Positions 1-54,088 of a stretch of 54,088 bases of DNA are shown here, one piece after another. The translations under genes were made by a program, and so were the position numbers. Within the stretch, counting starts at the first letter, position 1, and each line of letters begins with the position of its first letter. The notes beneath the pieces are model-generated. The model had not been told where the DNA came from and did not search any database. It saw only the letters and a program-made list of their open reading frames with translations. The stretch lies in contig ADNK01002456.1 in NCBI GenBank assembly GCA_000320545.1, forward strand, positions 1 through 54,088. The letters are read 5' to 3'. The stretch comes from Bigelowiella natans CCMP2755 (lineage: Eukaryota; Protista; Cercozoa).

Positions 1-318
1 CCCTAACCCTGACCCATGCCCTGTCCCTGACCCATGCCCTGTCCCTGACCCATGCCCTGTCCCTGACCCATGCCCTGACCCTGACCCATGCCCTGACCCT
101 GACTCATGCCCTGACCCTGACCCATGCCCTGACCCTGACTCATGCCCTGACCCTGACCCATGCCCTGACCCTGACCCATGCCCTGACCCTGACCCATGCC
201 CTGACCCTGACCCATGCCCTGACCCTGATCCATGCCCTGACTCTGACCCATGCCCTGACCCTGAACCATGCCCTGACCCCGACTGATGCCCTGACCCATG
301 CCCTGACCCTGACCCAAA
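1..318. repeat. Telomere-like terminal array: one CCCTAA, then ~17 copies of an 18-bp unit CCCTGA-CCCTGA-CCCATG (variants CCCTGT, CTCATG)
   Basis: Read directly: hexamer periodicity, C-rich strand at the window's 5' end, first unit is the complement of canonical TTAGGG. Confidence 0.8.
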
Positions 319-597
319 CCCCAAATTCCTTTCTCCTTATTTCACGGCCGACCTTTCACACATGCAAGTTGACCCCAATTGCTGTTCATTTCCTTTGTTC
401 TCATTTTGTTTTGTGGGTTTGTCGTTGCACTCGTGTTGTTGTCCCAGAACACGTTTTGAAATTGAAAAAGGATCAAGCGGCTCGTTCATTGCAGAAAGTG
501 TCTTTTGCATGAAGGATGAGAAAATGCGAGTATGAGTCTCGTGAGAATTGGTGCTTTGGCATGCATGTCAGCCGTTCATTGCACATGTGAGTGACAA

Positions 598-828
598 CAA
601 ACATGCGCATGCCAGAATGCTGTGATGGATATGACTAGATGAAGCACATGCAATTGTTTGCTGTGTCCATGTAGGGCATGCATTCTCTTTTTCTACTTCC
701 CCGCGCGCAAACATGCGCATGTGCAATGCCAGAATGCTGTGATGGATGTGACTAGATGATGCACATGCAATGCATGCTGTGTCCATGTGAGGCATGCATT
801 CTCTTTTTCTACTTCCCCGCGCGCAAAC
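598..828. repeat. Subtelomeric imperfect tandem duplication (~115 bp x2), TpA-depleted
   Basis: gccagaatgctgtgatggat(a/g)tgactagatga...gcatgcattctctttttctacttccccgcgcgcaaac occurs twice. Confidence 0.85.
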
Positions 829-974
829 CTGTCGCATCGCATTCCTCCGGATCTCATTCTCTTGTTTGTGCTAGCGGCACCTGCACACAGCTAGACAGGT
901 TTGTCTGTCCGTGCATGTGATATCACACCCGCATTCGAAGTAGTGTTCAGTTTTGAATAGTGTGATTCTTGTCT

Positions 975-2403
975 CTAACTAGATGATCGAGGAGCAAGAT
1001 TTACCAAATACTCCAGTAATTTTTCACAACCTTGACCAGTGGCCGCACACACTTCAAATTTGGAGAAATTTGCAAACTGTTTCTTTTCATGGCCACTGAT
1101 GTCTACGTTTATGATCTTTTCTCTGGATTCTTCCCTGAGAGTGAGGTCTAATTTTGGATTTACATGACATGCGATCTTTTCTAGCTGAAGCAATTCGACT
1201 ACATCGTCAACTGCCATCTGAGAATATACGTGGAAAAATAGATTAATGTTCTGATGGACTCTGTGATCATCATCATCATCATTGTCATCATCGTTATTGT
1301 CCTGACATGGACGGCGAACTTAGCTGCTGACCAGATACGGAAGATCGATTTTGTTAAGGACGACGATGATTGGTTTCTTCTGCATCTGAGATACGTTTAA
1401 GTAATATGAAAGTCAATTTTGCAATTGGATTAGAAAATTGTTGTGTATATTTTTACATCCTTATGATAAACAGCGTCAAATAGCCATGAAGAAGCTGGAG
1501 CAATCTGTGTAATTGGTCTTTATCAGCATGAGGTAGGCATTAATGTGTTATATCCAGCATTTGGATTGATCTACCTACAATTATACCTGGTATCTGTCGG
1601 AAATATCGATAACAAATATGAGAATACTGCATGTTTCATAGAAGTCATGCCAGCAATCGCGCATTGGATATCCAACCTAACATTTAATTTAAGAATGGGA
1701 ATAATAAATATGAATCCAGTCTGGAAAAACCCGCTGGTAAAGTTGAGGATCCTTTCACGAACCTCTCTGACTCTTAAATTTCCCCCTTTATAACTGAGCT
1801 CCTGAGGAATAGTTACCGCTCAAGATTCATAATTCATTATCTCGAGAAGCGTTTTCTCACAACAACATCCACTCAATTTGTTCAATGTTGTATACCCTCT
1901 GCTTCTTTTTATTGGCGCTCTGTCGTACGATCGATTACCTTAAAGTCGATTCCACAGGTTTCTCCGGGATTAAGTGGTGTAGTTCCTAAGGGTTTGCTTC
2001 TAGGAGATCCCATCCACGATCGTTTCCGACGGTGTTTCTTCCCCTCAAACTCGCACATTGACTGGTGGCGGCAACAGGGGAGAGAGAAAACTTTACGAAG
2101 GACGAAACCGACGATTTAATCTAAATTTTGAGCGATCTTGAAGATTTCCAAAAAGACCGAACAGCACTCGAATGTTGTGACACATCGAGATGGTAACGAA
2201 ATCATTATCATCGTCATCATCATCATCGTCGTCGTATCGTCATCGTCTAGTCGAACACCCAAAACCTCAAACTTTGTTTTTCTATCTCTCACGATTTGTT
2301 GCCTACAGATTCAAGTGAAAAACAGAATTGTACTCCTCACCTTTAAGCGAGAAAGGAGAACCGTTTTACCCGAGCGTGACGGGCCAACCAAGAGCACCTC
2401 CAT
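975..2403 (-). CDS. ARL16: ARF-like small GTPase, ARL16-like (multi-exon)
   Basis: Spliced exons give MEVLLVGPSRSGKTVLLSRLK (P-loop), ETCGIDFK|ELSYKGGNLRVRE|VGYPMRDCWHDFYETCSILIFVIDISDRYQ|IAPASSWLFDAVYHKD|MQKKPIIVVLNKIDLPYL (G4 NKxD)|MAVDDVVELL...EVCAATGQG (G5). RExG in place of DxxG and NKIDLP match ARL16. Confidence 0.75.
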
Positions 2404-3222
2404 TTCACAGATACGAACCACTGTTTCCAATACGATACTATTTCTACAAAATAAGCACCTAAGGTAGTATCGCTATTTGGCCATCTTAGATCTAGTGCTT
2501 GCTGGAGGCGTTGTTCTTGCTGGAAGCACTGTTCATACGTGCAAGCAGTTGCATTCCTCCTCCTCCTCCTCTCTTCCCAGTGACTTTTGTTGTAGTCATT
2601 GTAGATCTATTACTTCTTTAGACCAAAGAACTACCGAACAACTTCCAAGGATAGATTGGGCTAGAAACACAGATTAACGACATACTTTGAGCGATGTCGC
2701 TTATATGGTTTTATAGGCCTATCCATTGTAATGTGCAAGGAAGGGTACCCAACCGCCTAATGCCCATATTACCCGAAGCTCCGACAAAAGACACGATTTT
2801 CTTTTCCTGTTTCTTCTTTGATTTTGTTGTCGGTAGTCATTGTTGTTATTGTTGCTGTCATATTGTGACATAATAATTTTGGTAGTTTTCCCAATAGTAA
2901 TTGCGAACATAAATACATGATGTCGGAGGAACTAACTAACTGACTAACTAGATCTAACTAACTAACTAACAGGAGGATGAACAAGAGTTAATCATCATGA
3001 TGCGCTCTCTCGCGACCTTTAACAATTAACTAACGAACTAGTAGTGGACAAGGAAAGAAAGCTAGCTCTTTGCTGTTGCTCACCACATTATACCGAAGTT
3101 CGAGGTAGAGGAAAGAAGAGCGAAGGGGGAACAACCGATACTCCCCTTGAACAACATCTCCTGAAAAATAGAAACTGGAAGGCTTCTCGCCTCAACTTTC
3201 AATAGCCACGAACTACGGCACG

Positions 3223-4604
3223 ATGAAGATGCTTCAACCGGACACTGGCCCTCCGGTCAGATAGTCATAGGATTCTTTCTCAAAGTTTTGATTCTCATTT
3301 TTTACGGCCGTGTTCGATTACAAGAGCGTTGTGTTCTGCACAACAGTGCATTAATCGTGACATATGAAATAATTTATTCCTTTCGTTTATTTCATTTTAT
3401 GCCTTTGTATGCCACTGAGCGAGAACGTGCGAGGTTGCAAGCGAATAGGAATTAATTCCTCTAAAAATATATTGTCTTCTTATTCTTCAGGTGGATAGAT
3501 ACAACGTCTGTTACTTTCTGCTATTTTTCCTTTCTCTGGCCACTCTACTTCCATGGGTATGTCAATACTTTTCGGAAAGGGTTGGCAGTCTTTGATTATG
3601 GAACATCTATCTTGGAATTTCTTACGCTTTGATTTTGATATGAATACCTAGAATGCATTCATCAGCTCTTCTGGATACTTTCTTGCGGTTACTACTCTCC
3701 TAATGTTTACTTCATTTTATACCTCGCTCTATCTTAGACTTCCTTATTGCCTCTATAGTCTCACAAATAGTAGTATACGCAAGTGTATGGTTTACACTTT
3801 CGTAATGGATGTACTACTACATACAAATGGGCATGTCCCAAAATAATGTTTATAAATTGCATGGTCACCTTTCTAGCCTCATTCGGCATATTAGTGAACT
3901 TAATCCATCCTCTCTGTGTGTGTCTTTCTCCTCCACTCCCTTTCTTTAAGAGGCTGGGTGGTACCTCATATTCCGTCAACTTTGAGAACTACTTCGGAGT
4001 GACTTACAACGTTACAAATATGCTTTCTCTGGCTCTCCTCACATACACACCCTTGGGAGGGTAACAGAATCATTTAAGCAACAATTTACCAATTAAAAAG
4101 CAAATTATCAACTCAGCATATTCGTATCGAGCTTAGATATGTCTTTTAGTGACCCTATATGTTCATCGCAGATTTAGCGCCCGCATTAAAGTTCTGTATC
4201 CATTTATCGTGGTTTTCTTCGCATTCATTCTGCAAACGGTTCGATGTATAATACCGTACTTGCGATTGAGAATGACCGCACTGCTAACCGAGAGATACAG
4301 CATCAATAGCAACCATTTGCTTTCTCTAGAATGTTGTCTTCCTCATCTTCTTACATCTTTGTCGTTTCCTACCCCTCCCCCTCTTCCTCTTCCTCCTCCT
4401 CCACATAATCCTCCATCGTATGGGGTATATTTTAACAACTGCGTCTTTTACTTACTTTCCATACCACTACCACCATCACCACAGGTTGCGTGTTTGATAC
4501 CTCCGACAAAGTTGGATGGAAACTCTTTCTTCGCAATGACTGTAGCACTTGTCACGGTGTGTGGGGGATGCAATGCGTTGATCCAGGTTATAGAAGAACA
4601 AACT

Positions 4605-4638
<34 letters not shown>

Positions 4639-6214
4639 GATAGTGGGACTTTGAACAGCCTCTCTTAGTAGAAAAAAGGGTAGAGATAAAAATTTCACCG
4701 AAACAACAAAACAAAGGCTGGACTGTTTGGCTTGGCAGCGCGACTTCCCACGACATATGTGCAGGGATTAATGGCAGGGTTATACAGCAACAAACCAAAC
4801 ACTAGTATTATTTTATATATGTGTGAATAATCTTTAATCTTTCTACCTACCCATCAATCAATTAACATGATTAGTCTAGATATCCGAGAATGACTTGGTA
4901 ATTGGACTACTATTACTACTATAACTACTACTACTATTACTACTACTACTACTATTTTGATGATGCATAATCGATTCGATGGTGCTTTACAAAGGCAAGG
5001 GATGGGGGGACTTCTGCCAGCAAGTTTGGTTGTGCTCACTGTTGCTGTTAGCCCTCCAACAGATGGTATCATTACTATTTTTACCAGTGATTACTTGACA
5101 TATTGCTTCATTTTCAATTATTGATTGGGGAAGAGGATGAAGAAAAATGGATGATTAATACAACAAATTGCTGCCATGAATATGAATAAAAATGATGGAT
5201 ATTACAACAGGCACGCCTACTTATGAAGATGTTAAATGGAGCGCTTTTAGCTTCTTCGCCATTGCTTCATTGACGGTATTTCTATAAAGTATTAAGAGTT
5301 ATTATAGGTGGCATAATAGAAGCAGGGAGCCTATTACTCTATAGAGTACCATCTGACAATGATGGTAGGAATAGCTGTGGAGTATTTTCTTCTATGTAGT
5401 CCTCTTTATGCTGCTGAATAATATTTCTTCAACATTGTAACCGAACATCATCCCTCTACCAAGGCATTTCTGGCTATAGTAGGCTACGTTTGCCTCGAGA
5501 GACTGCCTATTCTGGAGCACTTTGGTGCTCTTGACCTTGTGTCAACTGTACGTTTCCAAGTTGCTGATGTGAGGATATACTATTTACAACAATCTATGTA
5601 CGTATAAAAGCTGCTATGTGGTGATATTTTTTATCAAGAAAGTATTTTTTGTGAACTTTGTTCTTTAAAAGTAATGTAGAAGATATACTAACGAAGAACA
5701 CTATAATAAAAACAGGAGAACTATTCAGAGCCATCATTGACGTCAGACATGAATAATCATCATCAACAACAACATCAGCATCAGCAACAGGAGCACCAGT
5801 TCCTTGATTCTGGAGTTAGCAGCTGCAATCCGTCAAATGAGTACCACAAAATATTGCAGATATCAGCATCAGAAGAAGTGGGTGGGGGAGAAGTTACTGC
5901 TGGCAATGGAAACAACCATAATTACTGCAACGAGCATGAAGAGGATTATCGTGATCGTTTGAATGATGACGAGTTAAAGAAATCTCTTTCTCCATCAGTA
6001 AATAAAAACAGAGGTCGTGTCTCAATTTCTACTACAACGATGGATAACGTTGTTCTTAATCGCTCAAGATCAGGAAGAAGTGAAGTGGGAGTGCCTCTTT
6101 GTAGGGCTGCCTCAACTCGTACATATATTGACATCAGGTAGGTGGTGTGCGATTTATAGATGATGCGGATTTGTAGATATGGATCATTAGAAAAGAATGA
6201 TGATAGTGATGATT

Positions 6215-6250
<36 letters not shown>

Positions 6251-7103
6251 GTAATTGTTATAACTACAGTCCTTTGGCTTGGGGAGTCTTTATAAATTTC
6301 TCGATCTCCCTTTCGGTTTTTCCTAGTGTAACGGCGAACATATATGCTTCTCAGGTGGTGTAGTAGTAACATTTCCTTCAACTACCACTACTACTAGTAG
6401 TAGTACTAGTACATAGCTTGTACTCTTTCGCATTAGTATATACGACTCTCTTTTCCTTGTCATTCGCCTATCTTAATTGTGCTAACACCAATGTTATGTG
6501 TGTTACTGGCCTTATTATCATCACCATCTTCATCATCAGCATATATCAACTCCTGTTTTCTTTAGGCTAATGCCCATCAGGATGGTAGTCAAATTAAGTT
6601 CAACGCAAATCCTAAAGAGGGGCGTTTCTATGGGGATCTGTTTGTGCCGATTACGTGTTTCTTGCTCTTCAACTTCTTCGATTTTATTGGTAGTAAGTAA
6701 AACGAGAATGAATAAGGGGAAGGAGGGAGTCTTCAGCAGAAACATATTATCGTTGATAGGTCATTGATTGTGGTTGTTGTTGTTGTTTTACCACTTATTT
6801 TATCAGGTCGCAGTTTAGCAAAATATCGTGCTGTACCTATAGGATCGCTGCTGCCCCTCTCCATTGCACGAATCGTTTTTGTTCCGCTGTTTCTCCTCTG
6901 TAACGTTGTGCAGGTAAAAAAAGATAACTATCATCAATGTGATCGTCGTGTATTTGTGTGTTCACATTCTTTCGCATAAAGAAGACATCGTGCATATCAT
7001 CAACGCATACATTTCAATGATTACTGCTATTTCTAGTCGTTATTTTGGTGCTGGCAAAAGTACACACCACGCATAACACAAGCACACACAGACAATATAT
7101 ATA

Positions 7104-7171
<68 letters not shown>

Positions 7172-7854
7172 TGTATTTGATAGCCACACTCATATGTTGG
7201 AGAATTAATACAACAATAATTTAGGTTGGTGAGTCGATGATTCCGTCCATTTTCACCAATGTTACATATCCAATCTGTTTTATGATTGGTCTTGCATTTA
7301 CCAATGGGTAATAATGGATTATTAGTATCATAGTTATTATTAAATATTATTTTAATCAACACTGTGTTTCTCACCTTCCTCCTCCTCCTCCTGTTACTCG
7401 TACTTGTTTCTTATCCATCGACTGCTCACTACTAGTAACTTTTATCTAATGCTATCACTATTACCACACCTTGAACAGAAATGCTGCTGCTGCTGCTGCT
7501 GCTGCTGCTATATACAAAAGAAGTTCTGCCACCTACAAATACTCATGTGCTGCTATCTACCTGCCTACCTACCTACCTACTGACGAAATTTATACTACTC
7601 AAAGGTATTTGAACACTCTGCAATTCATGACAGCACCGAGCTTAGTTCCAGATTCACTTCAGGTGGTGAGAAGTGAATAACGAGAAAGAATGAGCGATCA
7701 TCACTGTATTTGTTGTTTTATTTTTTCGAATAATCAACAGGATAGTGCTGGAAGAATGATGTGTTTTTTCTGTTCCGCTGGTTTATTGGCTGGCTCCACC
7801 CTGTCTTTCTTCTTGCACTATCTACTCTGCACCTGCAACCCAGCGACTAGGTAG
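3223..7854 (+). CDS. Equilibrative nucleoside transporter (ENT/SLC29), ~15 exons
   Basis: Exons translate to PPVDRYNVCYFLLFFLSLATLLPW|NAFISS, NFENYF, GLFGLAARLPTTYVQGLMA|GQGMGG, SLSVFPSVT, ARIVFVPLFLLCNV, LAFTNG|YLNTLQFMTAP, AGRMMCFFCSAGLLAGSTLSF, all hallmark ENT motifs. Start codon is tentative. Confidence 0.9.
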
Positions 7855-8409
7855 CAGAAAGTCTGCAATAGAATGCGATCAATATCCATCTGGATATCCA
7901 TAGCGGAGATTAATTGCAGCAGCAGCAGCAGCCATTTTTATCGATAATTGGATAGAGGTGCCAGAAAAGGGAATAGGATTAGAATAGCTCAAAAAATTCT
8001 GAAATTGAGGAACAGGCGTTGTGAATGATTATGAGAATAAACATTCATCGCAATACTAAGAAGAGATGAGTGACTTCATAACACGTTAATATTGTCAAAC
8101 TAACACTTGATGTTGAAATGGCCAACACAACATCAGTCAGCAGTAGATGTGCTGACGATGTGCACATGCGCACGCACGCGTGCATGTTGCGTGAGTGCAT
8201 CATGCACACCCACCCCGCATGCACATGCGCACACAGCTAGCTCACAACCACGGCAAACGCACAAGTTTTCACCAAAAACGGGTTTTCTCGGCAACCAGAG
8301 GTCGGTTAGAACTGGGTTGAGCTCAATCGACGAAGCTCTAGGCTGATTTCGCTCTTCAAAGTGGCCTAATATAATAGACATAGTAATAGCATATATATAA
8401 TTAATCATG

Positions 8410-9020
8410 AATTTCCAAATCTAGCAATGCAAAGTCCTCTCACGTTTCACTTTTTGTGAAAATGTGTGCATTTGAACTGGTTGGCAGCGCGCACACTTCT
8501 AGACTTTTTGGTCTAGCATGTCACAGCGAAATTTTATCCAATCATTGAATTTTGGATTTTTTTGCAGATTCGCTAGTTCGGAACCGTCGCCGATGAGAGA
8601 TTTGACAAACCTAGTAGTGTCACAACCAATTTCAACAGAACGCACTGGAAAGTGCTCAAGCTTGAACTGAAACAGCAAAATTGGTCATTTTGCATTGATT
8701 GGTGCAAAAACTGTGCCAAAACAACGTGTTTCTGCGCATCATTTTTGATGTTTTTTTGAAACTTGAGTACGCTCCAGTGCATTTTTATGAAAGTGGATGA
8801 CACACTTGTGAAAGATCTCATTGAGTCCGTTCCGAATCAGCAAAAAAATCCGAAATTGGACCAAAATCAATGCGCTAGATGGACCAAATGAAAGCTAGCG
8901 TGCGTTGGTTTGGCGATTTTGCCTGATTTCACATTTCATCGTCAAGTGTCCAACGTGCATGATGAAATTTAGCATGGAATGGACTTTGAGACTGATGCTT
9001 CAATTTGTTTCAAATTGGAA
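8410..9020. mobile_element. Degenerate foldback/MITE-like element (long imperfect palindrome centred ~8705)
   Basis: Nested inverted matches: 8642-8662 vs 8760-8780, 8543-8572 vs 8833-8858, 8489-8520 vs 8871-8904. No coding capacity. Confidence 0.55.
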
Positions 9021-9731
9021 TTTGCACATTGCGCTTGAATGCGAATGCACAATCATCTTTGTCACACCATGCTAGCATGCTAGCATGAGTAATGAGTGTG
9101 CACGTGTCATCAGTCATCAGGTGCGTCATGCACACTGACATCGTCGGAAATTTCCGATTTGCGTGTTCAGAAGGTGCTGATTTTTATCACAAATCGTGGT
9201 GAAACTCGACTTCTGGGTGACATACACTTTCCCTTGCTTATTTTAATGATAGACATTGCTGTGTCTATTATTTTATATTTTTTCCAGGTTAATTATTTGT
9301 CTACGCACCAAGCACGACGTTTTCAACCACGCAGCACGCCTTGGCGACGCATGCAAGCACGCTCGATCAAGTGCACATTTGCAGGGTTTGTCGTGGTTGT
9401 GCTAGCTAGCAGCTTGATGTGTCGGCTGATGTTTTGGCAATACGGTGCCACACTGCAGCCATAGCATGGGCGGCGCACACATTCATGCTGCCACTGTCAT
9501 TAGACGCCATGCCAGACCTGCTGCACGTTGTGGAAGCATGCATTGCAGATTTCCCGCATGTGTCGATGAAGAATTGGCATCGACCTAATTGGCACATCAG
9601 ATGTGGTCACATTGTCCAACCCCATGTTCATTGCTAGTAGGCTCGGACACTTGCGGCAGGCAGCACAAATGCTAGCAACATCAGTGGATGTCACTGCTTC
9701 TACCACTCTTTATACTTCCACACGAAACATA

Positions 9732-10434
9732 CTAGCGATCTCCATATGGTCTGGATACATTGCATTGAACTCCAAAGCCTCCACTAGCTCTGGTCATGTA
9801 CGTCTTTCTTCTGCTAGATACACGGTCGTTCGATGTTCGAGATGTATAACTGGAATTGTGCGATGTTGAGAAGGCATGATATTCTTCTTCAGCCATAGGC
9901 TTTCTCCAGTGTTTGATTGATTGCATATACTTTTGACTCCTGTAGTATTCTTTCTTTGTAGGTGTTACATTTGAGGCAAGACTAAATTGTTGCCCCCAAG
10001 GTGCCTGCCCTTTATGGCTGCTTTTTAAGTTGACTGCATATCCACTCGAGGATGACTTAGTTTTATTTTGGGAAGTTGCCCGGTTGCTTGAACGAACAAT
10101 GAAGAATTTTTGATTTGTAGTAGAGAAAAAATTTGAAGTAGGAGGACTCCGAATTACCTGTTGGTAAAGGTTTCTCATAAAAAGTGCAATATGATTAATA
10201 TGATGGGAAATATACCTTAGGTTCCTGGATCTCCTTTTCGCAATTTAGTTGTGGTGGAGGATCAACTTTAACTACCTTGGTGTTCTTGTTCTCGTTGTAC
10301 GATCTTTGATTACTTGTTACAAAGTGTGATGCACCTAAGTTAAGATTGTTTATCTTTGCCCAAGCAGGTGCAGGCTTTGCCTTGAGGCCAAATTGCCGTG
10401 ATGATCGTGGATCTCTTCCCATATTAGCCCACAT
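9732..10434 (-). CDS. Hypothetical basic protein (2+ exons) with three F-x-T-[ST]-x-x-x-x-[YF]-like repeats
   Basis: ORFs 10195..10434 and 9732..10178 join in frame via a GT..AG intron (EPK|VIRSPP). Repeats HFVTSNQRSY, FFSTTNQKFF, AFSTSHNSSY. Confidence 0.5.
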
Positions 10435-11634
10435 AATTGATTAGAGGGAACAACGGTTGCAAGCTAGTTCCCCAGAATGAATGTACGACTACCACCAAAA
10501 ATACAAATGCGTAAGACACAAAGCTTAGTCCGATTCGAAAAACTGAAGCGAAAACAAAAATGGAACTGTTGGTTCATACACGGACTACAATGTCCCGTGG
10601 AGCGATGATGATTTCTTAATTTTTGTTTGTTTGTTTGTTCGTTCGTTTGATTCTAAACATCACTCAAGACACTTCTGGCCCACTTGTTTCTTACCTAGTT
10701 AGGTTCGCTGGAAGCTGATATTCAGTGTAATGTCGTTCTGTCTCACACCTACTAGTGAACCATCGATTCTGTCTTAACATTTGGAAGATGTGGAGAAAAG
10801 AGTGGTATAGGATCTAACAGAGCAGCCTATTTACCTACTTCTTGGTACTTGCTGTTCGTTCTTTCTTACGTTCGTTGTTTGTTCGCAAAGCGTTCTTGTA
10901 CCACTACACTCGTCGTACAGTATGCATGTACCACTACACTCGTCGTACAGTAGTGTTGTTTGTTGTAGTAGATCTACTCGTACGTGACGACGACGATGAC
11001 GAAACGTTCGCCTGAAGCAAAATAATGAACTTCATTGTAACGTAACAGAGTACATCTAGTAACTGAAGGGTATACCTACAACAATGTAACAACAATAACA
11101 ACAACAATCTGATCAATCCTCGAGAATCCTCCTCCTCCTGATGACGGCAACAATCGGAAAACAATCACCCGGTCCTTCGCTTAAAAACTATTTTTCCAAG
11201 ATATTTCTAGGTGATAATTCTTAGTATTCCATTTGGTCCTCCTTCAAGCTTTCCAGACGATGATGAAATAATACTAAAGGTTATTAATAAAATAAAGATG
11301 ATAGGAAGTATCACCGAACCAAAACTACGACAATGGACCACAACACTCCGCAACAATAACACAGGTTCGATTGTTGTCGCGTAACTCGAATGGTGCCGCT
11401 CTGCGCCATGCACCATCATCGCTCATGGACCACTTCAAGGCATATCCTGCCAATCGTGGTGCGCCATTAGATTAATAGATCGAAGATATAACGTGGTATA
11501 CTACAAAAAAAAATTACCACCGGTGGCTATTCTCTCCAATAGGAGTTGGGGATGAATTACATGACTTTCGTGATGAATAATAAATGTGCCGTTCTCCTAG
11601 TTCGGTTGCACTCAAGAAATTGTCTTTTCCTCAG

Positions 11635-13955
11635 ATGGTACTAGGAAGCTTGTTAATCTCAGTAAGCTTTTTGCTGCAAAGCCAAAATGGTGGGATGCTG
11701 AGGTATTGTTCGTGAAAAGATTGTATATGTGTTTAGCCATGAAAGTACCCCTCTTCGAACTAGCTTGTTACAACATTTTGGCTTAACATCCTCCCTGATA
11801 TCTCTGCACGGTATTGCTTTGTAGAATATCGATAAAGTCATCACCACCACTCGCAGCAGCGATGATTCATACAAGATCATCGTCACTATTACCACTGTCT
11901 TCGTCATGGCGGCAAGTAACCTCAAACGTAGTACTCGGGCCAGGAAGCTGCGGAAGAAGCAACAACCAGCATTTTAAAGCTGGTGGTATTATGAATTCCC
12001 TGCAAACAAAAGTGGGATTGACGACAAAAGCATCCGAAGCATCGATAGAAGCTGATATTATTACATCTGAAAAGCAAGGTGGTGGTACATTAGCGACGAG
12101 TCTAAGGAGCCATAGTTGCGGTGAGTTGACCATAGATGATGTTGGAAAGGAAGTACGCCTCCAGGGATGGGCTAGTTCCGTTAGAGATAAGGGTGGTCTT
12201 TTGTTCATCCTACTTAGAGACAGATATGGAATTACACAAGCAACGATATCAGAAAAAACTCCCGAAGATGTTAGAATACAAGCCAAACAAGTCCGTCCTG
12301 AATGTGTGGTAGAAATCACTGGAATAGTATCTAAGAGAGATGATACTGCTGTTAATCCAGATATGAAGACAGGTAAAGTAGAAGTATTGGCATCTGACGT
12401 TAAAATAATCTCAAGAACAGGCAAGTTGCCTTTTTCGATGAATGAAGGCGGAAAAGATGGAGAAGCTAAGGAGGAAACACGACTTCGTTACCGTTATCTT
12501 GACTTGAGACGGAATCCTATGCAACGTGCCCTTCAGATGAGACACCGTGCAGCCATGTCTGTCCGAAATTACCTAGATTCTCAAGACTTTCTTGAAATTG
12601 AAACCCCAGTTCTATGCCGTGCGACTCCAGAGGGAGCTCGAGACTATCTCGTGCCTTCACGAGTACATCCTGGAGAGTGGTTTGCCTTACCTCAAAGCCC
12701 TCAAATGTACAAACAATCCCTTATGGTGTCAGGATATGATCGCTATTTTCAAATAGTTCGTTGTTTTCGCGACGAAGATCTACGTGCTGATCGTCAGCCA
12801 GAGTTTACTCAAATTGACATCGAAATGGCCCACGTTACTTCCCAAGACATCATGAGAATAGGAGAAGGTGTCGCTCGTGCAATGTGGAAGAACACAGTTG
12901 ACTACGAAATTCCGGAAATTCCCCGTATCACTTACGATGAAGCCATGAGAAGATTTGGTGTTGACAACCCAGATACAAGATTTGAGATGGAATTATGCGA
13001 TTTGACAGAAAACGACGTGATCAAGGATTCTAGCTTCGCACCACTTCAAGATGCAGAAATGGTAAAAGCATTTGTAGTACCTGGTGGAGCAGGGGATACG
13101 TCAAGAAAGACGTTGGATTCATACACAGCTTTCGTAAAATCGTATGGTTTGACGGGATTGTTGTATGGTAAAGTAAATGGAGGAGGAGGAGGAGGAGGAG
13201 GAGGAGGAGGAGGAGGGGGAGGGAGTGTTACTGTCTCAGGGCCAATATCGAAGATAGTTGCTGACGAGAGCTCTACCCAACAGCAAGAGCAGCTTGAAAA
13301 TTTGCTAAAGTCTTTTAATGCTGGGGAAGGTGACCTAGTTCTCATGGCTGCTGGTCCTGCTTCAGCAGTTAATGCTGGCCTTGGCCGTTTGCGTGCACAT
13401 GTTGCAAAGAATAGAGGGATGATTCCTGAAAATAGTTATGCTTTCCTGTGGGTGACTGATTTTCCTCTTCTTGAATACGATGAAGAGTTAGAAAGATTTG
13501 TTGCTGTTCACCATCCGTTTACATCGCCACTTCCGGAGGATAGGAGTTTACTATCAGAGGCTGCTGACAAGATCAAAGATGTCAAATCTGCAGCTTATGA
13601 TCTTGTTTGCAATGGATTTGAAATAGGGGGGGGGAGTGTGAGAATTCATGAAAAGGAGATCCAGGAAAAGATGTTTGAGTTGCTTGGCCTTCAAAGAGAG
13701 GAGGCAAAGGAGAAATTCGGCTTTTTACTCGAGGCATTGAGTTATGGTCCCCCACCGCACGCAGGAATGGCATTTGGATTTGATAGATGTGCAATGATTC
13801 TTTCTGGTGCCCCTAGTATAAGAGATGTTATTGCATTTCCCAAAACGGCGACAGCAAGTGACTTAATGTCCGGCGCTCCAACTCAAATTGACGACCATCA
13901 ATTAGAAGAATTATCGGTCAAGAATACAGTTGTAGCATCAGTAGATGAAGAATAG
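11635..13955 (+). CDS. aspS: Bacterial-type (organellar) aspartyl-tRNA synthetase with N-terminal targeting extension
   Basis: Long ORF 11814..13955 with RSHSCGEL N-terminus, OB fold, RLRYRYLDLRR, motif 2 CFRDEDLRADRQPEFTQID, GAD domain, motif 3 PPHAGMAFGFDR, IRDVIAFPKT. The upstream exon 11635-11702 is inferred and less certain. Confidence 0.95.
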
Positions 13956-14634
13956 ATCAGAATAAAGGACACAAAATTGTTTGGGAATAACTGCCTGTAA
14001 TGTAGCATGACCTGAATAAGTGAATTAGATTGAATCTTTCACCGAGCGTGTGACAAAATTCTGGCGGTATTTTGATGTATATATAATGTTGCACAGTGCT
14101 AGAGTGTATTTATATGTACTAGGCGTTAGCTGTTGTATGTACGTGTTACGCTTATGATTACATGTGACAATACTGCACGCCCTTCATCGCTATCCTCATG
14201 TCATCCATATCTAGATAAAGCAATGGCGCTACCAATATCTAGCTAGTTAGACCACGTGCGTCTAGCCTCCGCAATTGCTTGTCTTACGTAACTGTTATAA
14301 AAATCGAAACGATATGTGCGATATTGCGCGCTTGTGTGTACGTCATTATAGGGATACTTTTATATAGTATAGATACAATGAGTTGTATTCTCAAGATTTG
14401 TATAAGATGCAATGTAAAAAAAGTAGTGATCCCTAGTTTTCTTTTGTTCATTATTAGCATCTAGACCATACATATGCAAATGAATGCCATTCCTCCTATG
14501 TTGGCCATGCTACTACGCCGCTTAATGTGAGCTTGCTTTGTATTACATCTTGGCTTGTCGCATGCATCAGAAAATTTATCACGGAATTAAAGTAGGTGCA
14601 GGTTTAAGCCTTTGACCTGCTACTCCGTAATTAT

Positions 14635-15397
14635 TCATTTTAAAGTTGTGATCTTGTTCTTGAAAACCATCGCCGACCTGCTGCTGCATCATCTTGTTCT
14701 TGAAAACCACCGTCGATCTGCTGGATTCCCTCTTTTCGCTCGTTGGCTCTCTCTATCTCCTCAGTCATATTTATGGTAGACGGTGCTTTGTTCTTCATCT
14801 CAACCTAGAAATTATTATAGTGTATGATAAAATTAGAAATAGTCACAACAGTAACAACACATAATTATGGTAGCGACTGAACACTTAATATCAAGTAGCA
14901 GCACAAAAACCGATGACGACCCAAATTCATACTGTATAGTAGTACACGATTAATTAATATACTATTATTTATTGCTCACCTGCCTTTCATTACTACTAGC
15001 TGAATAGAAATTGAGCTTATCTGCCGCTGTTTCTGCCGTCGTCAGTAGTTCATTTTTGCGGTGACACATTGCATTGGTGGTTTGTACAGCCTGGGAGAGG
15101 ATATATTAATGAACGATTGAGAATAGTAATATATGATGAGACATTTGACGTGATGAGACATTTGACGTGCTAGCACGAAGTTAACAAAAACTACTAATGA
15201 AGTACTACTACTAATCAAACAACCTTCTCCCATACTTCAATGAAGAAAACGTTTCTTGTGTTTCGGAAGAAGTAGTTCAAGGAGGAAGAGTAACCAGCAA
15301 AGAAAAATATTGGTAGTAGGAATTGGATAAGGACAATAGATACTGAGGGATATGAAACTACATCAAGAGAAATTCCTGTAGTAGTAGAAGTAGTAGC

Positions 15398-15428
<31 letters not shown>

Positions 15429-15691
15429 CCACTAGTAGTACCACTAGTAGTTTTTAGTAATGTGAGTGATCAACTAATTATGGCGTGTTCTCTTCTTGTT
15501 CTTCTTCTTTTTCTTCTTGTTCTTCTTCTTCTTCTTCTACCTGTCTGCTTTGTATCCCCATCCTTCAGTAGGCATGCCCACAGTTCGGACAAACCCATTA
15601 GCTCGAAACTCTGCATTTAACTTAATAAGGGAGATCACGACGACAATAAGAAAGATGGATTGAATTATTTTGAGCATCAATAATGGTAATT

Positions 15692-15722
<31 letters not shown>

Positions 15723-15974
15723 CAGTTGTTGTTATTGTTATTGTTGTAACAAATAATGAGAATTAAAGCCGCAAAAAGTGGACACAACGAGAAGCAGCTT
15801 GTTTCCTCTGCTGTAGACTCTACTGTTACTAGGTAGTATTAATGCTGATCCTGCTGGTGGTGGTGGTGGTGGTAGTGATAGTGGTAGTGATGGTGGCAAA
15901 ACCTCGATGAGGACGAAGTCGCCTACATCACATCGTATTGGTGTACCACTTGCAAATTCATGGATGATAATTGA

Positions 15975-16010
<36 letters not shown>

Positions 16011-16729
16011 GTGGTGATGATCACAACCTACCTCTGCTGCAGCTTCTTCTCCATGATCGTGTTTTATTAGAATCCATTGGGTATACTATGGATGATGGTG
16101 GAATGTGTTTTGTAAGAATCCATTGGGTATTATACTATGGTTGGTTGGTGCCATCATAGAATAAGAATAGACGATGGGTGATATAGAGTCAGAATGATAG
16201 AACAAATGACAGGTAATAGAAGGAGGACAACTTTTGCAATGAGAGCAACTATGTGGTGTTTCAAACAAAGGAAGAGGAGTAATAACATAGAAGAATCATC
16301 AGACTATCTACCTACCTACCTACGACTGAATATTTTAACCCTACCCCCCCCCCCTCTTTTGAAATGGATGGTAGGTAGGTAGTAGACGACGTCAATTTAC
16401 ATAACAACAACAACAACAACAACAAGTAGTGGACCACACACAGATCTAACACGAACTAACACGTTTCCTTTGAAACATAGGTGATGTATACATCATCATC
16501 TGATGAATGTGGTAAGAAAATATGAAGAATAAAGTATTGAATAAATTGTCGAGAAGAACGTTCGTTATAAGAAAATATGAAGAATAAAGTATTGAATAAA
16601 TTGTCGAGAAGAACGTTCGTTATGAGAAAATATGAAGAATAAAGTATTGAATAAATTGTCGAGAAGAACGTTCGTTATGAGAAAATATGAAGAATAAAGT
16701 ATTGAATAAATTGTCGAGAAGAACGTTCG

Positions 16730-16772
<43 letters not shown>

Positions 16773-17073
16773 CCATAATACTCTTTTCGAATATAATATC
16801 ATCACTTATTGTTGCATTAGATACCTCCTCCTCATTTACATTCTTGGTATCCTCATTCACTATCATACCTCTACTACTACTACCACTACTATTACTACTA
16901 CTACTACTACTATGACAACCTTAAGGAGACCGTGGTGCTCAGATATTATTTGTGGAAAAGCACCGCGGCAATCGACTACAATTGCTGTGAATTTTTCGCT
17001 GTGTGTTATTCATTATTTTGACGACGACGACGAGTAAAGCAACAGAAGGCACCACCAACAGCAGCACATCGCC

Positions 17074-17106
<33 letters not shown>

Positions 17107-17844
17107 TGTAGTAGTAGTAGTAACAACCACAAGGCGTTCAATAATAATAAAGAATAATTAGGAGATAGATTAACAATGTACAATTACATTCTATCAATGA
17201 TGTGTCAGTCGATCAGTGAGTTTTTACATGATACCATCAATATCATTACTTGTTGGATATTCACCACCCACCCACCATCACTACCACCACTATTATCATC
17301 ATCATCATCATCATCATCATCGTCGTCGTCGTCGTCGTCTAGCAGGATCAAACTGATCGAATGTGGTATTATCATTATCATCATTCTGATTCTCATGATT
17401 CTCATCATCACCATTATCATGATTATCCAATATAACGGAACTAACCCAACAGTCTGCTCGCAAGCTCGTAAAGAATGCTTTCGGACTTGACACGGCTCCA
17501 TCTCCTCTTCTCTACAAAAATATGATGATGATGATGATGAATATGATGGCTCCATCTCCTCTTCTCTACAAAAAAATGATGATGATGATGATGATGATGA
17601 TGGCTATTGCGGACAGTTCAAGAACAGAGTCAGAAGTGCTGATGGCTTGTAAATATGTATTGTTCTATTCCTCTTCTCTCTCTCTTCTGTCTCTCTCTCT
17701 CTCTCTCTTTCTCTCCCATGTCACTTACCCCTCTCTTATTGACTGGGTTGTTGTTGTTGTTGTAGTGCTTTCGTTGCTGCAGCTGCGGCTATATAGTATC
17801 CCAGCTGATAATAATAGGTAATGATGGTGGTCGTGGTGGTGCCG

Positions 17845-17889
<45 letters not shown>

Positions 17890-17989
17890 TATATATAGTA
17901 TACACCATGAATCTGTAACGTGTATGTCCAAAACAAATATGTAAAATATTACACGCACACACACACACACACAAATAAACCGGTATATT

Positions 17990-18030
<41 letters not shown>

Positions 18031-18657
18031 TTGCTTGTGTATGTGTAGTATTTATACGATGTGTATTACATATATTCTTTTGCAAAAACTTACGCGCAAA
18101 ATGCATCGATGTGCGTGGCAATAGCTTCTTTGTGAAGAAGTGTCCAGGTTCTCCATATACATCTGATCAAGATCGACGACGATGACAAAAAGATCATGAT
18201 GATGATGATGGTGATGATGATGATGGTGATGATAGCAAGAAAAGAAGGACGTTTGTGAATGGTATTACCGATGTAAGAATGTCGATGACTGTAATAATAC
18301 TTAATAATAATGTTGATGATGATCACATAACGAGGAGGACGTGACACTTCTTTTTTTTCTTCTTCTTCTTACCTGGAAAGGGGTCAATCCCTAAGTGCAA
18401 ACTTGGATCCTGCAGTAGTCGGTCTGATGGTAATATAGGAGAAAAAGGAGGAGGAGGAGGAGGAAGAGGAGGAGGAGGAGGAGGGAGGAGGCGGCGACAA
18501 AGAGTAGTATATAGTTGTTCACAGTAAAAAGATATTATTCTTGTTGTTCAAATATTTCTCAGCCACCTATCACAGAGCATCCAATATTCACATTGGTGAT
18601 CTACTTTCTTCTTCTTCTTCTCACTTATCTTCCTTCTCCTCCTACTACTACTGATAT

Positions 18658-18693
<36 letters not shown>

Positions 18694-18911
18694 AGATAAC
18701 CAAGAACGAAAGCAACCGCTCCAGAACCTAAGATATATTAATATCATTAGTATTACAGAGTTTGATTGATTGATAATCAAGATTTGATGAGATGGTATTA
18801 TAGTTATGTGTGAAAGTTGTTTAAGAACCAACGCCCAATTCCAAGACACATGCCTCTCCAGGTATAGTACAGGCAAGAAGCTAAAGAAAAGGAGGTAGCC
18901 ATTGAATCATT

Positions 18912-18943
<32 letters not shown>

Positions 18944-20858
18944 GATTATCATAGAAGACGATTATACCATGCCAATTATGAGATTATGAACAACCACATT
19001 AACAACATTAACAACACAACAAAACAAGAAAGACGAGATCGCTCACAAACTCAATAATAACCTGCATTGTGTACTCAAATTTGGACAAAACGTTGTCTTT
19101 CACAGCAGCAGGAGCAAATCGGCACCTATGATTCATGATGATGTACGATCGTGGCAAAAGAGAAATCAATATTCAATCCGACACGTATATTTATTGTTAT
19201 GAAGATGTATTACGAGCACATCAACTTGATGCTTCTATTTAATCCTTCTTCTTCTTCTTTTTCAGTTGCTGCTTTTCAGATTGTTGTCTTCTCGTCGCTC
19301 TCCTCATACTTCAAATGAATACTAATATTACTGGTTGTAATTTAATTTGGGTTATAACCACTGTATCGTTTGTTATCATTATCATCATTCTCATCATCAT
19401 TATCATCATCTGGCATCATAATTTTAGAAGATATTATGACCTAAGCGAGTAGATATTCATTGCACTAGCTAAGACTGCAGCCATTCTTGCGATCTTGTAA
19501 TCTCCCTTGACAAGTTTAGAACTGCATTTCATCATCTAACGAACACCATAACAGAACACCAGTAGACACTGAGGTTGAGGATAAGGATTATTACGCATTG
19601 TTGCTGTTGTTGTTGATCATGTCTTTGCCGCGAAACAAGATTGAAAGATAAAATAATACTAGGAGCAAAGCATGCGCTGGTATCGCTGATGTAAAAAATC
19701 ATTATTTTCTGCAAGTATAACTATTGCTAGCAGTAGCACTTCTATGAATCACCTTTGACGTTCTATTTGATGTTGATGATGCTGCTGCTAGATTGCTTTT
19801 TTCACCATGGTGTTGACGGCGACTAAGAATGCGATCAACTACTTTCTTGTACATCTGACCTATTTTTGTTATCATTATTTTATCATCACGAATCATCATA
19901 TGATATGTATTCTTGAAGCATGTGAGGATGGCATTTTGATTCGATAATAGTATGAAACACCTATAAGCTGTTCATACCATCCTTCTTACTCTCACTACCT
20001 TCATTTTCTTCACTACGGAGGGCTCTCTCCAAAAGTCTGAGTCGCTTCATGAGTGATAACAACAGAGTATTAATATTATTGGTGGGCGAGTATTTTTTGT
20101 TTCATTTATCTTCCTTCTCCTTTTCATTATATTGTCATCTCCCCCCCCCCCCCTCTCTCTATGTATCTGTGTGTCTCGTATCTTATTCGTTTCCTGTTCC
20201 CTTCTCCATTCTTTATACTATCATTTTTTCGCAACAGTGAAAATACGAATAGAACGGCAGTTTCGAGTGAGTTGTTGAACCTCTAAGCTCTCGGACTGCG
20301 ATACAGGAGAATCAATAATTTTACTGGCAAGAAGCTGCTTGAATGCCGTAGAGTCCGTCGGTATCTTTGAAGGACATCGTCGTCACAATAGACGAAGAGA
20401 TAATATTTTTGATAAGGAAATGATAAAAGCATTGAGACGATGCTGGTATCTTACTCACCAAGTCTAGGATTTCAGCCGCCTCATCATCAGAATCACTGTC
20501 TTCACTGATGAAATAACAATCATTTATCAACTTATGCTTAGAATAATACGAGTGGAATGCTGCGGTTACTTGAAAAGGAAATCATAGTTAGTGGTTAAAC
20601 AAAAAGATTCAACCTGCTGCTAAGGTAATTATCAGAAGAAGAGGCTTCCCTTCTTATATTGGGTAGTTCTGAATAATGTTTCGGCCCCCCGTAGTTCATT
20701 AGACCCTCCATTCGAAGTGACCGGGGAAAAGCACGACGATCTTCCCAATAATTGTGACAAAGGAAGCAAACAATAGCAAGAAACACCAATTTCTTTTGTT
20801 GTTGTCCACATTTTGCTGCTCCGGATTGATCTCTTGATGCCGTTGATACGACTTCCAT
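14635..20858 (-). CDS. Putative multi-exon gene(s) of unknown function with N-terminal hydrophobic segment and membrane-like exons
   Basis: Series of short open AG..GT-flanked segments (KKLVFLAIVCFLCH, EDSDSDDEAAEILDL, RLRLLERALRSEENE, RFAPAAVKDNVLSKFEYTMQ, SIVLIQFLLPIFFFAGY, VEMKNKAP...LLK*). No family recognised, and this may be two genes. Confidence 0.4.
16515..16733. repeat. Minisatellite, 55 bp x4 (probably intronic)
   Basis: agaaaatatgaagaataaagtattgaataaattgtcgagaagaacgttcgttat[a/g] starts at 16515, 16570, 16625 and 16680. Confidence 0.95.
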
Positions 20859-21220
20859 CCAAGATCACCTCTTCATTTTCAGACACTGTCGCATACGTAG
20901 GCTTTTGCTGAATGGAGCACCTTGGGTTTGCTTTTATCTACGTGGTGTAGGACTTCATTCTTTCTTTCTTCTTCGTGACAAGATGTGTTCTTGGATCATT
21001 GGAATGAATAAATGTAGTGGTTCTTTTTCCAACAAAAAATAACCACATATTTTTTACCAAAATTCCATTCGTGAATTACGATAGATCGATACAAGAATAA
21101 TAATAATTAAAACAGCAAAAATATTGCTAATAAATTTGCCGAAATAACCCTCTCATCATCAATCATATGCATCATCATCATCATCGATGATCTGGTAGAG
21201 GAACACAAGACAAACATACA

Positions 21221-21257
<37 letters not shown>

Positions 21258-21881
21258 TCACTACTGTGGAAAAGTGCTGCTAGATCTAGATCTACGAAGA
21301 GCCTAGATCTACCACAAGGAATCGTACTACTACTAGATCTAATGACATGCCGATATTTTATCATAATTACTTGCATTAATCATTAGTTTTCCGAAACCGA
21401 AAGAAACAGAAGGAAAAAGACAGATGAAACTCACATATCAAAGCTACTTCTTCCCGCGGAACCGACAGGATTACTCATCCGATTTTGTAAATAAAATGAT
21501 GTCGTCACTTTAGATTCTCCTTGAAATTAGTGAAATTCTTGGCATAAAATATCTAGGATCTGCTCATGAACTGTTCTTTGCCGCCATTCACTAAAAAGTA
21601 ACATCAAAGATCATTTGTTTAAGAAGAACAACACAAGAGGCAGCCCTGCGGTGAACAAGGGAGTTCAGTTTGTAGATCTAATAGATCAAGTAGCTCTAGT
21701 GGTGTAGAAGAGAGATCTACCACTACATGTAAAAGAACAAACCCTCGTAGATTATAATACAAAGAGAAGATCAACCACCATTCAACGAAACACGATAAGC
21801 GAAATCGTGCAATTACTCGGGGAGTGAAAGAGATAGTAGGTGGGCAGTAACAAGGGGAAGCTGCCCGCGGTCAAGCCAAAG

Positions 21882-24398
21882 ATGATGATGATTCGTAGCC
21901 CTGAGGATGCAGTATCAGATCACCAGTTCAAACGAGGAAAATCAAAACAGGTTTTCGTTAAATGTTTTTCTTGAATGCCGTCGTCATTGATATCGTAAGC
22001 ATAGAATACGTTGCGTAGAGTCACTCACACCACCTCTTTTTCATTAGCAATTACACGATGGATCTCTAACCTCGCGGTCCACACGTTCGACTCGAACAAA
22101 TTCTCCACCATATCTATTGGTGAGAAGGAAATCCTTTCATTTTGCAAGGGTAAGAGATGCCACTAGATTAAATTTGTTTGCAACAGAAGTCGTCTGTTCT
22201 TGCCTAGTAATCTAATCAGTAATTGATCTTGATCGAAAATTGAATATAATGTATTCCTTTGAAAAGTCTCGGAGTGCCGACTTCCTAACGCCAAATGCTG
22301 AGAACGAGTCTATGATTGAAATGAAACAACGATTGCAGGAAGAAGATATACAAAAGTAACTTGTGAAGTGAGAAGATAGAGATGAAGAGATCAGAATGCA
22401 ATCAGCTTCTTTGCATTGTTACTTAGCAAAACTCAATCGTTCAATTTACAAATGTATTTTATAGAAAATTAGATGCTGTAAAGAAGCAACGAGAAAAGAA
22501 TAAGATGAAAAGACTGGGTTAGTTGCTTCAATGCTGCTGCGTTTACTACTGTATAGAATGAGCAATAGGGCATAATACCCCTACTTTTCCGTGCTGCTGC
22601 TGATAATATGAAGCAGGGAGTGGATTCTCAGTTTAAGTAGCCAATTGTTACTCATGCTGCTAATAGTAGATAATGATAAAATATTGTAGAAACAAAACTG
22701 ATTATCTAATTCCTTAATTTTACAGAGGGAGTACACAGGGGAAAACCAAAATTCTTCAAAGTCGGTAGCATACCAAGAACCACCTCAAGGTACTTAACTA
22801 TCAGGAGTAAATCAGCCGTGAATATTCGTTTATTAGTTGATGCTGACATGTATGCAAAATAATCTGATCGGTGGAAGTCTAGAAGGAAGCATCTCCGCTA
22901 GTAGCTATATTTAAGCTGTTTCTCTAGGAATGTAGTAGTAGTATGGAAAAGGAGGAGGAGAAGGAGGAGGGGGAAAGGGAGGATAAGAACTGTATCTCCA
23001 AAGTTTTTTTCAAAAGCGAAGTTTATTTACACCTGCCATTAAAGTCAATGTTCGTATATATTCCATGATCGTATAAATAATATCACTGTATCAATTGCTA
23101 TAGTCATACAAATTATACCTTGACTGAGTGATATGATATGTATTAACAGAAATGCTGAAACACAAGACATGAGAGAGAAAAAAATTGAGAAATCGGTAAT
23201 AATGTGACAATATAGACTACCACTACTTCTACTACTACTGCTTCTTATACATACTATACACGAACACCTACAACCTCAAACGTCCTACGCAGGATGTTCA
23301 TTTTTATCATTAATACACAAGAATAGGACATATGACGCATATTTTAGTAGATCACAAATCATGGAGATAATAGTAGCGGCATAACACATACAAAATTTAA
23401 GCAGCAGTCTCACAATTGAAAGAAGTAAAGTCTGTACTGATGAAAATGATTTACTATCTGCATATATAGAGGCTAGAGAGGAAAAGGATGTTTGAACGTG
23501 TCGCTGCACGGCGCTCGGGGGTAAGAAGTATAATGGATTCTGGCTATGATTCAGCAATCGATCTATCAAAATTATGCCGTGAATAGCTACAAGTGCTTTC
23601 TTTCATTTCCCCTAATAATAATATCACATTTTTTAATATTTATCACGTTGCTGGTACGTGGTTAATCAAAAAGTTGGCAAAAGCTCATCCTTCAATGCGA
23701 TTTGCTAAAGATAAATGTGAAGATTTAAGGTATGATAATATGCGACTACATCCGAACGAAAAGTGTGTCAAATAAGTATTCCACATTACTATTCTCGACG
23801 TAATCTGTGCGTAAATGTCGTGTGTCCTTCACTTAATTTTTAGAATTGACATGATTTCCACTCCACTCGATCGTCGTGAATTCTCAACAATTATTCTCAA
23901 TAATTATCCTTTTTCTCGCCCTCCTCTTCCTCCTCCGTACCCTCGTCTTTTCTATTCTTTCTGTTCTTTTTTTGTCTTTTATTGCATTATCACTTTCCCA
24001 GAAACCGCAATGCCCCCACCGCCGAAGAATTACGCTTGAAGAGGCAAATGTTGGATGAGGAGGAGCAGAGAAGACAGCAAATAATAGAAAGCGTCAAGAA
24101 GGGAAACGATCTATCTCTTCGGGCACTCTCGGCTGGTAAAATCGTCACAAGCGATGGAAGAGATCCGGTAAATGTTGTCATCATTTATGACGGAATGAAG
24201 TTGTAAATAATGAGTACTAACCGCTGTTTCTCGCTCACACCTCAACAAAATGTTTCATTCCTACAATTCTCTGTTTTGCTGTTTGAACGTGTTTTCTTCT
24301 TTCTTCTTCTTTTTCTTTTACTTCCGTGTCTTATTATTCCTGGTATTTTGCTGCCTCCTTCTCTTCATCTATGTTATAAAAGTATACATTAATATACA

Positions 24399-24451
<53 letters not shown>

Positions 24452-24517
24452 TTATGGAAGTCGCCGTGCGTGAATTAACCTTCTGAACGGGTCATTTCAA
24501 CAAATAGATTCACATCA

Positions 24518-24556
<39 letters not shown>

Positions 24557-24642
24557 TATATATTGATATTTATATAATATTGTATATTAACCTCCTGAAT
24601 GGGTCATTTCAACAACTAGATTCAAATCAATATAAATTTATA

Positions 24643-24682
<40 letters not shown>

Positions 24683-25149
24683 AATTGTAGGAACTTGTCA
24701 CACCCAATGCAGATACCAGGGAAATCATTACTCAGAAACTAAAGGTAATAGTATAGATGAAAAGGACGCTGAGAAGCTGCTGCTATTTGTTTGCATCTAT
24801 CTCTTTACAACTGTGAATCTTTATTTAACCACATTTCTTATTAAATCACCGGCTGCTCTCTGTCTACGTAGGCGTTGGCTGACATGGAGAAAGAACGTCA
24901 TAGGAAGGTCAAGCTTCGACGGGAAGAGGTATATCCCCCTGAACGATGATGTATAATACTTATGATGATGATGATGATGATGATGATGGATCACCAGAGT
25001 ACAGCAGCAGACTTACAGTCATAATAATATGATGATCACACGGATTGGGAAAGAGGGAAGTTGCTACTTCACATCATGATGATAAGTGATTTCTTGGCAA
25101 CCAACCCCCTTCTTGAGTGTTTTATTCTAATTGCATAACCATCATCATT

Positions 25150-25183
<34 letters not shown>

Positions 25184-28100
25184 CTGTAGGCCAAACTACG
25201 AAGAAGCTCCTTCATTGACCACGAATTCACAGAAGAGGAAGAAAAAATGCTTGGTTGTAGTTGAGTAGTAGTAGTAGTAGAAGAAGGAGAATAGAAGGGA
25301 GAGGAGGAAAGAGGGAGATTAAGAGTACAAGTAGTAGCATTAGCATTGTTGTAGTAGGAATTCTAGCAATTCTAGTGTGCTCCTCATGCACACACGTGCA
25401 CATGGGAATATACTGCCAACAATCATTGGAAATATAAACGTACTGCTGCTTCTCACTAACAAGTAAATAAAATCCATGATAGGTAAATCGTCTGCGAACG
25501 TGGATCCCTCTGCAGCCCTTGCATGCAAACATTTTGCTGTCAAAGTCAAGCAGGTGATTCCATGACTAAGTGTTACCAGTAACATTAATGAAATTGTCAC
25601 GTGAGGTCAGAATTTGTGATGAGAATGTGGAATATTTGTTAGGATAATAATAGCCATAGTAATAACACACATTTATCATCTACAACAATAATCATATGGG
25701 TGAAGTGGTGTTGTATATCACTTTTGTCAAAGATATGATGATATTATTTTTGTCATTATTTTTGATAATGTTAATAATAATAAGATAATGGGGTGATAGT
25801 GATAGTGCAACGGTTGTAATGTGTTAGAAAATGGAGAAATCGCTTCAGCGAAGAAGATCTTCCCTTTGTGTGATGAAGGTAGCCATTGCGTAGTAGTAGT
25901 AGTTTTTAGATGGTGTTGATAGAAGGTTAAAGATGCTGCCTATTATGTGATGAAACTGCTAATCTTTGAATACTACCCATCATCTGATTGTTGTAAAAAC
26001 TAGTGCCCTCAATCAGTGACAAACTGTTATAATAACTATATATTGCTTGACGTATCATCGTTGTTTGTTACATCGCTTCAGGATCGCACCGAAGGATGGA
26101 TGTCTGTCAATGGGGATTCTCCAGAAGTATTACTACTACTAGTAGTAGTAGTAGTCTAGTAGTAGTAATAGTAGCAGCAGCATATACTGGGATTAATACC
26201 AAAGAGCGTACTGGCTTTGAAGAACTTTTTATATTGTACATATTCATGTGTGGGAGCCCCGTAAATACTTTTTATATTGTACATATTCATGTGTGGGAGC
26301 CCCGTAAATTCTGTTAATGAAAAATTAATGATCCAAAATTTTATTTGAGGCGTTGACACAACCAAGTTCTTTTATAATTGAGGTTACTTTTTCAATTTTC
26401 TATTCGATGACAGTGAATTTTGATTCAGATAATACGAGCGAAGAAACATGAGTTAATGCTGGAGGAAAAACACAAACTTCAAAACGTATGACTCAACTTA
26501 CCATCCCCTCATTGTTTAGGGAAGGAAAATATCCAAATATAATGCAAATTAATTCTTTTGTTTTTCACTTGGTAGTTGAGGAAAGAAAAGCTTCGAAGAG
26601 ATCAAGCTTGGAGATTACGATCAAATGCGGAGAATTCATCAATGACAGAGAGCTTAATATCATCAGAGACACCGAAAAGAATTATCAGGTGGTGAGGGGG
26701 AATAGTAACAGATTTATTACATGCAAAATGTGTAGTTGCAGATAGAACGTGCTACGGAGTAGATGGGGGTGTGGACATCTCCCTATCACAATGTGTCTAT
26801 AATTTATTGTCATTTTCTCCGTAATCTGAATTCCTTTTTCATTTGTTCCAATAGCTGATGAATTTAACGACTTTTGCATTATCATCGTCATCATCGTCGT
26901 AATCATCATATCAGAGTGAAGCCCGATAGATCAAAAGCGTTCGAGACCTTTAATGCAGAGTAATAATGAGTCGTAGCGATCGTAATTACAGTAATAACAT
27001 ACCGGAACAATCAGAGTAGTAGATTGCTGTGTTTTACTACTTATTCCCGTATCATTATTCTTTATTATCTTACTTACTTGTTGTTTAATCTCATAGTGAT
27101 GATAGAATACTGAAAATAAAGAAGAAGGCTCAGGAAGAAGAAAACGAACTAAAGGTCAGTATAATTGTATAAGGCTAAGCTCGTATTGAGAAGCATGTGC
27201 TTGAACACAGCTGCAGAAGGTTCGGGAGAGGCGCCGCGAAGCACAGGTGCGGAATGAACTTTATGAATCATAGAGGAGGAAATTACGATAATAAACTATC
27301 TTTCTTACAGCAAATAAAAAGAATGATCACCATGATCATCATCATCATAATAAAATTGGAATTGTTGATTGTTGTTGTTGTTCTAGGAAGCTAAAGAAGC
27401 TCGTCGTCAACAAATGCATGCAGCACTGTCGACAAAGAGGAGCGTGTCACCAAAATTGAGGAACATCTATAGCAGTTTTTTCTCTGAAGCAGAAATACAA
27501 TTGATGATTCCCATGCTGGTAGTGGCTCACCATCACCAAAATCTTCGAGGTAGTAGTACTAAAATTTCCGAGCCGCCGCTGCTGCGGTAGCTGCTGCTGC
27601 CTGCTTTCAGAATGGATGATCTATAGTACTGATTTAGACACAAATCATCAATCAGCATAAGACAAATATTTTTTCTGCTGACTGGCTGTTTGTCAAAGAG
27701 CTACAGTCTTAATTTCTTATCGTGCAGCAAAGTAGTAATAACAACAACAAGCGGTAAACCAGAAGTGTGAACTAGCTTCTGGTTGGGTTCGTAGCAGTAC
27801 AAGTTGTGTCAAGTAGCAAACGAAAATTTTCATATAAATCATCACCATTCATCATTGTGTTGAGTTTCATTCTTTTTCTTCTACTCTCTGCCGACTTTTT
27901 ATTTTCTTCTCTTTGCAAATTTTCATCATTAGGATGAGAAAGAAGATGCTCAAGAAAAGTAAAAGCATACATTTAAGGTTGTTAAATATTGCACAATATT
28001 CCCACTCAATGTGACAGCTCACGAAGAGAATTTGTACCTTGTATTTTTGTATCCACGTGTGTATATATGCGTAATATTATCAATTATTCTTGCAAATATT

Positions 28101-28200
28101 TTACAAACAAACTCAAACAAGATATCCAGCACATTCATTGTTGTTATCACTGTCATCTTCACAACAATCATTTGCTGTATAATTATCACACACGCACGCA

Positions 28201-28259
<59 letters not shown>

Positions 28260-29384
28260 AAACATTATTACATTTATCAAGAGACTTGCTGATGTTTCCA
28301 ATCCAATTATTGAACACTGTGTCTTCATCTTTTTCCTTGTTATTTATCTTCTTTTCTGTTTAATCCACAGCAGTCCTAAAAGTGCGCCTGCTTTCAGTCC
28401 GAGCAACAGGAATATTTCTCCAAAAGGCAGTGGCTCGAAAGCAACAAGAAAAACCCTTCGGAAGGTAATTATATATGGAAGAGTAGCAACTTAGAAATTG
28501 TCCTACTGTTTATCAAACATTAGCGACATTCATGCCTACTAAATATTGGCTGTTGATGGTGTTGTTGCATTTTTTGTTGCATGTTCACTGCGTAGGCACG
28601 TACTCCTACAATTAGCATAAGCACCAAGAAGAAGTTCGTTTGGGGGTAGTACTTAAATAGTGCATTTAGTAGTTGTAGTTGCAGTAGTAGTAGTAGTTGC
28701 AGTAGTAGTTGTCGTAGTTGAAGTACCGATAGCAGCACAGTCGTAGAGCTGCTCATGTTTTGTGTTTGGCTACATATTTCATATGAAACAAATAAAAGTC
28801 CTTATTTTTCTTCCGCTACAGCTTGTGTTCTCTAGCCATTTTTCTTTTGTGTGAAAGGGCATTGACAAGCTAACTCCGCATTACTTAATCATGAATAAGA
28901 TCGCACGCATCTAAAATAGTGACGATGATCAGGATATCAAAATCAAATACCCACATGAAGGAAAAAAGTCCATACTCCTCATCAAAACCTGGTATTAGGG
29001 CGAAGAAGAATTCGCCAGTGACAAGAAAAGGAAATAAAAAAAAATCATCTGGTGTGAGAATTACCAACAATGAGTTAACAGAGGTAATAAGGAGGTTTTG
29101 CGCGTTTGAATTCCCCTTATTAGCTTGTATTGATGTCCATGTGCGCATGGATGTAATTGTGTACATTTGTATATGCAAGAGTAAGTACTTCGTGAAAGCA
29201 TAATATTTTCAGCAGTAAAAGTCCATAAGAGAAAGAGATGAAATAAAGTTGAGCGAATGTTTGAAGTTTTAACAAATTAAGCGAATTAATGCAAAGTTAT
29301 GCATGCGCTCACGAATTGTCTTTTCTTCAGGTTGAAACGCAACAAAGAAAGTTTGAGTCTTGGCTTAGCAGTTTTGACTATTGA
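21882..29384 (+). CDS. Hypothetical charged/coiled-coil protein, many short exons
   Basis: AG/GT-flanked exons: MMMIRSPEDAVSDHQFKRGKSKQ, MIEMKQRLQEEDIQ, RNAPTAEELRLKRQMLDEEEQRRQQIIES, ELVTPNADTREIITQKLK, ALADMEKERHRKVKLRREE, AKLRRSSFIDHEF, KMEKSLQRRRSSL, VETQQRKFESWLSSFDY*. Confidence 0.6.
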
Positions 29385-29699
29385 ATATTAGCAATGAAAA
29401 ATTTTCGAGTAGTTGGTTGTGTTACAAATGTGGTAATTTTTCTTAAATAAAAAATTCAGAAACCTGCAAAAAATGCACTTGAATTGTCACATGTCCATTT
29501 AACCTCTGGTATTTTGACACATCTAGATATGTTCATCGTACATTTCTTCATTCATTGATTTGTAGAACACAACTTCAAAATTAGCTCTGCGCGTGCGTGG
29601 TTGCTAGATTGCTAATTTTGCCGCAATTCAAGTTTGTGTCAATCTTTCGGTGGCATCATGAATCAGCGTGCGTAGCTAGCTATGGGGCTAGATGGAAAA

Positions 29700-31020
29700 T
29701 CTTGTGAAGAAAAGTGGAACGAATGATGACCGCCTTGCGCGTCGATTCACCTCACTGAGTGCATCAGCATGGGTCAACATGACACGCACACGCATGTGCA
29801 TGCATTGGGACTGCTGAAGACCTCACACTAGCACATGCATGACAAGGACCGCCTTCACTGTGGACGTTGTTGGATGAAAGCAAGCGTTCATTTGCATGCT
29901 AGCATGTTCCATGGGCACCAGAGCAAGGTGTTGACAAGCCCTCACAATGAAGTTTTTCCAGTTTTTGTTTGCATTGTGGCCGCTGCTGCAACCAAGCTCA
30001 CAATGACGAGCAGCAATTCGTTGATGATGTGCGTCACTTCATGTTGGAGGGCCAGAGCTAGCAGAGGGGGCAGCATGAGGACGTGAAGTTCCAGAGTTTC
30101 TGGTCTGCCAACACCACTGCTAGACTGCACGGCACGAGCACAATCATTGGTTGATGACTTGAATCACGATGAACAATGAGTGAATTGAACACTGAGCACT
30201 GACTGGCACACGAAACAACATCGGAGCCCTCTCGGCGGTTCTGGGGTTCAGACGTTCTGGCGGCACGTGTGTCGTGGCTTGTTTGGTGCATGTGTGGACA
30301 TGAACAGAGCATGTGTGCTTTCCAAGTGCGTGTGGTGTGACATTGCTAGCGTTGGCCACAACACTACGTTGCACTTTTTTGGGCGATGAAAGTTCATCGA
30401 ACCCTGGTCGCATGAGTGAATTGGCAAAGCATGCATTTTTCAGATGCACCAATCCAGCAATGGAATTGCTTTGTTCACTCACTCACTCGTTCTTTTGTGC
30501 AACAAACGATCGCGACATCCAGCAAGACTTGAACGATTGCATGAGTGAACGAATGGTGAACGAAGCAGTTCCAATGGTGCAGTTGAAAGGATTTGGACTC
30601 ACACAACCAACAGCGAGATCTCTGCACATTGAACGGATTGCGACTTGAACAAGTGCATGAAAGAACGAATGAATGAACGAACGAAGCAATGTTCCAGGAC
30701 AGGGCGGGCTAGCGGGGTGCAGCCGAGTGAACAATGAACAATGAACAATGATGACGAGCCACACTTCCAAAATGTTGCAAGACGTTTGCAGTGTGCGAAA
30801 TGCAGTGCCTCGAACTGGCTTCAGTGAGGACTGTGACTAGCAAATCAACTAGCTGGTTGAGTGAGTGAAAAGTGATTCCAATGCCAGAATGGTGCAGCTG
30901 CAAGGATCAGCTGGAAAGATCATCAGAAATTTGGAAACAATTTCTGTGGAAGTGTTTTGAAAATGATGCATGAATGAAGGGGAGCGGTTGAAAGGATCAT
31001 GGATGTGCTGACTCACAACA
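29700..31020. mobile_element. TpA-erased repeat/transposon relic
   Basis: 30759-30832 is homologous (inverted) to 36491-36565, and GCGGGCTAGCGGG is shared with ~36968. Frames are broken. Confidence 0.5.
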
Positions 31021-31190
31021 GCCATTGTGTGACGTGTGCATAGCAGCAGCAGCAGCATTGATGGGAAATCCAGGAAATGGCATGTGTTTTGCGCCTAATT
31101 CGATCCAATTCTCATGTCGCAGCAAGCATCTCGAGATCCCAACCATCAAACCAACTCATAATTCATTCTTCTGCAGCACCCTCGCACAAG

Positions 31191-32185
31191 ATGATTGTTC
31201 GCATGTTCAACAATGCTCGGAGATTGAGGATGGGATTTCCCAAAAGACTCCTTTCCATTCCACGCAATGGTGAGAAAACTGGGAACGACTTGGTGATTCG
31301 GACGTTTGACGAGGATGGCGGTGACTGGGAAACAATTTGGCCTGAGATCATTAAGCCGATCGTCAGGGCTGGCGAAACGTCAGTGTGCTCGACCACGAAC
31401 ATCTCTTTGTCTCTGTGACTGAAAATATTCTTTTACATGTGAAGGTACACGTACGATAGAAACTCCAGCGAAGATTGCATAAAAACGGTTGTAATCTACC
31501 TTACCAGAAACGACCATTCCAAAATCATCAATTGTGCAAACCCGCACATGTGCACTTACAAATGTCAACAAGTGACTTGAATTACACGTGTAAGTGTATA
31601 AACATGCATGCTAGACATGCACACAACGTACATCCGTTGTGCTTGTGTGCTGTATCATACTTCAGGAATGGATACACAAACCACATAGAACATACGTTGC
31701 AGAAGTTGACGGGAAGGTCTAACCTCACAAAACAACCATAATGCTTGTAAGTCGTGACCAAACTACATGGTCTACAGATCCTTGGTACTTACTACGTGAA
31801 GAAGAATTACACGGGAGGAGCTTCCCATATATGCAATTGTGGGTACATGTCATCTCCACGTGCACAAGGGCGGGGCATAGCGACAGCAATGTGCTCACAC
31901 TCCCTTTCTGAGGCTCTCAGACTAGGCTACAAAGCAATGCAATTTAATTTCGTTCTGGAATCCAATCACGGGGCACTGCGTTTGTGGGAGAAACTGGTCC
32001 GAACATCAATTTCATTCATTAGGATGTAACAAACGTATGTCATCTTTTGTATTTTTTTCCTTTCATTTTGGTGAAAATTTTAGGGCTTCCGGACGATAGG
32101 AGAGATTCCTAAAGCCTTTGACCATCCAAAGTTTGGTCTAGTGAATGCAGTCATCATGTACAAGTGGCTTCTATCTGAGCGATAA
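31191..32185 (+). CDS. GNAT-family N-acetyltransferase (bacterial/Mpr1-like), 5 exons, possible mitochondrial presequence
   Basis: WETIWPEIIKPIVRAGET|YTYDRN...|EWIHKPHRTYVAEVDGK|ILGTYYVKKNYTGGASHICNCGY...RAQGRGIA (acetyl-CoA motif A)...GYKAMQFNFVLESNHGALRLWEKL|GFRTIGEIPKAFDHPKFGLVNAVIMYKWL. Confidence 0.9.
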
Positions 32186-33217
32186 CAAAAAATGAAAAAA
32201 ATATGTTGTTGAGCATTTAGCAACATTTTTCAGTTTCTTGTTGAAGAACTTGCTTTGGGGTTAAGATTCAGGAAGCTTCTCATTGACTATGATGCATGAT
32301 CGATTGTATGTGGAGCGATTTCAATGCATCAGTGTTTTTGCATCAACAAATTCATTTAAATTTGCATCGAAGCTAACAGGTGTGTGTATGTGTGTGTGTG
32401 TTTGCATGAATGTGCGTGCATGTGGATCAGTTCGCCGGTTCATGTACGTAGTGATGGGCATGTGTATATATGGAGACGACTAGACAATGTATGCTAGCGC
32501 GATTTTGTGATAATCGCGGTCACGTAGCGTGTGCAATGCTGCTGGACACGCTGCATGTGCGATCGAGGCTTCACGCCATTGCTTGTTATTGGCTGGTTGC
32601 ACATTGCGTGCTAGCTGGCTGGCGCACAAGCATCAAGTGGTGCGCACGCTAACATGTCAATGCACCAAAATGGTAAGTGGAAGCTAGCAGCCAGCAGCAA
32701 GTGACATCTTTGTTGCAGCAGTGCTAGCAGATTTTTGTGTTGTATATCGCATATGTAACTAATGATAAAGAAAATTTGAATCGATCTTGTGCACAATAAT
32801 GCATGTAGTAGGTACGCACTGACGAGCTCGGGCACGCCTAGACGCCATTTGCACGCAGCCACAACAGGAGCGAAGTAACAGCTTGCAACAACATTTCAAT
32901 ACACACTTGGCGCAGAGTACACACACATTTAGTGAGAGCGCGTGTGCGGTGCACAGTTGCGAAGCATGTAAAAATGCAGACAACATGCACTCTATCGTCA
33001 CAATGTGAGTTGTGTAAGTAGGTATATTGTCGTACCACCATCACCACCAGATGCCTGCTTTACATTGCGTTGTGGTCATGGCATTGTTCGATGATGCTAC
33101 GTTCAAAATTCCATTTTTGTAGGTGGGTTAGACACCACATATGATGTACTACTACTTACTACAAATGATGATGATACGCTGAGGTGCGCCTTGCATCTCA
33201 ATGTCGTCAAATCCCAA

Positions 33218-33572
33218 CTAAACTGTATTTATTTCTTGCGTTTTTTTGGTGATTGCCTGAGTCACAAGAAGTATCATCAGACAACACGGATGGTAGTATT
33301 TGTGATTATGGTCACTCTAATATTAGAATAAATAAGGACAATGGTTGTATTACCTCTTCTACCCTTTTGATAGCAGCGTCTGTAAGCTTTTGAACGTCAT
33401 TTTTCAGTTGAAACTATTATTGATTTTTACCAGTAAGAATTATTGTTATCATCATTTGATCTTTTATCACTCATGGTTGGATCATCATAATTGATCTATG
33501 CTTCACACCACATAGGGCAGACAGGATTTTGAAGTACAACTAAACATAATAGACAATCCCCATTATTATGAT

Positions 33573-33605
<33 letters not shown>

Positions 33606-33821
33606 AGGTATAGTAATAGTGCCAGATTGAGCACAACTGAAGCTACTACAACTTACTATACTACTACAAGTTGTAGTATAACCTGATCGTCCTTCGTCAA
33701 CCCAGCTTCTTTTATTTCATTAAGTGCTTTGTGACGAACATCACGAATTCGTGTCTTCATTTTTTCAGCCTTAAACATGATGTATATCTGTAAGATTTGT
33801 GGTCGGTGGTAGAACATTCTG

Positions 33822-33864
<43 letters not shown>

Positions 33865-33871
33865 TCTCTCT

Positions 33872-33906
<35 letters not shown>

Positions 33907-33924
33907 TACATATACATACATATT

Positions 33925-33968
<44 letters not shown>

Positions 33969-34363
33969 GCACACACTACTTCTACATACATACGCACACC
34001 TCCACTTTGACCGCCTTGGCAATTTCGTTCCTAGAGTACGATGAATAACGATACAATGATGGTGATGATAATAACACCTAATGATACTAAATAATTATGC
34101 TGCAATGAAAGTACACTGCTACTTGATACTATATAATTATGCTGATATACTTCCATTGCATCATTACTACCATCATTCCACTTTGTTTTCCTACTCCTAC
34201 CTCGATTGACTACTCCTCCTACCTCGATTCTGCAGTGGCTTTTGGAAACGTCACAATTACGCGGTTTCCTGATTATTTTACGTATATCATTAATCCAAAA
34301 ATGATAATTAATGATTACAGACATTAGACCGCCGACGCTATACCAGTCCCCCTTCCCTAGGTG

Positions 34364-34398
<35 letters not shown>

Positions 34399-34616
34399 TT
34401 CATATATCTCATACTGTTGTGTTCTTCACTACTTCCACCATATGTAGCAAACACCTTCAATCTTTGCTGCTACGTTCAATTTATCACTGTTTCTAAGGCT
34501 GCATAACAACAAAGAAGAAGCAAATTGAAGAGGCAGCAAATCAAGAAAAGAAAAATAAGCCTCACAGAAAATGCGAAACAGAGTGTAATACACCCATACA
34601 AGTGCTGATGCTGCAG

Positions 34617-34647
<31 letters not shown>

Positions 34648-35977
34648 CACTACTTCCAACTTGAAACTATGATAATGCGACACGACGCTCTTTTGACATA
34701 TAATAAGCTGCTACTACTACAACTACTTATACGGCAAGCTACCCTGCATCAATATCTGGAACAGTAGAAGGATCATGTGCCGTCACGACGAGATTATGTG
34801 CGTCTCTTACGCTTATTTGCCCCACAGACTAGGATGGATGCAGCACACATAATAATAATGATATATCTATCAAATGATGAAGATCAATCATTCTTCGAAC
34901 AATATAGTAGGGGCAACAGCAGCAGGAGAAATAATCAACTACCTTGACTGGGGTGGGAGCTCCATATACCTTAATTTTCACATCTTCGATCTGTGTGGAG
35001 CAAAGAGGAGTAAGAATGTGAGAAGAACCAGTTATAAGATGTAGTAGCATTCTGAAGATGACAAAAGGATCAACATTCTCCTACTCATCATAAGAGGTAG
35101 TAGTATTCTGAAAATGACAAAAGGATCAACATTCTTCTCCCGCTCCTCCTCCTCCTCTTTACTACTTGTTCTGGTGTGGCTCTTCCTGCTCGAAACCTTT
35201 TCAACTCTTCCTCCAGTTCTTCCACAACGAGTGACATCTCCTAAAATATATATAATATGCTGAGAACGAGAGCAATAGCACTGAGGCTGATAGCAAAACA
35301 TAGTAGTAGATGTGGTGGTGATAGTAACAAATGAACAAAAAGTAAGAATTCATTACATCAAGATATGCTCATTTCAAACCTCTTCATAAATCTCAAGCTC
35401 AATTTCAACGGCAGAATCATCTACTTCTTCTGCATCCTCAGCGTTTGCTTCTCTTTTCTTCTTCTTTGAATTATTATCAGATGATTTTCCAGACTATCAC
35501 AAACACAAACAAGAGAGGAGGAGGAGGAGAGATATAAGAGAAGAGGTAAAGATGAAAATATCAGGATGAAAATAAAACAGTATCATTCATTGCTTCATAT
35601 TCAGGATCAGAGAAGGAAACGTGTGACATCAGCACCACCACCTTCGCTCCCCCTCCTTTCTTCTTTTTTGCGAAGTATCTTCGAGAGGCTGGTGTGATAG
35701 TGATATCTCCTCCAAATGAACCGTCATTCCTTGTCTGTCTTCCTAGAATACTAGGGAGAAACGGCGCAATCGTTGTCCTCGGTAACATCATCATCGTTGA
35801 TGATGCATATGGCCTCCTCCTCTCGCTGGTGGCAGTAGAAGTTGTAAGTTGAAATGCCATGCAGTTGGCTGCTACTGCCTCCATTGCACCCTGCTGCTGC
35901 TGTGGTGTTTTTCGAACTAGTTGTAGCAACTTGTTGCTCATTGCCGTTCTCCTTATCATCATCATCGTTCTCATCAT
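33218..35977 (-). CDS. frr: Organellar (probably mitochondrial) ribosome recycling factor, multi-exon
   Basis: Long Arg/Ser/Thr-rich presequence ending RRYFAKKKKGG, then LEEELKRFRAGRATPEQ|IEDVKIKVYG, GQISVRDAHNLVVTAHDP, VTFPKATAESR|NEIAKAVK, AEKMKTRIRDVRHKALNEIK...TKDDQ, NDVQKLTDAAIKK. Confidence 0.88.
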
Positions 35978-36249
35978 CGTGATAGACTTGAGGGGATTAA
36001 CCTGGAAAACACCTCGTTAGCGTGGGGGTTTTTATCAACAACCTCAGTTACCCCCCCCCCCATGGATCTTTCCTCCTCCCCTTTTTTGTATCTTGTTCTC
36101 GGTGCCTCTCTATGCACAGTGTTGCAACAACCTTAAAGAGGCTCCTCCTGTTTCGTAATAGGTCTTATGAAAACAAGAACAGCTCTCCTCAATCCTTACT
36201 GGACCACGCACTCGATGATCTCGTGGATGTGGGGAGGATTAAGAGTGTT

Positions 36250-37680
36250 ATGCACTATGTTGCTATGTTGGGCCACCTGAAAATAATTATAAGATATATT
36301 CGGTATAATGATTTGAATGCAATGATGAAGAAAGGAGCGAACATCGCATGTGGCAGAAAAATATGTGTTCCATCTCCATTAGTAATAGCTGGTGTCCTTT
36401 TTGATCATTTTCTTGATCAAAACCTCCAAAACGTGGTCTCCATTCTTCTTCATGGAAATGCAGTCCGTCATCAATCCTGTTGGTCTTCACCATCCTCACT
36501 AGAGCTAGTTCGAGGCACCGCGTTGCGTGCATTGCAAACGTCTTGCAACGTTTTTGGAAATGTGGTTTTTCATCTTTGTCTTTGTCTTTGTCAAGTTCAT
36601 TGTGCGTGTTCCCTTGTGCAGTTTTTCATCGTTGTCTTTTTTTTCTTCTCTGCGCACTTGCTAAGTCACACCCTTTCTTTCTTCAGCCGCCAGACTTTCA
36701 AGTCCTCGCTTCATCGTTCTGGTTGGTTTCCAGTTCACTTCGTGTGTTGCTTGAGGCGCGCCTTCATCAGTTGATTGCCTGCGACCCTTTTGGCCTTGTT
36801 TTTCCATGCATCCGATTGATGCAATCAAATGAAAAATGCAATGATTGAATTGATCAGCGCACTGCCAAGGCGCCGTCTGATGCATGTTGTGTCCCTGTCG
36901 TCTCAGCCTCATCTGGAGTTCACAAACCACAGACATTGTCTGGCGGGCGCCCCAGAGCTCAAGGGGTGCGGGCTAGCGGGTTTGCGGACACAGCAATCGC
37001 AGGCGCCCTGCGGCCCTGCCGAGCGCCGCCGGCCGAAGCTGACTTGCGGAAATGGCTTCTCTTGGCGCGTTGCGCCATTTCCGCATTTCACCAAGCCAAA
37101 ACACAGCATTTTTCTGAAATTCAGTGAAATCTGCAACGGAAACTTGCAAACTTCACTGCAACCACCAGCAAATTTCTCGCGCTCCGCGCGAGAAAAACAC
37201 CCCTTTGGCCGCAAAACCCTCATTTCCGCCCCCCTTGATCTCTGGATCACCCTGGCATGTGTGCTGCGCATTGCACGCAAGTTGTGTCCATTGTCAATGC
37301 AACATTCCCGCACCTGCTAGCCTGGCACGGGCAAACTGGACAAGAGCGAGCGGGAGAGGAGAGCTGCAACTTGATGATCATTGCATGCACTTGTTGTGTT
37401 GATGAATCGATTTTTGCAACGATGTGTGGCACATGGCCTCAGCTACCACGGGCTGAGGTGGTGGTTGGAATGTTTGATCGAATCATTGGATGGCCACGCG
37501 CATCCGCAAAGCGCTCTCTGCGGAATGTTCCATGCGCGTTCTTAGCGCAATTTTCGATGTTTTTGCGCACGCGTGCAAAGTTTGCAATCAACAACAGAAT
37601 TCATTTGGACAACCATCAACGCGTCGCATGGCTTGAGCGCGCACTTCACAGATCACACATCACGGACTAAAAATGCGGTT
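36250..37680 (-). mobile_element. Degenerate transposon-like relic, TpA-erased from ~36400 onward
   Basis: Homology to 30759-30832. Minus frame reads TFPKTLQDVCNARNAVPRT followed by stops. Contains a GC-rich perfect hairpin at 37173-37195. Family assignment is not secure. Confidence 0.45.
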
Positions 37681-37845
37681 GATTGCTTGTTCCAACGATG
37701 ACATTGGACACAACATAGTTTCGAAAATTATCAAATCAAACATCAATTGTGCGTGCCACACTACATCCACATTCACAATAATCGCTATCTTTACATGGTA
37801 ACTTTGTCCATCGTTTGCAAAAGATAGCTTCGGTTCCACCATATG

Positions 37846-40570
37846 TCAGGACGCGTTGATATACATCCCCAACCCATCACCGCTGTGATCAATCACGCAA
37901 AACAAAATGGGTTCCTTCGATTAATGAAAACTTCTTCGAAAACAAATTATAGAACAGCATTTGCTTACCCGCAGTAGTGAAGAAAATATGCGAGCTTAGA
38001 ATCTCTATTAATGATTAGAAAAGAAAAGAGACATTTAGTCTATATCTAAGTGAATATATTAGCTTCAGAGATGTAAGAATCCCCACCACACCACACCACA
38101 TGAGGGAGAAAATAATATACACTGAATCCAAATTACTACAAAAAAAGCTTCTTCAATTTTTTACCTAAAAAAATTCTCCTGTGTGTACGGTATTGATTCA
38201 AACTGAGGTTCGTTTGCCAATGCTCTATGCAAGCAATTCAAATTCCAGAATCTAGTGATAATGATGATAACGATGATGATGATGATAATGATGATGATGA
38301 TGGTGTATCACACATGTTAAGATAACTTAAAGGATGATAGTAATAATAATAATAATGAATGACGCCACCGTGATGATAGGAGCATACTACCAACCTCTCT
38401 CTACTACCACTGTGATGATGAAGTTGCCGCGCTATTCTCTTTCTAGTGATAGTAGTATAGGAGGAGGAGTAGTAGTAGTAGTAGTAGCAGTAATAGTACC
38501 TATGCATCGGGTACATAAGAGATGGAATGTGAGCAAATATAGCGTTGAATACCCTGTAGTGGCAGATAGGAGGGCAGCCAGGAGAGTTGTAGTAGTAGTA
38601 CAAATGCTAATATTCTTATCCTCATCCTCATCATGATCAATTGATGTTGTAATTACTATGCTTACCATTGCTCAGGAGGCCATTGGCCTTGAGGAGTTGG
38701 TCGTCTTGGCTCGCTTCTGATTTGTAGTAGTAATGAGAGAGAGGAAGAGAGGGGGGGGGGGGGGGAGGGAGAGAGAGAGAAAAGAAGGAGGAAAGATATT
38801 GTAACAATCAAAGGGTATTTAGTAATAGTGTAATGATGACGATGGGAGGCAAATTATAAATTTTAGATAACTAGATAACTACTTATTAAATAGATAAAAT
38901 TCGGTTAAGTTGACATTCATATTCTAGAATAGTAGTGGAACAACTACGAGCAACAACAACAACAACAACACCAATTTGCAGCTATGTCCGTATATTACTT
39001 TGCTAACATAATTTGTAGTACCAAACTTTCAGTAGCTAAATCATGCACTAATTCCCTCGCGCAAGTCACATACACTGCGACACAGGTAATATTGTATAGC
39101 ATATATTGCGCAATACGGAAATACCTTTTATATATCCCGAAATCCATTATTTTATTATAAAATTGCAACCTAATGATATTGCCAGTTAGTTAGTTATTAG
39201 TTGTCCTGAAAAACTCAAGTATTTCATTTCCTTTTCTTTTCCTTTTGATAATGAATTTTATAAGTATGAATGGAGTATAAGAAGATGATGGCAAAGTGCG
39301 AAAGAATTCTCTGGTTTATCCTCAAGCTGTAGTGATATCAGATAAGGTATTCCCTTCCAATTCTTTTTCTTCTTCTCTACTAACTTATACTTCGTTTTAC
39401 CGTTTTGTTACGGTGAAGTCTATCAGCAATACCCCGGAATTTATATATCTGTCATGGATGATGATGATAATGATGGTGATGACGATGATGCTGATCCAAG
39501 GGTTAGAATACTGTGAATAGTAGTACATGCCTATGATGATATAATTGTCACACTATGTATTATTACACAGTTGGATAACACGCACGTTACTACTACGATT
39601 CTCATCATCAGCATCATCATAGTCATCACCGATCTGGTACATCTCTAAAGTCTTCGTGATCTTTAATTGTATTCCCTGTGATCAATGATAAATAGCATAT
39701 CATATCATCATAAGATATATTACCACCACCACTACCTCAAGCCATATTACCTATTTCAGGTACAGCACCAAAGGCATAGCAGTGTTTCTTCAAGGAATTA
39801 TCATTATCACTATTCTGCTTCAAAAGAATAAAACAAACGATAGGATGAGGCATCATATCCCAACAAGAAAGCTATGATAATGACGACGACGATGATGAAA
39901 ATGATGAAACTACAACAATGACAATAATAAATGATAGTTAGTTAGTACAACAGCAGCTATATATGTAATCATCATCCACTTACAAAATTTGAAGGCAGTA
40001 GCAGATACATGTAGTATATAATAATAACAATAACAGCATTCACTCAATTTTAACAATCACTCAATCACTGAACCACTCATCACTCACCTTGAGATGGTAC
40101 AATGTTTCTCTCCACATATCGAATAGTGCACCTAGATTGTTGTTATCAGTTGTGGTGTCAATCTATCACCACTTGAGCATAATAATACCCTCATGTACTT
40201 ACTTACACTTCCTAAGATAACATCATACTAGGCTGCTGCTGCTGCTGCTATGGCAATTACTCTATTACCAAGATTTACGTTGACTACCACATCAAGATCA
40301 ACCTGAAGAAGAACAAGAAGAAGAAGAAAAAAGAAGAAAAATATGATTGACACACAACAATGATACATTGCTACTACTACTACTACTACAGTAAATGGAG
40401 AAGGAGACACATAAGCAGTGAATAAGAGACAGCAGCAGCACTCTTAATTCCATCACATCAGTATGGTATGTATTATTCAAACTACTACTACTACTACTAC
40501 TACTACTACTGCATGTGATTTGCCTTGCTGCTACAAGCAGGTAGTAGCGCAGCTAACTAAAGCAACAAGA

Positions 40571-40648
<78 letters not shown>

Positions 40649-40695
40649 GTTGATATTGATACAGCAAAAGCGCCGCTCTGGCTGAGGGACAACTA

Positions 40696-40779
<84 letters not shown>

Positions 40780-42491
40780 ATACTGCGGACATCTGATGTT
40801 GCACATTATTATTGTTATTATTATCATTATCATATGATGTTTGTTATAGTACCAAAATCGCACGCCTGATATCCGGTAAGAGCTCTCCGACCCACAATTT
40901 GGGAAGTTGCCATAATCTTGCAGTTAGGTGTTATAATAACAACATTGTTGCTTATCAACAAGGAGAGAGATCATAGGTATAATATGAGGAGGAGGAGGAG
41001 TAAGTAGTAGTAGTAGTAGTAGTAGTAGTAGAGTAGTAGTAGTACCTGAATACTAGAGGCACTCGAAGTCCTACCTTGTGCTTTTCAGCTGTCTTTCCGA
41101 GTATCTTTTTGAACAAAAAAGAGAGCAGGAGGTGGAAGAAGAAAACAAGTCGCTCTAACTATTCACTATTCATTCTAATACCATCATCATTGTCATTATT
41201 TTCTTTTCGCAACGTGTTATTATTATTATCATTATTATCATTATTATTATCATTATTATTATTACCTGCATAATATCGATGATTCGGACGTAGACATGAA
41301 CATTGCTGGAGTATGATTTGGCCACAACCTCTCCTTCCCCTCTCCCTCCTTCTCCATCTAGGAAACCACCATGAAAAGGGTTATGATGTATATATATGTT
41401 TTCATGATGAATAAAGGAGGATACGATACACTTTTTGCTTTATACTTTCTTAAGGATTAGTATTAGTAGTAGTAGTAGTAGTAGTAGTAGTGTGCTTAGT
41501 TGTTTATCTTTATCATCATCATCTTCTTCTTCTTTATTCCGTCGTCAATTTGATCATTGATCAAGCAACTTACCGACCATATCATCATCTATCGTTTGTG
41601 TTGTCTGTGTTGTTTGCTTTTATATCTTCTGCTTAAATAATAAATACCACTTGCAGTGGTCTTTTTCGCCTCTTCTTTCTCTATCAACTGCCTCCATATC
41701 GTTGCTAATTCGCGACCTCCTTTAAAGGGAACAAAAATGAGATAACACACGCACACGCACACACACACATATATTCACACTATTATTTGTTTATGGTAAC
41801 AACGTGCTAATCATCATCTTTGAACAAACACTAATATTTATTTCTATGTAGGCTTGATTATATGCTGTGACGTTGTTTTTAGAGGAAGAGGAGGAGGAGG
41901 ATAAAGGAACATTACAGTATCGATAGACAACTAAATAAACTACTGCTGGTACTTCCCCCCCCTACCACCACCTGTTGGGTTGGTAATGAAGATTACATCT
42001 ATTGTTGCCAGCTTTTTAGGTGGTGGGGGATAGGAAAGCCAACCAACAAGAAACAGTATAAAAGAAATAAAAATAAATAGCATTTAAAAATGAATTACAT
42101 TTTCATTAAATAATAATTGTTGCAAGCTTTTACTGCTACTATTTGCAGTATTTGGAAAAACCATCTTCGTCATCATCATTCCTTCACAATGACAGTTGTA
42201 TAAAGGAACCAGCAAGCACACACACATATACACACACACACACAGAGAGAGAGAGAGAAAGATTCCTCCTCCTCTTCCTCCTCCTCCTCCTACTAATAGT
42301 ACTACAACTAGTAGTAGCAGTAGTTGCTTGCACCTTAGCGTTCTTAATGATGGACTCTAGAAAAATGCTAACACTTGATGAGATCTCGCTCTATTAATAT
42401 GATGATGGTGATAATTAGATAATGATAATGAAATCATGGTCTTAATATTACTAATAGAAGCAAGATTTTCCCAATTTTCTTCACATTATTG

Positions 42492-42528
<37 letters not shown>

Positions 42529-43066
42529 TCTCATCATCGCACCCACCTTTGTCTTAAAACGCTCAGATTTCTCATCCTCAGGCCATCCAGCCACAGTTAT
42601 GATCGTACCGTCTGCCTCTTCTCTTGATGACGATGGTGATGATGATGATGATGATGAGGAGGAGGAGGAGGAGGAGGACCACACGATGGGCTGCTCCTTG
42701 CACTCCGCTAGTAGTTGCTTGATCTCTGTTTCGCGGCTACTCATCTGCAGCATTAAATAGTAGTAAATCACCACCATAATAATTCATCGGCTCTTTCTTA
42801 AGCAAGAATTTATGGCATAAGAATACGACGGCTGGGAATAGGATGTGAAGAGAACATATATAATAAAGAATAAGATAATCAGTTCCAATAGTAGTAACAG
42901 AAGAAGAACCAACAGCATCAGTACAAAATTAGTATAGACGAAGAGAGCATGATCAATGAATTGTTTATCAGTCTCACTAACAATTTCATCGATGTTGTCC
43001 ATGCAAGACTTGTCACAATAGCTTGGAGGAGGTGATTCACCTTTCAATACCCATTCTGGAACGTAG

Positions 43067-43105
<39 letters not shown>

Positions 43106-44494
43106 CAAAGATCATCATTGGAAACCAGAAGATCTCATCCCACCACTAAATTTGCTGCTACCGATGAAAGAAAGAAAGAGGGGTGATAATAAGCATTGAG
43201 CAACAGACTTCTCTTTTTGATGAATACATTATCAATGATCAATCATGATGATTAGCAGCCAGAATTTGTACCACCCGGTAGGGATTCCTTTGACTTTATG
43301 ATCTGTCTTGAAAAGTCTACAAACAATGTGCCATGTGTGCCAACAAACAACAGAATTAGATGTGATTATCATGAATGACAAGAACGATGATGACAACACT
43401 AGCTACACGGTCAAAGGAACAATGATGAGAATGATGTGAACAAGGTTGGAAGATATGCAGCACAAGCATATTTTGAACCAAGGTAAATGTGGAACATTCA
43501 ACAGCACCATCTATCAATATTTGATTACGTCCGCACTGCTACTGTTGGTTGCTGCTTCTACAATATGAGTATTTATTACTTACTTACTTAGTTACTACCT
43601 CTGGAATATGCATCTATTTCAGGGTCTAATATTGCGAATATTTTACCAGAAAAGACAACCGATGGAGTGTTGTTCTACCCAACAATTTTATTTAGTAACA
43701 ATCAATAAATAATAATAATAATGATGATGATGATGATAATAGTAATTAACAATAATAGCAGCAGATTTAGCAGATAGCGCACAACTGATTCCTACTGATT
43801 TTTACTGAAAACTACTAAATTATAATCAGTGTCGTCAGTCAGTCAGTCAGTCAGTCGTTCACTCATATGGTGTCCATAAGTAATGCTACAAATATGAACC
43901 TCCTTCTTAAACATAGAAGAAAGAAAGAGTCTCTAACTACAGACCCTGCTTTTTTTATTTTGGATAAGAAGAGACGTCACCAGAGGTGGTATTTTCTTCG
44001 AATTACTACTCTCGAGGGACATGATGGATGGAGGGAAAGAAATGCTGCTGTTTGTTTGGTTCCGCATGATGCTAAATTGATTATGAAGATGATGGCGATG
44101 ATGACGATGATGATGACGATGATAATGACGACGACGACGATGATGATGATGATGATGATGATGACGATGATGATGATGATGATTCTCAGCTACACAGGTA
44201 TCATCATCGTAGTGGAGTATAGGAAACGGACAGAATGGAGTCCTCAATCTTAGTTGTTTCAAATCATTATGAATTGGTCATGGTGGTGGTGGTGCAAGAT
44301 ATGATAGTAGTAGTGCTAGTGGTAGTAATATAATACCTACTGAACGATAGATCTAGTAAAGAAAGTCCACAGGTGAATGCCACAATGGTCAATAAGAATG
44401 ATGATGATGATGATGATGATGATGGAGAGGGGGGAAGCACACTATTAAGTGATCGCATCATTGACCGCAATGATTTGATCAAGTTACCAATCAT
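37846..44494 (-). CDS. Glycosyltransferase family 8 (GT-A fold), type II membrane protein, many exons
   Basis: Exons give RLWQLPKLWVGELLPDIRRAIL|VDLDVVVNVNL (DXD)|GALFDMW..., YAFGAVPEI, YINSGVLLID, WPPEQW|VFNAIF...YPMHR|FWNLNCL, YFLHYCG, in GT8 motif order. The 5' part (signal anchor FLLTIVAFTCGLSLL near 44370) and exact ends are tentative. Confidence 0.75.
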
Positions 44495-44940
44495 GATTAT
44501 GATTCTTCCTCCCCCTCCCCCTTCTTCTGCTGTTACGTTCTCCCTCCCCTCTCTGTTGGCTGTGGGTTATCTGGTAGCGATTAGCAGCAATAAGAACAAT
44601 GAGAACACGGTTAATAATAGATAAAAATAATAGGAAGTTTTCAAGTTAAAAATGTAACAAACTATCACCAGTCAATAATATTTTTGTGTATGTCTGATAA
44701 GTACATGCTTTCTTTTGTATGGATTTATGCTGCACAAATTATGATAGATATCACAAAAGATGAAACAATAATCCTTGCAACAATTATTTCCACTTGATAA
44801 TCCTGGACAGTGGTCTATCGGCATAATCTCGACATTTTTTGCCCTAAAAAGAATAAGTCGACAAAAGTCGGTCTGTCAGTTGTTCCATTCGTCGCCACGC
44901 CACGTAGCAACAAATAAGCAGCTGCCACCCAGTAATCATC

Positions 44941-45784
44941 ATGCTCCTCCCAGTAGGACAACAATTGGGCAGGGCACGCTCTCCATTGTTGCTTCCATGG
45001 ATGCTGTCATTGTTTTTAATAGTAACAATTTTGGTTGTCGTGGTTGCTCCTAAAAGCAGCAGTAACCCTATCATCAAATCTTATTCACATGATGGGGGTG
45101 GGGGTGGTGTGATTATGATGACAACCTCTCTCTCTGCATCGTTGATGCAAAGGAATTCTCCGTTCAATTCCCGAACTAACCATCTTAAGCTGAGAGCATC
45201 ATTACCACCACCACCACCACCACCACCATCATCATTATCATCATTGAGGGGGAGAGGCAGTAGAAGGAGTGGTATACCATATAGAGGCTCACCAACAACT
45301 AGGCTAGCAACAGGAAGGTTTATTTTTTCAAGCCGTGCAAAGGAGGAAGTTTTGACAGCTAGGGCCACGTCGTCCTCCTCCTCTTCCTCCTCCTCCTCCT
45401 CCTCCTCCTCCTCCTCCTCCTCCTCCTCCTCCTCATCATCATCATCATCATCATCATCACCGAAAACGGCAGTAATCGTGGGGGGTGGGTGGGCAGGATT
45501 TGGGTGCATGAAAGCCCTATCTGCCGCTGGTATTACATGTTATCCTTATCTATGCTATGCTCTAGCTTCTACATTTTATTTCGTATCGGTGTATGTCATT
45601 ATTCCATGGATGATCGATCATAATAGGAGGTTGATGGACTACTGCTGCTGCTGCTGTTGTGATTGTGTGTATAGGCCGACGATGTAGTGATGACTTGTAT
45701 GACAACAACTTAACTTATATGATCATTTTGTTTATTTGTACTATGCTGATTCATCATCATCATCATCATCATCTTCGTGTTATA

Positions 45785-45817
<33 letters not shown>

Positions 45818-47480
45818 AACTACAGGATGGCACGTCGAGTTAATGGATGCCTCTCCTGATCCTGCTTCTCTTAAGGGAGGGTGGAGAATCGAAGGAGGAG
45901 GAGGAGGAGGAGGAGAGGGAAGAAAAACTATCAGTAGGCCAATTGAACCAGGCTTTAAGGGTTTTTGGGTTCAATATCAAAACATCTATAAGTTAGTCAA
46001 AGAATTAGGCATTGCAGAGAGCGAAGTTTTTACTCCTCTCACACGAAGTGGCTTCTACACCCCAAACGGCCTCTTTGCAGAAGCTCCTATCTTTACCGAT
46101 CTTCCAAGATTACCAGCCCCTTTAGGTCAGGCAATATACACACTACCACTGTTTCGAGGAATACCTATTCAAGATAGAGCCTCTTTAAGTGGCCTTCTGG
46201 TGGAAATGGTCAGGTATAAGGCCTCTCCTGAATTATATTTGAAGTATGATAGAATGACTGCAAAACAGCTGTTCGATCAGTTAGGATTTAGCAAGTTTTT
46301 GGTAGATAAGTTTGTTTGTCCAATCTTGCTTGTTTCTTTATTTGCCCCACCAGAGGAATTAAGTGCAGCTGTTGTTATGGATATGTTGTATTATTACGCT
46401 ATGGGGCATCAATCTGATGTAGATGTGAGATGGGCTAGGAAACCCATCTCAGAAGCGTTAATACGGCCTATGGTAGCTAAAATTCAGAACGAAGCAACAA
46501 GGGCTAATATTACTGCCAATGTCAATGGCAATAGTTATGTCAAGGAAATCCTCATCGATGATGATGAGAAAAATAATGATAATTATACGGCCAAAGGAGT
46601 TGTTGTAGTTGATAAAGATAGTGGAAAAGAGAGATTTGTAGAAGCAGATGCGGTATGTTTAGCCGTAGGAGTAACCGGGCTGCAAAATATCCTGAGAGGA
46701 TCTCCATCTCTTTCTCAAATCTCTCCAGATCTTAGAAAATCCTCAGATCTACGAGCGATCGATGTGATTTCAACACGTATATGGCTTGACAAGAGAGTTA
46801 TGTGTCCATTCCCATCGAGTATTTTGGCAGATTTTCCAGAATTGGAAGGTAGTGGGGCGACGTTCTTTTGCCTTGATGTGCTACATGATGATCCATGGGG
46901 GGGGGAATACAATAATAGCCAGCATTCATCCAAAGATTCTCTAAACAACAACGACGGCAATAAGGATAATGTTCAATGCTGCTGCCACCAAAGAGGATCT
47001 GTTATCGCTGCGGACTTTTATCACGCTTCTCAGCTTTCTACTCTACCTGACGAGGAGATTATTCGTCGATTGAAAGAAGTCTTACTGCCTGCTTCAGTGC
47101 CTGATTTTGCAAATGCAAATATCATAGATAGTTGGGTTATGAGATTTCCAAAAGCTGTCACCCACTTTTCTCCCGGCAGTGCTGTATTACGTCCCCCTCA
47201 AGAAATCCCACAAGTAAATAACTTGGTAGTTGCTGGAGATCTCGTAAGAGATCTTGATCATGGTAGTGCAGGCCTCAGTCAAGAAAGAGCATATGTTTCA
47301 GGTCTGAATGCAGGGAATATACTCATTAGGCGACGATCAATAGCTGACCCAACATTAGCAAATGATGTTATACATCCGATCCTTTCCACAGAAGAAGATG
47401 AACCTCAATTCAAGCTTGCTCGAGATACAGTTAGCACTCTTGAGAGAATCCGTCAAACGTTGTTCCTTCCATTGTCATAA
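44941..47480 (+). CDS. Plastid-targeted FAD-dependent oxidoreductase (amine oxidase / zeta-carotene desaturase-like), 2 exons (44941-45529, 45826-47480)
   Basis: Hydrophobic signal plus Ser/Arg-rich transit peptide, dinucleotide motif AVIVGGGWAGFG, splice ALSAAG|WHVELMDAS, GFKGFWVQYQNI, LFAPPEELSAA, AVTHFSPGS, AGDLV...SQERAYVSG. Resembles the cyanobacterial/plant family. Confidence 0.88.
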
Positions 47481-48289
47481 TACTCTTTCATCATTCGGCC
47501 ATCAACAGGTATAACACTAAAGAAACAATGGAAACATATGATATGTCTACATATGTTATTGTATAAAATTCTACATTTCTAGAGTCTCAGACGTACACAT
47601 CAATCAAATGACAATTAGATAAATTCAAGTAATTTGTTTCGAAAGAATTTATGAGCCACCAAATGACTAGATATTTCTAGCGCGTCATGCTAGTGAAATG
47701 GTATTAATGTAATAGTCAATATAACAAGCTGTTATTGCTGCACAGACAATAGTACAGCTGATACATTATGATGTTCATTTCGCATATGTACCGCTGTATG
47801 GACGTCTAGACGTTACTAAAGTCAACCAGTCAAGGTCTGGTAAGCTACGACACATAGTGACATAATTTATCCTGCTAGTGCTGCAGCAGCGCACATGAAC
47901 ATCATGTGTACTTCTTGCATGCGTACATAAAGTACTCACTTATTAAGTTTAGAAGCTGTCGCATACTATACACCACTTCATTTAAGACACACGACATAAG
48001 TAGCATAGCATGGCCATGCTAGCATGTACGCTTAATAGTGACACACCGCTAATCAATCAACTGTGGTGTTACCATTTTGGCTGCCGTATATACTACATGC
48101 ATATAGGCAAATACTAATTTCAGCAGACAGTGCCGTGATCATTATTCCTTGGGCAATAATAAATGTACGTAAGGTGATTGGAAACAAGCTTCTTGAAGAT
48201 TTGTAAAGATATCTTATGGATCAAAAAGAATTTAAAGTCTACCCCATCGTCTTGTTCTATTCTTCTTTGGACTACTATCGGTCAGGTGT

Positions 48290-49134
48290 TCAATTTCTTG
48301 TTCCAAGCACCACGCTTGCAATTTCGTCGCAAAAGATCCGGTTTGCTGCTGGGGACATGACGCAACTACCATGTTTCCACCCTTTATGCCACAATACACG
48401 TATATTGCTCATGAGATGGTAATGATGACGTCCACGTTGTAGCAGTGGTGACGATGGTGGTGCTGGTGCTGGTGGTGATGATGAAGATATTAACGCTCTT
48501 ATTTGGGGATCTTTGTAATATGATGTTGATCTGCAGCTTCGTCTTGTTGTTATTGTTGTTGTTGTTGTTGTTCTTTTTCTCTTTCTTTGTCCGTGTTTAC
48601 ACTCCACCACTATCCCCTCATCATCTTCTTTATGCTGCTGCTGATTTCTGTCTTCTTCTCTTATATTTTCGTCGTAGTTCTCTAAGCGCTGTTGTTTGCA
48701 TATCTCTCCACGTTTTTGACAATCCACGATGTATTCCATGACTCTCTGATGATTGATTGAATGATGACAATGATGATGATTATAATGATGGCAGAAAAGG
48801 TTGGGAAAGCATTGATGAAGCAAGTCAAAGAATAGCACAGGAAAAAGGCTCACAGTAGTTTTTGGCTGTTATTATAAATTACTAGTACCATAACAACATA
48901 GTAATAATAATAAATATAGTTATCATCATTATTACTAACAACGCTCGCTAATACAGCTAGCTACTACTGTGCTCATGCAGCAAGAACATGGGAGTGCTGT
49001 TGGTACTCGATCGATCATTATTACTTGAGATGGAACAAAGGTGTCGTTCTCCGAAAGAATGATGTACGTATTCACGTGATGAGGAATGTCACTTAGCCAC
49101 AGTACATTCTATGTTATTATTATTATTGAAATCA

Positions 49135-49170
<36 letters not shown>

Positions 49171-49289
49171 GAAGAATGCTCACAGACCTGATACCATGTG
49201 AAGTGACGTCGCAATCGAAAATCAACGTTTGGATCTCTAACAACGAGTCTCTCTGTCACTAACCCTATGTTCATTAACCAAAAAGAAGG

Positions 49290-49321
<32 letters not shown>

Positions 49322-49453
49322 ACAACAACATCGATTACAATGTAAGGATCATCGATTAACATAGTTCTATCTATTATGCTGAACCAACCTAGAAACCCAT
49401 CAGGTGGCCGTGCGTACAAGAAATTCCACAACACCTAGAGCACCACCAGCAGC

Positions 49454-49484
<31 letters not shown>

Positions 49485-50480
49485 ATAACAGAGAATTAGC
49501 AGCAGAAGCAGGAGGAGTACGAGGAGGAAGATCAGTAACGTTATCAGTAACAACTCTCCTAGTATCTATCAGAATGACGACCTTGCTGTGGTGAAGGAGG
49601 AGGCACACAGGATCGATCAAAACAACTTTGCTGACAATAAAATACTAGTAACGATAGGATGAGGATATCCTTTTTCTTCTTCTTCTTCTTCTTCTTCTTC
49701 TTCTTCTTCTTCTTGTTCTTCTTCTTTCTTGTTCTTCTTGTCGCAGGTGATGCTTGACGTACCTTAAGAGTTGTGGCTTGTTATTGATGATCCATGTCAG
49801 GTATACAGAACCGATGGAGTGCCCCTTCAAATACACAAACACACACATACCGCATATACAATTCAATCACCAACTAAGAAAATAACAAACAAACTACAAC
49901 TTCCATCATCGTTATCATCACCACAAGTAGCAGCAACAACTAATACAATCTTCCAAATTTGATGATGATGATGACGATGATGATGATGATGATGATGCTG
50001 TTTATCACCATGAAAATTGCCTTTTGGTAACCGCCGTTTTTTTGCATAATTCTCCTTACTGTCTCTGCATAGATCGCCTGGTAGTAGTAGTAGTATATGG
50101 CATGCAGGATCATTTAGTTTTCAATCTTCCACCACCATTTCGAAATTGTGAATATGCTGTTATTAATACGCTAATATTTTCATCATTATTTACCGGTTCT
50201 GACATTAGACTGGATATCCCCAACCGAGGAAACCTTTTACAATATCATCGATGATGATGATGATGATGATGATGATTATGATTATGATGTGATGATGTGA
50301 TGATGTGATGATGTGATGATGTGATGATGTGATGATGCTGATAATGATGATAATGATGATCTACATACTCTGGACTCTCGATAGCAATCAATGTGCGTGA
50401 CCAATGTTCGGTCTTGAGAAGTTTCCATATTGTGTTCACGTATGGTAGCTACAACAAGTACAAACAGTATAGAGAGCACA

Positions 50481-50518
<38 letters not shown>

Positions 50519-52994
50519 ACACACCACACATGCTTTTACGATCAGATTGTCTAGAAGCTGATGAGACATGCATAACTTGTGCATGAATTTTCTTCTCTTT
50601 TTTTTTGCCCTTCTTAATACAGAATCTCCCCCTTTAACCCACTATATTCCCTGCTGTTTAATGTAAAAATGATAATAGTAATAATAATGATAATCATCAT
50701 TATCATCATCAACATCAACATTCCCACATAATGTGCTACAATTTGCCTACTACTACTATTACTACTACTACTACTACTACTACTACTCGTTACTACCACT
50801 CCTAATCCAATTCCATGAAGCAGAATAATGGGATCGTGAGGGGTGCTAATATTATTACTATCATATCCACCCCCTCCTCCTCCTCCTCCTCCTCCTCCTT
50901 CCTTTGTTCCCTGGTGCTGCCCCCTCCTCACCCAATATGCTACTTCTCCCTCAGACGAATATTGAAATCCAAGACAAACCAGCACAAGGGCCCCAATCCC
51001 CCATAACACTAATCATGCAGAAGGAATAATAGGAAGAAGAATGGCCATGAGAAAGGAACAGTGTATTACTTATTACTTTTCTATTATTTTACTAGATTAG
51101 GAGGTAACCGTTCAAATAGAAATTGCTGCTGCTGATGATGATGATGAAGTCTGTGTTATTATTTTTAATGGTATAACACATCGACTACTTTCCATGGCAA
51201 TGTAGAGGCAAAAGGGTTTCCACAAGCCTTTCACAGGCTCATACGTGAATCTGCAATAATCATTAGGAAGTAGTAGTATCAAAATAATGATCTCGATGAT
51301 GATAACGATGATGATGATGGTGATGATAGTGGTAATGATGGACACGGTGGCAACCTGAGAGAAGAAATCTCCGTATTCTTTCCTTCTTTGAAAAACAAGC
51401 AAAGATGATGGCCATCGATATACTCACCACCACCACCACCCTGTGGTGCAAATTGCTGTTTATCTTTATGTGATTTCCTTCGTTGTTGTTGTTGTTGTTC
51501 TTTTTCTTTTACTTCTTCACGGCATGCACGTTCCAGCTCATTAACAAGCAGCTCTAGTTCTTTTCCCGGCACATCATCTGGCTGAAAGAAATAAATCAAA
51601 CACCAGAAATAATAGAAGCATGGAACTAAGTGAATTTAAATGATGAGGATGATGATATGACATATCATAAAATCAACGTTCAACACACTACGAAGCTTAT
51701 CTTCCATGTCTAAATGCAGATAATCAGAAATGTAGTACAACTTGCTCGAGCAACATGGAAAGATCACATAGATGACGAAGAAGCAGAAAGATCACATAGA
51801 TGACGAAGAAGCAGAATAATAATTGAGTTATGTTAGCAATAAAGCAACAGCAGCAGCAGCAGCATGATCATCATTCACATTTCAGTATTATTTTCCTTCC
51901 TCTTTCTACCACAAACACAATAATAACAATGAAAATAACGGTGATGATGACTACTACCTACCTACCTACCTACCTACCTACCTACCTTTTCTGCCCCCCA
52001 CAGACCCCATGCAACCCATTCTCTCACATTTTCACGTAGAATTTCCTATCATAACAACAACAACAACAACAACTGCAATGGTTATGATCATGATCATGAT
52101 CACGGTCACAACGACGATGTGATAATGTCTGGGAAAGAACAGTACTCTCAAAATTGGTGGCGTAGTACGGATGATATGATGCATGATGGTTGTTGATTGA
52201 TGTACCTGGTAAGATACTTTGGCACGTCCTAGACCCTCCGATTTGTGATGTCCTCCTCCTCCTCTTACTCTTGTATCATCATCACCATCATCATCATCAT
52301 CATCATCAGCGGTAAACCGAAACCAGCTTTCAGTAAACTCCAGAACAGATGGGACAGAATTGAGGCACCTGCCATAGGTTTGTTGGTTGCAATCATCGTT
52401 GGTAATTGATTCATATTAAAACCAGGAATCAGAGGAAACAAAAGAGCTTAAAAATAACCATGAAGAAGCAGCTCATGAACAGAGACAACGAAATAGAAAG
52501 AGAAAGTTAGAGAAGTGTCTTTTCCTTTGTTGGAATGGAGTAGATAAGCGAGTAACGACAACGAAGGCCAGAAAAGAAAAGTGGTAGTAGTGTATAGTAA
52601 AGATGAAGGGAGAATCATCGTTAGCATGATGATCATCGAAGATACAATGATGTAACTCATCATACGGCTGCTGTATTCGCTGTCTGTCTACAAAATTCTA
52701 CTTCGCAAAGAAACAGTCTACATCACTTGAATACGACGGAGAATGATGTAGTACTACTTGTGACACGAATATCATCATCCCTACTACTTACTACCGTTGC
52801 CAGAGTAGGAGGCGGGCAGGGTTGCTGATACTTGGTGGTTCGTATAATGATCGTTGTAGTCTCGGAGTGAGTTGCAAGGCAAAATACGCTAAATATACAA
52901 CCTCCAACACTAGGATAATCTTGAAGGTTAAGTCACACAAACTAGCAACTGCGAGGACAACAAGAACCAAGCCTACAAGCACTGGAGAATGCAT
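48290..52994 (-). CDS. Alpha/beta hydrolase-fold protein with N-terminal membrane segment, multi-exon
   Basis: PIILLHGIGLG (oxyanion region), GHSIGS (nucleophile elbow), LIDPVCLLLH, NFLYARPP, LRRHFTWYQ, VLWHKGWKHG (putative catalytic His), and N-terminal MHSPVLVGLVLVVLAVASL. Confidence 0.8.
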
Positions 52995-53038
52995 TCTGGA
53001 AAGAGGACAGAGTAGTGGCAGTTGTAGTAGTAGTAGTG

Positions 53039-53076
<38 letters not shown>

Positions 53077-53839
53077 CGAAGAAGAAATGGGGTTGTTCTT
53101 CTTTCTTCGTAATCTTCTTCTGCTGCTGCTGCTGCAGCTACCGTTAAAATGTAGCCCTTAATCAGCAGTAAGACGGCCCTCCTCCCCCAGCTATTTCTTC
53201 TTCATCGTGATTATCATTGTTGATATTCTTATTATTTTTATCGTCTGTTTATCCGAGGTCTGTCTGCCTAGTCGCCAGTGAATCAATCGATGGTAGAAGA
53301 AAGAAATCAACCCAAATGTGTGGTGACGGACTCTAGTAGAAAACACCATTCCTCCCTCTATTTACCCTCTATATTTGTGCTTCGGTGCTACATGCACTAC
53401 TTCTGCTATTGTCCTACTACCTTCTTCCATACCCCCCCCCCCCAACAGGAGCAGCCTACGTGTCTGTACCTAGAACATCGATCGGTGATGCCCTTATTTT
53501 GGTCTGCCGACAGTGGTATTTTATTGAGTAAATGCAGGGGATTTCTTGCTACGTCGATCGTTTATTTGCCAAATACTCGTCCAAATCGCAATAGTGGTAC
53601 TACAAGTATTATTATTATTTCCTACATAATTTCCGATTTCCGTGTGGATTTGGTTCCCGCCGAAAGGTACTAGTAACAATAATAAGATGTATTTTATGCA
53701 TGTGCGTCAATGTTTCTTCAGTTGTCGTCGGGGATAAACCACCTGCATTGAAATCCATACGACTAAAATATCTCAGTCGCCGTTAATTTAATAAACAATA
53801 TCAGATACAAACCCTACCCTAGGAACAACCCAATGCGGT

Positions 53840-53882
<43 letters not shown>

Positions 53883-54088
53883 TAGTGAGGAGGAGTGGGA
53901 CGACGATGATATCTTTTGCTCCCTCCCACGTAAGCTGCTCACAGCGAGACCGGCGATCTATTCACTCAACCCCGGTTAAGAGTGTGGTTGATCCAAACGG
54001 CCTATTTTCAGCAGGAAAAAAGATTATTTAGTAATTGCAGAGAGTGAACACACTCAGCGTGCGACTGGGGCATGGAGAGCTCTTCGTC

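Follow-up and report, generated by a model that had tools for sequence, protein, structure and literature searches.

A TpA-erased island reaching into a GNAT gene of Bigelowiella natans: a probable end state of TpA hypermutation

The window, a stretch of 54,088 nt of Bigelowiella natans DNA, contains a spliced and expressed GNAT acetyltransferase gene (31242-32300, plus strand) whose 5' end lies within an island from which the dinucleotide TpA has been almost entirely erased. The bounds of this island (29682-31425), set by a two-state segmentation of the window, enclose intergenic DNA and the 5' end of the GNAT gene, with an upstream transcript flanking it on one side and the GNAT gene on the other; its 1744 nt retain 5 TA outside of CTAG and 9 CTAG. 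A left shoulder at 29500-29700 is partly eroded and carries a short CTAG-rich run. Elsewhere in the window lie two long single-ORF genes with chlorarachniophyte orthologues, one for a bacterial-type aspartyl-tRNA synthetase (11814-13955), the ORF of which has a 97% identity to a JGI Bigna1 model, and one for a flavin amine oxidase (45777-47480).

An earlier note, made by reading the sequence, had counted 9 TpA (8 CTAG, 1 CTAC) in positions 29701-31020 against some 80-90 expected. A dinucleotide recount gave the same 9, with an expectation of 86 (O/E 0.10; Poisson P about 3e-26 for the deficit). The eight CTAG fall between 29828 and 30852 (T at 29829, 29900, 30059, 30121, 30347, 30710, 30838 and 30850) and the single CTAC is at 30365; the fraction of TpA within CTAG, 8 of 9, compares with a CTAG share of 4.1% in the window (P about 7e-11). 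The abundance of TG and CA and the retention of CpG described in the note are also borne out, with O/E values in 29701-31020 of 1.84 for TG, 1.71 for CA and 0.69 for CG, compared with 0.72 for CG window-wide. Decay of CpG was considered as the source of TG and CA and rejected: the CG O/E shows no change, and columns derived from TA in repeat alignments are nearly without CG.

Two transposon-like relics account for about 210 of the 1744 nt, and the remainder was without a match and is not viral as far as seen. The first is a 75-nt MITE-like relic (30265-30339, minus strand) of an element of ~265 bp with imperfect palindromic ends, intact copies of which, located elsewhere, carry about 27 TpA each. 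The second (30729-30859, minus strand), 130 nt long, is the LINE-like 3' terminus of a high-copy repeat whose candidate matches number over 600; two of the CTAG that survive, with T at 30838 and at 30850, lie within it. This repeat has a 7-nt microsatellite tail, one sharp end and one decaying end, and it is by this architecture only that it resembles a 5'-truncated LINE; a search of the repeat for a reverse transcriptase domain found none. It may be speculated that the tail unit derives from a TA-containing unit. A Pfam search with the ORFs of the island and of the fully erased loci gave no match, and Rfam returned for the island nothing but a weak miRNA-precursor match, far below the cut-off.

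The loss of TpA is not confined to the relics. It extends about 550 nt beyond the last repeat, across GNAT exon 1 (31242-31378, TA O/E 0.12) and the greater part of intron 1, both inside the island, while the later exons and introns of the gene have a TA O/E of 0.75-1.33; erasure thus crosses unique DNA and reaches a host exon. The island is also transcribed on the minus strand at a low level (30453-31020); reads from other copies add to the apparent depth over the repeat. Four minus-strand reads have a non-templated T run at 30453, which is likely to be the poly(A) of this RNA. An AACAAA motif lies 17-22 nt upstream of 30453 on the minus strand, and one may speculate that it is the TA-to-CA scar of an AATAAA.

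The direction of change could be read from copies of the MITE. Five near-intact copies are TA-rich, and so are their flanks. At the ancestral TA positions, alignment of 21 further copies gave 67 CA, 58 TG, 57 TA and 1 CG, with 10 observations of different letters, most of them from a single variant site; these counts agree with the directional, strand-symmetric conversion of TA to TG or CA that the note had proposed over repeat relics. In copies located in TA-poor flanks, TA was lost at 55 of 61 positions and other positions were changed at 26 of 723, so that the conversion of TA, which yields TG or CA and affects both strands, is roughly 30-fold faster per base than other substitutions in the same copies. 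Loss is predicted by the state of the surrounding region, since loss of TA from a copy correlates with flank TA O/E (rho -0.73, p 2e-5), a p-value that, like the others from these repeats, is optimistic because the copies are not phylogenetically independent; as the intact copies are also the youngest, insertion age and region are confounded. Both outcomes, TG and CA, occur at 18 of 22 MITE TA columns, and no strand runs or strand coordination of hits were found among these columns. Each repeat copy was hit independently, one site at a time, and the pattern fits single hits accumulated over time. Two MITE copies (L075:1451-1710 and L080:1364-1623) retain more than half of their TA within TA-poor flanks; these copies may have inserted later, into islands that were already there, and would then still be undergoing erosion.

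Hypermutation of this kind is already known in B. natans. In mutation-accumulation lines, two integrated viral regions acquired 231 mutations, a rate about 1000 times background and nearly all of them TpA to TpG or CpA, and 124 TpA-poor clusters were reported genome-wide (Mettrop et al., bioRxiv 10.64898/2026.01.13.699255). The main target in that work is single-copy, transposons being only suggested, and an ADAT2-like deaminase, stated as not conclusive, was proposed in a comparison with RIP (Mettrop et al., 10.64898/2026.01.13.699255). The note had known of no characterised pathway, a statement that is superseded by this experimental demonstration in the same species. Like the process of the preprint, the one that shaped the island acts in B. 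natans nuclear DNA, by the same TpA to TpG/CpA transitions on both strands, and left the same TpA-poor, CpA/TpG-rich footprint, which in 29701-31020 amounts to 0.10 and about 1.78 from dinucleotide counts. The regions of the preprint differ in being large and viral, while the island is, as far as seen, non-viral, is saturated and, at 1.7 kb, falls below the 3-kb cluster rule. We consider it very probable that the two processes are one and the same. The two DNA runs available here revealed no new mutation at the island, where almost no TpA targets are left. What the present analysis adds to the preprint is before-and-after evidence on ordinary transposons, a graded rule for CTAG, ApT as a side target, a collateral effect on a host exon and a lack of coordination between strands; the main text of the preprint makes no mention of CTAG, wider context or telomeres.

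It was proposed in the note that only TAH is attacked and that CTAG, which reads TAG on both strands, is immune. CTAG is slow, the slowest among TpA contexts, but it is not immune: in copies of the LINE-like repeat it was lost to TG or CA in 21 of 87 observations. The same copies contradict the strict TAH rule, which allows CTAC to become only CTGC and TTAG only TCAG, as both go both ways about equally (11 vs 10 for CTAC, 10 vs 14 for TTAG). When islands were defined from flanking windows only, survival relative to background was 1.38 for CTAG (0.62 by a second measure, family share), 0.09 for CTAA/TTAG, 0.06 for CTAC/GTAG, 0.02 for ATAG/CTAT and 0.02 or less for the others. Per-strand rates, pooled over families of unequal saturation, were 0.31 with neither neighbour, 0.27 with G at +1, 0.25 with C at -2 and 0.15 with both; C before the T and G after the A thus both seem to slow the loss of TpA. 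The mutations observed directly also disagree with the TAH rule, since by hand count 20 of the 206 scaffold-10 de novo TpA hits in Table S2 of the preprint sit in a TAG context. Taking the TAG availability of 22% in a proxy, the 3.5-kb locus L061 (a viral insert piece around a capsid gene, counts only), this gives a rough relative rate of about 0.4 (p 0.0005). The simplest reading is that CTAG is the one site at which two mild slowing contexts come together on both strands; alternatively, CTAG may enjoy an extra protection, or the ancestral sequence may have been rich in CTAG. The TAG-context hits of scaffold_10 in Table S2 are skewed on the reference strand, with 17 CTA T>C and 3 TAG A>G (p 0.003).

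A second target is ApT. Adenines outside of TA had changed to G in 5.6% of cases before T and in 1.6% otherwise, and hot ApT columns were hit on one or the other strand, almost never on both. The scaffold-10 list of the preprint contains four A:T to G:C hits outside of TpA, and each of them is at ApT (chance about 0.003), unlike the text of the preprint, which places all hits on TpA. The order of rates is hence TpA far above ApT, and ApT above other A. In the LINE-like end (30760-30790, copies L002-L030) the hot ApT sites are ACATTT, AAATGT and AAATTC and the cold ones CAATGA, TCATTG and CCATGT, so that hotness depends on the wider flanks. Close mutation pairs in the same line in the table of the preprint (three within 10 nt, same strand) were considered as a sign of processivity and discarded, as cross-line pairs were also in excess.

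As a whole, the island is best explained as the saturated end state of the B. natans TpA hypermutation process, to which we assign a probability of roughly 85%. In the mechanism that we propose, a regional mark, of chromatin or small RNA, would define domains around foreign or repeated DNA and recruit a deaminase of the TadA/ADAT fold; the A of TpA would be turned into inosine, which would be read as G and fixed by replication. The resulting TG or CA would no longer be a target, each site being destroyed by its own mutation, and because of this domains would be depleted of TpA until only the slow CTAG were left. Enzymatic deamination of adenine is, on balance, the chemistry that we favour; the enzyme, its targeting and its function in defence we infer. 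Six candidate loci with a cytidine/adenosine deaminase fold (PF00383), among them Bn78255 with Bn77986, are present in the genome, none of them on this contig, and one candidate A_deamin locus, which may be ADAT1, is on C2414. It is conceivable, though we hold it only tentatively, that a natural domain-targeted DNA adenine deaminase serves as a general genome-defence mutator acting on MITEs, LINE-like ends, subtelomeric repeats and viruses, with a fingerprint of TpA far above ApT and of slowing where position -2 is C and position +1 is G; CTAG would then be the last to go because both of its neighbours slow the same deaminase. If true, the fingerprint could identify the enzyme in vitro, as any candidate must reproduce the context hierarchy, with the slow CTAG and the weak ApT as extra clues. 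Such a mutator, an equivalent of RIP that acts from A to G, would be the first natural case of DNA adenine hypermutation put to use on chromosomes, with relevance to genome defence and base editing.

Like RIP, the process makes dense, context-biased transitions over repeats and spills into flanks. RIP, however, converts C:G to T:A and creates TpA, whereas the process at the island converts T:A to C:G and removes it. Of about 9260 observations of C, no more than 205 were C>T and, with CG O/E unchanged, the note was right to set the island against both RIP and 5mC decay. Among known deaminases, TadA prefers a pyrimidine at -1 (PMC10586758), and TadA/ADAT2 and TadA-derived base editors resemble the present process in the change of A to G with a pyrimidine at -1 (here TA far above CAT); natural TadA differs in that it edits tRNA, and a chromatin-targeted DNA activity is proposed here. 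ADAR shares the change of A to G and a preferred 5' U, but is the poorer fit, given that 5' A is accepted too and that ADAR2 favours 3' G (PMC3113232), in disagreement with the nearly untouched AA and with TAG as the slowest TA triplet.

Since the change of TA to TG/CA is symmetric, the base that is hit cannot be read from the sequence. The same regional process could therefore act through a lesion or error on T, either thymine oxidation by a TET/JBP-like enzyme to 5-formyl- or 5-hydroxymethyl-uracil, or an error-prone polymerase, for example pol eta, that inserts G across from T. The WA hot spots of pol eta are a precedent for an error on the T side, as is 5hmU in dinoflagellate repeats for thymine oxidation. 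Yet AA is hardly touched (AAA 1.9%, AAC 1.0% and AAG 3.0%, vs 21-46% for TAN), which disfavours pol eta, and among changes of A transitions prevail (A>G 592, A>T 106, A>C 76). We regard a T-side origin as unlikely; a Tet_JBP search gave no match, in a setting where the control query matched nothing either. If adenine in silenced DNA were methylated to 6mA and then deaminated, and if CTAG were shielded by a modification of its own or by a bound protein, this would account for ApT as a second target, ApT being the usual eukaryotic context of 6mA, and for a CTAG survival (0.6-1.4) that exceeds the additive per-strand fit (0.22). The main target, however, is TpA and not ApT, and the two slowing contexts, when multiplied (per-strand 0.31, 0.27, 0.25, 0.15), give extra survival of CTAG without any protector, leaving this route improbable; an MT-A70 search gave no match and was uninformative.

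The island might also be composed simply of elements that already lacked TpA at their source, or selection might have acted against TA insertion targets. On the question of TpA-free sources, which the note had raised, the repeats are divided. The youngest copies of the LINE-like and GC-rich repeats already have few TpA, so that part of the TpA deficit of the island was inherited from the source element. The MITE source, on the other hand, is TA-rich, and its copies lose TA in different patterns; moreover, TpA is erased in the about 1.5 kb of island without a repeat match, and mutations were observed de novo in the preprint (Mettrop et al., 10.64898/2026.01.13.699255). A TpA-free source is thus largely refuted by the MITE alignment and very improbable as an account of the island. 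An artefact of assembly or sequencing is ruled out, because contigs from two Illumina DNA runs, one or both of which may be of the same strain as the assembly, have 0 differences from the unique parts of the island, agreeing base for base.

The recurrence of the pattern in separate islands, as described in the note, was recovered by the segmentation, which yielded four further TpA-erased segments in the window. One of them (36387-37715) contains, at 36487-36579, another instance of the LINE-like end, together with a GC-rich repeat of ~300 bp, and a third island (8403-9700) is made up of two segments, 8403-9184 and 9303-9700. The last (1-920) is at the contig end, where 1-325 holds one CCCTAA, then an 18-nt array with 27 CCCTGA, and CCCCAA at its inner edge. 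Both CCCTGA and CCCCAA are TA-loss derivatives of a putative TTAGGG-type telomere unit. At 602-842, a 116-nt tandem duplication has kept TA in one copy and carries TG at the matching sites of the other.
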